From Candidatus Nanopelagicales bacterium (lineage in GTDB: Bacteria > Actinomycetota > Actinomycetes > S36-B12 > GCA-2699445): a stretch of 64,000 nt of DNA. A program made the translations under genes and the position numbers. Shown here piece by piece: positions 1-64,000 of the stretch (position 1 is its first letter; each line of letters starts with the position of its first letter). The notes beneath the pieces are model-generated. The model was not told the DNA's origin, did no database searches, and saw nothing but the letters and a program-made list of their open reading frames with translations. The stretch covers positions 271,443 through 335,442 of the forward strand of contig JBAOHO010000013.1 in the NCBI GenBank assembly GCA_037045355.1. The letters are read 5' to 3'.

Positions 1-843
1 TGGAGCCTGTTGACGCCGTTCGACCTCTCTGGCGAAGCTCCGTTGGCCGCGATCGTCTCGTGCATGGCGTTGGCGGTCTTCGCCTACCTGGGTGTCGAGA
101 CGGCGTCGGTGGCTGCGGGGCGGGTGCGCAATCCGCGCCGCAACGTCCCTCTGGCCAGTCTGTTGGGCACACTCGCGTGCACCGCGGTCTATCTGATGTC
201 GACCCTGGTGGTGTTCGGAACCGTTTCCAACGCCGATCTGCAGGCCCCCGGTGCCCAGCCCTTCGTGCTGTCGTTCGACGCGATGTTCGGCGGATCGTGG
301 GCTGGTTACGCGGTTGCCATCGCAGCCATCATCTCGGGGTTCGGCGCGATCAACGGGTGGACGATGGTGTGCGCCGAGATCTCGCAGGTGGCAGCTCGCG
401 AGGGACTGTTCCCGAAGCACTTCGCTCGCGAGTCGGATCGAGGGATCCCCGTTTTCGGCATCGTGTTGTCGACGGGCCTGGCGTCGCTGCTGGTCGTCAT
501 CGGTTTCGTGGGTCAGGCGGGCGTGGGGGTGTTCACGGTGATGGTGTTGCTCGCTGGGCTCAGCGCTGCGGTGCCCTACGGACTCAGTGCACTGGCCTTG
601 ATCGACATCTCCCGGCGTCAGTCGACCCGCACTCCCGGAGCACTCTGGTGGCTCGACGGCGCCGTCGCGACCGTTGCGGTCGGTTTCGTCATCCTGATCA
701 TCTACGGCGCCTTCACCGCGGAGGGAACTCGCATGAACCTGCTGTGGATGTCCCTGGCTGCGCTGGTGGTCGGACTCTTGATCTTCTATCGGATGGCGCG
801 GAAGGCGAAGTCCCCGTCCGGGACGGCCCCGGGGTCGACGTGA
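1..843 (+). CDS. APC-family amino acid permease, C-terminal part (5' end lies outside window)
   Basis: The frame is open from the window edge to the stop at 841-843. The sequence is hydrophobic and multi-TM with APC-like segments (FAYLGVETAS, GFGAINGW). The ORF-track start at 10 is only an in-frame TTG. Confidence 0.75.
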   Translation, partial: WSLLTPFDLSGEAPLAAIVSCMALAVFAYLGVETASVAAGRVRNPRRNVPLASLLGTLACTAVYLMSTLVVFGTVSNADLQAPGAQPFVLSFDAMFGGSWAGYAVAIAAIISGFGAINGWTMVCAEISQVAAREGLFPKHFARESDRGIPVFGIVLSTGLASLLVVIGFVGQAGVGVFTVMVLLAGLSAAVPYGLSALALIDISRRQSTRTPGALWWLDGAVATVAVGFVILIIYGAFTAEGTRMNLLWMSLAALVVGLLIFYRMARKAKSPSGTAPGST

Positions 844-2255
844 GCCCGCAGGAACCGGCGAATCGTGATCGCACCCGCTGAGTATGGACTGTTGAGCGAT
901 TGGACATGCCCAGCGTTGCGCCAGAGGAACAGCTCTGAGTTGGGGAACAGCGCGGCGGTCATCTCGGCCTCCGCCGGAGATGTGACGTTGTCCAACTCGC
1001 CGGCGACAACAAGTACCGGGATATCGGGGGCAGTGGCTGACTGTGGGGCGGGCGGCTCGTAGAGATCGCCGGGGCGAGGCGCACCCAGACACTCCCGGTA
1101 CGAGTAGTCGGACTTCATGACGATCTCCTCCGCGGTGAAAGGGGCGAAGGCGTCTTGGGGATACGCGGCTATCGCGTCCGCCAGTTGTCGGCGACGATCC
1201 GGGTCCGGTGCGTTCTTGTCCCAGATCATCGGATAGTCGTTGCAGCTGATCGCCATCTCCTGCCCGACGGAGTATTTGCCCGGAGCTCCGAACCCGCGAC
1301 GCCCGGGGGCAGTGAGTTCGCGGTAGCTCCGCTCGTATCCGGCGAGGTAGTCCGAGATCGCCTGATCGATGTCCAGGTAGTTCTCTGGTGTCGAGTAGCC
1401 GGCAGCGCTGATCGCGTCCAGCAACGGCCCGATGTCCTCACCTCGGCTGTGTTGGAGCGCCACGAACCGGTCGAGGCGCCGGCGCGCATCGCCGTGGCAC
1501 GTGGGGGAGCGGTCACAGGCGGTTGTCAGGCCCTGGATTCCCGTTGCCCACAGGCTCGGGTACCACGGGCTTTCCCCGCGGACCGGGAATGCGCTGTCGA
1601 GGACGAGGGCTTCCAAGGTGTCGCCGTGACGGAACGCGTAGGACTGGGCCAAGAAGGTCCCATAGGAGTCGCCGTACATCTGTACCCGCTCGTACCCCAG
1701 CGCCGCGCGCACATCGTTGATGTCGTCCGCGGCTGCCGATGTGCGATAGGAGTCCCAGCGGGTGCCCAACTGTTCGGCGCACCGCGCGACACCGAGCTCG
1801 TCATCGACACGTTCGCGCTGTAGATCGGGGCAGTCGATCGGTTGGGATGAACCGGCACCACGGGCGTCCACCAGGATCAGTTCCCGGTGGCGAAGTAGGG
1901 AGCCGAACGTGGCCACGTAGCCGGGTGCGCTGTCGATGCTGCCGTATCCCGGACCTCCTTCGATCGCCACGATGGCACCCTGCGATGGTGACCCTCGATC
2001 GTCGCGGGGACGCACAGCGAACGCGACGTCGATCTCTCCCCGTCGAGGTTCCGCTCGTTCCAGGGGTAACCGCATGGTCCCGCAGCGCAGCCGAGGGTGG
2101 TCGGGGCAGGTTTCGAGTTCGGCCATGGTGATGCTGCCGGGCGCCAACGCCTCGGGAGGACTGTCGAGAGTCGCGTTTTCGGGGGCTGCGAGATTCTCGG
2201 GGACTGCGAGGAACAACCCGCATCCGCTCACAAGTGAAATGATCAGGACCGCCAT
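786..2255 (-). CDS. secreted alpha/beta hydrolase, tripeptidyl-aminopeptidase (TAP)-like lipoprotein
   Basis: ATG at 2255 gives MAVLIISLVSGCG (lipobox). It has a GDSYG nucleophile elbow (GxSxG) and an IAIEGGPG-type oxyanion region. The longer ORF to 2399 only adds translated 21-bp repeat sequence. Confidence 0.7.
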   Translation of the reverse strand: MAVLIISLVSGCGLFLAVPENLAAPENATLDSPPEALAPGSITMAELETCPDHPRLRCGTMRLPLERAEPRRGEIDVAFAVRPRDDRGSPSQGAIVAIEGGPGYGSIDSAPGYVATFGSLLRHRELILVDARGAGSSQPIDCPDLQRERVDDELGVARCAEQLGTRWDSYRTSAAADDINDVRAALGYERVQMYGDSYGTFLAQSYAFRHGDTLEALVLDSAFPVRGESPWYPSLWATGIQGLTTACDRSPTCHGDARRRLDRFVALQHSRGEDIGPLLDAISAAGYSTPENYLDIDQAISDYLAGYERSYRELTAPGRRGFGAPGKYSVGQEMAISCNDYPMIWDKNAPDPDRRRQLADAIAAYPQDAFAPFTAEEIVMKSDYSYRECLGAPRPGDLYEPPAPQSATAPDIPVLVVAGELDNVTSPAEAEMTAALFPNSELFLWRNAGHVQSLNSPYSAGAITIRRFLRAHVDPGAVPDGDFAFRAIR

Positions 2256-2293
2256 GAGGCCGCGGGCAGCGGGATGTCCGATCCGCCGGCTAC

Positions 2294-2372
2294 CCGTTCG
2301 TGCCGGGGGACTGTCCGTTTGCGCCGGGGGACTGTCCGTTCGCGCCGGGGGACTGCCCGTTCGCGCCGGGGA
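2294..2372. repeat. 21-bp tandem repeat, about 3.75 copies (ccgttcgcgccgggggactgt)
   Basis: Direct reading gives units at 2294, 2315 and 2336, plus a partial unit at 2357. The array lies 39-117 nt upstream of the lipoprotein start. Confidence 0.9.
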
Positions 2373-2440
2373 AGGAGCGCGACGGGGCCACCAGTCCATG
2401 GGTCATTGTGCCGTGTGATCGGTGGAGATGCTGTCCGTGT

Positions 2441-2516
2441 GACGCCGCGGAGCCGTCCAGACGCCGCGGAGCCGCCCAGACGCCGCGGGGCCGTCCAGAC
2501 GCCGCGGAGCCGTCCA
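2441..2516. repeat. 19-bp tandem repeat x4 (gacgccgcggagccgtcca)
   Basis: Direct reading gives units at 2441, 2460, 2479 and 2498 with 1-2 substitutions. Confidence 0.9.
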
Positions 2517-2591
2517 TTGGTGTGGCTGTGGTTCCCATCAAGTCCCCGTGAGCGGTAGCCTCCCGAGCACGGTCCGGATGCCACATGAGAC

Positions 2592-3203
2592 TTGGAGGCT
2601 GTGGTGACAACCCCCGCTGATCCCGCATCGACACCGGTGCAGGATCCCAATGATCCGAACGTCCTCGAGCAGCGGTTCGTCGAACTCGTGGGTGAGAGTT
2701 GGAAGCGATGGAACATCTGGGAACACGCGCGCCGTGTCGATGATGTCGCCCTGGGTGCGGTCATCGCCTCGTACGTCGACTCGGGCTGGCAGTTGATCGA
2801 TCTCGAGTCCGACGGGCATACCCATCAGACTCGATTCCAAAGTGGTGATCACCGACTGGCGGTCGGGGTCGTTGCGCTGGCGGAGGATCCCGCGCAGGCA
2901 CAAGCCCTCGGACGTCTGGTGCAGGTGAGCGTCGCCTACGGGCAGCGCGTCCGAGACGTCGGCAGGATCATGTCTACGGTCAAGCAGGAGATGAAGTCGT
3001 CGCTGATCACCAATGCGAATGAACCGGGTGTGGTGACGTTCGACGCCGACATGAGTAGCGGTTACGTCTACGCCCAAGTCAACCTCCTGTTGAATCTCGA
3101 CGACTACTTCGACGGCTTGATCCAGACCAACCCCATCTCGCGGGATCTGTACTCCGCGGTGCACTCCCTGTCCCGCTACCTGCACGGCCGGATCGGAGGC
3201 TGA
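2592..3203 (+). CDS. hypothetical acidic protein, paralog of the next gene (possibly YbjN/chaperone-like fold, unverified)
   Basis: A 203-codon ORF. GGAGG at 2594-2598 makes GTG 2601/2604 alternative starts. It shares a VIASYVDSGWQLID / MIASMARLGYPTIA block with the downstream ORF, and its stop is 2 nt before the next ATG. Confidence 0.55.
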   Translation: MEAVVTTPADPASTPVQDPNDPNVLEQRFVELVGESWKRWNIWEHARRVDDVALGAVIASYVDSGWQLIDLESDGHTHQTRFQSGDHRLAVGVVALAEDPAQAQALGRLVQVSVAYGQRVRDVGRIMSTVKQEMKSSLITNANEPGVVTFDADMSSGYVYAQVNLLLNLDDYFDGLIQTNPISRDLYSAVHSLSRYLHGRIGG

Positions 3204-3205
3204 CC

Positions 3206-3763
3206 ATGTTCAACAAACTGATGGACTACGCGAACAAGAAGGAGATGCGGGAATCCCGCGACGAGGTGGTCGTCGGGCAGATGATCGCGTCGATGGCGCG
3301 GCTGGGGTACCCCACGATCGCGTTCAACACGGGAACCGCGCTCGACACCGGATTCCAGGCGATCCTGTTCTCCACCCCGAGTGACCCGGTGCTGCACACC
3401 GTCCAAGTGACACTGGACCGCAAGACCGGCGGCGGATCGATCAGCGAGAAGATCGTGGGTTCGAAAGCGACCCTGACGGTCACTGCCGAGGTGAAGAACT
3501 ACATCGCCGACCCCGATGACCTGCTCGCCATGTGGCGCACTGACTTCGCCAATATCGGCAAGATGCCGATGATGGGGCAGGTCAAGCTCGATCACCGGTT
3601 GAACAGCATCCTGGCCAAGAAGTCCACGCTCATCGAGCTGTCGGACTACGACGGTCCCGAGGACCGCGAACGGATCGACGGGCTGCTCCACGGCATGATC
3701 GGTGAGGTACGTCAGGCAGTGGCGCAATACAAGAGGCATTCCCCGTTCGAGCAGGACATCTGA
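3206..3763 (+). CDS. hypothetical protein, paralog of the upstream gene
   Basis: ATG at 3206 is preceded by GGAGG at 3192-3196. A 185-codon ORF, tightly coupled to the upstream ORF. Confidence 0.6.
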   Translation: MFNKLMDYANKKEMRESRDEVVVGQMIASMARLGYPTIAFNTGTALDTGFQAILFSTPSDPVLHTVQVTLDRKTGGGSISEKIVGSKATLTVTAEVKNYIADPDDLLAMWRTDFANIGKMPMMGQVKLDHRLNSILAKKSTLIELSDYDGPEDRERIDGLLHGMIGEVRQAVAQYKRHSPFEQDI

Positions 3764-3779
3764 CCCAGGCGTCAGCGGT

Positions 3780-5450
3780 TCAGCGCAACAGCGCGTAGGT
3801 GACGACGCACACGCTCACCAAGGAGACGGCGATCAACGGGATCCCGAACCGCACGAACGACATCATGCTGTAGCCGCCGGGGCGCAGCACCATGATGTTG
3901 GACTGGTGGCTGAACGGGTTGATGAAGGTGAACGAGATGCACGTGCCGATCAAGGCGAGCAGCATCACAGGATTCAGTTCCATGGAGGCCGCCAAGGTTA
4001 TCGCCACCGGGGTGAGGATGGAGGCTGCTGCAGCGTTGGTCACAAGATTTGTGAGGATGGCCGTGGTCACGGCGAACACGACGACGAGCAGCGGAAGGCT
4101 GTCGGCGGACAGGTAACCGATTGCCTGCGCGATCAGGTCCGCGATGCCGCTCTCGACCACGATGGCTCCCAACCCGACCGATCCGGCCAGGATGAACAGC
4201 ACGTTCCAGTCCAGGGCCCGTACGGCCGCCCTGGGCGTCAATACTCCGGTGACGACCATCAGCACAGCGCCCGTGAAGGCGGCCAACTCCACGGCGACCA
4301 GACTCAGCGTGGCTGCCAGGATCACTGCGACGAGGATCCCCAGCGCCAGCCACGTGCGACCCGGCTGCGGAGCCTTCCCGGCCACGTCCTGCCACAGGCG
4401 TAGTTCGTCGTGTTCGCTCAAGGCCTGCGGGGAGGCGCAGGTGACGAAGATGGTCTCACCGGGCAGGGCCTTGGTCTTGCGGAGCGGCCGATCCGATTCC
4501 GCGGCGATCACTTGGACGTCCCCTTCGTCTTCGAGGTCTCGCAGGGTCCCGTGTTCCCCCGGCCCTACGGATGCCGAGTACAGGCGCTGCTCGGACAACC
4601 CGAACCGAGGGCTGCCCCACAATGCCCTGACCCCGGCCTCGGTGGCCTGGAACACCAACGTGTCTCCGGCGGCCAGATGCTCCGTCGGATCGAGTTTGTC
4701 ACCACGGCGTCGGATGTACAGCAGGCTGTACTGCTGGGTGGCGTCGATACCGACGTCCGCCGGCAGTCGGCCGACACCGATCGCGTTGGAGGCCACGGGA
4801 ATCTCGACACGCCAGTCCAGCGCTGGCTCGCCCGCTTGCTCCCCACCTCGGAAGAACCGGGGAGCGGTGATGAGAAGTACGACCCATCCCACCAGACAGA
4901 CGGGCAAGGCGATCGGCGCGAACGAGAACATGCTGACTGCTACTCCGGACGTCCCGGCGATGCCCGCGATCAGGAGGTTGGAGCTGGTGCCGACCAGCGT
5001 CGTCGACCCAGCGAGGGTCGTTGCGTGCGCTATCGGGAGCAGGACCTGTTTGGCGGGGATGCCCCGTGTCTGTTCGAGTTCCTTCACCGCCGGGATGAGC
5101 ATCGCCACGATCGGAGTGGTGTTGATCAGCGACGAGATGATTCCGACCGGGGCGATGATGCGGCGCAGAGTCTGGGCGGCCGACGTGACAGTCGACAGGA
5201 GCCGCCAGGTGACGCGTGAGACCACGCCGGTATGAATGACGCCCTTGGCGATCACCAGCATGCCGGCGACGGTGATGACACCGCCGTTGCTGAGCCCGGA
5301 GAACAAGGCCTGCGGCGGGGCGATACCCGCCACTCCGGCGACCGCGATGGCGCACGCGAGGGCCAAGGTCGCGGGAACCCGGCCCGAGGCCATGGCCACG
5401 AGGGTGGCCAGCACGATGAATGCGGCGAAATAGATCACTGCCTCTGCCAC
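3780..5450 (-). CDS. SLC13/DASS-family permease with central TrkA-C-like domains
   Basis: 556 aa with a GTG start at 5450. Hydrophobic N- and C-terminal transporter halves flank a soluble middle region (WRVEIPVASNAIG..., GDTLVFQATEAG...), which is typical of SLC13 permeases with TrkA-C inserts. Confidence 0.75.
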   Translation of the reverse strand: MAEAVIYFAAFIVLATLVAMASGRVPATLALACAIAVAGVAGIAPPQALFSGLSNGGVITVAGMLVIAKGVIHTGVVSRVTWRLLSTVTSAAQTLRRIIAPVGIISSLINTTPIVAMLIPAVKELEQTRGIPAKQVLLPIAHATTLAGSTTLVGTSSNLLIAGIAGTSGVAVSMFSFAPIALPVCLVGWVVLLITAPRFFRGGEQAGEPALDWRVEIPVASNAIGVGRLPADVGIDATQQYSLLYIRRRGDKLDPTEHLAAGDTLVFQATEAGVRALWGSPRFGLSEQRLYSASVGPGEHGTLRDLEDEGDVQVIAAESDRPLRKTKALPGETIFVTCASPQALSEHDELRLWQDVAGKAPQPGRTWLALGILVAVILAATLSLVAVELAAFTGAVLMVVTGVLTPRAAVRALDWNVLFILAGSVGLGAIVVESGIADLIAQAIGYLSADSLPLLVVVFAVTTAILTNLVTNAAAASILTPVAITLAASMELNPVMLLALIGTCISFTFINPFSHQSNIMVLRPGGYSMMSFVRFGIPLIAVSLVSVCVVTYALLR

Positions 5451-5705
5451 TCCCTTCTCGGCCGAGCGTCACGCTCCGGGACCGAGCGGCGCGAATCTGT
5501 CGGTCAGTACAGCAGGTGAACGGGGTTCGACGCAGATCTGAACAGCAGGTGACGGACAGCCAGGTCGCCCTGTCGTTCTGCCGCACTGGTCGCCCATCCG
5601 CCGACCGGGGGGAATCGAGGGATTCCCCGTCCCCTCACGCGGCTTGGCGGCCTATGCTCACCGGATCACGCCCAATGCGGGCGGGAGCTGAGCAGAGGAT
5701 CCGGT

Positions 5706-7202
5706 ATGCGAAGCACTCCACACTCACGGCGATTCACATGGCCGACGATCGGCACCGCGATCATCGCCATCGTGGCGGGGCTCGGAATGACCACAGCGAA
5801 CCCCGCGACAGCAGCGGACACCACGCCGCAGGACTCGGCCAAATCCGTGATCTTCATGGGCGACTCGGTCACTGCAGGGTTCGGCTACTTCGGGCAGAAG
5901 GAGAACGCCAAGAACGTCACCGGCAAGGTGAACAACGAGTTCCCCAGTGCTTGGTACTTCGGCGACAACAGCCTGTCCGACTGCAGTCCGCCCAGCTCCG
6001 GTACGCCTGACGACCGATGCAGCAACAACAACTTCAATGGTGCTCCGTGGAGCGCGGGGCCGTGGCAAGCCGGCCCGAACGCGCCCGATGTCGCCTACTC
6101 CTACCAGATCGCCGGATCCCAGGATCCGAACGCTGCCGCACCAGTGGAGAACTGGGCAGTCACCGGATCCACCCCCGCCATGTGGGATGACGGTGGCGCC
6201 TTCAACTTCCAGTTGAAGAACATCAAGGACACCCACGTGGTCATGACGTTGGGCGCGAACCCGATCCTGGCGAGTTTCCTCCAGGTGAAGTTGTCACTGG
6301 TGCCGGTCACGAACGGAGCCTGCGCGGACTCCACCCAATGGCTGGGCTGGACCGGATGGTGGGCATACCCGCCGTCGAATGTGGTCAAGTGCGCCGATCA
6401 GCAGTGGTCTCAGAACAAGCAGACCGATCACCTCGTGAGCGTCTACAAGACCCTGTTGAAGAACAACAACAAGGTCCTCGCCATGGGCTACTACCGCGCC
6501 TGCCCATGGTCGTTCGGTGTGTGGCAGCCGGAGGGCAACGTCGCCAAGGGTCCGGCGGCGGGCAACTCCTGCCCGTCTCAGAAGCAGCAGGTATCGGAGT
6601 GCAGCAGGTGCCGGGTCGACGGCAGCACCACTCAGTGGGAGCAGGCGGTGGCCGCGCAGAATGCGATGAACGACAAGATCGCGGCCGCCGTTGGGACAGT
6701 GCAGGATTGGGCTCGGGGTCAGAGCGGCATGAAGCCAACTGATCTGCAGTACGTGCTCCCCGATCCTGGTTCGTGGCAGCAGCATCAGGCATGGCACAAC
6801 GACTCCTGGATCTTCAAGAACGACACCTGGATCCATCCGAGCAAGGCGGGCCATGCGCAACTCGCCAAGGTCGTCACCGGCAAGATGTGTTCGGCGTGGG
6901 GTCAGTGGTGCGGCACGCAGCCCGCGTGGGACACGACCCCTCAGATCGAGGCAGCCCGGATCACGCAGGAACTGCGTGGATCGGTTCCGGACGTGATCAA
7001 GACCAATCGGCCGACCGATCTGCCGAATCGCACCAAACGGGACCTGCCTATCGGATGGGGCAGCGATACGCCGGGGAAGTGCACGGTGTTCGAAGGTGAT
7101 GTGGTGGGCAAGAAGTCCGGACAGTGCACGCTCACGGCTTACTCAGCGCGCAGTGGTGAGCACAAGGCCCTCGACGAGGAGTACGTGTTGCGGGTCAAGT
7201 GA
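5706..7202 (+). CDS. secreted SGNH/GDSL-family hydrolase
   Basis: Signal peptide (TIGTAIIAIVAGLGMTTANPATA), block I FMGDSVTAG and block V-like HPSKAGH. Confidence 0.65.
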   Translation: MRSTPHSRRFTWPTIGTAIIAIVAGLGMTTANPATAADTTPQDSAKSVIFMGDSVTAGFGYFGQKENAKNVTGKVNNEFPSAWYFGDNSLSDCSPPSSGTPDDRCSNNNFNGAPWSAGPWQAGPNAPDVAYSYQIAGSQDPNAAAPVENWAVTGSTPAMWDDGGAFNFQLKNIKDTHVVMTLGANPILASFLQVKLSLVPVTNGACADSTQWLGWTGWWAYPPSNVVKCADQQWSQNKQTDHLVSVYKTLLKNNNKVLAMGYYRACPWSFGVWQPEGNVAKGPAAGNSCPSQKQQVSECSRCRVDGSTTQWEQAVAAQNAMNDKIAAAVGTVQDWARGQSGMKPTDLQYVLPDPGSWQQHQAWHNDSWIFKNDTWIHPSKAGHAQLAKVVTGKMCSAWGQWCGTQPAWDTTPQIEAARITQELRGSVPDVIKTNRPTDLPNRTKRDLPIGWGSDTPGKCTVFEGDVVGKKSGQCTLTAYSARSGEHKALDEEYVLRVK

Positions 7203-7343
7203 TCCCTGCGTCCGGCTGCCTGCGTCAGGTCCGCGTCCGGCAACGGTGGACAGGAACTCTCGAGGAGCGATCACACTCTCGAAGATCGACCAAACCCTCG
7301 AGGGTCGACCACCGGACACGCGGATCCGCTCCCCCGAACGTGG

Positions 7344-7381
7344 CTTGGCCGCCCATCACGGTGACGTGATGAGCGGCCAAG
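7344..7381. terminator. strong hairpin between convergent genes (candidate bidirectional terminator)
   Basis: cttggccgcccatcac / gtgatgagcggccaag forms a 16-bp stem with 1 mismatch and a 6-nt loop. No clear U-tract. Confidence 0.4.
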
Positions 7382-7398
7382 TGACGTCTGATGTCAGG

Positions 7399-7641
7399 TC
7401 AGTTGCGGACCTTGTTGAGCCACTCCTCGACCTGGCGCCGACCACCCTGAAGGGCGTCGCCGGCCTTCGTGCTCGCGTTGTTGAGCAGACGCTCGAGTGA
7501 ATCAGTGGCACCGGCCAACTTGTCCTTGGCCTCGCCGGTGATCCGATCGATCCGACCCTCGTTCTCCAGCGACTTGTCTCCGGTCACGGCGCCGGCGGCA
7601 ACCTTCGCGCGACCCTTGATCTTGTCCTGTGCTCCGGCCAT
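7399..7641 (-). CDS. CsbD-family stress protein
   Basis: ATG at 7641. MAGAQDKIKGRAKVAAGAVTGDKSLENEGRIDRITGEAKDKLAG is a typical CsbD repeat. Confidence 0.8.
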   Translation of the reverse strand: MAGAQDKIKGRAKVAAGAVTGDKSLENEGRIDRITGEAKDKLAGATDSLERLLNNASTKAGDALQGGRRQVEEWLNKVRN

Positions 7642-7850
7642 GTCGATGTGCTCCTTCGTTCTTTGACGGTCACCTTGCTGGTGCCCGGCCTGACCCCGGC
7701 TTCCCCCCGACGCTGCGACGGCAAACCCTGTGAGGAAGTTTGTGGCCCTGACCACATCGGGACCTTCGTCCTGAATCGGCGTTCGTTCATGGTGTCGGCT
7801 CGCTCGGGTCGGTATTCCTGGAGTTGGTACGTTCTGTCGCTCTGGCAACG

Positions 7851-7902
7851 TCCAGAGGGGTGGTCCAGGGGGGTGGTCCAGAGGGGTGGTCCAGAGGGGT
7901 GA
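7851..7902. repeat. 13-bp tandem repeat x4 (tccagaggggtgg)
   Basis: Direct reading gives units at 7851, 7864, 7877 and 7890. Confidence 0.9.
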
Positions 7903-7926
7903 ACGTCCTGAACAGCAAGGAGAAGA

Positions 7927-7958
7927 GCAAGGAAGCAAGGAAGCAAGGAAGCAAGGAG
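7927..7958. repeat. 8-bp tandem repeat x4 (gcaaggaa)
   Basis: Direct reading. The last copy (gcaaggag) forms the Shine-Dalgarno sequence for the next ORF. Confidence 0.9.
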
Positions 7959-7969
7959 AGGTGAGGGCA

Positions 7970-8116
7970 GTGATCGAACATGCTGAGTGCCCGTCCTGTG
8001 GTTGGGAGGGTCAGGTCCTGCCGGAGCGTGGTCGGGCCCTGTGCCCCGAATGTGAGTGGTACTTCTCGCTCCCCGATGATCCGCTCGATCGCCGCATTCT
8101 CGGTGCCGACTCCTGA
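7970..8116 (+). CDS. small zinc-ribbon protein
   Basis: GTG at 7970 lies about 7 nt after AAGGAGAGG. Two CxxC pairs are present (CPSCG ... CPEC). The start choice is uncertain (ORF track gives 7886). Confidence 0.5.
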   Translation: MIEHAECPSCGWEGQVLPERGRALCPECEWYFSLPDDPLDRRILGADS

Positions 8117-8213
8117 CTCTTGAGGACCTGCCGACTCCGAACACAAGAGCGCCCGACTGTCGAGGACATGGGTCGATCGCAGGGCCGCAGGTACCCTGTG
8201 CCACGGAAGGACC

Positions 8214-8951
8214 GTGATGACCAGACTCAGTGGACGGGTGCCGCGCGCGACCAGTCGGGCGCACGAGCGCACCATCATTCGCTCGATCTCAGCCGTTGTC
8301 GGCGCTGCGGCTCTGGCGCTCTCCAGCGCCCCCGCACCGGGTGCCATCGTGAGTCCGCGCGCCGACGAACCCTCGTTCGAGTTCCTCGTACGTCCGCTGA
8401 CCGCGGGGGAGCGCGACGTGATGACACCGAGTGTGTGGCGCCGCGGCTGTCCGGTACCTCTGCGAAAACTTCGGGTGGTGCAGGCGGATCACTGGAACTT
8501 CGCCCGAGGGATATCCGAGGGGCGCCTCGTGGTGCATCAGGACGTCACCGATGATGTCGTCTCGATGTGGGCGGGATTCTTCGCCGAACGGTTCCCCATC
8601 CGCAAGATGATCCCGATCCAGCGGTACGGCGGCAGTGACTTCGACTCGATCGAGGCCGACAACACGAGCGCCTTCAACTGTCGCCCGATCGCCGGTGGCC
8701 GACGTTGGTCGCAGCACGCGTACGGCCGCGCCATCGACATCAATCCGCTCGAGAATCCCTATGTCCACCGCGGCCGCACAGTCCATCGGGACAGCGTCCC
8801 GTTCCTGGACCGCTCAGATATCCGACGCGGGATGTTGGTGGAGAACAGCCCCGCGCTGCGGATGATCGACGAGGTCGGCTGGCGGTGGGGAGGACGGTGG
8901 AAGCGTCCTCAGCCCAAGGACTACCAACACATCTCCGCTAATGGGCACTGA
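8214..8951 (+). CDS. secreted M15-family (VanY-like) peptidoglycan metallopeptidase
   Basis: Signal-like N-terminus, zinc motif SQHAYGRAIDINP (Hx6D) and a C-terminal His (DYQHIS). Confidence 0.75.
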   Translation: MMTRLSGRVPRATSRAHERTIIRSISAVVGAAALALSSAPAPGAIVSPRADEPSFEFLVRPLTAGERDVMTPSVWRRGCPVPLRKLRVVQADHWNFARGISEGRLVVHQDVTDDVVSMWAGFFAERFPIRKMIPIQRYGGSDFDSIEADNTSAFNCRPIAGGRRWSQHAYGRAIDINPLENPYVHRGRTVHRDSVPFLDRSDIRRGMLVENSPALRMIDEVGWRWGGRWKRPQPKDYQHISANGH

Positions 8952-9107
8952 CCCCCGCATCTCGTCACCTGGGACGACAGAGGTCCGTTGTAAGGCGCAG
9001 ATACCGGTGGGGGCATTCATCCGGACGGGGGAACTAGGGCAATTCTCCTGCGCGCGAGGCTTGGGCCCGCAAGGATACCCTGGCAGAGAACAGATACCGG
9101 AGACCTG

Positions 9108-10901
9108 ATGCTTCCCCCATGGCTTCGACGGACGAGTGCGCTCACCAGCGCTGCGTTCATGTGCGCTGCTGTCGCCGTCGCGCCCAGTTCGGCCGTGGAG
9201 GTGGACCCCGTCGCTGAGGCTGCCGCGCGATCACAGGAGATGACCGAGGGGCTGGCTCCGCTTCTTGAGGCAGTTGAGGCTGCGCGGAACAAGCGCATTG
9301 CCGCCGACCGCAAGTACGACGAGTCTGTGGCCGCACTGAAGCGCGCCCAGGCGCAGGTGGTCGGGCAGCAGGGCGAAGTCGGTGTCGCTCGCGATGTCGT
9401 TGGCTCGTACGCTCGTGCTGCCTACCGGTCGGGGCCGTCGGAGTTGGCCTTCCTCGCTGGACTTCTCGATGCCGAATCGCCGACGGACCTGATGCGTCGA
9501 GCCGACACCGCCGAGCGCGTGGGCACGCGCAAGGACAGCGAGTACGACTCCGCGCGGCAGGTGTTGGCGAGGGCCCAGGAGGTCGCCGCCCAGGCGGTGA
9601 CTGCTCGAGACCGCGCGTCCGAGGCTGCTCAGCAGGCCGCAGCCGCCGAGGCTGACGCACTGGCCAAGGTCAGCGACTACACCAGCAAGTGGGCTGACAG
9701 CCTTGCTGCCGGCGGGGGCGGTGGAACCGATCAGGATGCGGCCAACAGCGCTGCTGCGTCCGCGTGGGCTGCCTGGCTCAACCGACCCGAGGCCAAGGGT
9801 GCTCCCACGATCACGGCTGAGATGGTGCGCACCGGCAAGGATCTTCCCGAGGGTGTCCGCGTCAAGAAGAAGAAGCTGCCAGGTGTCGCGTTGTGGACGC
9901 CGCCGACCGAAACGACCGCCGACAAGAAGGCCCCGAAGACCGTGGTCCTGCTGCCGGACCGGACTGTGCAGATGACCACATACGCGATCTCGCGTATGGG
10001 AGCGGCCTACAAGTGGCGCACGAACACCCACGATGCGATGGACTGCTCTGCGCTGGTCGATCGTGGCTGGGCCATTCCCGCCGCCGGAGCCGCAGCCGCC
10101 GCGGCCGATCGCAGCGAGGTCCCCAGCGGTGTCCCAGGTCTCGCAGGCCGCATGAAGTTGGTGGACACGGACACGGTCCTTCCCGGTGACGTCATCTTCT
10201 ATGTCGATGGAGACCATGGGGTCAACCACGCCGGGATCGCCGTCAGTGCGGACACGATGATCGCGTCAGAGCCATTGACCGGGGGCGTCAACGCCGTCCG
10301 GATCAACCCCGATCGGCTGTGGCAGGTGGGGCGACCCGCCATGGGATTCAAGAACGACAAGGCCACTGCCAAGCGCTTGTCGCGCGGCGCAGTCCCCATG
10401 GCCACCGGTCAAGCGTGGCAGTGTGGGGTGGATCCTGAGGAACTCGCGTTCCTGTCGCCCGGGGGTCGTTGGTTCTTCCCGACTGACGATGAGGACTGGC
10501 GCACGGAACGCATCAACCCGGGCACCGAACCGGGAATGCGGATGCACCCCGTCCTGGGCTATGCCCGGTGCCACGACGGGTGGGACACCGGCGATGGGAT
10601 GGGTGACCCGATCGTCGCGGTCGCGGACGGTATCGCCGTGCTGTCGCCGAACAACGGCGGCGCTGGGAACATGATCACCATCAGTCATGGCGACGGTGTC
10701 GAATCGGTGTACATGCATCTGTCGGAGTTCGCACCTGGCATCAATGGCACGCTCGTGCGCCGCGGTCAGTTGATCGGCAAGGTGGGTACCACCGGCTTGT
10801 CGTCGGGACCCCACCTGCATTTCCAGGTCAACGTCAATGGGCAGGCCGTCGACCCTCGCCACTTCTTCTACAACGATCCGATCAAGCCGGCCTGCAGCTG
10901 A
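9108..10901 (+). CDS. secreted coiled-coil NlpC/P60 + M23 bifunctional peptidoglycan hydrolase
   Basis: Signal peptide followed by an Ala/Glu/Arg-rich coiled-coil region. NlpC/P60 core: DCSALVDRGW, GDVIFY, HAGIAV. M23 core: HDGWD, SHGDGVESVYMHLS, GPHLHFQV. Confidence 0.8.
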   Translation: MLPPWLRRTSALTSAAFMCAAVAVAPSSAVEVDPVAEAAARSQEMTEGLAPLLEAVEAARNKRIAADRKYDESVAALKRAQAQVVGQQGEVGVARDVVGSYARAAYRSGPSELAFLAGLLDAESPTDLMRRADTAERVGTRKDSEYDSARQVLARAQEVAAQAVTARDRASEAAQQAAAAEADALAKVSDYTSKWADSLAAGGGGGTDQDAANSAAASAWAAWLNRPEAKGAPTITAEMVRTGKDLPEGVRVKKKKLPGVALWTPPTETTADKKAPKTVVLLPDRTVQMTTYAISRMGAAYKWRTNTHDAMDCSALVDRGWAIPAAGAAAAAADRSEVPSGVPGLAGRMKLVDTDTVLPGDVIFYVDGDHGVNHAGIAVSADTMIASEPLTGGVNAVRINPDRLWQVGRPAMGFKNDKATAKRLSRGAVPMATGQAWQCGVDPEELAFLSPGGRWFFPTDDEDWRTERINPGTEPGMRMHPVLGYARCHDGWDTGDGMGDPIVAVADGIAVLSPNNGGAGNMITISHGDGVESVYMHLSEFAPGINGTLVRRGQLIGKVGTTGLSSGPHLHFQVNVNGQAVDPRHFFYNDPIKPACS

Positions 10902-10917
10902 CGGCAGAATCCAGTCC

Positions 10918-11814
10918 GTGACCCATCCGCCGCTGACCCGAGCGCGGGCCGAAGCGGTCGTGGTCGCACTGCTCCTCACCGGGTTTGCTCTGGCAGGATG
11001 CGGCGGGCAGTCGACGCAGCCGACCGCGCCCACCACCAGTCCGTGGTTCCCGCCCTCACCGACAGCGACTGCGAGTCTGAGTCCTTCTGGGACACTCACG
11101 CCCACTCCGGCGCGCACACGGGAACCACCGGACCTGAAGGGACAGACGCGCAATGCCATCGCTTTCGCGCCTCTGTCCGACCCCGAGGACATCACGGTGC
11201 TCGGCAGCGTGTCCGACTCTCGGGCTTGGTCCACGTCGAAAGTCCTGGTTGTGCTTGCCTACATCCAGACTCTGGCGGGAGGCGACCCGGACAATCTGAC
11301 CACCGAACAGCGCGATCTGATCGAGCTCGCGCTGACGGAGTCGGACATGGACGCCCTTCTGACGTTGCGTGCCCAGATTCCCGGCGGTTCGGGAGCTCCC
11401 ATGACTCAGATACTGCGTTCGATCGGCGACAAGGACACGACCGCCCCCGACATCCGGGAAGGACTCATGGAGTGGGGACTCCGTGACCAGGTCAAGTTCA
11501 TGGCAGCTCTTTCCGATGGCCGAGTGGTGTCGAAGAAGGCCAGCAAGTACGTACTCGCGAACATGAAGCCGGTGAAATCGGAGAGTTGGGGTCTGGGCAC
11601 CATCGGGGCCAGCGCCTTCAAAGGGGGCTGGCTCGAGCCCAGCACCGAGACCCGTCAGATGGGAATCGTCGGGGACTACGCGGTGGCGATCATTACCAAC
11701 GGGGTTGGCCCCGCCGAGCTACAGATCGACGGGGACTACGCGCACGTCAGGCAGATGAATCGGCTGGCGCGAATCCTCGAGAAGAATCTGGCCGCCGACC
11801 AGGCCGCGAGATAG
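10918..11814 (+). CDS. lipoprotein, class A beta-lactamase-like serine hydrolase
   Basis: GTG at 10918 gives ...LLLTGFALAGCGG (lipobox). The STSK (SxxK) motif is present. Confidence 0.6.
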   Translation: MTHPPLTRARAEAVVVALLLTGFALAGCGGQSTQPTAPTTSPWFPPSPTATASLSPSGTLTPTPARTREPPDLKGQTRNAIAFAPLSDPEDITVLGSVSDSRAWSTSKVLVVLAYIQTLAGGDPDNLTTEQRDLIELALTESDMDALLTLRAQIPGGSGAPMTQILRSIGDKDTTAPDIREGLMEWGLRDQVKFMAALSDGRVVSKKASKYVLANMKPVKSESWGLGTIGASAFKGGWLEPSTETRQMGIVGDYAVAIITNGVGPAELQIDGDYAHVRQMNRLARILEKNLAADQAAR

Positions 11815-11855
11815 CGGCGCTGATCGACGGCCAGACTCTGAGACCGGACGAATGG

Positions 11856-12275
11856 TCAGTCGGCGAATTGCCAGAACTTCACGTAGATCTCCGTGGCGGT
11901 GTCAGCGCCGCGGAACTCGCACTCCCACTTGGTCTTCGCGCCCGTGGGCTTCTGTCGCTTGATCTTGGTGACCTCGCAGCGGTAACCCTGGATGTTGGCC
12001 TTCGTGCCCACCACCGAGTCGATCTTGATGGTCTTGCGGGTGACCTTGCGCATGGTGCCGCAGGACACCATGTCCTCGTAGGCCTTGGCGATCTCGCTTC
12101 CGGCCAGGTCGACGAGCGGACTCACGCCGAAGTTCTCGACGCCATAACACTGCACGGCGATGTCCTTGATCGTCGTGTCCTTGTCACTGATTGCGTTGGC
12201 TGGTGCGACGACGGCCACAGCGGGGACGAGTAGGGCAGCGCCCAGCGCTGCGGCTGTCAGGCGGTGACGGGTCAT
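11856..12275 (-). CDS. small secreted hypothetical protein
   Basis: 139 aa with signal peptide MTRHRLTAAALGAALLVPAVAVVAPANA and 4 Cys. Confidence 0.55.
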   Translation of the reverse strand: MTRHRLTAAALGAALLVPAVAVVAPANAISDKDTTIKDIAVQCYGVENFGVSPLVDLAGSEIAKAYEDMVSCGTMRKVTRKTIKIDSVVGTKANIQGYRCEVTKIKRQKPTGAKTKWECEFRGADTATEIYVKFWQFAD

Positions 12276-12592
12276 GAGTTACCTCCGGGGTTTCTTCTTG
12301 CTTGTGGGACGTACGATGTGGGCTCGACTGTAGCCAGTGGTCGGCGGGCAATCGGGCAGCGACTCGATATCTTTCGTGGCTGGCAGGAGTTCCTTCGAAT
12401 CCCCCCTTTCCCGTCTTTGTCTCGCTCCGGAATCAGGGCGTCACGGACCGTGTTTCCCGCGAATTCCGTCGACTGACCGAAATGCGGTTGTCCGCGAAGA
12501 CGGCCCCGAGGGGCCGATGAGGCCTATCTCACTTATGTCGCTGAAATGTTGAAATTGTGTCGCAAAGGCAAGAACCCTCTCTCGAGTACCTG

Positions 12593-12628
12593 CCCGACGA
12601 GAAGCCCGACGAGAAGCCCGACGAGAAG
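12593..12628. repeat. 12-bp tandem repeat x3 (cccgacgagaag)
   Basis: Direct reading. The array lies just upstream of the preferred start at 12644. If translated it reads PDEKPDEKPDEK. Confidence 0.9.
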
Positions 12629-12643
12629 GAAGTACCTGCAGCG

Positions 12644-13201
12644 ATGAACAGCGAGAGAGCGACGACGCGCGTGAGAGCGCTGACCGGATTGATCCTGGCG
12701 CTCGGCGTCATGTTCGCCGGCCTGATGACCACGACCACCGCAGCCAACGCGGCGGTAGCGGCCCCGACCGCCTCCAAGAAGCAGATCAAGGCCAAGGCGG
12801 CAAAGCCGTTCTTCAATGGCTGCAAGAAGACCGGCCGCTTCAACGAGCGCCGGTTCGACTTCGACGTCGACGCCGTCATGGCCGGCCGGTGCATCGTGCA
12901 TCGGGTCCGCGGGATCGAACTCGTCAGCTCCTACCGTGGGCACATGCCCCGGGCGGAGAAGGCGATCGATGTCATGGTGAACATGAAGGGCAGTTGTAAG
13001 GCGGGCCGCAAGAGCGGCAACATCGCGGCTCGATACTTCATGAACAACGCGAAGAAGCACGGTATCCGCTACATCATCTGGAAGAACTCCTATTGGGCGT
13101 CCTCCAGCAAGCCGACCAAGTGGAAGAACTGGCGCCACGGCATGGCCAGTGGCAGTTGCACCACCAAGCACTTCGACCACGTGCACGTGTCGTTCAAGTG
13201 A
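12644..13201 (+). CDS. secreted LAS-type (M15-like) zinc peptidase candidate
   Basis: ATG at 12644 follows GAAGGAAG. It has a signal/TM segment, an H...AID segment (RGHMPRAEKAIDVMV) and a terminal HFDHVHVSF. The same HxDHVHxSF signature occurs in the 59993 gene. Confidence 0.55.
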   Translation: MNSERATTRVRALTGLILALGVMFAGLMTTTTAANAAVAAPTASKKQIKAKAAKPFFNGCKKTGRFNERRFDFDVDAVMAGRCIVHRVRGIELVSSYRGHMPRAEKAIDVMVNMKGSCKAGRKSGNIAARYFMNNAKKHGIRYIIWKNSYWASSSKPTKWKNWRHGMASGSCTTKHFDHVHVSFK

Positions 13202-13254
13202 CATCAGGCAACTGACACGCGGCAACTGACATCAGCGGGCTCGAACCCGCAGCA

Positions 13255-13292
13255 GACGAGGGGCGGTACCGGTCGCGGTACCGCCCCTCGTC
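13255..13292 (+). terminator. intrinsic terminator-like hairpin
   Basis: gacgaggggcggtacc ggtcgc ggtaccgcccctcgtc forms a perfect 16-bp GC-rich stem, followed by gcgtagttt. Confidence 0.55.
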
Positions 13293-13307
13293 GCGTAGTT
13301 TCCCCTC

Positions 13308-14174
13308 ATGTGCAGGCTGTTCGGACTCCACGCCGGCGGGCATGAGGTCCACGCCTCCTACTGGCTGGTCGATGCGCCAGACAGCGTCCTGGTCGAAAGC
13401 CACCGAAACCCCGACGGCGCCGGAATCGGTTGGTGTGAATCGCGCGGTGACTGCCACGTCGTGAAGTGGGGAAGAGCCGCCTACCGCTCGGCGCAGTTCG
13501 AGCGAACCGCTCAGAGCGTGACCGCGAACACCGTGGTGACCCACGTGCGGGCGGCCACCACCGGGTCGGACAGCAAACGCAACAGCCACCCGTTCCTCAT
13601 CGAGGACCGCCTCGTGGCCCACAACGGAGGCTTCGGGGATCTGCCGGCTGTCGAGCGCCGGCTCGGCGACTACCTCCGTTTCGTTCACGGGGACACCGAC
13701 TCGGAGCGATTCGCGGCCCTGATTGCGATGGAATCCGATCGGCACGGCGATGTCACAACGGGCATCACAGCTGCGGCTCAATGGCTCGCCACCAACGTCC
13801 CGCTCTACTCCCTGAACATCGTGGTGACCGCTCCGGGCCACCTGTGGGCCTTGCGCTACCCCGATCAACGGGCTCTGCATATCGCTTCGCGCGTGGTCAC
13901 GGCCAAGACGGACGATCAGGACTCCGATGCCGGTTGGCATGGATCCTCAGCGGTTGCCCGGCACGACTTCACCACGAGCGGCCCCGACTCCGTGCCCATC
14001 GTGGTCCTGGCCAGTGAGCGGATCGACGGGTCCTCCGACTGGCGGATGCTCGATCCGGGCGAACTGGTGCATGTCGGCCCCGATCTGCAGATCACGTCCA
14101 CGACCGCGGTGCCCGCAGCCCCGGCCCACTTCCACCTCCCCGCAGGCGTGGACCACAACGACGACAGTGACTGA
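13308..14174 (+). CDS. class II (Ntn) glutamine amidotransferase family protein
   Basis: N-terminal MCRLFG places the nucleophile Cys at position 2. HVRAATTG and HNGG blocks are present. Confidence 0.75.
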   Translation: MCRLFGLHAGGHEVHASYWLVDAPDSVLVESHRNPDGAGIGWCESRGDCHVVKWGRAAYRSAQFERTAQSVTANTVVTHVRAATTGSDSKRNSHPFLIEDRLVAHNGGFGDLPAVERRLGDYLRFVHGDTDSERFAALIAMESDRHGDVTTGITAAAQWLATNVPLYSLNIVVTAPGHLWALRYPDQRALHIASRVVTAKTDDQDSDAGWHGSSAVARHDFTTSGPDSVPIVVLASERIDGSSDWRMLDPGELVHVGPDLQITSTTAVPAAPAHFHLPAGVDHNDDSD

Positions 14175-14277
14175 TCGGGAACTGATCGAGGACTGATCGG
14201 GAACTGATCGAGGACTGATCGGGAACTGATCGAGGACTGATCGGGGGTTGATCGGGGGTTGATCGGGGGCTGATCGG
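14171..14277. repeat. 11-bp phased array, 10 copies of (c/t)TGATCG (22-bp super-unit in first six copies)
   Basis: Motif starts at 14171, 14182, 14193, 14204, 14215, 14226, 14237, 14248, 14259 and 14270, exactly 11 bp apart. The array begins in the upstream stop codon and ends 74 nt before the POT transporter start. Confidence 0.95.
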
Positions 14278-14350
14278 TATCGATCGACAAATGACCGGGC
14301 AACGGGGCGGCAACTGATCGGGGTTCCGGACAACAACTCTCGTCAGGACT

Positions 14351-15859
14351 ATGGTCGAGAACGTGGCTCAGACCGCCGTGCCCTCGCAGTTGGACGACAG
14401 GGGCTTCATGGGGCAGCCCCGTGCGCTGTCGACCCTCTTTTTCACCGAGATGTGGGAGCGCTTCTCCTACTACGGCATGCGCGCGCTGCTGGTGCTGTAC
14501 CTCACCGCTCCGCTGGTGTCGGACACCGGCTACGGCCCCGGGCTTGAGATCGACAAGGGCGACGCGATCGCCATCTACGGCGCGTACTCGGGACTCGTCT
14601 ATCTGACTCCGATAGCCGGCGGCTGGATCGCGGACCGGATCGTGGGTGCACGCCGCACCGTGTTGTACGGCGGCATCGTGATCGCCTTGGGCCACTACTG
14701 CATGGCGGTGCCGCTCGAGCCCACCTTCTGGGTGGGACTGCTCCTGATCGCTCTCGGTACCGGATTGCTGAAACCCAATATCTCCGCCATGGTGGGCGAC
14801 CTCTACAGCGAGACCGACACGCGCCGCGACGCCGGCTTCTCGCTGTTCTACATGGGCATCAACATCGGCAGTTTCGCGGCTCCCTTGGTCACCAGTTGGG
14901 CGGCTCAACAACGCGGGTTCCACTGGGGCTTCGCGATCGCCGGAATCGGCATGACTCTCGCAGTGATTCAGTATGTCCTCGGGTGGAAGCGACTCCATGG
15001 TGTCGGCGTCAAGGCTCCCGACCCGGCGAACGCAGCGGACCGAAACCGTTTCCTCATGATCCTGGTGGGGGCGCTGGTCTTCATCGGTGCCTTGGCCCTG
15101 GCGATGAGTCGGTTCACCGAGGGGTCCATTTTCGACGATGTGGCCACGGCCATCACGATCTTCATCCTCATCGTGCCCTTCGTCTACTTCACACAGTTGT
15201 TCCGGCGCAAGGACTACACCGAACGGGAGCGGGCGCACGTGCGCGCATTCGTGTGGATCTTCGTGGCGGCTGCCGCGTTCTGGATGGTGTTCGAGCAGTC
15301 GGGTTCCACCTTGACTCTGTTCGCCGAGGACGTCACCGATCTGACGTTCGGAACCTGGGAGATGCCGGTCGGCTGGCTTCAGTCGGCAAACCCGCTGTTC
15401 ATCATCATCTTCGCCCCGATCTTCGCCGCGCTGTGGACCAAGTTGGCCGACCGGGCACCCAGAACGTCGATCAAGTTCGCCATCGCTTTGGTGGGTGTCG
15501 GGATCTCGGTTCTGATGCTGGTGATCCCCATGTCGGCGTTCCAGAACTCCGGTGCCCAGGCTGCGCTGTACTGGATCCTGGGCACGTACCTGCTCCAGAC
15601 CTGGGCGGAGTTGCTGTTGTCACCCACGGGCTTGTCGGCTACCAGCAAACTCGCCCCAGAGGGTGCCAGCGGGCAGATGCTGGCTCTGTGGTTCGTGGCC
15701 ACCTCCGTGGGCACCAGCATCGGTGGTCAGATCGGCAAGTTCACCGCCGACAACCCGGTCAATACTTTCCTGCTCAGTGCGGCAATCCCCATGGCGATTG
15801 CGGTTGTGCTCTTCATCTTCCACAGAGTTGTCAATCGAAGTATGGATCCGGTCCACTGA
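14351..15859 (+). CDS. POT/PTR2-family di-/tripeptide:proton symporter
   Basis: FFTEMWERFSYYGMRALLVLYL signature, polytopic, 502 aa. Confidence 0.9.
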   Translation: MVENVAQTAVPSQLDDRGFMGQPRALSTLFFTEMWERFSYYGMRALLVLYLTAPLVSDTGYGPGLEIDKGDAIAIYGAYSGLVYLTPIAGGWIADRIVGARRTVLYGGIVIALGHYCMAVPLEPTFWVGLLLIALGTGLLKPNISAMVGDLYSETDTRRDAGFSLFYMGINIGSFAAPLVTSWAAQQRGFHWGFAIAGIGMTLAVIQYVLGWKRLHGVGVKAPDPANAADRNRFLMILVGALVFIGALALAMSRFTEGSIFDDVATAITIFILIVPFVYFTQLFRRKDYTERERAHVRAFVWIFVAAAAFWMVFEQSGSTLTLFAEDVTDLTFGTWEMPVGWLQSANPLFIIIFAPIFAALWTKLADRAPRTSIKFAIALVGVGISVLMLVIPMSAFQNSGAQAALYWILGTYLLQTWAELLLSPTGLSATSKLAPEGASGQMLALWFVATSVGTSIGGQIGKFTADNPVNTFLLSAAIPMAIAVVLFIFHRVVNRSMDPVH

Positions 15860-15865
15860 TCGAGG

Positions 15866-16615
15866 TCAGTTCCCCAGCAAAGCGGCAACGGCGCCGGTCA
15901 GCAGCGGAGCAACCAGCAACGCCGGGAGCAGGTCGCCCACGGGAGTGGCGCGAACGTTCATCAGTCGCAGCCCGATGCCCAGCAGAAGCACTCCACCCGT
16001 GGCCGTGATGGAGGCAATGAGGGCATCAGGCAGGAACGATCCGAGCGCGACTCCGAGAACAGTGACGACGCCCTGGTAGACGGCCACCACCACCGCCGAA
16101 ACAGCCACCCCCCAGCCCAGTGTTGCGGCGAACGCCAACGCCGCGAACATGTCGAGCGCGGACTTCAGTACCAGTTGATCGATCCCCAGCCCCAGCCCGT
16201 CACTGAGCGCGCCAAGGATTGCCAGGGGCCCGATGCAGAACAACAGCGAGGCCGTCACGAAACCCTCGATGAACCGTTCCCGGGATTCGGAGGTGTCACC
16301 GGTCGAGAGTTTCCTTTGTAGCCAGCCCCCCAGTGATTCGAGACGCTGCTCCACTCGAAGCAAGGATCCCGCCACCCCACCGATCAACAGCGCGGCCAGC
16401 ACGATCATGAGAGTCCAACTGCTGCCGACCGCCGCTACGAACGAGTCGTCGGTGATCGCCACGATGTTGACCGCACCCACCACCAACGTGACGAGGCCGA
16501 GAGCGTCCGTGACGGTATCTCTGGTCCGTTGGGGCAGGCGATGACCGACTGCGACTCCGACCCCTGCTCCCACAACGATGGCGACGACGTTGATCAGCGT
16601 CCCGAGGCCCGGCAT
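15866..16615 (-). CDS. DUF554-family membrane protein
   Basis: MPGLGTLINVVAIVVGAGVGVAVGHRLPQR N-terminus and a glycine-rich polytopic profile typical of DUF554/YdfK. Confidence 0.7.
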   Translation of the reverse strand: MPGLGTLINVVAIVVGAGVGVAVGHRLPQRTRDTVTDALGLVTLVVGAVNIVAITDDSFVAAVGSSWTLMIVLAALLIGGVAGSLLRVEQRLESLGGWLQRKLSTGDTSESRERFIEGFVTASLLFCIGPLAILGALSDGLGLGIDQLVLKSALDMFAALAFAATLGWGVAVSAVVVAVYQGVVTVLGVALGSFLPDALIASITATGGVLLLGIGLRLMNVRATPVGDLLPALLVAPLLTGAVAALLGN

Positions 16616-16690
16616 GTCTCGACTGTAGTGGCGCCGCTGAGGCCTCTCTGGCCCGCCCGTACCGGCCGCCGCACCCGGACGACTTGGGGA

Positions 16691-16750
16691 TCTCGGGGCC
16701 GGGTGTCGGGTCTCCGGGGCCGGGTGTCGGGTCTCCGGGGCGGGTGTCGG
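16691..16750. repeat. about 21-bp tandem repeat, about 3 copies (tctccggggccgggtgtcggg)
   Basis: Direct reading gives copies of 20, 21 and about 19 nt in the divergent intergenic region. Confidence 0.85.
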
Positions 16751-16911
16751 AATGGTCTCGCTTTCGTCTCTCTCCGCCTGGGTGCCCTATGGTGGGGGAG
16801 CGGTCAACCCGTGACCGCCTTCCACGGACAGTTCGTCCGTGAGGTCCCGTCAGTGTTCTGAGTCAGATACTCATCACCTTCGCGGCCTTGACCGAATCGA
16901 AGGAATCTCTC

Positions 16912-18459
16912 ATGTCTTCACGTTCTGGTGCGCCGTCGCGCGCCCGCAATTCCCGTCCGACCCGCCGTCGCGGTCGAACCAGCTCCGCCGTTGCGAGGCG
17001 CGCTCCCTCGCCCTTGGAGACCGCCTTGGACGAATCGTCGCGCAGCAACTTCAGCGCCGTGGGCTTCGCCGACCTCGGCGTCCCCGCCCCGATGGTCTCC
17101 AGGTTGGCCGGGCAGGGGATCACGCAGCCCACAGAGGTCCAGTGCCGCACGTTGCCGGATGCTCTGGCAGGCCGCGACCTCCTGGGTCGTGCCCAGACAG
17201 GTTCCGGCAAGACCCTGGCTTTCGGTCTCCCCATCGTCGCCGAGTTGGCTCGCGACGACCGCCGGGCCGCGCCGGGTCATCCGCAAGCCCTGGTCCTGGC
17301 TCCGACTCGGGAGCTAGCGCAGCAGGTGGCCGACTCCATCGAAGGGATCGCGCGCGCTTACCGAATGTCGGTGCTTCCGATCTACGGAGGTGCATCCATG
17401 GACCGACAACTGAAGGCACTGCGACGAGGCGCCGACATCGTCGTCGCGACGCCTGGCCGCCTCGAGGATCACATGAAGCGGGGCACCTGTTCGCTGTCCA
17501 AGGTGCGTGTCTTCACCATCGATGAGGCCGACCACATGGCGGACCTCGGATTCTTGCCCGCAGTCACGCGCATCCTTCGGGCCATCCCGCACTCGGCCCA
17601 ACGTCTTCTGTTCTCGGCCACCCTGGACCGAGGCATCGAGCAGTTGGCGACCCAATACCTGCGCGACCCTGCAGTGCACGCAGCTGCGATCGACACGGAT
17701 GCTGCCGGCACGATGGAACACCGCGCCTTCACCGTGGCCAAGGAAGACAAGATCGACGTCGCCGCCACAGTTGCCCGGCGCCACGGCCGCACCCTGTTCT
17801 TCGTCCGCACCAAGCACGGCGCCGATCGCCTCGCCAAGCAACTGCACCAACGTGGCATCGAGTCGGGGTCGATCCACGGCAACCGCAGCCAGTCCCAGCG
17901 CCGGCGTGCCCTCGATGACTTCGCCAGCGGGCGTCGACCGGTCTTGGTGGCGACTGACGTTGCCGCTCGCGGCATCCATGTCGACGGAGTCGATCTGGTT
18001 GTCCACTTCGACCCACCAGGCGATCACAAGGACTATCTGCATCGCAGTGGCCGCACGGCCAGAGCTGGACGGGACGGACTCGTGTTGTCGCTCGTGCTGC
18101 CCCACGAACAGGCAGACCACGCTCGGATGCACCGCCAGACGATGTCGGACCACGAAGTGGTGCCGGTCGACCCCACCCATCCTCATGTGAGAGAACTCGC
18201 CACGGGCGGGACACCTGTGAAGTCGAAAAGTGCTCTCGTGCCTGACGGTCCAGCCCTTGAAGCCCACGCCCAAGGAGCCCGGGCCCAAGAAGCCCGGGCC
18301 TATGAGGCGAAGGCCCCAGTGGCTGGTGGCGGTGCCCGTCGCCCCAGAAGAGGTGGCCGCACCAGGGGGCGGAACCCATCGAACGCTCGTCCGAGCAGCA
18401 CATCGTCGAGACCGGCACGGCACGGCAATAGCTCTCCCCGCCCGGCTCCTCGCTCCTGA
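16912..18459 (+). CDS. DEAD-box ATP-dependent RNA helicase
   Basis: ATG at 16912 follows AAGGA. Motifs: AQTGSGKT, DEAD (TIDEADHM), SAT, HRSGRTARAG. Basic Arg/Ala-rich C-terminal tail. Confidence 0.9.
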   Translation: MSSRSGAPSRARNSRPTRRRGRTSSAVARRAPSPLETALDESSRSNFSAVGFADLGVPAPMVSRLAGQGITQPTEVQCRTLPDALAGRDLLGRAQTGSGKTLAFGLPIVAELARDDRRAAPGHPQALVLAPTRELAQQVADSIEGIARAYRMSVLPIYGGASMDRQLKALRRGADIVVATPGRLEDHMKRGTCSLSKVRVFTIDEADHMADLGFLPAVTRILRAIPHSAQRLLFSATLDRGIEQLATQYLRDPAVHAAAIDTDAAGTMEHRAFTVAKEDKIDVAATVARRHGRTLFFVRTKHGADRLAKQLHQRGIESGSIHGNRSQSQRRRALDDFASGRRPVLVATDVAARGIHVDGVDLVVHFDPPGDHKDYLHRSGRTARAGRDGLVLSLVLPHEQADHARMHRQTMSDHEVVPVDPTHPHVRELATGGTPVKSKSALVPDGPALEAHAQGARAQEARAYEAKAPVAGGGARRPRRGGRTRGRNPSNARPSSTSSRPARHGNSSPRPAPRS

Positions 18460-18744
18460 CACCGCGGCACCAGTGCCCCAGAAGGCGCGACGAGGTGCTC
18501 GCGGCGACACTACGATGAGGGCGGCCAGCCCACCCGACGAGGGAGCCGGTGAACTGCGCATGACCGACCTGTCCTATGGGGAGGAGTCCTCCCATCGTGA
18601 GGCGTCCTCCCCCGTCGACGCGTCCTCGCATCTCGACCCCTCGTGGTATCGCGCCGCTGCTGTTCGTGGCGGGGCCGTCCATCAGCGCGGGGGACACTCA
18701 CCCACGTTCCAGGTAGCAGAGGCCACGTGTGTGGGGTGCCAGTC

Positions 18745-19737
18745 GTGATCGGCGCGCGCACCATTGCACTGGTCGCGACTGCGGTGCTCATCGCTGGATG
18801 CTCGTCAGGAGTCCCCGCGGCCCAGCGGGAATCCGGGCAGACAGTAGCCACTCTGGATCCTGCGGCATTGCGACTGGATGTCCAGCGCACCGACATCGGG
18901 ACCGGCACCATGGCTTGGGCCGAAGTCGGCAGCGGTGAGCCCCTGATCCTGCTCAACGGCACGGCATCCCCAATGGCGGAATGGGACCCGGCGTTCCTGG
19001 CGGCACTCGCGGCCCGACACCGCGTGCTCGTGCTGGACTATCCCGGCCTGGGCGGATCCACGAGATTGCCCGGACGTTTGACCTTCGACAAGCTGGCGGA
19101 CGCGATGGTGCGGTGGATGGCGGCCATCGACCTCGACCGGGCGACAGTCTTGGGGTGGTCCATGGGGACATTCGTCGCGCAGCGCATGGCGGTGCGATAT
19201 CCCGAAGCAGTTGCTCGCCTGATCCTCGTGGGCGGGAACCCCGGCGGTGATCGCACAGTACTGGGACCTCCGTGGGTGCAGCGAGCCGACAGCGACCCCA
19301 ACTACACGATCGAGACCTATCTGCGCACCAACTACCCGCACACCCGCTGCGCTCAGCGCGCCGGCAAGGCGTTCCTCGCCCGCCAGGAGGCCGCGGTCGA
19401 GTCGGGCCGCTACCCCCCGGACCGGGTCCCGACCCGCACCTATGACGCGATGGTGGCAGCGGAGGACCCGTGGTTGCGGTCGAACCGGAACCTGCGGCAA
19501 CTGTCGCAACTCGATGTTCCGTCGCTCGTGATGGTCGGTGCGGGGGACGTCATCACGCCGCCGGCCAATAGCCGTGTCCTTGCAGGGGCACTCGAAGGGT
19601 CGGTCGACCGTGACATCACCGGCGCCGGCCACTCCGTCCTGTTCCAAGAACCGGAACTCAGCGCATCACTGATCGGTGGATTCATGGTCGGCGGGTTGGA
19701 CCCCGGCCGCACCCGCGTCTCAGGGAAGTGCGGCTGA
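18745..19737 (+). CDS. alpha/beta hydrolase lipoprotein
   Basis: GTG at 18745 gives VIGARTIALVATAVLIAGCSSG (lipobox). GWSMG nucleophile elbow. The start is uncertain (GTGs at 18727/18736 are also possible). Confidence 0.7.
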   Translation: MIGARTIALVATAVLIAGCSSGVPAAQRESGQTVATLDPAALRLDVQRTDIGTGTMAWAEVGSGEPLILLNGTASPMAEWDPAFLAALAARHRVLVLDYPGLGGSTRLPGRLTFDKLADAMVRWMAAIDLDRATVLGWSMGTFVAQRMAVRYPEAVARLILVGGNPGGDRTVLGPPWVQRADSDPNYTIETYLRTNYPHTRCAQRAGKAFLARQEAAVESGRYPPDRVPTRTYDAMVAAEDPWLRSNRNLRQLSQLDVPSLVMVGAGDVITPPANSRVLAGALEGSVDRDITGAGHSVLFQEPELSASLIGGFMVGGLDPGRTRVSGKCG

Positions 19738-19741
19738 TCGT

Positions 19742-19999
19742 TCAGGCGAGTCGACGCGAGCGGCGCCTGCGTACGACCACGACAGTCACGACGACGGCAG
19801 CTGTCACCGCGAGTCCGATTCCGATCGCGGGGGCGAACCGGCGCGCCGCCGCGTCGGCCTTCTCAGCGGCGAGCAGCAGATTGTCGGTGCCCGCGAGGAG
19901 CGAGTCCGCCTTGTCGAGCCCGGCGCGGGCGCTGGCCAGATCGGCCCTCAGTTGTTCGACCTCTTCGCGGCCGATCTGCAGTTCCTGCGTCAACTTCAT
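19742..19999 (-). CDS. small coiled-coil, C-terminally membrane-anchored protein
   Basis: ATG at 19999. Helical N-terminal part, then GIGLAVTAAVVVTVVVV followed by RRRRSRR. Confidence 0.45.
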   Translation of the reverse strand: MKLTQELQIGREEVEQLRADLASARAGLDKADSLLAGTDNLLLAAEKADAAARRFAPAIGIGLAVTAAVVVTVVVVRRRRSRRLA

Positions 20000-20012
20000 G
20001 TGCGTCCTCCGG

Positions 20013-21053
20013 TCACAGATCTGCTGCGGCGAGTTCCGCCGCCACAAACCCATGATCGCGTACCGGCCGCAGAATCCGATCCTCGAGGAGCGGATCCGGC
20101 GCGTTGAGCCCAGCCGCCAAGCGGCCCGAGCGGACCTCGACGATCCCCGCGATCGCCAATGCCAGCGACGGGTCGATGTAGCGCAGTCGTGTGGGTTCGG
20201 GAAGAGCGAAGTTCAAAGGCTTCTTCGCGTTCAGAACGCGGCCTTCGGCAACCCTCTCACCAAACTCATCGGCAACGCCCATGTTGGCGAGCAAGGCATC
20301 GCCTTCGTTCAGCTCGGTGGCGTACTCGGACATCACCCCCGGTACACCGGTGGCAGTGACCACGCACCATGCGGCGGCGAGACTTGCTCGGACTGCCGAG
20401 CGATCCTCCCGGTCGATCCAGCCGAACGTGGAGTCACTGCCTGACACGCTGTCGACGATGGTCGCGATGGCGCCGCTCTGGTGCACGCGGTGGGCGATCC
20501 CGCGACCCACCTTGCCGCCTCCGATGATCACGATGCTGCGATCACGCAGGTCCGCGAAGCCGGCCGCGGCCATGGCGCGCACGAATCCGTCACCGGTGCC
20601 CAGGGAGTTCTCGATCAGCTTGATCCGACCGGCATCGACCAGGAACACGGGTTGGGGACATCGCCGGTACGGCTCGACACCGGACTGGGTGAGTTCCACG
20701 TAGCCGTAGGTGCTCGAGACATCGGCGTGGATGCCCGCGCAGTCGAGAACGACGTCGAAGGGACGCCCCTGGGGATCGGGCTTGACGACAGGGACCCCGA
20801 GCTCGGGCAGCTCGGCGACGACTTCCGGGTCGTGGGGGACGCGCGGGTCCGGGCTCACGACCAAGTCCGCGCCGGCACTCTGCATGGCCCACATCTGGGG
20901 CAGAACGTTGGTCCACACCGGAAAGCCGCTCAGCACCCGCACGCCGGTCAGTGGTCGGTCGCGCTCACCTGCCTCGATGAGCGCCCACAGAGCCGGGAAC
21001 TCTCGCGGGTCGTAGGACGCCAGCACCGCGCGGCCCAGGGGGCCGGGCCTCAT
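20013..21053 (-). CDS. adenosylhomocysteinase-fold (SAHH-like) NAD-binding protein, short divergent form
   Basis: Collinear resemblance to SAHH blocks: VLDCAGI vs ILDDGGD, ELTQSGV vs EETTTGV, IVIIGGGKVGRGIA Rossmann motif, NMGVADEFG vs NIGHFDNEI. Only 346 aa. Confidence 0.5.
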   Translation of the reverse strand: MRPGPLGRAVLASYDPREFPALWALIEAGERDRPLTGVRVLSGFPVWTNVLPQMWAMQSAGADLVVSPDPRVPHDPEVVAELPELGVPVVKPDPQGRPFDVVLDCAGIHADVSSTYGYVELTQSGVEPYRRCPQPVFLVDAGRIKLIENSLGTGDGFVRAMAAAGFADLRDRSIVIIGGGKVGRGIAHRVHQSGAIATIVDSVSGSDSTFGWIDREDRSAVRASLAAAWCVVTATGVPGVMSEYATELNEGDALLANMGVADEFGERVAEGRVLNAKKPLNFALPEPTRLRYIDPSLALAIAGIVEVRSGRLAAGLNAPDPLLEDRILRPVRDHGFVAAELAAADL

Positions 21054-23722
21054 TTGCTCAGGTCCCGCTCCACACTGACGACTTGCTGGAACGTCGGACG
21101 GTTCTGGAACGGGAACGCACCGGGACGACTGATCGCGCTGGTCACCCGCGGCCGGTTCTTGTCGAAGCAGGACGGCTGCGGATCACTCGTGCAGGCACCC
21201 ACTGCATACATCTCCTGTGGCGTGACGGTGAGCGCCGTACGCAGTGAATCGCGCAGATCCTGGCGGCACGCGGAACGGTCGCCGTCGCCGCAGAACACCT
21301 TGGGCCACGTGCCGGTCACACTGCCCGAGTCGGTCAACTTGCGCAGGTCATTCGAGACAAAGCCCCACCAGCCATCGGAGAAGCCGGGGGCGGCTGGTCG
21401 CTCGCGCGGGACAGCGCCCAGACCGATCACGGATTGGATCGCCTCGTAGGCCTCGGTTCCCAACTCGGTCTCGAAGATGCTCTGGACAAGTCGGGGCCAC
21501 CAGGCATCCATGATCTCGATCGCCCGGTTGTGTTCGTAGCTGCCGTCCTGGTCCAGGTCACGGCGATGTCCGCCCGCGTCGCGCCACTGACGCAGCTGTG
21601 TGATGGCGTCCTGCAGCGCCGGGTCACCGGGGGAGCCGATCCGCTCCAGCAACAGGGGGAGCAAGGCGATGGCCCGGATGTCCTCGGTGGCTGGTTCGGA
21701 CATGGACTGCACCAGGTCGGCCTTGGTCATCTTGCCTTTGTCGAGGTCCGCGTTGATCCGGCGTGAGATCAACTGCGAGCGGTAGATCGGCCCGTAGCCC
21801 CACTGCTCATCGGCCGCGGACCACCCGGGTGCCGGCTTGTTGTTCCACGACACCAGGACATCTGGGTTGATCGCCTTCGGATGCCGATCGAACTCCAAGG
21901 GGGTGAACGCCCCGGTCTTGGGGTCGAATCCCTTCCAGTCGTACTGACCGGTCCCGAGAACCGGGAAGTCCGGCGAGGTGCCGTTGGCTCGCTTCGGATA
22001 GGCCCCGGACAGGAAGTAGGCCGTGTCATCGGTGTCGGTGTATGCCCAGTTGAAAGTGAACTGGACGCCGGAAGCGGCGCGCTGGAAGCTCTTCGCGTCC
22101 TTGACCTTGTTCGGGTTGTTGAGATCGGAGAACCCGACGACCGAGTCGACCTCGCGGCCGTAGGTGCTTCGCGCGAGAACGAATGCCACTCGTTTGGTCT
22201 TGCCGTTGACCTTCACTTTGCCGTAGGCATCCACGATGCCGTGCACCGTGCGCCAGGAGGTCAGTTCCGCAGACCCCGCCGGAGTCTTGTCGATGACATT
22301 CGGGGTCCAGGAGTTGCGCCGGACCAACTTCTCCATGGGGCGACATTCGCCCTTGTACTTGTAGTGGTGCTTGTCGCCACCGCACAGGACTTCGGCGAAG
22401 GTGTCGACGTTGTCGGACCCCGCGGAGGTGGCGCTCCAGGCGTAGTCCCGACCGTGGCCCATCTGGACGAACAGGTTGACCCCGGCGAACGCGACGCCGC
22501 GGGCGTCGATACCCGGTCCGTGCAGTTCTTGTTCGACGAGGATCTGGGGCAGCCAGTACCCCACCTGTGGACCCATGACCGCCAGTGGATTACCCGTGCG
22601 GGAGTTCTTCGCCGACACCAACTCCCAGTTGGACATGTGGGGACGGGCACCGTTGTCGCCGCTGTCGAAGAGTGTCGGTTCGGCTCCGAGGTCCTGCATC
22701 TGGGCCGAGACCTCGGTCGAGACGATCTCGGCGTCCTCGACTGAGCCGGCGATCGGCAGCGCCAATCCCTTCTTCGCGAAGGAGTCCTCGGTCATGTAGG
22801 GGAACCGCTTCTTGATGGTCGTGGGTGCCCCGGGATCGTTCTTGGTGCGGAACCCTTTCCAGAGTTTCCGGCCCTGATCTTTGCCGAACCGCTTCTCCAG
22901 CGCACGCAACACGAGTGAGGAGTCCAGCGACCCGCCGCCCCCGCGGCCGAAGATGCCCCCGACAAGCGATGTTGTCGCGACGACATCTGTGGCGTCCCAA
23001 TCGCGGAGCTCCTGTCCGATGAGGCTGTACTCGACCGGCATCAGGTCGGGGTTCTGGCGGGCTTCGGCGATGTAGGCGTTGATGCCGGCGACGAAGCTGT
23101 CGAGTTCCTTCATCGCGGACTTACCGAGGTCCTTCTTGGCTTGCTTGAGCTGGTTGTTCAGGTCCGTCTGTGAGTACGGGGCGAAACGCCATTGCTCGAT
23201 GTCGGAGTTCAGGTTGCCGCCGCCGAGAAACGATGACAGGTCAGCGCGTCCGGTGTGCCGCAGGACATCCATCAAGAACAGGCGATCGGCGGCCCCCGCG
23301 TATCCAGCGCCGAACATGGTGTCGCGCCGGGTGGAGCCGTAGATGCGGGGCACCGCGTACTCGCGGTCGCGAACGATCGTGACGCCGTCGCGCGGGGTGA
23401 TGGTGCTCAGCCGGTCGTCCGGACGAACGCCGAAGGTGGCGTCCTTGAAGAAGTCCGGGATCTGGCTGTCGGTCAGGGTGGGGGAGGCGTAGAGGAGGTT
23501 CTCGTACAGCGACTGCTGGTTGGCCCAGTACGGGGGAAGGGTGCCGTCCGTCAGGTACTGCTGGAACTCGGCCGCGGTGTCGACTCCGTCCGAACCGGGA
23601 GGCAGGACATTACGGAATCCGCCGGCGTCGTTTCGGCCGTAGCCCTCGGGGTCCGCTGCCAGGGCGGTTCCGGGTAGGGCCACCAGGGCGGCCGTGACAA
23701 GGGCGATGAGTCGTCGGTGCAC
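21050..23722 (-). CDS. penicillin acylase (peptidase S45, Ntn hydrolase) family protein
   Basis: GTG at 23722 follows GAAAGGA. Signal peptide, SNW at the expected autoprocessing site, long conserved body. The ORF track extends to 23758. Confidence 0.8.
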   Translation of the reverse strand: MHRRLIALVTAALVALPGTALAADPEGYGRNDAGGFRNVLPPGSDGVDTAAEFQQYLTDGTLPPYWANQQSLYENLLYASPTLTDSQIPDFFKDATFGVRPDDRLSTITPRDGVTIVRDREYAVPRIYGSTRRDTMFGAGYAGAADRLFLMDVLRHTGRADLSSFLGGGNLNSDIEQWRFAPYSQTDLNNQLKQAKKDLGKSAMKELDSFVAGINAYIAEARQNPDLMPVEYSLIGQELRDWDATDVVATTSLVGGIFGRGGGGSLDSSLVLRALEKRFGKDQGRKLWKGFRTKNDPGAPTTIKKRFPYMTEDSFAKKGLALPIAGSVEDAEIVSTEVSAQMQDLGAEPTLFDSGDNGARPHMSNWELVSAKNSRTGNPLAVMGPQVGYWLPQILVEQELHGPGIDARGVAFAGVNLFVQMGHGRDYAWSATSAGSDNVDTFAEVLCGGDKHHYKYKGECRPMEKLVRRNSWTPNVIDKTPAGSAELTSWRTVHGIVDAYGKVKVNGKTKRVAFVLARSTYGREVDSVVGFSDLNNPNKVKDAKSFQRAASGVQFTFNWAYTDTDDTAYFLSGAYPKRANGTSPDFPVLGTGQYDWKGFDPKTGAFTPLEFDRHPKAINPDVLVSWNNKPAPGWSAADEQWGYGPIYRSQLISRRINADLDKGKMTKADLVQSMSEPATEDIRAIALLPLLLERIGSPGDPALQDAITQLRQWRDAGGHRRDLDQDGSYEHNRAIEIMDAWWPRLVQSIFETELGTEAYEAIQSVIGLGAVPRERPAAPGFSDGWWGFVSNDLRKLTDSGSVTGTWPKVFCGDGDRSACRQDLRDSLRTALTVTPQEMYAVGACTSDPQPSCFDKNRPRVTSAISRPGAFPFQNRPTFQQVVSVERDLSK

Positions 23723-23736
23723 GGCGATCCTTTCGG

Positions 23737-24966
23737 TCAGCTGAGCCGCTGGTACCACTGCAGGGCAAAGGAGCCCCGGACTTGACGAACGAAGTCAGCG
23801 CTGTCGGCAGAGCCTTCGTAGATGTCATGGAAGTACACGGTGGCCGCCAGGATATCGGTCATGTCCTTGTACATCTCGATATCGAACGTCGTGAGTACGG
23901 TCTCCATCTCGAAGACCATGAATTCGACCTGCGTCCGTGCGTCCCACGGGTCGAGACCACGAGCCGATGCGAAAGCAATCAGGCTGTTGCCCCCGTTGTC
24001 CCAGCGTCCTCCCTGGGACCACTGCGCCAGCCCGCGACCCGGGCCTCCGGACTGGACGGCAGTGGGGTCGACGCCGGACTCCTGTTGCAGGTTCCCGAGG
24101 ATGCCGGCGATCGACTCCTCCGAGAACCCGTCCGCCTTGAGCATCTTCCAGACCACGTCCGCCGCGGGGCCGGTCGAGATCGGGGGACCTCCCGCGAGCG
24201 AGTCGGCCAAGGCGACCTTGTAGACGTCCTGGGCCTCGTCGTAGTCATCGTCGAGACGAACCAGTGCGGCCTCACCGATCCTCACGTCCCGCCGGGCGGC
24301 GGTCATGAAGTCCTCCGCTTCGGCGACGGACCGGCGAGCAGCCACCAGATCGTCGTGGGCGGCTTCGTACTCGGTCTGGGCGGCGTCGTACCCGGCGCGG
24401 GCTTCGTCGGCCACTCCGGTGGCGTCCTGTGCGAGGCGGACGGTGCGTTGGGCGTCGACGATTCCGGCATCGCTGAGGTTGTCGTACGTCATGTCGCGGC
24501 GGGCCATCTCGTGCAGGGCGGCAGGGCCGTCGGCGGCGAAGGTGGCGAATAGTTCGAGGTCGGTGTCCGACAACGCGTTGATGTAGGCGTTGCGGGCCAT
24601 GCGGCGTAGTGCGCTTTCCGCAGCGAGAGCCGATTCGCGAGCCTTCGTCTCGGCCGCGGTGGCCGTGTGCGCGTCATCGGCGGCCTCCTCCGCGCGCTTC
24701 TTCGTCGCCCGGTCCACGGCCAGCGCGGCAGTGACCGCATTCTGTGCGTCGGTGAGTTGCCGAGTGGCGTCGCCGACGCGGGCCTCGGCGGCTGCGATCT
24801 CGGCTTCAGCAGCGCGATGCTGGGCTCGGATGTCGGCCAGTTGCTGCGCTGCGATGGACATCGGAACAGGGTCGGGGTCACTGCCGGCTGCCTGCGGAAC
24901 TCCGGAGCCCAGAGTCAGACTCACCACGACTGCCCCCGCGGCGGCGCAGCGTGACAGTAGGCCCAT
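23737..24966 (-). CDS. secreted coiled-coil protein with C-terminal phage-tail-lysozyme-type domain
   Basis: Signal peptide, an Ala/Glu/Arg-rich coiled-coil region of about 230 aa, then ESIAGILGNLQQESG...GRGLAQWS. Confidence 0.65.
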   Translation of the reverse strand: MGLLSRCAAAGAVVVSLTLGSGVPQAAGSDPDPVPMSIAAQQLADIRAQHRAAEAEIAAAEARVGDATRQLTDAQNAVTAALAVDRATKKRAEEAADDAHTATAAETKARESALAAESALRRMARNAYINALSDTDLELFATFAADGPAALHEMARRDMTYDNLSDAGIVDAQRTVRLAQDATGVADEARAGYDAAQTEYEAAHDDLVAARRSVAEAEDFMTAARRDVRIGEAALVRLDDDYDEAQDVYKVALADSLAGGPPISTGPAADVVWKMLKADGFSEESIAGILGNLQQESGVDPTAVQSGGPGRGLAQWSQGGRWDNGGNSLIAFASARGLDPWDARTQVEFMVFEMETVLTTFDIEMYKDMTDILAATVYFHDIYEGSADSADFVRQVRGSFALQWYQRLS

Positions 24967-25035
24967 GTTCCCATCATCGGCACACTTGAGGGCCCGCGAC
25001 AGCCGAGTTGCGAATACCGGGTGGCAATTCCCGGA

Positions 25036-26412
25036 TCAACCGGACATCTGAGCGAATGTCGCAGTGAAGTGCCGCAGGACCGGGGGCTCTTCGACGATGC
25101 GGTAGCCCGGCAGGTCGTGGGCCCTTGCCGCCACCTGCTCGCAGACCTCGATGACGTAGTCGATGTGGCTTTGGGTGTAGGTCCGCCGCGGAATTGCGAG
25201 CCGCACCAGGTCCAGTGCGGCGGGTTGTTCGCTGCCGTCGGGCCGGCGACCGAACATGACGGTGCCGATCTCGCAGCCGCGGACACCGCCGGCCTCGTAG
25301 AGTGCCACCGCGAGTGCTTGTCCGGGGTATTGCAGCGGGTCCAGGTGCGGCAGGAGTTCGCGAGCGTCGAGGTAGACCGCGTGCCCCCCGATGGGTTGGA
25401 CGACCGGGATGCCTCGTTGCGCCAGCGCGTCACCGAGGTAGGCGGTGGATCGGATCCGGTAGCGCAGATAGTCGTGGTCGACAGCTTCGCGCAGGCCGAC
25501 GGCGAGCGCTTCGAGGTCGCGTCCTGCCAGACCGCCGTACGTCGGGAATCCCTCCGTGAGGATGAGTAGGGCGCGACACTGCTGGGCCAGGGCGTCGTCG
25601 TTGACGGCCAGCCATCCGCCGATATTCCCCATCGGGTCCTTCTTGGCGCTCATGGTCATCCCGTCGGCGAGTCCGGCGATCTCGCGGACGATGTCGGACA
25701 CCTCCCGATCACTTTGGCCCGGTTCCCGCTCCCGGATGAACCACGCATTCTCGGCGAAGCGGCATGCATCGAGGAACAGCGGCTTTCCGTGCCGGTGCGC
25801 CACCTCGCTCGTTTCCCGGATGTTCGCCAGGCTGACGGGCTGTCCGCCGCCTGAGTTGTTCGTGATGGTCAGCATCACGCACGGCACCGAGTCGCCCTGT
25901 TCGGACAGCAGCGCATCCAGTGCACTGACATCCATGTTGCCCTTGAAGGGATGGCGGGAGGCTGGGTCACGGCCCTGGGGAATGACCAGATCGACCGCGG
26001 CGGCTCCCGTGTACTCGACGTTTGCCCGCGTGGTGTCGAAGTGGGTGTTGTTCGGGATGATCCGACCGGGACCACCGAGCACGCCGAACAGGATCTTCTC
26101 GGCGGCCCGACCTTGATGGGTGGGGATGACGTGCTCGAAGGGGAACAGTTCTCGCACCCCGTCGCGGAACAACTCGAATGACGGCGACCCCGCGTACGAC
26201 TCGTCGCCGTGCTGGATCGCCGCCCATTGGTCCCGGCTCATCGCTCCCGTCCCAGAGTCGGTCAGCAGGTCGATGATGACGTCTCGCGCGGGCAGATTGA
26301 ACAGGTTGTAGCCCGCGGCCCGGATGGCCTCGGCGCGCTGCTCGGGCGTGGTCAGATGCAGCGGTTCGACCGAATGGATGCGGAAGGGTTCGATGATGGT
26401 TCGGAACTCCAT
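25036..26412 (-). CDS. tnaA: tryptophanase / tyrosine phenol-lyase family beta-eliminating lyase
   Basis: ATG at 26412 (MEFRTIIEPFRIHSVEP). DLLTDSGTGA, PLP-lysine block MSAKKD, FPTYGGLAGRD, VLRHFTA. Collinear with E. coli TnaA as I remember it. Confidence 0.85.
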   Translation of the reverse strand: MEFRTIIEPFRIHSVEPLHLTTPEQRAEAIRAAGYNLFNLPARDVIIDLLTDSGTGAMSRDQWAAIQHGDESYAGSPSFELFRDGVRELFPFEHVIPTHQGRAAEKILFGVLGGPGRIIPNNTHFDTTRANVEYTGAAAVDLVIPQGRDPASRHPFKGNMDVSALDALLSEQGDSVPCVMLTITNNSGGGQPVSLANIRETSEVAHRHGKPLFLDACRFAENAWFIREREPGQSDREVSDIVREIAGLADGMTMSAKKDPMGNIGGWLAVNDDALAQQCRALLILTEGFPTYGGLAGRDLEALAVGLREAVDHDYLRYRIRSTAYLGDALAQRGIPVVQPIGGHAVYLDARELLPHLDPLQYPGQALAVALYEAGGVRGCEIGTVMFGRRPDGSEQPAALDLVRLAIPRRTYTQSHIDYVIEVCEQVAARAHDLPGYRIVEEPPVLRHFTATFAQMSG

Positions 26413-26429
26413 GTCCGGACCGTACTGGT

Positions 26430-27797
26430 TCAGTGCCGCAGTTGCCCCCGGACCTCGGCTGCGGCGCGCAGACCCGACAGGATCGCTCCCTCGATGTAGC
26501 CGACCCAGCGGTCCGCTGTCTCCGTGCCGGCCCAGTGAATGGCCCCGACGGGCGTGCGCAGTGCTGGGCCGAACTGGGTCCACGCGCCGGGTGGCAGATG
26601 TGCGCCGTAGCAGCCCCGCGTGTGCGGTTCCGCGTTCCAGTCCCTGTCGACGTAGTCGAGCATGTCTGCCGCCCGGGGGCCGAAGTACCGCTGCAGTTCC
26701 GCCGTCACCAGCTCCCGGCGCACCGACACGTCGAATCGTGAGGCGGTGACGGCCTCGCTGCCCTCGAAGAAGCCCACGATCATCCCCGGGTACCCGGTGG
26801 GCGGCGTGTTGTCGAACACCACCTTGACGGGGCCCTGGTCGCTGGCTGCCTCCCCGGACAATCCATCGGCGCGCCAGAACGGCTGTTCGTAGATGGCGTG
26901 GAACTTGATGACCGACCCATGCGGCATGCGCTGCAGGAGTTGGGCTCGGTCAGCTGGAAGGACGGGGTCGTAGGTGATGCTGCCGGCGGTGGCTGGGGCC
27001 ACCGTGACGATCACCGCGCTCGCGTCGATCGTGCGGGAGTCTGTCTCGACGAGTACCCCATGGTCGCGACGCTGGATGCTGCGGGCGGGATCGGAGAGCA
27101 GGACGCGGTCGCCCAGCCCTGCGGCAAGCCCGTCTGCCAACTGCATCATCCCGCCCACGACGCGATCCTGCTGGGCGCCGCCCCCGCTTGAGATCAGGGT
27201 CTCCAGGTTGGTGCCGGCGCGCGCGTAGAACAGCGCATGCAGTAACGAGATATTGGCCGCTTCGGTGGCGAAGACCGCTTCGGCTGCGACTCGGAAGAAG
27301 TCCCGACCCGCAGCGGTGCGAGCCGTGCGCACGATCCAGGTCTCGAAGGTCTGGCCGTCGAGTTCACTCGCCCGCGGGGTTCGCCACGGGTGGGTCGGAT
27401 CGACCCGGGCTGCCAGTCGGTCGAACCGCCACTGCGCCTGCCCAACATCCGCCAGGGCGACGGCCGGCAGGCGTGGGACCCGACCGGCGTAGCGGGCGGA
27501 TCGACCGCGGAACAGTAGCAACTTGTCCCCGACCACGTTCGTGGGCATCGTCGTGAGTCCCAGGCGATCGAGCAGGGCGTATGCCAGGTCCTGACCGGGG
27601 CCCAGCCACTGCCCACCGTGGTCGACCCAGGCGTCCGGGTAGCCGGAGAGCGGCTCGGTCTGCACGCGGCCACCCACACGATCTCGGGCTTCCACCACCA
27701 AGCACTCGATCCCCTCTGCCCGCAGCGCGTCAGCCGCGGTCAGACCCGAGATTCCCGCGCCGACCACCACCACCCCGGTGTCGAGATGTCGTGTCAT
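26430..27797 (-). CDS. flavin-containing amine oxidase family protein
   Basis: ATG at 27797. VVVVGAGISGLTAADAL...VVEARDRVGGR dinucleotide fold. The stop lies 18 nt before the tnaA start. Confidence 0.8.
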   Translation of the reverse strand: MTRHLDTGVVVVGAGISGLTAADALRAEGIECLVVEARDRVGGRVQTEPLSGYPDAWVDHGGQWLGPGQDLAYALLDRLGLTTMPTNVVGDKLLLFRGRSARYAGRVPRLPAVALADVGQAQWRFDRLAARVDPTHPWRTPRASELDGQTFETWIVRTARTAAGRDFFRVAAEAVFATEAANISLLHALFYARAGTNLETLISSGGGAQQDRVVGGMMQLADGLAAGLGDRVLLSDPARSIQRRDHGVLVETDSRTIDASAVIVTVAPATAGSITYDPVLPADRAQLLQRMPHGSVIKFHAIYEQPFWRADGLSGEAASDQGPVKVVFDNTPPTGYPGMIVGFFEGSEAVTASRFDVSVRRELVTAELQRYFGPRAADMLDYVDRDWNAEPHTRGCYGAHLPPGAWTQFGPALRTPVGAIHWAGTETADRWVGYIEGAILSGLRAAAEVRGQLRH

Positions 27798-28078
27798 GAC
27801 GGGGGTCGCTCGGGCTGCTCCTGGGCGGCGACGGTGTCGCGCAACTCCTTGCGCTTGTGCACGAACCGGGACCGCAGACCGACGACCATGAACGGCAAGT
27901 AGGCGCCGATGAAGATCATGACCAGACCGAAGATGGTCCAGAAGTTGGTGAAGTCGGTGCCCGGTTCGTAGCGGTCGATCGCCACATTGAGCATCGACAA
28001 CCACCATCCGCCGATGATGAGCACCGCACCGGCGAGGAAACCTCCGGCGCCGTACAGGAATGAGCCGAACTTCTCCAT
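27794..28078 (-). CDS. small two-TM membrane protein
   Basis: 94 aa with two hydrophobic helices. Its stop overlaps the oxidase start (ATGA at 27794-27797). Confidence 0.5.
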   Translation of the reverse strand: MEKFGSFLYGAGGFLAGAVLIIGGWWLSMLNVAIDRYEPGTDFTNFWTIFGLVMIFIGAYLPFMVVGLRSRFVHKRKELRDTVAAQEQPERPPS

Positions 28079-28238
28079 GGACTCACAGTAGGGGACTCAG
28101 ACTAGGCGGAAAGGTGTCTGCAACCTCGCGGCATCGAACACCTACGCTGTCAGTCATGGCTCCCATCAAGGCCCCCGGCGAGGCCCTCCTGAAGGCCCTG
28201 GTCAAGGTCCCCGGCAAGGCTTCGGACGACTCCCGTCG

Positions 28239-28934
28239 ATGACGCGTCCAACACAGGAAGCACCGCGACCGCTGTCCGATCTGGTGCACCCGGGTTGGCT
28301 GCCCATCCTCGATCCGGTCGCCGAACGCATCGCCGCCATGGGCGACTTCCTGCGGGCCGAACTGGCCGCGGGACGCGGCTACCTGCCGGCGGGAGCCAAT
28401 GTTCTGCGCGCATTCACCCGGGACCCGGCGGAGGTCTCGGTCCTGCTGATCGGTCAGGACCCGTACCCGACTCCGGGACACGCGGTCGGGTTGTCGTTCT
28501 CGGTCGCCGCCGAGGTACGCCCACTGCCGCGCAGTCTGGTCAACATCTTCCGCGAGTACTGCTCTGATCTCGACGTCCCCTCTCCTACCACCGGGGATCT
28601 GAGCCCGTGGTTCGAGCGAGGGGTGCTGTTGCTCAACAGGGTGCTGACCGTTCGGCCGGGAGCACCTGGGTCACACCGTGGCAAGGGATGGGAGGACGTC
28701 ACGGCGGCGGCCATCAGCGGCCTGGCTGCCCGGGACACGCCACTCGTTGCGATCCTCTGGGGGCGTGATGCGCAAAGCGCCCAACGTTTCCTCGGTGAGG
28801 TTCCGGTCATCGCCTCCGCGCACCCGAGCCCCTTGTCCGCCGATCGTGGCTTCTTCGGGTCTCGTCCGTTCAGTCGGGCCAACGATCTACTGGTGACTGC
28901 AGGCGGCTCGGCTGTCGACTGGCGTCTGCCATGA
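28239..28934 (+). CDS. ung: uracil-DNA glycosylase, family 1
   Basis: [17 protein letters not shown] water-activating loop, LLLN, HPSPLS. Confidence 0.9.
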
Positions 28935-30222
28935 CCCGTAGTTTCCTCGGAACACCGGCAACCGCTCCCGGTCCGCTGGGGCCCCAGATGCTGCGGTCCA
29001 CCATGATGATCCGACGGGACCCGCTGGCGTTCCTTGCGCAGATGCGTGACGACTACGGCGATGTGGTGCAGTTCCCCATCCCGCGTCCGGCGACGTACCT
29101 GGTGGCGTCTGCGTCTGCGACCCAGCAGGTGCTCGTGGGGCGCCCTGGCGGATACGACAAGGACACCATCCAGTACCGCTCGTTATCGCTCGTCACGGGC
29201 GATGGGCTGCTCACCGCGACCAATGACCACTGGCGCGGCCAGCGGCCCGTGGTGCAGCCCGCGTTCCATCATTCCTTCCTCCCGGCGGTCGGCGAGGTCG
29301 TCGCGCAGGAGACCGGATGGCTCATCGACCGTTGGGGGGACTACCGGCCGGCGCTGTCGTCGATGTCGAGCTGGCCATGATGGATCTGGCGCTTCGGGTC
29401 GTCGGCCGGTGCCTGTTCGCCGACGATCTCCGCGGCTCGACTGCGGCGTTGGCTCACGCGACGCTGGAGGCGCTCGACGTCGTGATCAAGCGCTCCCGGG
29501 TGCCGATCGCCATCCCGGCTGCGTGGCCGACTCCGGCCAACCGACGGCTGGACCGCAGCATGCGGGCTCTCGAATCGGCCGTCGAACGCCTGATGACGCA
29601 ACGGAACCCCGAGCCAGGGAGCACGCTGCTCCTCGACTTGATCCTCAGTCAACCGGACTGGAGCAGACGGCAGATGCGCGACCAGATCGTCACGTTCCTG
29701 GTTGCCGGCCACGAGACCGCCGCCAGCGCAATGACCTGGGCCCTGTGGCTCCTCGCCCGTGACCCCGACCGACAGGTTCCTCCGTCAGGAGTGTCAGCGG
29801 CGAACTACGCCCGCGCATGTGCCGAGGAGGCCCTGCGACTGTTCCCACCGGCATGGGTCATCAGTCGCAACGCCGTGTTGGCCGATGAGATCGAGGGGAT
29901 CGAGATCCCGGCCGGGGCGCTGGTGATCACCAGCCCCTTCCTGCTGCACCGGGACAGTCGTTACTGGCCGGATCCGGATCGGTTCGACCCCGGTCGGTTC
30001 GCCGACCGACTGGCAGCAGCCCAGCGGGCGGCCTACCTGCCCTTCGGCGCGGGGCCGAGACTATGCATCGGACGCGACTTCGCCCGCTGGGAAATGACCC
30101 AGGTCATCGAGCAGTTGCTGGCTGCGTTCGAGTGGTCCGTGGTGACGCCGCAGCCGCCGATGTTGCCGTCTGTCACCTTGCGTCCAGTCGGTGGACTGCA
30201 GCTGGCGATCAGTCGTCGGTGA
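28931..30222 (+). pseudogene. cytochrome P450, interrupted by a -1 frameshift in a G6 run
   Basis: Two ORFs (28931-29380 and 29317-30222) together give a full P450: AGHETA I-helix, EEALRL, FGAGPRLCIGRDFA heme loop. The frame switches at gggggg 29334-29339. The ATGA overlap with ung is at 28931. Confidence 0.8.
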
Positions 30223-30224
30223 AC

Positions 30225-30662
30225 TCACCGTCCGACGTTGACGTACTCGACCAGAGCGTTGCGCTCCTCTTCGAGTTCGCCGAGTCGGCTCTTGACGACG
30301 TCGCCGATGCTCACGATCCCGATGATGTGTTCGTCGCTGTCCAGCACTGGGACGTGGCGTACCCGTGAGGTGGTCATGAGTCCCATGAGATCGGCGGTCG
30401 TGGCCGATGGGGGCGCGCAGGTGACGGTCGGCGTCATGATGCTGGAAACCGGCTGTTCGAGGATCGCAGCCCCACCCGTCGCGAGGTGGCGTACGACATC
30501 GCGTTCGGAGACGATGCCGACGACCGTCTGGCCGTCGTCGGACACCACCAGGGCGCCGATGTTGAACTGAGCGAGTTTCGCCAACAGTTCCGTGACGGTG
30601 GCGCTGGGTCGGACAGTCTCCACGGCATTGCCCTTTGACTGCAGGACATGTTCGAGTTTCAT
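30225..30662 (-). CDS. CBS domain pair protein
   Basis: 145 aa with two CBS-like halves (IGALVVSDDGQTVVGIVSERDV, VRHVPVLDSDEHIIGIVSIGDV). Confidence 0.85.
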   Translation of the reverse strand: MKLEHVLQSKGNAVETVRPSATVTELLAKLAQFNIGALVVSDDGQTVVGIVSERDVVRHLATGGAAILEQPVSSIMTPTVTCAPPSATTADLMGLMTTSRVRHVPVLDSDEHIIGIVSIGDVVKSRLGELEEERNALVEYVNVGR

Positions 30663-30695
30663 GGGTCCGGCCTTTCGTGGGTCGATGGGCGCAGG

Positions 30696-31493
30696 TTACT
30701 CAGTGGGGACGTCGGTGCGCAGCACCCGGAGGACTTCTTCATGCAAATGTCCGTTGGTCGTAACAGCGCAGCCCCCGGTGATGGCGTCGCCACCGTCGTA
30801 GGCGGTCATGCGGCCACCGCTCTCGGTCACGATCGGCACGAGTGCGGCCATGTCCCACGGAGCCAGAAACGGTTCCGCCGCGATGTCGACAGCCCCCTCG
30901 GCCACGAGGGCATGCGACAGGAAGTCGCCGTAGCCCCGGGTGCGCCAACACGTGTCGATCAGGGCCCGCAGACCCGGCCAGGAACCGCGCTCCCGCCAGC
31001 CCAGCTCGTCCGAATAGGAGAACGAGGCATCGCTCAACTGACTCACCGCGCTGCACGTCAGGGAGCGCACAGTGTCATCGACATCGCGGGTGTGCGCACC
31101 TGATCCGGCGGCGGCCCACCACCGTCGGCCGAGCGCCGGCGCCGAAGCGACACCGACAACAGGTTCGCCTGCCTCGACGAGCGCCAGCAGCGTGCACCAG
31201 ACAGGCACTCCGCGCAGGTAGTTCTTGGTGCCGTCGATCGGGTCGATGATCCACTGCCGCGATGTGTCGCCGGCGGATCCGAACTCCTCGCCGAGGATGC
31301 TGTCATCCGGCCGGTGGGTGCTCAGCATGGTCCGAATGGTCTGCTCGGCGCGTTGGTCGGCTTCGGTCACCGGCGACATGTCCGGCTTGGTCTCCACGTG
31401 CAGGTCGCCAGCGAGATAGCGCGACATCGTCACCTCGTCGGCAGCGTCCGCGATCCGCAGCGCGAGTGTGAGGTCGTCGTCCCATCGGTTCAC
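30696..31493 (-). CDS. hisN: inositol monophosphatase family protein, likely histidinol-phosphatase
   Basis: GTG at 31493 (VNRWDDDLTLALRIAD). Motifs: ETKPDMSPVTEAD, WIIDPIDGTKNY, WDMAA. The GTGA overlap with the upstream stop is at 31490-31493. The upstream part of the ORF-track frame is translated repeat sequence. Confidence 0.8.
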   Translation of the reverse strand: MNRWDDDLTLALRIADAADEVTMSRYLAGDLHVETKPDMSPVTEADQRAEQTIRTMLSTHRPDDSILGEEFGSAGDTSRQWIIDPIDGTKNYLRGVPVWCTLLALVEAGEPVVGVASAPALGRRWWAAAGSGAHTRDVDDTVRSLTCSAVSQLSDASFSYSDELGWRERGSWPGLRALIDTCWRTRGYGDFLSHALVAEGAVDIAAEPFLAPWDMAALVPIVTESGGRMTAYDGGDAITGGCAVTTNGHLHEEVLRVLRTDVPTE

Positions 31494-33019
31494 GATGTGG
31501 ATCCGTTCTCGTGGGTGGGGGATCCGTGCTCGTGGGTGGGGGATCCGTGCTCGTGGGTGGGGGATCCGTGCTCGTGGGTGGGGGATCCGTGCTCGTGGGT
31601 GGGGGATCCGTGCTCGTGGGTGGGGGATCCGTGCTCGTGGGTGAGGGATCCGTGCTCGTGGGTGAGGGATCCGTATTCGGCGAGGAAGAGCGCCTGGGCG
31701 CGGATCGAGCGTTCGAGTTCGGTCAGGTCGACACTCTCGTTCGGGGCGTGGATCCGGGCCAGGGGGTCCTGGGCGCCGGTCCCGACGACTTCGAGGTCGG
31801 GGAACTCGTCGATCAGGTTGGCGAGGAACGGGACCGCACCGCCGACGCCCTGCTCGGTCGGTTCGGTGCCGTAGGCGGCTCGCATGGCGCGGGCATAGGC
31901 CTGGTAGGCGCGACCGCCCGTCGCGACGAGTGTCCCGGGCGCGGGGGCGTCGTGCTCGAACTGGATGGCCAGGCCCCACGGGGCGTGGCTGCGCAGATGC
32001 TGCTCGAGCGCTGCCATCGCGTCGTTGGGATCCACCCCGGCGGGAATCCGGACACTCACCTTCGCCCGGGCCATCGGGACCAGGGCGTTGGGGGCGGTGT
32101 CGACAGGGGGAGCGTCCAACCCGACCACGTTGACGGAGGGTCGGGAGAACAGCCGGGAGGCGATCGAACCGGAGCCGATGAGCGGGACGTCGGGCAGGAC
32201 TCCGGCCACCGCCCGGTAGGCCTGCTCCGGATAGTCGGCGCCGGGCCAGTCACTGCCCGGAATACCGTCGATCGCGCAATCACCGTTGTCGTCCACGAGT
32301 GTGCTGAGCAGTGTGATGAGCGCCATGAGCGCGTCGGGCGCCGGGCCGCCGCACATGCCGCTATGCCGGGGCTCGGCGAGAGTTCGCACGGTGACCACGC
32401 CGTCGACGATGCCGCGCAGGGCGGTCGTGAACGTGGGGAGTCCCAACTCGACAGGTCCCATGTCGTTGATCACGGCGGCGTCGATACCCGCGAACTGGTC
32501 GGGGTGCGTGCGTGGCCATTCCTCGAAAGCGCCCCCGAACTCCTCGGCCCCTTCGAGCAGGATCCGCAGTGTCACCGGTGGGGTCGCGCCGAATGCCCGC
32601 ACGCAGGCGATGTGCGTCACGACACCGGACTTGTCGTCAGCGGCGCCGCGCCCGTAGAGGCGGCCGGCCCGCTCGGTGGGATCGAACGGTGGGGAGTCCC
32701 ACTTGGTGTCGTCCCCCCCGGGTTGAACGTCGTAGTGGGAGTAGAGCAGAACGGTGGGGGCTCCGGGGGGGCCGGGCAGGTCGGCGCGAACCGTGGGAGC
32801 GTCCTCGGGGCCGCCGATCACTTCGACATCGGCCCCAGCTGCGCGCAGGAGTTCCGCGCACGCGTCGGCGCACTCGCGGACCGGGGCGGGATCGTAGCCC
32901 GGGCCGTTGATCGAGGGGATGCGCACGAGTCGTTCCAGGTCCGCTCGAACCTGGGGCATCAGCGAAGAGATGCGGTCGAACAACTCATGGGAATCTGTGC
33001 TGGAAGAGTTTGAGGCCAT
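31490..33019 (-). CDS. M20-family dipeptidase with C-terminal His-rich heptad-repeat tail
   Basis: ATG at 33019 (MASNSSSTDSHELF). LLYSHYDVQP and GRGAADDKSG motifs. The last 60 or so residues are 8 x GS(L/P)THE(H/N), encoded by the 21-bp array. Confidence 0.8.
   Translation of the reverse strand: MASNSSSTDSHELFDRISSLMPQVRADLERLVRIPSINGPGYDPAPVRECADACAELLRAAGADVEVIGGPEDAPTVRADLPGPPGAPTVLLYSHYDVQPGGDDTKWDSPPFDPTERAGRLYGRGAADDKSGVVTHIACVRAFGATPPVTLRILLEGAEEFGGAFEEWPRTHPDQFAGIDAAVINDMGPVELGLPTFTTALRGIVDGVVTVRTLAEPRHSGMCGGPAPDALMALITLLSTLVDDNGDCAIDGIPGSDWPGADYPEQAYRAVAGVLPDVPLIGSGSIASRLFSRPSVNVVGLDAPPVDTAPNALVPMARAKVSVRIPAGVDPNDAMAALEQHLRSHAPWGLAIQFEHDAPAPGTLVATGGRAYQAYARAMRAAYGTEPTEQGVGGAVPFLANLIDEFPDLEVVGTGAQDPLARIHAPNESVDLTELERSIRAQALFLAEYGSLTHEHGSLTHEHGSPTHEHGSPTHEHGSPTHEHGSPTHEHGSPTHEHGSPTHENGSTS
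31499..31680. repeat. 21-bp tandem repeat, 8 copies plus partial (ggatccgtgctcgtgggtggg)
   Basis: Direct reading gives units at 31499, 31520, 31541, 31562, 31583, 31604, 31625 and 31646, with a degenerate copy from 31667. Confidence 0.95.
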
Positions 33020-33068
33020 GGTCGCCACGCTAATGAGCGGTCCGTCGGGTCGCCAGTGAGCCGGCCGG

Positions 33069-34067
33069 TCAAGTTGCCAGGGAGCGCAGCATCCGCCGCA
33101 CCGAGTCGAGTCGGGCGACGCCGTCCGGGCCCGCGTTGCCCCCTGCCACCCAGGCATCGAGACCGCAGTGCGGCGGTTCGTGGTCGCAGCCGCGCGGGCA
33201 GTCGATCTCGCCGGCGGCGAGTTCGCCGAACGCTGCGACCACGTCCTCCGGATCCACATGGCCCAGCCCGAAGCTGCGCAGACCCGGGGTGTCGATGATC
33301 CAACCGCCACCCGGCAGCCGCAGTCCCACCGCGGACGTCGACGTATGTCGTCCGCGACCGGTGACCGCGTTGACCGATCCGATGTCCCGGTCGGCGTCGG
33401 GGACCAGACGGTTCACGAGGGTGGACTTGCCGACCCCCGATTGTCCGATGAGCACCGTGACGTGTCCGGCGAGCCGCTGCGCCAACTCGTCAGCAGGCTG
33501 TGCGCGGGTTGTCGCGATTGCCGCGAGGCCGAGTGGAGCATAGGCATCGGCCAGAGCGGAGGCCGGACTCAGGTCTGTTTTCGTGACGATCAGCAGCGGG
33601 GTGAGCCCGGCCGTGTAGGCGGCCACCAGGCAGCGGTCGATGAAGCCTTCGCGCGGCTCCGGCTCGGCGGCGGCGACGACGATTCCCAGGGTGTCCGCGT
33701 TGGCCACGACGACACGTTCGACCGGGTCAGTGTCGTCAGGTGTGCGCCGCAGGGCGGTGCGTCGGGGTTCCAGCCGAACGATGCGGGCGAGGGTCCCCGG
33801 TTCCCCTGTCAGGTCGCCCACGAGTGCCACGCGGTCACCCACCACGACCGACCTCCGGCCGAGTTCACGTGCGCGCACCGCCGTGACCACTGCCGATCCG
33901 GCTCCCAGGTCGACGGTGAGTCGACCCCGATCGACTGCGACGACGAGTCCGACCGTGGCGTCGTCATGAGCTGGTCGTTCCTTGGAACGGGGTCGGGAGC
34001 TGCGCCCAGGACGGACCCGGACGTCGTCTTCGCTGTACTCGTGAGACGCGTTGCGGGACCGGGACAC
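33069..34067 (-). CDS. rsgA: ribosome small-subunit-dependent GTPase A (RsgA) portion; no stop separates it from aroA
   Basis: Candidate internal GTG at 34067. EDDVRVRPGRSSRPRSKERP N-terminus, GQSGVGKSTLVN P-loop, DTPG, Cys/His zinc knuckle CPRGCDHEPPHCG. 332 aa from the GTG. Confidence 0.8.
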   Translation of the reverse strand: MSRSRNASHEYSEDDVRVRPGRSSRPRSKERPAHDDATVGLVVAVDRGRLTVDLGAGSAVVTAVRARELGRRSVVVGDRVALVGDLTGEPGTLARIVRLEPRRTALRRTPDDTDPVERVVVANADTLGIVVAAAEPEPREGFIDRCLVAAYTAGLTPLLIVTKTDLSPASALADAYAPLGLAAIATTRAQPADELAQRLAGHVTVLIGQSGVGKSTLVNRLVPDADRDIGSVNAVTGRGRHTSTSAVGLRLPGGGWIIDTPGLRSFGLGHVDPEDVVAAFGELAAGEIDCPRGCDHEPPHCGLDAWVAGGNAGPDGVARLDSVRRMLRSLAT

Positions 34068-35363
34068 TAGTTGCCGGGCTCCGGTTACGGCGTGTGCCCA
34101 CGCAGTGGAGAATCCTGGGAACGTCTTGGCGGTGGTCGCAACGTCTTCGATCAGGACCCCCGGTACGCGAGCTCCGAGGATCGCGCCGCACGTGGCCATC
34201 CGGTGGTCGCTGTAGGTCGACCAGAGGCCCCCGTGCAGGCGCGCGGGACGGATGGTCAGTCCGTCGCTGTCGGCATGCACGTCGCCTCCGAGGGCGTTGA
34301 GTTGACCGGCGATCGCCCGGAGCCGATCGGTCTCGTGCCCCGCGATGTGACCGATCCCGGACAACCGTGACGGGGAGTCGGCGAGCGCGGCCACCGCGGC
34401 GATCGTGGGGACGAGTTCGCCCAGGTCGCGTAGGTCGGCGTCGACTCCGCTGATCGCTCCCGTCCCGGTGATCGACATACCGTCGGGACCGGAGTCGAAG
34501 CGAGCACCCATGTCGATGAACACCTCCCGCAACTGCCGGTCAGGTTGCAGGCTGTCGCTCGGCCAGTCGGGGACCTCGATGCGTCCATGGGTGATCAGGG
34601 CGAGTGCCGCGAACGGCGCGGCATTGGACAGATCGGGTTCGACGGTCCGATCGAGGGCGCGGATCGGACCCGCCGTCACCGACCAGTCTGCGTTCGTGCG
34701 GTCCGATGCGTGCGCGTCGGTGGCCACCCCGTGCTGATTGAGCATGCGCATCGTCATGGCGATGTGGGGCAGCGAGGGAATCGGCGCGCCCCGATGGCGC
34801 ACAGTCACGCCCCGATCGAACCTCGCGCCGGACAGGAGCAGCGCGCTGACCACCTGGCTGGTGGTCGAGGCATCGACATCGACGACGCCACCGGGCACAT
34901 GACCGATGCCGTGCACCGTGAAGGGAAGCCGGGTGGCATCGGCAGCGATGCGGATGCCCAGGCTCCGAAGCGCTGCCAGAAGCGCTGCCATCGGGCGCTC
35001 CCGGGCCCGGGGATCGCCGTCGAAGTGGACATCCGCACTCGTCAGGGCTGCCACGGGGGGGACGAAACGCATGACGGTCCCGGCCAGTCCACACTCCACC
35101 GACACCGCGCTCGTCGCAGTGCCGGGCGTTACGGTGACCGAGGTCTCGGGGGATCCCGCCACCTCGGCCCCGAGGGCTCGCAGCGCTGTGAGCATCAGGT
35201 CGAGATCGCGGGACCCGGCGGGAAGCCCCGCGACGGATGATGTCCCGTCGGACAGCGCCGCCAGCAGCAACGCCCGGTTGGCAACGGACTTCGAACCGGG
35301 CACCGTGACCCGCGCGTCCACCGGCCCGTTGGCCGTGGGAGCGGGCCAAGGATCTGTCACCAC
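34068..35363 (-). CDS. aroA: 3-phosphoshikimate 1-carboxyvinyltransferase (EPSP synthase) portion of a 764-codon continuous ORF
   Basis: GTG at 35363. VPGSKSVANRALLLAAL, conserved body through TAKTFPGF. The frame then runs on into rsgA with no stop. Confidence 0.85.
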
Positions 35364-35489
35364 TTGCCTAACTCCGCGGAGACGTTGCCTAACTCCGCGG
35401 AGACGTTGCCTAACTCCGCGGAGACGTTGCCTAACTCCGCGGAGACGGTGCCAAGCTCCGGGGTGAGAGTGCCGGATTCCGGAGTGATG
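35364..35489. repeat. 21-bp tandem repeat, 4 perfect + 2 degenerate copies (ttgcctaactccgcggagacg)
   Basis: Units at 35364, 35385, 35406 and 35427, with degenerate copies at 35448 and 35469. The array abuts the aroA start codon, and the proximal copy supplies GGAG 8 nt upstream of the GTG. Confidence 0.95.
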
Positions 35490-35760
35490 GCGGCGGGCTT
35501 GATCACGGCACCGAACAGCGTCATCCGCAGGCGTTCGTCCTCCACCACGGGGGTGAGCCTATCCGGGCCGAACCCCATCGCGAGGGTGCTCGCGAAGGCC
35601 GGAATCGGCTGGTGAGGTTAACCTTTGTTGAACCCCCGACCCCGGAGCGGCTTCCGGCCCGGTGATCGGGCAGGATAGAAGCACGGCGTTTGCGATCACG
35701 GATCGATGCCGCTACGGGTGCACGCCGCGCCTGCATGCATCGTGTGGAGACGGAGTAGAA

Positions 35761-37608
<1,848 letters not shown>

Positions 37609-37611
37609 CCT

Positions 37612-38916
37612 GTGCCCCGGCTGATCGCCCTGGGTGGCTCCGTCACCGTCGCGGCGCTGCTCTTGACGACTGCCGGAGCCCAGGCGGGCGGGTCGTGGGG
37701 TCGGGCCAAGGTGCTCGACCGCGAACGGGTCGGTCCTCCCTCTGTCGCCACCGCCGAGAAGAAGGGCGCCGCCAGCGCGAGCTGGATCGATGACAGGGGC
37801 CAGGCTTTCGTCGTCAGATTCCGCAACAGCAAGTGGGAGGCCCCGGAACGGTTCGGCGAGCGTGGCAAGGTGGCCGACTTGAACGTCCTCGAGTCCGACG
37901 ACGGGTCCCGCGCGTTGGCGGTCTGGGCCCGGGTGCGCCCCAACGGAAAACTGCGTGCTGTCATGGCGGCCGGGCGCACCGGAACCCGGTGGGGTCGTGC
38001 CGAAGTAGTGATGTCGGGCGCGAACTACCGCGGTATCGACGTATCCCTCTCCAGCGATGGTGAGCGGGCGGTCGCGGTGGTGGAGGCCGGCGTCGCCGGT
38101 GACCCGCGGCAGTCGGCGTTGTACTCGGCGACCATGCGCGGGTCTCAGTGGGCGAAGCCTCACCTGATCACCCAGCAGGGCGAGATCTCCGATGTTCACC
38201 TCGTGATGGACCCGTCAGCGGCCCGCAGTGTCTTGGCGTATCAGGTGGCTCCACCACAAGGTGGTGGTGAGCGGATCGTCGTCCGGGACGGTTCTCCGGC
38301 CAAGTGGTCTGCGGAGCAGACCGTGGCGACGGGCAGTCGCGAGTACGACAGTCTTTTCCTCGCGGACGCTGCGCTGGGCGGTGACACCGTCATGGTGGGC
38401 TGGGGGAGGACTGACGACGAGGCCGACCGCCAAGCGAGCGTGTCCGTTCGCACAGCCGGTAACTGGAGTGTTCAGTCGCTGAGCCCGCAACCGGTCAACC
38501 AGATCTCCGTCGGGGTCGCGAACAACGGCACCTCTGGACTCGCGGTGTTCCAGGAACGGGACCCGCTCGGAACCATGGCTGCCCGAGCGCAGAGTTGGAC
38601 ATCGGGTACCTGGGGCGCGCCGGTCACAATCGGGTCCGATACCGCCGGACTCGGGGTCTCGGACACCCGGCTGGTGATGAGCCGTTCCGGAGCCCACGCG
38701 ACCGCCACATGGCTGGCCGTGGACGAATGCTGTGGCCGGGTGCTTCACTCCGCCGACTACCGGGTGGGCAGTGGCTGGACCGGCGACCAGAGGGTCTCCC
38801 AGAGGTCGGTGCGCTCCTACGCCGTGGCGTCCGCGCGCCAAGGTCGGCGGGTGGTGGCGGTCTTCGATCACCCCGCCGACAAGCCGACTATCGAAGCGGT
38901 CGTCAAGGCAGGCTGA
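37612..38916 (+). CDS. secreted hypothetical protein with seven Trp-centred repeats (beta-propeller-like)
   Basis: GTG start and signal peptide (LIALGGSVTVAALLLTTAGAQA). SKWEAP, TRWGRA, SQWAKP, AKWSAE, GNWSVQ, GTWGAP and SGWTGD recur roughly every 45-75 aa. Confidence 0.55.
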   Translation: MPRLIALGGSVTVAALLLTTAGAQAGGSWGRAKVLDRERVGPPSVATAEKKGAASASWIDDRGQAFVVRFRNSKWEAPERFGERGKVADLNVLESDDGSRALAVWARVRPNGKLRAVMAAGRTGTRWGRAEVVMSGANYRGIDVSLSSDGERAVAVVEAGVAGDPRQSALYSATMRGSQWAKPHLITQQGEISDVHLVMDPSAARSVLAYQVAPPQGGGERIVVRDGSPAKWSAEQTVATGSREYDSLFLADAALGGDTVMVGWGRTDDEADRQASVSVRTAGNWSVQSLSPQPVNQISVGVANNGTSGLAVFQERDPLGTMAARAQSWTSGTWGAPVTIGSDTAGLGVSDTRLVMSRSGAHATATWLAVDECCGRVLHSADYRVGSGWTGDQRVSQRSVRSYAVASARQGRRVVAVFDHPADKPTIEAVVKAG

Positions 38917-39126
38917 TCCGCGCTGATCCGCGGCGGTCGGCGACCGCTCGGCCAACCCCGAATCCACCGATCCTTCGGCTACTGCGCGCCACCATCGGGG
39001 CGCCCTGGCGGCGTTGCAGCCGCTCACCAGTGGCCCACACTGCCGTCGCGAGTGCGCCTTGCCATCGCACCCCGCTGGTGACCCTCGCTACTCCGAGAAT
39101 CGGTAGATCCGGGCTAGCCTAACGTC

Positions 39127-39438
39127 GTGGGTACCTTTACCACCGCTCTTCAGGTGGTCCTGGCATACGGTTCTCTGATCGTCTTGATCTGGGCATTCGT
39201 CGATGCCCTGCGTTTCTCGAAGACCGACTACAAGATTGCCGACCGCATGCCCCGGATGGCCTGGCTGATCATCCTCGGATTCTGCTTCGCGATGCTGCTG
39301 TGGCTGGGGGGATGGCGCCCCGATGAACCGTTCGGGCCGCGCAGCATCATGTGGTTCGCGAGCATGTTGGTCGTCGCTGTGTACTTCTACGACATGCGCC
39401 CCAAACTCATGAACGCTCGCATCGAGCGCAACCGCTGA
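39127..39438 (+). CDS. DUF2516-family membrane protein
   Basis: 103 aa. LIVLIWAFVDALRFSKTDYKIADRMPRMAWLIILG is typical of DUF2516. Confidence 0.7.
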   Translation: MGTFTTALQVVLAYGSLIVLIWAFVDALRFSKTDYKIADRMPRMAWLIILGFCFAMLLWLGGWRPDEPFGPRSIMWFASMLVVAVYFYDMRPKLMNARIERNR

Positions 39439-39442
39439 TCTG

Positions 39443-39461
39443 ATCCGGGCTGAACCCGGAT
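39443..39461. terminator. short hairpin between convergent genes
   Basis: atccggg ctgaa cccggat forms a 7-bp stem. No U-tract. Confidence 0.3.
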
Positions 39462-39487
39462 TCACCGACCTGGCCGTCCGAGCACCT

Positions 39488-41110
39488 TCAGCTGCCGAAC
39501 ACCGCCCGCCCCGCCACGAAAGTCATCTCGACAGTCGCGTCGGAGGGATGGGTCGGGTCGAGCGTGATGTCGTGGTCGAGCACTGCGAGATCAGCTCGCT
39601 TACCGACGTCGAGGGTGCCGGACCGGCTCTCGTCCCCGTTGACGAAGGCAGAACCCGACGTGAACGCAGCCACTGCAGTGGACAACGGAACCCGCTCCTC
39701 CGGAAGGAATGGTGCGCTGTCGCGGTCATCGGGATTGACGCGGGTCACCATTACCTCTATCTCCTCAAGGGGATCGGGGGTGGTCACCGGCCAGTCGCTC
39801 CCGCCGGCGAGCACAGTGCCAAGTGCCGCGAGTCGGGCGAAGGGGTACTGCAGGTCGGAGCGCTCCCGGCCGATGAACGGAATCGTCAGTTCCTCCATCT
39901 GCGGTTCGGTCTGGGCCCAGAACGGCTGGCAGTTGGCTGCGACCCCCAACTCGGCGAAGCGAGGGAGATCCTCGGGCTGAATGATTTGGACGTGGGCGAT
40001 GTGGTGACGTTGCCCAGCACCGTTGGCGGCGCGTGCCGCCGCCACGGCATCCAGGCTGTGCCGCACGGCGCGATCCCCGATCGCGTGCATGTGCACCTGG
40101 AATCCGGCCGCGTCCAACTGCGTGACAGCGGCTGCCAGCAGTTCGCGGTCGACGTAGTCGAGGCCGTGGTTGTCGGTATGGCCGCCGCACCCGTCGCAGT
40201 ACGGCTCGAGTAGGGAGCCGGTGCGATTCTCGAGGATGCCGTCGGTCATGATCTTCACGGTCGTTGCCTGGTAGGCACCAGAGCCGCCGGCTTCGCGCAG
40301 CGTCAAGAACTCGTCGATCTGGTCCAGACCCCGATGACGGTCCCACCACAGAGCACCGACCACGCGTGCGTCCAGTTCGCCTTGAGCCGCCAGCCGAGCG
40401 TAGGCGGCGTGAGTCGCCGGGGTCACCCAGGCGTCCTGCCAGGCTGTGATTCCCAGGGAGTGCAGGTACCCCTGTGCGTGCTGGATGGCGGCCATCCAAC
40501 CTTCGGTGTCGGGTTGCGGGACAACGCGCGTGTGGAACGAGTAGGCGGCGCCTTCGTGCAGCATGCCGGTGGGCTCCCCGGTGTGGGGGTCACGCTCGAT
40601 CATGCCGTCAGCGGGGTCCGGAGTTGCGGCCGTCACGTCGCCCACTTCGAGTGCGTGCGAGTTGACCCAGGCGCCGTGCAGGTCCCGGTTGAACAGGAAC
40701 ACGGGGCGGTCCGGGACGATCGCGTCGAGGTCCTCACGGCGAGGACCTCCAGCGGGGAAGAACTCCAGCGCCCAACCGCTTCCTGTGATCCACCGGTCGT
40801 TCGGGTGGGCGACAGCGTATTCGGCGATGGCGGTGAGGTAATCCCGCCTGCCGTGTCGGTCGTTGAGATACACGTGCCGCATGCTGTTGCCGCCCACCGG
40901 AGCGTGGATGTGCGCATCCTGGAACCCAGGCAGGATCAGCCGTCCTGGAAGCGAGACCACTTCGGTGCCCGGGCCTTGATGCGCGCGCAACTCGTCATGG
41001 TCGGCTGTGATGGCGGCGATGTCGCCGTTGGCGATCGCAAGGTGTTGAGACCGCGCCACACCGTCGCGATACAACAGCGCATCGGTGATGATCGTGTCGG
41101 CGTGTCTCAT
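39488..41110 (-). CDS. amidohydrolase-3 family metal-dependent hydrolase
   Basis: 540 aa. GFQDAHIHAP (HxH), later HAIGD and HVQ blocks, and the GSDWP...D end typical of YtcJ-like amidohydrolases. Confidence 0.8.
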   Translation of the reverse strand: MRHADTIITDALLYRDGVARSQHLAIANGDIAAITADHDELRAHQGPGTEVVSLPGRLILPGFQDAHIHAPVGGNSMRHVYLNDRHGRRDYLTAIAEYAVAHPNDRWITGSGWALEFFPAGGPRREDLDAIVPDRPVFLFNRDLHGAWVNSHALEVGDVTAATPDPADGMIERDPHTGEPTGMLHEGAAYSFHTRVVPQPDTEGWMAAIQHAQGYLHSLGITAWQDAWVTPATHAAYARLAAQGELDARVVGALWWDRHRGLDQIDEFLTLREAGGSGAYQATTVKIMTDGILENRTGSLLEPYCDGCGGHTDNHGLDYVDRELLAAAVTQLDAAGFQVHMHAIGDRAVRHSLDAVAAARAANGAGQRHHIAHVQIIQPEDLPRFAELGVAANCQPFWAQTEPQMEELTIPFIGRERSDLQYPFARLAALGTVLAGGSDWPVTTPDPLEEIEVMVTRVNPDDRDSAPFLPEERVPLSTAVAAFTSGSAFVNGDESRSGTLDVGKRADLAVLDHDITLDPTHPSDATVEMTFVAGRAVFGS

Positions 41111-41138
41111 CGATGAGATCCGAGCAAGTGAGATCGGG

Positions 41139-41513
41139 TCAGGGGATGAACGACAGGATCGGGGAGCCCTTCATGAACCGAACCTGTCGTTCGGCGCTGC
41201 CACCGGTCGGGTAGTTGCCCTGCCATTTGATGCGGGCGCGATAGATGTCGTACTTACCCGTCGGCTCCAATGCCCTGGAGCGGCAGGTCCAGGAGCCACC
41301 CGTCTTGCGCACGCAGAACTTGACAGTGCCGAAGTCGACGAATGACGACAGGTCGAATCGCACGAGTTGTCCCTTGCGCTGAATGCCATAGGCGACGTCG
41401 CCTGTGGGACTGGCGTACGAGTCCACGGTCTGCCACCCACCGGCGAGGGCCGGGGCGGGGGCCAGCGGGATCAGCAGGGATGCTGCCGCCAAGACGGCTG
41501 TTCGAGTTCTCAT
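41139..41513 (-). CDS. small secreted hypothetical protein
   Basis: ATG at 41513 with signal peptide MRTRTAVLAAASLLIPLAPAPALA. Confidence 0.5.
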   Translation of the reverse strand: MRTRTAVLAAASLLIPLAPAPALAGGWQTVDSYASPTGDVAYGIQRKGQLVRFDLSSFVDFGTVKFCVRKTGGSWTCRSRALEPTGKYDIYRARIKWQGNYPTGGSAERQVRFMKGSPILSFIP

Positions 41514-41576
41514 GGTGACCTCCGGTTCGACTCTACGCCCGCGCGCCGAATGGCCGCAGTACAAGATTCGACGCGG

Positions 41577-42156
41577 TCAGGGCTCCAGCAGTTTCGCCTT
41601 GGCGGCTGCGAACTCGGCATCACTGAGCGCCCCGGATACGTGCAGCCGAGTGAGACGTTCCAAAGCGTCAACCGTGTCGTTGTGCGTGTCGTTGTGATCG
41701 ACCGACTCGGAGGAGCGGCTGTCGGGGTCAAGCGGATGTGGGATGCCAAAGGCGCGGAACACGGGAATCTGATCCGTCGCCGCTCCGTCGGGCATGCCCA
41801 CGACAAATGTGCTGGGATCTGCGGCCAGGTACCAGGCCGGCCACACATCCCCCACGCGAGGCATCTGTGTCTGTGGGATGAGGATTCTTTTTCGACCCTT
41901 GGAACGGTTCGGCGCCCGACAGTGGCTCCAACTGGAACGTGAGGTTGCACTGGATGTTGATGTTGTTGACGACCATGCCGGTCGGGTCGATGCGCAGGAG
42001 TCGCGCGCGGGCCTTCTGCCCGTACTGAATGACTTGTTGCGCCTGCTCCCGCTTCGCAGCTGACATGCCGAACATCCCGCTACGACGGAGCGCGAACAAG
42101 ACGCCCACGATGATCACGATGGTGATCGCAAGGGACAACAGGAGCGGTGACGTCAT
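41577..42156 (-). pseudogene. membrane-anchored SHOCT-domain protein, +1 frameshifted
   Basis: The N-terminal TM and body lie in ORF 41728-42156. The continuation (PRVGDVWPAWYLAADP...) and the C-terminal SHOCT-like LERLTRLHVSGALSDAEFAAAKAKLL lie in ORF 41577-41864. The frames meet at tcg aaa aag a atc (about 41892-41901). Confidence 0.7.
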
Positions 42157-42195
42157 GGAGTCATGCTGTCACCGTGATCGCGGCCAGGCTGCTCG

Positions 42196-43971
42196 TCAAC
42201 TGAGGAATCCCCCGGACTGGTGCGACCACAGCACCGAATAGGGCCCACCCGCACTTCGCAGTGACTCGTGACTTCCGTCTTCGACGATGTGGCCCGAGTC
42301 CAAGACCACGATTCGATCCATCAACTGAACGGTGGACAGTCGATGGGCGATGACGATCGTCGTCCGCCCGCTCATCGCTTCGGCGAGCGCTGCCTGGATG
42401 TGGACTTCGCTCTCGCTGTCCAATGCGCTGGTGGCCTCGTCCAACAACAGGATGGGAGCATCCTTCAATATGGTCCTCGCGATCGCGATGCGTTGCCGCT
42501 GACCACCCGACAGTTTTACGCCGCGCTCACCTACCTGGGTGGCCAGGCCATCCGGCAAGGCATCGATGAAATCCAGCGCGTACGCCTTGGCGGCGGCTTC
42601 CCGCACCTGCGTCTCAGTGGCATCGGGTCTTCCGTAGGCGATGTTCTCGAACAGCGACCGATGGAACAGCAGAGGTTCCTGAGGAACGTAGGAGATCGCT
42701 CGTCTCAAGCTGACTTGGGTCACGCTCGCGATGTCCTGGCCGTCGATCAGGATTCTCCCGGACTGGACATCGGCGAACCTGAGCAGCAGCCGGATCAGGG
42801 TGGACTTGCCACTGCCGGAATGGCCCACCAATCCCACCCGCTGACCGGCCGGAACGGACAGCGAGAAGTCGGTGAACAGGGGATCTTCGTGTTCGTCCAG
42901 GTGTCCGAAGGTGATCGACTCGATGTCGATGCGACCTGGACCTGGATGCAGCGAATGGTCGGTGCGATCGGCCACTCCGGTCGGCATGTTGAGGATCTGA
43001 ACCATCTCGCGGGTGTCACCCATGACGCGGTTGTAGTCCCGCATGACCTGATTGATCTCCCACAGCTGAGTCGTCACCGTCATCGTGTATGTGACAGCGA
43101 GGTAGACAGCGGGAATAGACACCGAGTCCGTGGTGGAAGCCGCCACTGCGGCCACCACGGCGGAGACGTTGATGAGCGTCATGACGGCCGCGTATCCGGT
43201 GCTGTAACGCAGGAAGGGATACATGACCCCGAAGGACGTGTGGCGCCACTTCTCGGCCACGACCGCCGCTGACCTCTGTTCGCGATCTTCCGCCCCGTAG
43301 GCTTTGACGGCGCCGATGTTCGTCGTCACATCGGCCAGGAACCCCGTCATCGCGTTGCTGGCCGCGGCTTCGGACACGTTGAGGGGTTCCATCTTCCGTG
43401 CGGTTGCGACGACCAACCACACGAAGATCACACACAGCACAGCCAGCACGACCGCGTACTGCCAGATCACGAAAGACAAGATCGCCACCGCGGCGACGAT
43501 CGTCGTGGTGATGGGCAGCACGATCCACACCACGTCATCCCAGAACATCTCGAACGCAGCAGTCAGTTTGCTCGTCGCGGACACCAGGGAACCGCTGAAA
43601 CGGTCCGCGTGGAACGCCGTGCTCTGGGCCGTCAGGCTCGCGAAGACGCGCTCGAACAGGCTCTGGATCCCGGGGACCTCAAACGACCACATGGCCCACA
43701 GCACCAGGCGCCAGCCGACGATCTCGCCCGCCACCTGAGTGAGTGCGTAGGCGGCGATCAGGGGCCAGGCCGATTGCCAGGTGACCGAGTCCGACTGAAT
43801 CTGCTCCAGCAGCAAGGAGATGACGAACGGTCCCGCGAAACTGCCGATCAGAACCGTTGCGACCGGCGCGATCAGGGACGTTGTCAGCAATGCGGGGTGC
43901 TGCGCTGCGGTCGTCCAGAACAGCCGCAACGTGTCGCGCGCCCCAACCGGGGGAGTCAGTTCTGATGTCAC
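42196..43971 (-). CDS. ABC exporter, fused permease/ATPase
   Basis: Six-TM N-terminal half. GHSGSGKST Walker A, LSGGQRQR, ILLLDEATSALD. Confidence 0.9.
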   Translation of the reverse strand: MTSELTPPVGARDTLRLFWTTAAQHPALLTTSLIAPVATVLIGSFAGPFVISLLLEQIQSDSVTWQSAWPLIAAYALTQVAGEIVGWRLVLWAMWSFEVPGIQSLFERVFASLTAQSTAFHADRFSGSLVSATSKLTAAFEMFWDDVVWIVLPITTTIVAAVAILSFVIWQYAVVLAVLCVIFVWLVVATARKMEPLNVSEAAASNAMTGFLADVTTNIGAVKAYGAEDREQRSAAVVAEKWRHTSFGVMYPFLRYSTGYAAVMTLINVSAVVAAVAASTTDSVSIPAVYLAVTYTMTVTTQLWEINQVMRDYNRVMGDTREMVQILNMPTGVADRTDHSLHPGPGRIDIESITFGHLDEHEDPLFTDFSLSVPAGQRVGLVGHSGSGKSTLIRLLLRFADVQSGRILIDGQDIASVTQVSLRRAISYVPQEPLLFHRSLFENIAYGRPDATETQVREAAAKAYALDFIDALPDGLATQVGERGVKLSGGQRQRIAIARTILKDAPILLLDEATSALDSESEVHIQAALAEAMSGRTTIVIAHRLSTVQLMDRIVVLDSGHIVEDGSHESLRSAGGPYSVLWSHQSGGFLS

Positions 43972-44118
43972 CGTGCCGCCTTGCCGCGACGAGTCAAGCA
44001 GACAGGGACTCGTCCCTCAACCCACGATGGCCCCCCGTCCAGGACGGCGAACCATCGATTGTTCAGTTGTCCTCATGGCGACGCGAGGATGGCGGCGTCG
44101 GTCGCCGCTTCGCTCCGC

Positions 44119-45126
44119 TCAGTCGCCGATCGTCGCCACCATGATGGCTTTGATCGTGTGCAACCGGTTCTCCGCCTGATCGAACGCAATGTTCGTCGTC
44201 GACTCGAAGACGTCGTTGGTGACTTCGAGGCCGTTCTTCATGCCCGTCGACTCCGCGACGTCCTGGCCCACTTTGGTATTGGTGTCGTGGAACGCGGGTA
44301 GGCAGTGCATGAACTTGACGTTGGGGTTGCCGGTCTTCTTCAGGGCCGCCGCGTTCACCTGGTACTTCTTCAGCTGCTTCACGCGCTGGGCCCAGACCTC
44401 CTTGGGTTCACCCATCGAGACCCACACATCCGTGTGGACGAAGTCCGCCCCCGGCAGCGCCTTGGCCGGGTCATCAGTCAGCAGGATGCGGGCGCCGCTC
44501 TCCTTGGCCCGCTCTTTCGCCAGCGCCTGGACCTCCTTGGACGGCCAGAGAGCCTTCGGGGAACAGATACGGACATCGGCACCCATGATCGCGCCCATGA
44601 TGAGAAGCGAGTTGCCCATGTTGGAGCGAGCATCGCCCATGTAGGTGTACGTGATGTCGGAGATCGGCTTGCCGCGGCTGTGTTCACTCATGGTCAGGAA
44701 GTCGGCGAGCATCTGCGTCGGATGCCACTCGTCGGTCAGTCCATTCCACACGGGGACGTCGCTGTACTTCGCCAGATCCTCGACGTTCTGCTGCCCTGAC
44801 CCGCGGTACTCGATTCCGTCGTAGAAGCGTGACAGCACCCGAGCGGTGTCGGCGATCGATTCCTTGTGGCCGATCTGCGAACCCGAGGGATCCAGGTAGG
44901 TCACGCCGGCGCCCTGATCGTAGGCGCCGACCTCGAATGCGCACCGGGTCCGCGTCGATGTCTTCTCGAAGATGAGAGCGACGTTCTTGCCCTTCATTCG
45001 CTGGCGTTCGTTTCCGGTGTACTTGGCGCGTTTGAGGTCGCGGGCCAGATCCAGCAGGAACTGCAGTTCTTGGCGCGTGAAGTCGATTTCCTTGAGGAAG
45101 TCACGGTTACGGAGATTGAACGGCAT
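44119..45126 (-). CDS. arcB: ornithine carbamoyltransferase (catabolic context)
   Basis: STRTR, HPTQ and HCLP motifs. Adjacent to arcA. Confidence 0.9.
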
Positions 45127-45167
45127 GGTGCCTTTCCTGTTCTTCTTGGTGGTGGGTCAGTTCGATT

Positions 45168-45212
45168 GGTGAGGTCGGTGAGGTTGGTGAGGTTGGTGAG
45201 GTTGGTGAGTCG
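45168..45212. repeat. 9-bp tandem repeat x5 (ggtgaggtt)
   Basis: Direct reading gives units at 45168, 45177, 45186, 45195 and 45204. The array lies between arcA and arcB. Confidence 0.9.
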
Positions 45213-45307
45213 GTCTTACGTGTCGATGGCCGGTGGGCCGCAGAGGTGACCAAATGGGTGGCAGGGGTCGACAACCCCCGCCACTCATTTGGTCACTCAT
45301 CGCTCTG

Positions 45308-46540
45308 TCATTCGTCAGCAGAGCCACGCTCCATCGGGCAGGACATGCACCGCGGGCCACCTCGGCCCCGGCCCAGTTCGTTGCCCACGATTCCGACGAT
45401 CTCGATTCCGTGCTTGCGCAGGAACGTGTTCGTCGTCTCGTTGCGGTCGTAGCCGAAGATGACTCCGGGAGCCACGGTGAGGAAGTTGTTGCCGTCGTTC
45501 CATTGCTCTCGGGCGGCGCCCAACTCGTCGATCGGGGTGAACAGCGGAATCATCTTCTCGACACCGACGGCGTCGGCGAGCACCGGCCACAACTCGTCGT
45601 TCTCCTCGATGTGGTAGGCACCGCTGTCGTCGGCCTTGGTCAACGTGAACGTGCGCAGATCCTCGGGCAACTCCGAGTACACCGAGAACTTGTCCTTGTC
45701 GATCATCGTCATCGCCGTATCGAGGTGCATCAGGCTTCGTGTCTTGGGCAACTCCACGACGATCACTTTGGTGATCTGCTGGTCAGGGGCACTGAAGTAG
45801 GCCTGGGCCAGCATTCCGATTCCCTGTGGGGTCGTGCGCTCACCCATGCCGATCATAACGGCGCCGTTACCCACGACCAGAACGTCGCCACCTTCGACCG
45901 TGGCGGGCTGGTGGTGCTCGTCGTCATTGCCGTAGTAGAAGTGCGGGATCTCGTCCTTGAAATCCGGATGGAAGTTCCAGATGATCCGGCTGTGGATCGT
46001 CTCGCGCTGGCGCGCGGGCTTGGCCATGGGGTGCACGGACACGCCCGCGTAAGCGAATGCCGAGTTGTCCCGCTGGAACAGATGGTTCGGCAGGGGGGTC
46101 AGCACGAAGTCGTAGTCCTCGAGGTAGGTCCACAGGAGGTTCGCGTACTTGGGCAACTGCAGATCCTTCTTCAGGATTCCGCCGATCATGAAGGTCGCCA
46201 GATCCGAGCCGCTGATGCCCTCGGCCAGTTCGCGCAGGGGCTCCACCAACTGCGGTCCGACCGACTCGGGGCGGGCCACCCGTTCGAGCAGGAAGTCGCG
46301 CGCCTCAGGAATCTCGAGGGCCTCTCCCAATTTGTCGCGGAACAAGTGGACCTTGACCCCGCGCTGCTCCAAACCGTCGGCGAACGCGCGGTGCTCCTCC
46401 CGTGCCTTGCGGGCCCACATGACGTCGTCGAACAGCAACTCATCACAGTTCTGCGGGGTCAACCGGTCCAGCTCGAGGCCCGGTTCATGAAGCATGACCT
46501 GCTTGAGCTGGCCGACTTCTGAGTCGACATGAAGGGTCAT
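45308..46540 (-). CDS. arcA: arginine deiminase
   Basis: ATG at 46540 ([21 protein letters not shown]). C-terminal catalytic Cys region [12 protein letters not shown]. Confidence 0.9.
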
Positions 46541-46768
46541 CGATGGTCCTTTCTCAGCACTTCGACGGGTGAACCTCCGTCTGGCACGATCCTTGCCGCC
46601 GCGGTGACTTGTTGCCACTCGGAGGCGTTAACGGCAGGTGAATGCCCGGGAAGGACACGGGTTCCGCCGGTTGGTCAGCGGACGAATGGCGCTTTCGAGT
46701 CACATCGTCGGTGGGAATCCGCTATGAACCGAAGTAGGTGTCAGTTCTCGCGTTCGAACGGAGTCGAC

Positions 46769-48517
46769 ATGGCCACGGACACTCCCGCTCCTGAGGCGCC
46801 GCCTGCCGAGGAGAAGAAGGGCTTCAAGTTCCCCACAGCGTTCACTGTGTTGTTCTTCGTCCTGTTGCTGGTGTGGGCGTTGAGCTTCGTGATCAAGCCT
46901 GGGGCGTACGACTACATCGCGTGCGGCGATGGCAACCCCAAGCCCATTCCGGCGTCTTACCACGAGACCGAAGTGGACGCCACGTTCAAGGACAAGCTCT
47001 ACGACCTGTGGTTGTCACCCGTCAATGGCTTGTATGGCATCCAGCCCGACCAGGAAGTCGTCGACTCGCCCGAGGTCGCCGGCGCCTTCGATTCGCTGAA
47101 GGCGTGCGGATTCCTGCCCTCTGATATTCCGGAGGACGCCACCGCCGATTCGTTGACGCCCGAGCAGGTCAAGGAGTTGGAGGCTGACCTGCAGAAGCGT
47201 GTCGAGCTCCCGCCCACTGCCGACGGCGAGGTCGATCCTGACAGCGTCGCGCTCCTCGGACCCAAGCAGCCGATCGGGCCTTACGAGAACGGCAGCCTCT
47301 TCGGCGCAGTTCAGGTGTTCTTCTTCGTGCTCGCCATCGGTGCCTTCATCACCGTCACCATGGCGACAGGCGCACTGGACGCCGGTATCGGACGATTGAC
47401 CCACCGATATCGGAATCAGGGGACAGTTCTCATCGTCATCCTGATGGCCGTGTTCTCGCTCGGTGGCACGACGTACGGAATGGCGGAGGAGACGCTGGGC
47501 TTCTACGCCCTGATTGTGCCCATCTTCGTCGCCCTCGGGTACGACCGAATAGTCGGCGCGGTGGTGATCATGCTGGGCGCCGGCATCGGAACATTGGCAT
47601 CGACGGTGAACCCGTTCGCCACTGGCGTGGCCTCAGCCGGCGCCGACATCGAACTCGGCAACGGCATCGTGCTGCGCGCGATCATGTATGTGGTCCTGAC
47701 CGTGGTCACGATTTTGTACGTGCTGCGCTACGCGAACAAGGTGAAGAAGGACCCGAGCAAGTCGCTGGCAGCTCCCGTTCCCGAGGACGAGCAGCTGCAG
47801 GCCGACGAGGCCGAACCCCCGCCCATGGACGGTCGGCAGAAGTTGGTCATCTGGATCTTCATGCTGACGTTCGCCCTGATGATCTTCTCGGTCATCCCCT
47901 GGGCTGACTTCAACGAGAACTGGGACACGTTCACGCTCGGGTGGTACTTCCCCGAACTGGCGGCGTTGTTCCTGGTCGCGGCGATCATCATCGGGCTCAT
48001 CGGACGGCTCGGCGAAGAAGGCATGGTCAATGCGATCGTGTCCGGCATGGGGGACTTCATGGGCGCCGCGCTGATCATCGCTGTCGCGCGTGGCGTGACG
48101 GTGATCATGAACAACGCGGGCATCACCGACACCGTGCTGCACTCGCTCGAAGGTGTGGCCACCAGTGTGTCCGGTCCGTTGTTCGGCGTCGTGATGTTTA
48201 TCGTGAACATCCCTCTGGCCTTCCTCGTGCCGTCGTCGTCGGGTCACGCGACTCTGGCGATGCCGATCATGGCTCCTCTGGCCGACTTCGCGGGTGTGTC
48301 GCGCGCGATCGTCGTCACGGCGTACCAGTCCGCGAGTGGCTGGGTGAATCTGTTCACCCCAACCTCAGCGATCGTCATGGGTGGTTTGACCCTGGCCAAG
48401 GTCGGCTACGACCGCTACCTGCGGTTCGTCTGGCCCTTGCTCGTCATCCTTTTCGTGATCGTGTGCGCGTTCCTGGCGTTCGGCTCTGTGTCGAGTTTGG
48501 GTGGTTCCCTGTCGTAG
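46769..48517 (+). CDS. YfcC/DcuC-type (C4-dicarboxylate anaerobic carrier family) transporter, putative arginine/ornithine antiporter
   Basis: ATG at 46769. KGFKFPTAFTVLFFVLLLVWALSFVIKPGAY N-terminus like YfcC, polytopic. Divergent from arcA. Confidence 0.7.
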   Translation: MATDTPAPEAPPAEEKKGFKFPTAFTVLFFVLLLVWALSFVIKPGAYDYIACGDGNPKPIPASYHETEVDATFKDKLYDLWLSPVNGLYGIQPDQEVVDSPEVAGAFDSLKACGFLPSDIPEDATADSLTPEQVKELEADLQKRVELPPTADGEVDPDSVALLGPKQPIGPYENGSLFGAVQVFFFVLAIGAFITVTMATGALDAGIGRLTHRYRNQGTVLIVILMAVFSLGGTTYGMAEETLGFYALIVPIFVALGYDRIVGAVVIMLGAGIGTLASTVNPFATGVASAGADIELGNGIVLRAIMYVVLTVVTILYVLRYANKVKKDPSKSLAAPVPEDEQLQADEAEPPPMDGRQKLVIWIFMLTFALMIFSVIPWADFNENWDTFTLGWYFPELAALFLVAAIIIGLIGRLGEEGMVNAIVSGMGDFMGAALIIAVARGVTVIMNNAGITDTVLHSLEGVATSVSGPLFGVVMFIVNIPLAFLVPSSSGHATLAMPIMAPLADFAGVSRAIVVTAYQSASGWVNLFTPTSAIVMGGLTLAKVGYDRYLRFVWPLLVILFVIVCAFLAFGSVSSLGGSLS

Positions 48518-48766
48518 GGCGAGCGCCGGTACCCCCTTCAGTGGGTGCCGACTTCTCGTGGTGGCTGTGCGAGGACCGTGGGAGATACCGGGCGAATGTG
48601 ACCGGGACCTTCGTCCTCTTACCACCTATGTCGGGCGAATCGGACACCGAATTTTGGGCCCTTAGGGTGAAACGGCACCAGGGGTCACGCGGACGTCACA
48701 CAATGTGGTGAAAGTCTCAACACGGGTTTTCAACCCAACAGACAGCAGCCGCACGGGAGGTCGCAA

Positions 48767-49138
48767 ATGCCCCAGCAGCCCTTGGCCCAGGTCCCCAAAG
48801 ACGCCACCTGGCAGTGGCAGGACCATGGGGCTTGCCGGGAGGTGGACGACTCCTTGTTCTTCCACCCCCCGAATGAGCGAGGGCTGGCTCGGATCCGGCG
48901 GGACCGCGCGGCGAAGGCCGTGTGCGCGCGCTGTCCGGTGCGGGTCGAATGCGCTGACTACTCGATCAGATCCCGTGAGCCGTACGGCGTGTGGGGCGGT
49001 CTGACGGAAGAGGATCGTGAACGCATCTACGCGCGCATCGCCATCGCGGACTACCCCCGAGCACGGGGCGAGGGCGCGGTCATGTGCGCCGACGAGATCG
49101 CCTCGGCCGTTTCGGCGATCAGTCTCGGGATCGCCTGA
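48767..49138 (+). CDS. WhiB-family Fe-S transcriptional regulator
   Basis: Four Cys (C...CARCPVRVEC) and GVWGG turn. Confidence 0.85.
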   Translation: MPQQPLAQVPKDATWQWQDHGACREVDDSLFFHPPNERGLARIRRDRAAKAVCARCPVRVECADYSIRSREPYGVWGGLTEEDRERIYARIAIADYPRARGEGAVMCADEIASAVSAISLGIA

Positions 49139-49233
49139 TCAGTCTCAGGATCAGGCGGGCTCCAGCGTGAGTCGCACGTCGGCGATGATCACCAGCCAGC
49201 GCAACAGTCACATGTGACAGTCGCCAGCGCCCA

Positions 49234-49605
49234 TTAGGACGGTTTTGCTTGTTCCTCGGCGATCTTCGCGTGGACCTCGGTCATGTCGATGTCCTGGACC
49301 GCCGAGACAAGTTTGCGTAGTTCCGGCTCGGGCAGGGCTCCCGCCTGATTGAACAGCACCACCCCGTCGCGAATGACCATGAGCGTGGGGATGGACGAGA
49401 TGTTGAAGGCTTGCCCCAGCCCTTGCTGGGCCTCGGTGTCGACCTTGGCGAAAACGATCTCGGGGAAGTCCTCGCTGACCTTCTCGTAGACCGGCCCGAA
49501 CATGCGGCACGGACCGCACCATTCCGCCCAGAAGTCGATCAGGACCATGTCGTTGTTCTGGACGGTGTCGGCGAATGTCGCTTCGTCGAGGGCCACGGTG
49601 CTCAC
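49234..49605 (-). CDS. trxA: thioredoxin
   Basis: GTG at 49605 lies 6 nt after AAGGAG. WCGPC active site. Confidence 0.85.
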   Translation of the reverse strand: MSTVALDEATFADTVQNNDMVLIDFWAEWCGPCRMFGPVYEKVSEDFPEIVFAKVDTEAQQGLGQAFNISSIPTLMVIRDGVVLFNQAGALPEPELRKLVSAVQDIDMTEVHAKIAEEQAKPS

Positions 49606-49774
49606 AGTGCACTCCTTCGTCTGTTGTCTCGTGCGTCTGTCATCCTGGTGGTGCTGTACCCCAGGGGGTATGAGGGCAAACGCACTGGGCTGCGTCATTG
49701 TTCCCCGAGCCCCGCATCGACGCACCACGGCTCTGCGTTCTGCAGCCTGCGGTGGGGGCGCATTATCGTGAGGT

Positions 49775-50347
49775 ATGGACTGGTTGCCGGAACTCCACCG
49801 GCCCCCCCGGAGATCGCCTCAGCCCGGTGACCTATTGGTGTCGAGTCCCGCGCTGAGCGACCCCCGCTTCCGCCGCACCATTGTCTACCTGCTGCAGCAT
49901 GACGACGAAGGGTCGGCGGGCGTCGTCATCAACCGCCGCTTCGAACGCTCCTTGGCTGGCCTCGACCTCCCCGCATGGGTGATCGACTCCGCCGCCGTGC
50001 GCGAAGGTGGCCCGGTATCCGACGATTCCCTGCTCGCCCTCGCGAGCACCGAGACCGCACCCAGCCATCTGCGTCGAGCGGTGGGGCCCCAGGTGTGTGT
50101 CGTCGACTTGGACGAGATCACCGACGAGGAGCAGTTCCAACCGCTTCAGCTTTTCGTGGGGTACGCGGGCTGGTCCGGGGGTCAGCTCGCAGGGGAGATC
50201 AGTCGTGACGACTGGCTGGTCGTGTCGGCGGATCCCTACGACGTGTTGACCACCGACCCCGACCGCGTCTGGGATCGGGTCCTGCGCCGGCAGAAGGGGA
50301 ATATCCGGCTGTGGGCGACACTGCCGGAGTCGGTGTCCGCCAACTGA
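49775..50347 (+). CDS. YqgE/AlgH family protein
   Basis: GDLLVSSPALSDPRFRRTIVYLLQHDDEGSAGVVINR and GYAGWSGGQLAGE blocks. Confidence 0.8.
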   Translation: MDWLPELHRPPRRSPQPGDLLVSSPALSDPRFRRTIVYLLQHDDEGSAGVVINRRFERSLAGLDLPAWVIDSAAVREGGPVSDDSLLALASTETAPSHLRRAVGPQVCVVDLDEITDEEQFQPLQLFVGYAGWSGGQLAGEISRDDWLVVSADPYDVLTTDPDRVWDRVLRRQKGNIRLWATLPESVSAN

Positions 50348-50371
50348 GTCAGGACGCGATCGGGCACTACA

Positions 50372-50653
50372 GTGGGCGCCATGAGTATCGGACCCACCGA
50401 CACCCCAGGCCTGGGCGACACGCTGCTCGCCGAGCCCGAGACCCGCACGACTGACGGCGGCGACCATGACCGCTTCGCCCACTACGTGCCCAAGGACAAG
50501 ATCGTCGAGAGCGCGGTCACCGGCGAGCCAGTGCGGGCACTGTGCGGCAAGATCTGGACCCCAGGACGCGATCCCTCGAAGTACCCGGTTTGCCCCGACT
50601 GCCAGCGCATCTACGAAGGGCTGCCTCCCGGCGGTGACGACTCGGACTCATAG
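50372..50653 (+). CDS. DUF3039-family protein
   Basis: HDRFAHYVPKDKI...ALCGKIWTPGRDPSKYPVCPDC. Confidence 0.75.
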   Translation: MGAMSIGPTDTPGLGDTLLAEPETRTTDGGDHDRFAHYVPKDKIVESAVTGEPVRALCGKIWTPGRDPSKYPVCPDCQRIYEGLPPGGDDSDS

Positions 50654-50861
50654 GTCGCGGGACTCATAGGTCAGGACTCATCGGCGCGACTCCGGATGCG
50701 GTCATGTTGAGCCGTCTCGTCGGGCGATTCATCAGTGTTGTGTCGCATTCCTCCTCCGATTCCGAACCAATCGCCGAATCGGCGTGCCAGGTGCTTTCCT
50801 GAGGCCCCCCGATCTGTGCAAGGTGGGACAGGGAAGTCCGCGATCGTGAAGGGTGGTATCG

Positions 50862-51506
50862 ATGCCTGCCGAGACCAGCCAGACGCTGGACCGCGGCCTG
50901 CGCGTCCTCGAGGTGCTATCCGACAATCCGGCCGGCATGACAGTGACGGAGTTGGCGAACGCCTTGGGCGTGTCGCGCACGATCGTCTACCGGCTCGTCG
51001 TCACGCTCGAGTTGCACGGGTTCCTGCGTCGCGCCCATGACGGACGTTGTCGGCTGGGCGTTGCGGCGCTGTCGCTCGCGCGTCAGATCCAACCGATGGT
51101 CCGCGATGCCGCCGTGCCATCGCTGCGGCGACTGGCCGAGCAGGTCAACGCCACCGCTCACCTCACCCTGGTCGACGGCTCCGAGGCGCTGGCCGTTGCA
51201 GTCGTCGAGCCAGCTCGTTCGGATTTGCACGGCACTTTCCGGGTCGGCGCGCGCACTCCACTCGACCGAGGTGTCGCTGGTCGTGCCGCGATCGCCACGC
51301 GTGCCTCAGGGCGCCCGCTGGAACCCGGCTGGGTGATTTCGGGTGGCGATCCCGCGCACGGTGGCTACGCGGTGGCTGCCCCCTTGATCGGCGTGGTCGG
51401 CTTCGAGGCCTCGGTCGGAGTCGTGTCCATGACGGAACTCGACACCGCGGTCGTCGGTCCGAAGGTGGTCGCAGCGTCCAACGACATCGCCCGCGCCTTG
51501 CGCTGA
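50862..51506 (+). CDS. IclR-family transcriptional regulator
   Basis: LDRGLRVLEVL...MTVTELANALGVSRTIVYRLV wHTH followed by an effector domain. Confidence 0.8.
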   Translation: MPAETSQTLDRGLRVLEVLSDNPAGMTVTELANALGVSRTIVYRLVVTLELHGFLRRAHDGRCRLGVAALSLARQIQPMVRDAAVPSLRRLAEQVNATAHLTLVDGSEALAVAVVEPARSDLHGTFRVGARTPLDRGVAGRAAIATRASGRPLEPGWVISGGDPAHGGYAVAAPLIGVVGFEASVGVVSMTELDTAVVGPKVVAASNDIARALR

Positions 51507-51570
51507 TCCCTGGGTTGACCCCGTGGGGCGTCCGCGAGCTGCAGGAGCATCTCGAAGTCCCGATGGGCTG

Positions 51571-52893
51571 TCAGCGGCAACCTGTGATGGCAGTGGCGAT
51601 CCGGTCCACGCCGGCCCTGGTGGCATCGATCGACGCCCATGAGGGCTTGTTGTTCACCACGATGGCGAAGGCCCTCAGTTTGCCGTCAGTGGAACTGGTG
51701 ATCCCGGACAGTGCCACCACGTCGCTCAGGGTTCCGGTCTTGGCCATGATCCGACCTGCCGCACATGACGTTGCGCGGTCTCGGAACCGGCTTCCCAGCG
51801 TGCCGGTCTTGCCGGCGATCGGATATGACGAAGTGCGAAATCCCGTGGCGAGCCGTGGATCTCTCGGGTCGACCGCGGCGCGGGTGATGCTCACCAGCGT
51901 CTTGGTGGTCACTCGATCGGCTCGTGACAGCCCGCTGCCGTCAGCGGGCGAGAAGGAACGCATGGCGATGTCCAGCTCCGCGAGTTCGTCCCGGACGGCC
52001 TGGGCCGCCGCTCCCGCAGTGGTGGCGGAACCCCGCGCCAATGCCACATGACGGATGACGTTCTCGGCGATCGAGTTGTCGGAGTAGGTGAGCATGGGGG
52101 AGAGAACTTCGGCCATCGTGTGTCCGGCGAAGCGGGCGATCTCCGTGGACCCTTGTCCGGCCGAACCACGTGAGGCGCCGGGGTCGACCGGGACGCCTTT
52201 GCTCTTGAGTCGTTTGCGGAAGAACTTGGCGGCGTCGGCCGAGGGATCCGCCACCGGTGCCAGGTCGCGCGTGAGCGCCGTGGGGCGCGAGGCGTAGGCC
52301 GTGTAGTAACTGGGCATCCACCCGCGAGGAGACTGCGGGGCAGCGAACAACGAATCGTCGTAAGTGACGTCGTACTTCTGGTCCCGGTCGCCCGACAATC
52401 GCTCGGCGACCCTTTGGGCGAGTTCGTCGAGATTCGCCGAACTCAACAGTGCGTCGCCGCCCCCGACCACAGTGATGGTGCCTTCGTCCTCGTTGAGGCG
52501 CACGACCGTCGGCATCAAATGGTCAGGTCCGACCGCGGAAAGCGCTGCCAACGCGGTCGCTGTCTTCTGTGTCGAAGCGGGGATCATCCCGACGTTGGAA
52601 CGGTGTGCGAACTCCACCGTTCCGGACGCCAGGTCTTCCACGCGGACCGAGACATTCGAACCCAATGCGTCCAGCCCGAGTCGGCGGTTGAGCCGCTTGC
52701 GCATGGTCGCCAGGTAGTCCTCGCTGGTGGTCGTGGCCGGCGCCTGAATGGAGGTCGGGATCGCGCCCGTGACCCCAGTGGGCCACGGTGGGACTCGCGT
52801 CGAGGTGGCGTTCGCTCCGGGCGTCGGCAGGGTCAGGACGAGGCCCACGGCCAGTGCCGTGACAGCCCCTTTCAGCGTTCGAGTGGTCGTCAT
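51571..52893 (-). CDS. dacB: D-alanyl-D-alanine carboxypeptidase/endopeptidase (PBP4, peptidase S13)
   Basis: STQK (SxxK), SDN (SxN), KTGT. The signal peptide begins at ATG 52893 (GTG 52914 is also possible). Confidence 0.85.
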   Translation of the reverse strand: MTTTRTLKGAVTALAVGLVLTLPTPGANATSTRVPPWPTGVTGAIPTSIQAPATTTSEDYLATMRKRLNRRLGLDALGSNVSVRVEDLASGTVEFAHRSNVGMIPASTQKTATALAALSAVGPDHLMPTVVRLNEDEGTITVVGGGDALLSSANLDELAQRVAERLSGDRDQKYDVTYDDSLFAAPQSPRGWMPSYYTAYASRPTALTRDLAPVADPSADAAKFFRKRLKSKGVPVDPGASRGSAGQGSTEIARFAGHTMAEVLSPMLTYSDNSIAENVIRHVALARGSATTAGAAAQAVRDELAELDIAMRSFSPADGSGLSRADRVTTKTLVSITRAAVDPRDPRLATGFRTSSYPIAGKTGTLGSRFRDRATSCAAGRIMAKTGTLSDVVALSGITSSTDGKLRAFAIVVNNKPSWASIDATRAGVDRIATAITGCR

Positions 52894-52973
52894 CTTCTGC
52901 GGGTGTGAGATCACGGTGGGAACCTACCCCTGGGTCGCCGGGCGTCTGGGCCAGAGTTGCATACGTTTCGTTA

Positions 52974-53090
52974 ATCGGAGGAATTGGCTCGGTATCCGGA
53001 GGCCTTGGCTCGGTATCCGGAGGCCTTGGCTCGGTATCCGGAGGCCTTGGCTCGGTATCCGGAGGCCTTGGCTCGGTATCCGGAGGGATC
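52974..53090. repeat. 21-bp tandem repeat, about 5.5 copies (ggctcggtatccggaggcctt)
   Basis: Units at 52986, 53007, 53028, 53049 and 53070, with a partial unit from 52974. Confidence 0.95.
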
Positions 53091-53150
53091 CGGCACCGTG
53101 TGCGGAACGTCTGACAGGCAGGTGAACGGCGAACTGGGGGAGAGAAGGCG

Positions 53151-53180
53151 GCCGGAAGGCGCCGGAAGGCGCCGGAAGGC
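53151..53180. repeat. 10-bp tandem repeat x3 (gccggaaggc)
   Basis: Direct reading. The array lies about 60 nt downstream of the 21-bp array. Confidence 0.9.
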
Positions 53181-53284
53181 GGCGAGATGGTGGGAAATGG
53201 TGCCATTTGTCCTGGTAACGGACATTTTGGATGTGCTGCGAGCCGATGAGACACGCGGCCACGCAGGTGAGTGAGGATAGACGG

Positions 53285-54553
53285 ATGCAGCGAACTAAGA
53301 GTCGACGGCGCCACGTCGCCGCCCTGGTCCTGGCCACTGCTGTCGCCTTGGTCACGGGCATGACCGGGTCCGTCGCCGGCGCCGCAGAGAAGTCCCGCGC
53401 CGTCAGCGGCTGGTTCGGCTACTGGACTTCGCCTCAGGACATGATCGAGATCGCCCAGGGCAGCAACGGTGTGCTCGGCGAGGTCAACATCTTCTGGTGG
53501 AGCTACCACGGCAGCGACAACCCCGTGTGCACCACAACACTCTCCTGCCCGTCCCCGTCCGCGACACCGTGGGCCTCTCAGGCGCTGCTCAAGTCGGCTC
53601 GTGGTCTGCAGGCCCAAGGCATCGAGGTCTACGCCACCCACACCGATCTCGACGGCGCGCGCGCGGGCAGTCTGTCGGGTTACCTGGCCAAGAAGGCCAA
53701 CCGGCGCGCCATCGCGGACAAGCTCACGGATTGGGCGGTCAAGTCCGGCGTCGACGGCGTCGACCTCGACTGGGAGAACTTCGCGTTCAACGACGGCAGC
53801 AGCTCCTGGGCCACGACGCGACCTCGGCTGACCAACGCCGTGAAAATCCTCGGCAAGCGCCTGCATGCGCAGGGCTTGAAACTCTCCGTCACCGTGCCCG
53901 GTGGCTACAAACCGTTCCTCAGCGACGGCAGTCCCAACCCGGGCGGCGGTTACACCGTGTACGACTGGGCTGCCCTGGCCCCTCACGTCGACCGATTGCG
54001 GCTGATGACCTACGACTACTCGTGGGATCGCCCTGGCCCCATCGGTCCGCACGGTTGGACTCGCGATGTGGCTCGGAGCGCCGTTGCCCAGGTCGGCCAG
54101 GAGAACGCCGCCAAGATCTACATCGGACTGCACCAGTACGGCAAGGCCTGGTACGACCGCGACGACAGTGACGACTACATCACCATTGGCCAGTGTGACC
54201 CCCGGTGGCAGCCGGATGGGCAGGATGGGGTCTCGCTGACTCCCGACGAAGCGATCGAGTTGGCGCAGGACAAGGGCGTCACCCGGCGCTTCGACAAGCC
54301 GTCGAAGGAATGGACCTTCACGTACACGAAGACCGAGGCCGGTCATTGGACCAACGACAAGGGCAAGCGGCGCACCGCTGAGTGTGAGGTCCAAAAGGTC
54401 GTCTGGTACGGCGGCACGCGCACCGGAGTCGGCCGGATGAAGATCGTGCGGCAGACCAAGATCGGTGGCATCGCGATCTGGAATCTCGCCAGCCTCGACG
54501 CTGGATTCTTCCCGGCGCTGAAACCCTTCGTGTCGGCGCAGAACAAGCGCTAG
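53285..54553 (+). CDS. secreted glycoside hydrolase family 18 protein
   Basis: ATG at 53285 with signal peptide. DGVDLDWE catalytic motif (DxxDxDxE). Confidence 0.8.
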   Translation: MQRTKSRRRHVAALVLATAVALVTGMTGSVAGAAEKSRAVSGWFGYWTSPQDMIEIAQGSNGVLGEVNIFWWSYHGSDNPVCTTTLSCPSPSATPWASQALLKSARGLQAQGIEVYATHTDLDGARAGSLSGYLAKKANRRAIADKLTDWAVKSGVDGVDLDWENFAFNDGSSSWATTRPRLTNAVKILGKRLHAQGLKLSVTVPGGYKPFLSDGSPNPGGGYTVYDWAALAPHVDRLRLMTYDYSWDRPGPIGPHGWTRDVARSAVAQVGQENAAKIYIGLHQYGKAWYDRDDSDDYITIGQCDPRWQPDGQDGVSLTPDEAIELAQDKGVTRRFDKPSKEWTFTYTKTEAGHWTNDKGKRRTAECEVQKVVWYGGTRTGVGRMKIVRQTKIGGIAIWNLASLDAGFFPALKPFVSAQNKR

Positions 54554-54628
54554 CCCTCAGGGGGCCCAGTCAACCCCCCCGGCATCCAGTCAGCGTCGCG
54601 TTGCGAACGCTCATGGCACCATTGGGCC

Positions 54629-54913
54629 GTGACCGCTGTCCCGGAAGTTGTCGAGCAGGCCGACACCGAAGTCGTGCCCGACCGACCGTGGGTGACAGTC
54701 GTGTGGAACGACCCCGTCAACCTCATGGAATACGTCACTCACGTGTTCATGTCCTACTTCGGCTATGACCGGGACAAGGCAACCGCGCTGATGCTCGATG
54801 TCCACAACGAGGGCCGGGCCGCGGTGAGCAATGGTTCGCGCGAAGAGATGGAGCGAGACGTCGAGGCCATGCATGGGTACGGACTGTGGGCCACCCTGGT
54901 CAAAGACGACTAG
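54629..54913 (+). CDS. clpS: ATP-dependent Clp protease adaptor ClpS
   Basis: [23 protein letters not shown]...[10 protein letters not shown]. Confidence 0.9.
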
Positions 54914-54994
54914 GGGCGTCAGCGAGCTCGGCGCACGAACGATGCGAGACGCGACAAACGACACGCGACAAAGAGACAGGCGCGAAAGGAAGAC

Positions 54995-55568
54995 ATGGTG
55001 TTCGGCACCCGGCGGGGATTCGTGTCCGGAAGACGCGGTCTGCAACTGAGACTGGAGGGAAACGAGGCAGCAGTGCTGGCTGAGTTGCTGACCCAGTTGG
55101 AGGCGATGGTCGAACCGGTCGAGCCCGACGGATCCCACCCCCTAGAGGAGCTTGCTGCGCACTTCGGAACCACAGCGACCGGACGACCCAGCCCTGCTCA
55201 GGCTGTTCCCCGACGGCTACCTGGACGACCCGGAGGCAGCCGGTGAGTTTCGACGCTTCACCGAGCGGGGCCTGCGAGAGCAAAAGCACGGACGGCTCAC
55301 GACTGCCACTGAACTGTTGAGCACCATCCCCAGCGGTGACCAAGTGCACGATGTTGCGGTCTCCCCCGACCAGGCGGAGGCATTCCTGGGGGTCCTCAAC
55401 GATCTACGACTGGTGTTGGGGGTACGGCTCGGGATCGTGTCCGACGACCAGGATGTGACCGAAGACTGGGCTGACGACGATCCCCGGGTCGCGACCTTCG
55501 CGGCGTACCAGTGGCTTACCTGGCTGCAGGCCAGTTTGCTCGATGTCATGGCCACAGGCAGGCGCTGA
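54995..55568 (+). pseudogene. DUF2017-family protein, +1 frameshifted
   Basis: The N-terminal part lies in ORF 54995-55246 (EAAVLAELL). The conserved DDPALLRLFPDGYLDD...YQWLTWLQ part lies in ORF 55152-55568. A join is possible at acc g gac (about 55181). Confidence 0.7.
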
Positions 55569-55985
55569 TGCTTCGTATCGATCAGGAGATCGCCGACCGG
55601 ATCATCGCCCACGCCCGAGCCGACCATCCGGACGAGGCGTGCGGAGTGGTGGCCGGCCCGGTGGGAAGTGACCGACCCGAGCGTTTCGTTCCCATGCTCA
55701 ACGCCGCCCGGTCACCCACGTTCTACGAGTTCGACTCGATGGACTTGCTGCGTCTTTACCGGGACATGGACGACCGCGGTGAGGAACCAGTGGTCATCTA
55801 CCACTCGCATACGGCCACCGAAGCCTTTCCGTCACGCACCGACATCTCCTACGCCTCGGAACCCCATGCACACTACGTCCTGGTCTCGACCCGTGAGACG
55901 GGATCGGAGGCCGGGTCCGGCGGAGTTCCGTTCGTTTCGGATCATCGACGGGAACGTCACGGAGGAGCCTGTCGAGTTCATCTGA
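55568..55985 (+). pseudogene. mec: JAMM/MPN+ metalloprotease Mec, +1 frameshifted near the 3' end
   Basis: ATG at 55568 (TGATG overlap with the upstream gene). EACG and HSHTATEAFPSRTD JAMM motifs. The conserved C-terminus EFRSFRIIDGNVTEEPVEFI is in the next frame, with the join near 55922. Confidence 0.75.
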
Positions 55986-56069
55986 CCGAAGGCCAGGGAA
56001 TCCGTCGGACCGACCCACTGTTGGAGCCGACGACAAGGAAGCGAGACGTACATGCGGTTGGCGGGCTGA

Positions 56070-57020
<951 letters not shown>

Positions 57021-57022
57021 GA

Positions 57023-57847
57023 ATGGACGCACCGATCGGCATCTTCGACTCCGGCGTGGGCGGTCTCACCGTGGCTCGGTCGGTGCTGGACCAGTTGCCA
57101 CACGAGCCCATCGTGTATGTGGGTGACACCGCTCGGGGTCCCTATGGCCCCCGGCCGCTCGCCCAGGTGCGTGAGTACGCGCTCGAGGTCATGGACCATC
57201 TGGTGGACGAGGGCGTCAAGATTCTGGTCATCGCCTGTAACTCCGCGTCCGCGGCGGTGCTGCGCGACGCCCGGGAGCGGTACCGGGTGCCGGTCGTCGA
57301 AGTGATCCAACCCGCCGTACGTCGGGCGGTCAGCGCCACCCGCAATCAGCGGGTGGGCGTCATCGGCACAACAGCAACGGTGACATCACAGGCCTATGAC
57401 GATGCCTTCGCGGCAGCGACGCATCTGCAGTTGTACTCCCAGGCGTGCCCATTGTTCGTCGAGTACGTCGAGGCGGGTGTGACCGGCGGCTCGGAGTTGC
57501 TCGATGTCACGCGGCAGTACCTGCAGCCTTTGCAGGAAGCAGACGTCGACACGCTGGTGCTCGGATGCACCCACTACCCGTTGCTCACCGGTGTGGTGTC
57601 GTACGTCATGGGCGACGCAGTGACCTTGGTCAGCAGCGCCGAGGAAACCGCGAAGGATGTCTACCGGGTACTCGCCGCCAACGACCTGCTGCGAGCCGAT
57701 TCGGAACCCGCTCCGGTGCACAGGTTCTTGGCGACCGGGGACCCGGAACCCTTCGAACGGCTCGGCCGTCGATTCCTCGGCCCGGAGATCGGTGACGTAG
57801 GTCATGCGCCCGTGGAAATGGAAGGCTCCCCGGCGCAGTTAGGGTGA
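57023..57847 (+). CDS. murI: glutamate racemase
   Basis: [28 protein letters not shown] at 57017 is an alternative start. Confidence 0.9.
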
Positions 57848-57851
57848 TCTT

Positions 57852-58592
57852 GTGCACCTTACTGTCGTTGGATCCGCCGGGTCTTTCCCCGGTCCGGAAT
57901 CTCCGGCGTCGTGCTATCTCGTGGAACACGAGGGCACCACGATCGTCCTCGACATGGGCAATGGATCGCTCGGCCACCTGCAACGTTTCACCGACATCTA
58001 CGACATAGACGCGGTGGTCCTGAGCCATCTGCACGTCGACCATTTCATCGACGTCTGCTCGTATCACGTGGCACTGAGGTACCGCCCCGACGGCATCTCG
58101 CGGCGGATCCCGATATGGGGTCCGGCCGACACTCATCAGCGCCTGGTGGCTGCCTACGGTCTCAGGGATGGGGCCGACATGTCGGGGGAGTTGGACGTGC
58201 GCGCCATCCAACCTGAGTTCAGTGTGGGGCCGTTCACGATCACGACCCAGCGCATGACCCATCCCGTCGAGGCGTACGCCATCCGCGTGGACGCGGGCGG
58301 TCGTTCACTGACGTACTCCGGCGACACCGGGCCCAACGATCGGCTGCGCACGCTGGCGCGCGACACCGACTTGGCCCTCTTCGAGTCGTCCTTCGTCAGC
58401 GGCCCGGCCAACCCGCCCGACCTGCACATGACCGGCGCCGAAGCCGCCGAGATCGCCGACCGTGCCGGAGCGGCTGGACTGCTCGTGACCCATCTTGTGC
58501 CCTGGCATCCCCCCGAGCGGATCCACGCAGAGGCGGCCGCTGTGCGCCCGGATGCCCAGCTCGCGCACCCCGGACTCGTGGTGGGGATCTGA
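57852..58592 (+). CDS. MBL-fold metallo-hydrolase
   Basis: HLHVDH motif. Syntenic with Rv1339-type genes. Confidence 0.8.
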   Translation: MHLTVVGSAGSFPGPESPASCYLVEHEGTTIVLDMGNGSLGHLQRFTDIYDIDAVVLSHLHVDHFIDVCSYHVALRYRPDGISRRIPIWGPADTHQRLVAAYGLRDGADMSGELDVRAIQPEFSVGPFTITTQRMTHPVEAYAIRVDAGGRSLTYSGDTGPNDRLRTLARDTDLALFESSFVSGPANPPDLHMTGAEAAEIADRAGAAGLLVTHLVPWHPPERIHAEAAAVRPDAQLAHPGLVVGI

Positions 58593-58622
58593 GCCCTGCT
58601 CACTGTCGCCTACAGTGACCGG

Positions 58623-59351
58623 ATGAGTAGATCTGACGGTAGGGCCGATGACGAGTTGCGGCCTGTGACATTCCAGAGGTCCTGGTTGGACCACGCCGAG
58701 GGGTCAGCCCTGGTGTCCTTCGGTCGTACCCGGGTGCTGTGCGCGGCCAGCTTCGAACCCGGAGTGCCGCGCTGGCGCCGTGATTCCGGCGAAGGCTGGG
58801 TGACCGCCGAATACGCGATGCTGCCCCGCGCGACGAACACCCGAGGTGCCCGCGAATCCGTCCGCGGCAAGATCGGTGGACGCACCCACGAGATCTCCCG
58901 ACTCATCGGGCGCTCGCTGCGGGCAGTCATCGACTACCGCGCTCTGGGTGAGAACACCGTTCACATCGACTGCGACGTTCTCCAGGCTGATGGCGGCACA
59001 CGGACCGCGGCGATCACCGGTGCCTACGTGGCCCTTGCAGACGCCATCACGTGGGCCAAGAGCGAGGGGATCATCGTCCCCGGCGCGCAGGTACTGACCG
59101 ATTCGGTCGCAGCGGTCTCGGTCGGGATCGTCGGCGGTACTCCCCGGCTGGATCTTCACTACGACGATGACGTCAATGCGGACACGGACATGAACGTGGT
59201 GATCACGGGCGGAGGCAAGTTCGTGGAGGTGCAGGGAACGGCGGAGAAGGAGCCGTTCGACCGTGCGCTGCTGGACGAACTGCTGAACCTCGCCACCATC
59301 GGATGCGCTCAACTCACGAAGCGACAGGCCCAGGCACTGGCCGATGTCTGA
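58623..59351 (+). CDS. rph: ribonuclease PH
   Basis: [43 protein letters not shown]. Confidence 0.95.
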
Positions 59352-59982
59352 ACGTCCACGCATCGTCCTGGCCTCCCGCAATCCGGGCAAGATCGCCGAA
59401 CTGCAGCGGATCCTGGCGTCCGCTGATCTCGACGTGGAGGTTGTGGGATCAGAGGCTTTCGCGGACCTGCCCGACATCCGGGAAACTGGCCAGACGTTCG
59501 CCGACAACGCCGCCCTCAAGGCAGAGACTGTCGGACGACATACAGGACTGATCGCCATCGCCGACGACTCGGGCCTTACTGTCGATGCGCTGAACGGAAT
59601 GCCCGGAATCCTCTCAGCCAGGTGGAGCGGCCGCGATCGAGATGATGATGCCAACGTGGACCTGGTTCTGGATCAGATGAGCGACGTCCCCGATGACCTC
59701 CGCACCGCTGCCTTCCGCTGTGCGGCCGCCGCGTTCCGCCCTGGAACCGAACCCCGCCTCGAGGTGCGCGAGGCGGAAGTCCGGGGAGTGCTGCTGCGCC
59801 AGCGCCGCGGAATCGGTGGCTTCGGATACGACCCGGTGTTCCTGCCCGATGGCCACGCGCTGACGACCGCAGAGATGGAACCGGCCGAGAAGGACGCGAT
59901 CAGTCATCGGGGACGCGCCCTGCGCGACCTCATTTCGGTCATCCGTCCCTGGTTCGGCCGACCTGGGGGCCGTGGTTGGTAG
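59344..59982 (+). CDS. rdgB: dITP/XTP pyrophosphatase (RdgB/HAM1)
   Basis: [32 protein letters not shown]. Confidence 0.9.
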
Positions 59983-59992
59983 CGTCGCGACC

Positions 59993-61393
59993 ATGGGCCA
60001 ACGGCTGGGTCGAACTGCGGTCTTTCCCGTCATGGGTTCCGCCTGCCTGGTGGCGGTGACACTGTTCGCTCCGGCGGCCCAGGCAGCGTCGGAGCCACGC
60101 CCGCCGGGTCACGGTGGTACATCTCGCCTGTGGTCGTTCCAGTCGGAATCCGCACCGCCGTCGGCACGGCAGCAGGCCCGTCGTGATCTTCTGCGGGGAC
60201 CGCTCACCGGAGGGCTGCGACCCGGGGGCCGCCAGAGCAACGAACCGTACGTGCCCCAGCAGGGCTGTTACGCCGGGGAACTGCCGGGAGTCGCGGCATT
60301 TCGGGAGCTGCTGTTGGCGACTTATCCGCGGCCTGAGGAGTCGCTGCACGTCTACAACATCACGCGCGGCTGCAACGTCGACGGGATCAGCGAGCATGAG
60401 GAGGGGCGGGCGCTGGACTTCGAGGCTCACACCAACCGTCCCCGAGAGGACGCCCAGGCGCGGCATCTGCTGCGGTGGCTGACCAAGAACGGCGGCTATC
60501 ACGCCAAGCGGTTCGGCCTGATGTACATCATCTACGACCGACACGTCTGGGGTGTCTACAACCAGAGTTGGCGGCGCATGTCCAACCGCGGCAGTGTCAC
60601 GGACAACCATCGGGATCATGTGCACTTCTCATTCACCTGGAACGGGGCGCTGCGGCGTACCGCGTATTGGACCGGCCGGACGCCACCGACCGACTTCGGT
60701 CCCTGCCCGAAGTGGCGAGGACACTTCGCCCCGGTAGCTCCCGAGCGGCTGCAGGGCAACCCCCGGCATCATCCGTGCGGCTCGCCGCGGCCGATTCCGG
60801 ATCGCTGGCGGTTCGGTCCGTCCGTCATGTACTGGCAGTCGGGCAAGCCGGTGCGATGGGTCCAGCAGTTCCTGACCGAAGAGGGGCAGTACACCGGACT
60901 CGTCAATGGCGAGTTCGGGTCGCTGACGTTCCAGGCGGTGCAGCGCTACCAGTGGGCGGTGGGCCTGCCGGGCACTGGGGTGTGGGATCCGGCCACCCAG
61001 AACAAGTCGAAACGAGCCGTCGGGGTCCGCACGCCGAGCGACATCGTGGTGGACCCACTGCCCACCACTGTTGCCCCGGATCAGGAGTTGGCGATCGCGG
61101 CCAGTGTCGGTGGTCGGTGGCCCGAACGACCGCGCTCCGTCAGGCTCGAACGGTTGGCCCAGTCAGGCCAGGTTGACCAGCCAGGTCAATCGGGGGAGTG
61201 GGAGATCGTCTCCACTGCCCTCAGCGAGCCAGGTGGCGCGGTGCTGTTCACAACTGCCGTTCCGGTGGGGGAGTGGTCGTACCGCGTGGTCGCCGAGCAG
61301 ACCAGTTACGCCAAGCGGGTCGTGTCAGAGCCCCAGCAAGTGTCGGTTGTCCCCGACTCGGTCACGCCCATTGACCCGTCGTCCACCCCCTGA
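59993..61393 (+). CDS. secreted LAS-type zinc peptidase with peptidoglycan-binding domain
   Basis: ATG at 59993 with signal peptide. SEHEEGRALD (Hx5D-type) and HRDHVHFSF. PG_binding_1-like segment (VRWVQQFL...NGEFGSLTFQAVQRYQWAVGLPGTG). Confidence 0.65.
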   Translation: MGQRLGRTAVFPVMGSACLVAVTLFAPAAQAASEPRPPGHGGTSRLWSFQSESAPPSARQQARRDLLRGPLTGGLRPGGRQSNEPYVPQQGCYAGELPGVAAFRELLLATYPRPEESLHVYNITRGCNVDGISEHEEGRALDFEAHTNRPREDAQARHLLRWLTKNGGYHAKRFGLMYIIYDRHVWGVYNQSWRRMSNRGSVTDNHRDHVHFSFTWNGALRRTAYWTGRTPPTDFGPCPKWRGHFAPVAPERLQGNPRHHPCGSPRPIPDRWRFGPSVMYWQSGKPVRWVQQFLTEEGQYTGLVNGEFGSLTFQAVQRYQWAVGLPGTGVWDPATQNKSKRAVGVRTPSDIVVDPLPTTVAPDQELAIAASVGGRWPERPRSVRLERLAQSGQVDQPGQSGEWEIVSTALSEPGGAVLFTTAVPVGEWSYRVVAEQTSYAKRVVSEPQQVSVVPDSVTPIDPSSTP

Positions 61394-61482
61394 CACCCGA
61401 CACCCGACACCCGACACCTGACACCTGACACCCGACACCCGACACCTGACACCTGACACCTGACACCTGACACCTGACACCT
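61392..61482. repeat. 7-bp tandem repeat x13 (gacacc[c/t])
   Basis: Units occur every 7 bp from 61392. The variant order is CCC TT CC TTTTTT. The array starts within the upstream stop codon. Confidence 0.95.
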
Positions 61483-61569
61483 GACGCAGCGCGCAGATCA
61501 CCCGGGCGCTCGTCGCGCGCTGATGCGATTGTTGTCCCGGCGCTGCTCATCCGTGAGCACGTGAGCATC

Positions 61570-62373
61570 TCAACGGGGTGCGGAGGGATCCCGGGCGATC
61601 AGCGTGGAGCAACGGGAGTAGTGCGCGACGGCGCTGGCTGTCGACCCCAGCAGCAGTCGTTGGATGCCTCCTTGCCCCCGTGTTCCGAGGGCGACCAGAT
61701 CAGGGCCTTCGTCCGCGATGATGTCCAGCAGTACGGACTTCACGTTCATGGTCAGAGTGCCCCGCAGCGCCGCTGCTTCCTGAAGTGAAACGGTTGCTCC
61801 CGTATCGGCGAAAGCCGCCTGAGCCATGGAACACCCCTCCTCGGGGTGAGAGATCCCGTCGGAGACACCGAGGATCGTCACGCTGCAGGTCCCGATCCAT
61901 GGCAGTCCCGCCAACACGTCGGCTGCACGTTGCGCGTCAGGTGAGCCGTCCACGCAGAGCAGCACCTTGCGAGTGGGACGTGCGGAGCGAATGATCACAA
62001 TCGGTGCTATCGGCCGGTGAGATGACAGCAGCCACTCAGTGGTGCTGCCGATGTGCAATGCCTTCAAAGTTCCCGAGCCCCGGGGTCCGACCACGATCAA
62101 GCCGGCATCGCTGCACGAGTCGAGCATGATGCGTGGATCGGTGTTGGCCCGCAGATGCTCCAGTGTCGTGCCTTCGGCCGGTTCGAAGAGAACGCGAGGA
62201 GCGGCTGGACTCCATGGCTGCAGGGTGGTTTCCGGGGAGTCCAGCTCGCGCTGAGCCGTGGCAACAGTGATGCGCCATTGGGGCCATTGATGGTTGTTCA
62301 CCCACAACCAGGCCACGTCCGCGGATGCGGATCCATCGTCTCCGAAAACGAGCTGTGGTTGTTCCTGACTCAT
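61570..62373 (-). CDS. tandem universal stress protein (UspA) family protein
   Basis: Two USP halves. The second ends with GTRGQGGIQRLLLGSTASAV (ATP-binding G-2x-G-9x-GS). Confidence 0.8.
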   Translation of the reverse strand: MSQEQPQLVFGDDGSASADVAWLWVNNHQWPQWRITVATAQRELDSPETTLQPWSPAAPRVLFEPAEGTTLEHLRANTDPRIMLDSCSDAGLIVVGPRGSGTLKALHIGSTTEWLLSSHRPIAPIVIIRSARPTRKVLLCVDGSPDAQRAADVLAGLPWIGTCSVTILGVSDGISHPEEGCSMAQAAFADTGATVSLQEAAALRGTLTMNVKSVLLDIIADEGPDLVALGTRGQGGIQRLLLGSTASAVAHYSRCSTLIARDPSAPR

Positions 62374-62467
62374 GACTTCCTCCTGCCGTCGGTCTGTGAC
62401 ATCTGACCGTTACGTTCGTGTCAGAGGCGACCGGTGATCGGGTGAGTGCCCCGACGGCGACGTCCGA

Positions 62468-64000
62468 TTATCTCATTCGTCGTTGTGGCCACCTGTGCGC
62501 TGCATTGGGACACGACATGTCGTGTGCCGGCAGTGACCGGGTGACGAGATAGCGATTCACCCGCCGGTCCACACAACGAGACTGGGACAAGAGGTAGTCA
62601 CCGTGCTGCCCGCCCACGTAGGTCACAACCCTGCTCCGTGGGAATGCTCGGGCCATCGCGGCGGTCCACGCGTAGGGGGTCCGTGCATCCCGTGTCGAAC
62701 CGAGAAGGAGCAGTCGCGCCGACTGGTCGGTACCGAAATCGATGGGAACTGGGTCGATAGGAACAGTCAAGCCCTCACACTGGGTGGCCATCATGAGCCC
62801 GTTCTTCCACCCGGAGATCGGCGCCTGGATCCTGGTTGTCCGGGCAATCGCATCTTGCTCAGCCGCCGTGGGTCGGTCCGCATAGTCGATGCAGTCGATC
62901 ACTGCGGTGGCACCGCCCAGACCTTCGGTCGTAGTTCCGGGTCGCAACCGGTCCAAGGCCTTCCGGGCGTTGCTGGCCTCGGGGCCTGCGCCCCCCAAGG
63001 CGATCGTGATGCGGTCGAGCCACCGCGCAGCGGAGACCCAGCTCGCTGAACCAACCCGTTCGAAGCCCGCCGATTCCTCCAACAGGTTTCGCAGGTTCCA
63101 GCGAGTGAACGAGCGTCCGGAAGGCAGTCGCAGCGGTTGCTCGGACAGTGTTCGGTGCGCGCGCCGGTATTGCTCAGAGGTGCCGGCGAAGACCTGGAAC
63201 ATCATGTCGAGTGCGGAGTCGGCCGCAGTGCCGTAACCCAGGCTGAGATCGGTGATGGATCCGTTGGGGTCGATGCTTCCGTCCAGCACCAGAGCTCGGA
63301 CCCGGTCGGGAAACGTCAGTGCGTAGGTGTATCCGATCCGCGTGCCGTAACTCATCCCCCAGTAGGTCAGGCTTCGATCACCGACTGCTGCGCGCATCGC
63401 ATCGAGGTCCCGCACAACCATGTTCGTGCCCATGTGGTCGATGATTCGTGGGTGGTTGCGCTGACATCGGGCGTTCGCCTCGGCTGTGGCGGCGCGGTAG
63501 TCGGCAGTGATCGTCAGCCAGGACACAGGTCCGGTGGCAGGAAGGCCGATCTCTCCTGGTTCGCAGTCGTCGATCCCTGCGGAGCGTCCGACTCCGCGCG
63601 GGTCCCAGGTGACGAAGTCGAACCTGTCAGTGACAGTTCGCGGCAACATCTCGTAGATCATCGGTGCGGTGAGCAGACCCGAACCGCCGGGCCCACCAGG
63701 GTTGAAGAAGAGTGACCCGATGCGCCCGCGGGGTGAGCCTGTGCTGCGAGCCCGGAGCATCGCAATGGGGGTCGTGCCTTGCTCGGGCCGGTCCCAATCG
63801 AGCGCCGCAGTCAACGTGGCGCACTGGAAGTTGCGCAGCTCGGCACCACGGCACCGGCGCCATCGCAGAGTTCCGGCGGACTCTCCGCTCGCGCTGGTGA
63901 CGGTCGGCACGGAGCTGGTGGCGCCCGGCGCGGGGGCTCCGGTCGGGTAGGGCGCGGGGGCTCCGGTCGGGTAGATGGTGATGCTCGGCACGGAGGTGCC
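62468..64000 (-). CDS. secreted alpha/beta hydrolase, TAP-like (5' end probably beyond window)
   Basis: FFNPGGPGGSG oxyanion region and GMSYG nucleophile elbow. Paralog of the 786-2255 gene. The frame is still open at the window edge. Confidence 0.7.
   Translation of the reverse strand, partial: GTSVPSITIYPTGAPAPYPTGAPAPGATSSVPTVTSASGESAGTLRWRRCRGAELRNFQCATLTAALDWDRPEQGTTPIAMLRARSTGSPRGRIGSLFFNPGGPGGSGLLTAPMIYEMLPRTVTDRFDFVTWDPRGVGRSAGIDDCEPGEIGLPATGPVSWLTITADYRAATAEANARCQRNHPRIIDHMGTNMVVRDLDAMRAAVGDRSLTYWGMSYGTRIGYTYALTFPDRVRALVLDGSIDPNGSITDLSLGYGTAADSALDMMFQVFAGTSEQYRRAHRTLSEQPLRLPSGRSFTRWNLRNLLEESAGFERVGSASWVSAARWLDRITIALGGAGPEASNARKALDRLRPGTTTEGLGGATAVIDCIDYADRPTAAEQDAIARTTRIQAPISGWKNGLMMATQCEGLTVPIDPVPIDFGTDQSARLLLLGSTRDARTPYAWTAAMARAFPRSRVVTYVGGQHGDYLLSQSRCVDRRVNRYLVTRSLPAHDMSCPNAAHRWPQRRMR
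63928..63975. repeat. 24-bp tandem duplication inside the coding region (YPTGAPAP x2)
   Basis: gcgcgggggctccggtcgggtagg occurs twice, read directly from the sequence. Confidence 0.85.

Follow-up and report, generated by a model that had tools for sequence, protein, structure and literature searches.

A 21-bp tandem array at the 3′ end of an M20A-family metallodipeptidase gene of an uncultured wastewater actinobacterium (a Candidatus Nanopelagicales bacterium), located in the window studied here (the whole stretch of 64,000 nucleotides of contig JBAOHO010000013.1 that was analysed), is best explained as a young, lineage-restricted, in-frame minisatellite, that is, a variable-number tandem repeat (VNTR), and the tail that it encodes is probably a nearly neutral passenger of replication slippage at a dispensable C-terminus. 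Only a single species-level cluster carries the tail. Alleles with 2–8 units and differing orders of Leu- and Pro-containing units, copy numbers that are unreliable where they derive from short-read assemblies, were recovered from other wastewater assemblies of the same species, with flanks ~99–100% identical. The array is a genuine VNTR (a coding minisatellite); its shortest alleles may be assembly collapses. Coordinates are collected in Table 1.

Table 1. Features of the window around the M20/hisN array
Feature	Position	Strand	Details
CBS-domain protein gene	30225–30662	minus	PF00571; last gene of the conserved aroA-rsgA-M20-hisN-CBS block
hisN, histidinol-phosphatase, inositol-monophosphatase family (265 aa)	30696–31493	minus	TIGR02067, PF00459
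GTGA overlap	31490–31493	minus	M20 stop TGA (31490–31492) / hisN start GTG (31491–31493); translational-coupling junction
M20A-family metallodipeptidase gene (509 aa)	31490–33019	minus	catalytic and dimerisation domains ~residues 1–449; repeat tail 450–509
Tail-coding stretch (60 codons)	31493–31672	minus	units 31505–31672, GGATCC 31499–31504, ACATCG 31493–31498
Array, eight 21-bp units and terminal GGATCC	31499–31674	minus	in frame, 3′ end of the M20A dipeptidase gene
aroA (EPSP synthase) and rsgA as one 764-aa ORF	33069–35363	minus	Pfam
Second in-frame 21-bp array (VSAELGN x4)	35364–35460	minus	3′ end of a small ORF, stop overlaps the aroA start (GTGGTGA)

The product of the repeat-bearing gene is identical to NCBI entry MEI2716926.1 (P0121), annotated as 'MAG: M20/M25/M40 family metallo-hydrolase [Candidatus Nanopelagicales bacterium]'. 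Family profiles recovered both the catalytic domain (Pfam PF01546, E = 7.6e-26) and the inserted dimerisation/lid domain (PF07687, E = 2.6e-10), and NCBIfam PRK07907 was matched with 497 bits against a cutoff of 300. The PDB relatives were CNDP2, CNDP1 (carnosinase) and DUG1 (E-values of 1e-26 to 1e-29), to which the body is homologous over ~residues 12–456 with conservation of the H/D/E/E/D/H metal and catalytic residues, but the identity is distant and none of the three carries a repeat tail. Residues H95, D128, E159, E160, D186 and H424, which we take from M20 structures to be the di-metal ligands and catalytic residues, are invariant in an alignment of 30 sequences and all present in the window protein. 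The gene encodes an M20A (CNDP/DUG1-like) enzyme, for which dipeptidase activity is predicted by homology. The downstream gene exceeded the cutoff of the TIGR02067 equivalog (283.9 versus 275.15 bits), so that the identities given to M20 and hisN in an earlier, sequence-only reading are supported by Pfam, NCBIfam, TIGR02067 and the PDB relatives.

Tandem Repeats Finder (TRF) reported a period of 21, 8.4 copies, 98% matches and a score of 331 at 31499–31674, and the unit occurs eight times within 3 mismatches, versus 0.01 expected from shuffles; a GGATCC hexamer lies on either side of the array. On the minus strand, the M20 frame runs from ...AQALFLAEY into the GSLTHEH units and on to GSTS and TGA, yielding (GS[L/P]THE[H/N])x8-GSTS in the order GSLTHEH (twice), GSPTHEH (five times), GSPTHEN and GSTS. 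TRF and the reading frame bear out the eight in-frame copies described in the sequence-only reading, and its placement of the stop on the hisN start and its count of 15 His and 8 Glu are likewise right; His makes up 25% and Glu 13% of the tail, with zero basic residues. AlphaFold2 modelled the enzyme body confidently, whereas residues 458–509 had pLDDT values of 34–38, and the tail is predicted to be disordered. Searched alone, the tail matched nothing meaningful in Pfam and the PDB, the single PDB match (E = 2.2) being noise; a database of 5.8 billion proteins returned 413 word-sharing candidates, none with E ≤ 10, a result that is uninformative because the composition defeats HMMER scoring. 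Peptides of the predicted tail include THEHGSPTHEH and LTHEHGSLTHEH, and the C-terminal one ends in ...THENGSTS.

All three minus-strand frames are open across the array, as had been pointed out earlier, as are two plus-strand frames. GC3 of the tail-coding stretch is 0.83 in the M20 frame versus 0.66 and 0.57 in the other two, with 0.85 in the gene body. A plus-strand ORF (31511–33013, 500 aa) was dismissed as the mere antisense shadow that the M20 gene casts at a genomic GC content of 68–70%; its flank GC3 is 0.73, versus 0.83 for the M20 frame. The sequence-only reading had considered coding of the array unproven by sequence alone, a doubt that no longer holds: the frame passes from the conserved C-terminal helix of M20 into the array without meeting a stop, and the 4-bp stop/start overlap with hisN (ATGA or GTGA) is also present in tail-less orthologues (L009, L010/L013), so a ribosome finishing M20 must translate the array. 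As judged from the sequence, translation is therefore not in doubt. The hisN N-terminus VNRWDDDLTLAL lines up with the orthologue starts MTSNWNDDLQLAL and VTSLDEDLALAM. A start further upstream within the array was rejected, since that frame (IPHPRAR) has no start codon there and both the profile and the orthologue N-termini fit the GTG at 31493. The 21-bp unit is free of stop codons in the M20 frame, so the frame and the hisN overlap are retained in all alleles, each of which is necessarily translated; indeed, 12 of 12 cluster members end in ...GSTS and a stop at the same overlap. The earlier claim that the array is non-disruptive and variable in copy number thus stands.

Among the assemblies of the species, the allele LLPPn was found in 8 contigs, alongside LLLPn, LLPn, LLPPPn, LLLPnPn, LLLPPLn (with a synonymous TCT), LLLPPPPn, an LLLPPP... 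array cut by a contig break and the LLPPPPPPn of the window. The units differ from each other by two non-synonymous changes and one synonymous change only, and their near identity (98% matches) points to a recent expansion. Alleles with 0 or 1 unit did not turn up in the 12 cluster members or in 2 further metagenome contigs (from a JGI left-flank scan, one of the two already known), which speaks against strict neutrality, and some retention of the tail by selection may be at work.

Beyond the species cluster, none of the 119 nearest protein clusters and none of 84 orthologous genome loci (~200 orthologues examined) has a His-rich or repeated tail; a scan of the genome collection supplied the orthologue tails and synteny. 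Across the 84 loci, the C-terminal extensions following ...FL measure 4 to 18 aa. The comparison of orthologues and strains proposed in the sequence-only reading returned what that reading had named as the sequence half of the case against it: orthologues at 71–72% identity end before the array with hisN still coupled through the 4-bp overlap, within the same aroA-rsgA-M20-hisN-CBS synteny. It follows that the tail is not an ancestral feature and that neither the enzyme nor the coupling depends on it. A functional link between M20 and hisN, such as a His-dipeptide pathway, was set aside, as the synteny does not extend beyond the closest clade and is missing around other orthologues.

The favoured scenario starts from a short, naturally variable and presumably unstructured C-terminal extension after the last helix of the M20A dipeptidase. 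Judging from the array boundaries alone, the array most likely arose when the stretch between two GGATCC hexamers, spaced by 21 bp, was duplicated in a gene ending like ...FLAEY-GSLTHEN-GSTS and a stop; expansion and contraction by replication slippage or unequal recombination would have followed. The product is an acidic tail, (GS[L/P]THEH)n, predicted to be disordered and most likely tolerated because the C-terminal end is dispensable; with its recurring H-E-H motif, it would probably show weak binding of Zn, Ni, Co or Cu in vitro. We see no sign that selection built or keeps the tail for metal binding, and the genome appears to accumulate tandem arrays at gene boundaries. An actinobacterial precedent is Mycobacterium tuberculosis, in which copy-number-variable tandem repeats at gene boundaries and in coding sequence are misassembled by short reads (PMC12817950).

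Tandem arrays are frequent in the window (2.97 per 10 kb versus 1.12 and 0.61 in the comparison loci), and many of them sit at gene ends. The array between the small ORF and aroA is polymorphic as well, with a single diverged copy in strain L002, where a 42-aa gene is called. It lies in the same operon as the M20/hisN array and has the same layout. A period of 21 was recorded for 6 of 19 window arrays versus 6 of 56 in the comparison loci, a difference that is suggestive only. The fused aroA/rsgA ORF probably results from a 1-bp homopolymer error at ~34078, where the window has CCC versus CC in three independent assemblies, which call two genes.

The alternative that keeps most weight, albeit an unlikely one, is that the tail, (GSxTHEH)n, serves as a flexible arm, adaptive and tunable, that binds Zn, Co, Ni or Cu and either hands the metal to the di-metal M20 active site, its own or that of the partner subunit, or buffers or inhibits it, with copy number setting a capacity useful in metal-variable wastewater. 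The composition suits such a role, with abundant His and Glu, no basic residues and repeated H-E-H; the predicted disorder would bring the active site within reach, the di-metal ligands of the enzyme are intact and all sampled strains carry at least 2 units. In prokaryotes, His-rich low-complexity regions (LCRs) are statistically associated with, and enriched in, metal-binding proteins (PMC6821194), which, given a di-metal host enzyme, makes a functional role not far-fetched, and the His-rich C-terminus of mycobacterial GroEL1 is reported to bind Cu(II) (PMC10170517). However, none of the orthologues examined has the tail, not even the closest, whose operon structure is identical, and the His density of the tail is about half that of Co/Ni-linked LCRs: cobalamin-linked LCRs average 53% His, 23% Asp and 9% Glu (PMC6821194). 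Moreover, the changes between units carry no signal of purifying selection, and similar arrays with unrelated, non-His units occur at other gene boundaries of the same genome. Metal binding by the tail appears chemically plausible from its composition and is not conserved.

A broader version, which we regard as quite improbable, holds that arrays at stop/start overlaps are a lineage-specific route to evolvable protein ends, and that the M20 array would be a length-tunable metal-binding arm for a di-zinc dipeptidase, its copy number matching metal loading or activity, and possibly ribosome flux into hisN, to metal or histidine conditions in wastewater.

A purely regulatory role is very hard to reconcile with the data. 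The array could act in cis as a translational sensor for hisN, scarce charged tRNA-His causing ribosome pausing and altered hisN expression, in line with the presence of fifteen His codons (CAC) in the last 58 codons before the GTGA overlap with a histidine-biosynthesis gene and with the conservation of the overlap coupling in the clade. However, ribosomes held up ahead of a coupled start would be expected to translate less hisN under His shortage, a response of the wrong sign; the His codons stand apart from one another (H-E-H) instead of forming a run; the array is absent from relatives with the same coupling; and the repeat of the small-ORF/aroA array (VSAELGN) lacks aromatic codons, so that what a repeat encodes does not generally correspond to the pathway of the gene downstream. 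No terminator or antiterminator, promoter-like site or Rfam element was found, and the RNA fold is weakly structured (z = -2.2), which also led us to reject an attenuator or riboswitch. With hisL attenuation the array shares the translation of many His codons immediately upstream of a histidine-biosynthesis gene, but it ends a 509-aa enzyme and not a short leader, its His run is non-consecutive, alternative hairpins and a terminator are lacking, it is not conserved and the regulatory sign is wrong.

Just as hard to credit is that assembly errors account for the length of the array, or for all of its polymorphism, and hide one fixed allele: short-read de Bruijn assemblies do collapse or break at such arrays (contig L096 ends inside it), a 2-unit Logan contig with flanks identical to those of the 8-unit window may be a collapse at k = 31, and the window itself has homopolymer indel errors, but the LL versus LLL order and the synonymous variant cannot come from collapse of one template, LLL-type arrays not being derivable in this way from the LL-type window, LLPPn was recovered in 8 contigs that stem from various samples and assemblers and whose flanks diverge by ~1% from those of the window, and homopolymer indels suggest long reads, which would span 176 bp.

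If the tail is, as we favour, a tolerated product of slippage, the locus would offer a clean natural example of the birth of a low-complexity, potentially metal-binding segment, which keeps the reading frame, sits at a C-terminus that the protein can do without and is additionally constrained by the overlap with the start codon of the downstream gene. The array further illustrates that short-read metagenome assemblies cannot be relied on at sites of this kind. Were copy number to affect metal handling, it would be a rare instance in bacteria of a VNTR that tunes a metalloenzyme, and the alleles would form a natural set of 'His-tags' graded in length. In both cases, knowledge of M20 enzymes or of histidine biosynthesis is unchanged.

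The array joins two known kinds of sequence, the coding VNTR and the His-rich low-complexity tail. Among metallochaperones and related proteins, UreE, HypB, SlyD and CooJ have His-rich tails or stretches. The M20 tail shares with them a terminal, disordered, His- and acidic-rich segment on a folded divalent-metal protein, for which binding is probable. Tails of that type, however, persist from orthologue to orthologue, tend to be far richer in His and belong for the most part to metal-delivery proteins, whereas the present one is a perfect 7-aa tandem repeat of strain-variable length in one species, located on the metalloenzyme itself, and its binding is putative. The same comparison extends to the mycobacterial GroEL1 C-terminus (PMC10170517) and to prokaryotic His-rich LCRs (PMC6821194). 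With coding and boundary VNTRs of Actinobacteria, such as the in-frame PE/PPE repeats and the promoter tandem repeats of M. tuberculosis (PMC12817950), and with intragenic repeats generally, the array shares near-identical head-to-tail units, copy-number differences between close strains, a unit length divisible by three that preserves the frame, a location at the gene edge and misassembly by short reads. It differs from them in belonging to a housekeeping-type cytoplasmic enzyme and not to a surface or antigen family, and in lying 9 nt upstream of a stop/start overlap, so that frame and coupling alike have to be preserved.

On the minus strand, GCC GAA TAC is followed by two copies of GGA TCC CTC ACC CAC GAG CAC, five of GGA TCC CCC ACC CAC GAG CAC, one of GGA TCC CCC ACC CAC GAG AAC and a terminal GGA TCC ACA TCG TGA, which together read ...AEY-GSLTHEHx2-GSPTHEHx5-GSPTHEN-GSTS* and contribute 15 His and 8 Glu to the protein. 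The TGA (31490-31492) overlaps the GTG of hisN (31491-31493) as GTGA. The array, its frame, the His/Glu counts and the overlap described in the sequence-only reading are all present. The unit was found eight times allowing up to 3 mismatches, versus 0.01 in shuffles, and the array is the strongest in the window. GGATCC, a BamHI-type palindrome, occurs in each unit, giving nine sites in 174 bp (31499-31672), and is the source of the sole predicted RNA pairing within the array.

The array is open in all three minus-strand frames, which is not the relevant test of translation. The conserved C-terminal helix of M20 (...AQALFLAEYG) continues into the array without a stop, and the two closest tail-less orthologues (loci L009 and L010/L013; 71-72% identity, same synteny) stop 7-12 residues past ...FL, where the stop codon overlaps the hisN start as ATGA or GTGA. 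The overlap is thus ancestral and the array an in-frame insertion just before it, so that a ribosome finishing M20 must translate the array. Judged from this comparison of loci, the array is in frame and translated; the earlier proposal of a non-disruptive array stopping at the TGA that overlaps the hisN GTG is borne out by the stop-free passage from helix to array and the preserved coupling. GC3 over the array is highest in the M20 frame (0.83 vs 0.66 and 0.57; gene body, 0.85), weak evidence by itself since a single 7-codon unit is repeated. Within the array, the hisN frame (IPHPRAR...) offers no start codon, and the GTG start at 31493 agrees with the HisN profile and orthologue N-termini.

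The M20 product has the same sequence as MEI2716926.1, an NCBI protein from a MAG labelled 'Candidatus Nanopelagicales bacterium', and matches Peptidase_M20, M20_dimer and NCBIfam PRK07907 (497 bits), the family models stopping at ~residue 450. The closest solved structure is 3pfe, deposited as succinyl-diaminopimelate desuccinylase (E 1e-30), followed by the M20A dipeptidases CNDP2, CNDP1/carnosinase and DUG1 (E 1e-26 to 1e-29). H95, D128, E159, E160, D186 and H424, the residues expected to bind metal and act in catalysis in M20 enzymes, are invariant in a 30-sequence alignment. AlphaFold2, run with this alignment, modelled the body with confidence (mean pLDDT 83, pTM 0.81) but gave pLDDT 34-38 for residues 458-509; the tail is predicted to be disordered. 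It consists of 25% His, 17% Ser, 15% Gly, 15% Thr, 13% Glu and 10% Pro and lacks basic residues. Searches with the tail alone gave no match in Pfam or the PDB and no scorable hit in the protein database. The junction RNA is weakly structured (z -2.2), and no terminator-like or promoter-like site or Rfam element was found around it. All genes of the aroA-rsgA-M20-hisN-CBS block are co-oriented. A DUF2231 gene lies between rsgA and M20 in L009 (1955-2419) and L010 (1980-2429), in opposite orientations; the window's species lacks it, and its rsgA-M20 gap is only 49 bp.

Coordinates of the features discussed
Feature	Position	Strand	Details
M20A dipeptidase gene	31490-33019	minus	509 aa
21-bp array of M20	31499-31674	minus	Tandem Repeats Finder (TRF): one array, period 21, 8.4 copies, 98% matches, score 331
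hisN	30696-31493	minus	TIGR02067, 283.9 bits, above cutoff
Second 21-bp array	35364-35460	minus	VSAELGN x4 ...GKW*; 3' end of small high-GC3 ORF (35357-35617)
Merged aroA-rsgA ORF	33069-35363		764 aa
Cytochrome P450 gene	29317-30222		C-terminal part only
11/22-bp array	14169-14322		ACTGATCGGGA/ACTGATCGAGG; between ORFs 13299-14174 (+) and 14318-15859 (+)
7-bp array	61389-61485		C(C/T)GACAC x14; starts at stop codon of ORF 59864-61393 (+)
Examples of tandem arrays in the window	2294-2371, 2441-2516, 12592-12628		
Further examples of these arrays	16694-16750, 52976-53086, 63893-63974		

The window's 90% cluster has 12 members, which come from assemblies of wastewater and activated sludge. Writing L, P and n for GSLTHEH, GSPTHEH and GSPTHEN, its alleles are LPn (2 units), LLPn (3), LLPPn and LLLPn (4), LLPPPn and LLLPnPn (5), LLLPPLn (6, with a synonymous TCC to TCT change), LLLPPPPn (7) and LLPPPPPPn (8, the window), with flanks ~99-100% identical; one further contig ends inside an LLLPPP... 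array. A k=31-type assembly produced the 2-unit contig, whose flanks have 1 mismatch in 2600 nt against the window; this contig could be a collapsed 8-unit allele, since no 31-mer reaches from the L-specific to the N-specific bases. Shortening may also affect short-read contigs of low coverage. However, collapse of the window's array cannot yield LLL-type arrays or the TCT variant, and LLPPn recurs in eight contigs from various samples and assemblers, with flanks ~1% off the window. Compared with three independent short-read assemblies, the window shows 1-bp homopolymer differences, CC to CCC at ~34078 and C7 to C6 at ~29340. Such indels are the mark of a long-read assembly, and individual reads therefore probably covered the whole 176-bp array. 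We conclude from these assemblies that copy number and unit order are truly variable, the exact counts of the short alleles being uncertain. The two indels, probably long-read consensus errors, respectively merge aroA and rsgA into one ORF and split the P450 gene.

Among the best 120 protein clusters, the tail occurs only in the window's own; the others (432-484 aa) lack it, with no more than 4 His among their last 40 residues. None of the 84 orthologous loci in reference genomes (43-71% identity) has a repeat, all stopping 4-18 residues after the ...FL helix, and M20-hisN coupling is confined to the closest clade (L009, L010/L013, the further locus L014 and the window's species). This distribution indicates that the tail is young and species-restricted, in a segment of naturally variable length. 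The array most likely arose by slippage between two GGATCC hexamers, which still flank it, in an ancestral ...FLAEY-GSLTHEN-GSTS* ending, and later expanded and contracted through slippage or unequal recombination; it is probably near-neutral. Across the loci compared it is polymorphic and lineage-restricted, with hisN coupling kept in all alleles.

Counting arrays with score >= 60 and period >= 6, the window has an unusually high density, 2.97 per 10 kb; other actinobacterial loci (502 kb) have 1.12 and close relatives (49.5 kb) 0.61. Eight arrays within the 64 kb have a TRF score above 100. Most window arrays, whose units are unrelated, are found where genes begin or end or in the short gaps between them. 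A period of 21 is more frequent than any other (6/19 vs 6/56 in comparison loci), and it also occurs in arrays that look non-coding. The 11/22-bp array begins at the stop-codon region of one ORF and fills essentially the entire gap to the next, with TGA in every unit; in the 7-bp array, TGA in the T units makes stops recur in all frames. The TGA of the small ORF carrying the second 21-bp array overlaps the aroA GTG (GTGGTGA), and another strain, L002, has a single diverged copy there, with a 42-aa gene called. This ORF, which has one terminal Trp codon ahead of a shikimate-pathway gene, could be a leader peptide or merely another boundary variable-number tandem repeat (VNTR). That the same layout recurs within one operon, although the units are unrelated, is the most telling point against a purpose-built His module. 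It suggests that arrays tend to form by mutation in general and that constraint then acts as a filter, only in-frame, stop-free ones surviving at overlaps.

An adaptive metal arm is a doubtful alternative. H-E-H repeats on a flexible acidic tail should, by their composition, bind Zn, Ni, Co or Cu; prokaryotic metal proteins are enriched in His-rich low-complexity regions (LCRs; PMC6821194), and the His-rich C-terminus of mycobacterial GroEL1 is reported to bind Cu(II) (PMC10170517). However, conservation lends no support, so that the tail does not qualify as a conserved metal tail of the UreE/HypB/SlyD type, and known Co/Ni-linked LCRs are about twice as dense in His. Of the metal-capturing, copy-number-variable tail envisaged earlier, the variation between assemblies stands; the metal module lacks conservation support. 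That the array senses His-codon translation for hisN is very improbable, given the wrong regulatory sign, the absence of alternative structures and the lack of conservation.

The array has an actinobacterial precedent in the coding and boundary VNTRs of M. tuberculosis (PMC12817950). In the literature searched, no precedent was found for His-rich tails on M20 dipeptidases. The array is of the same kind as coding or boundary VNTRs, and the tail of the same kind as His-rich low-complexity tails, and it thereby fits two kinds already known.
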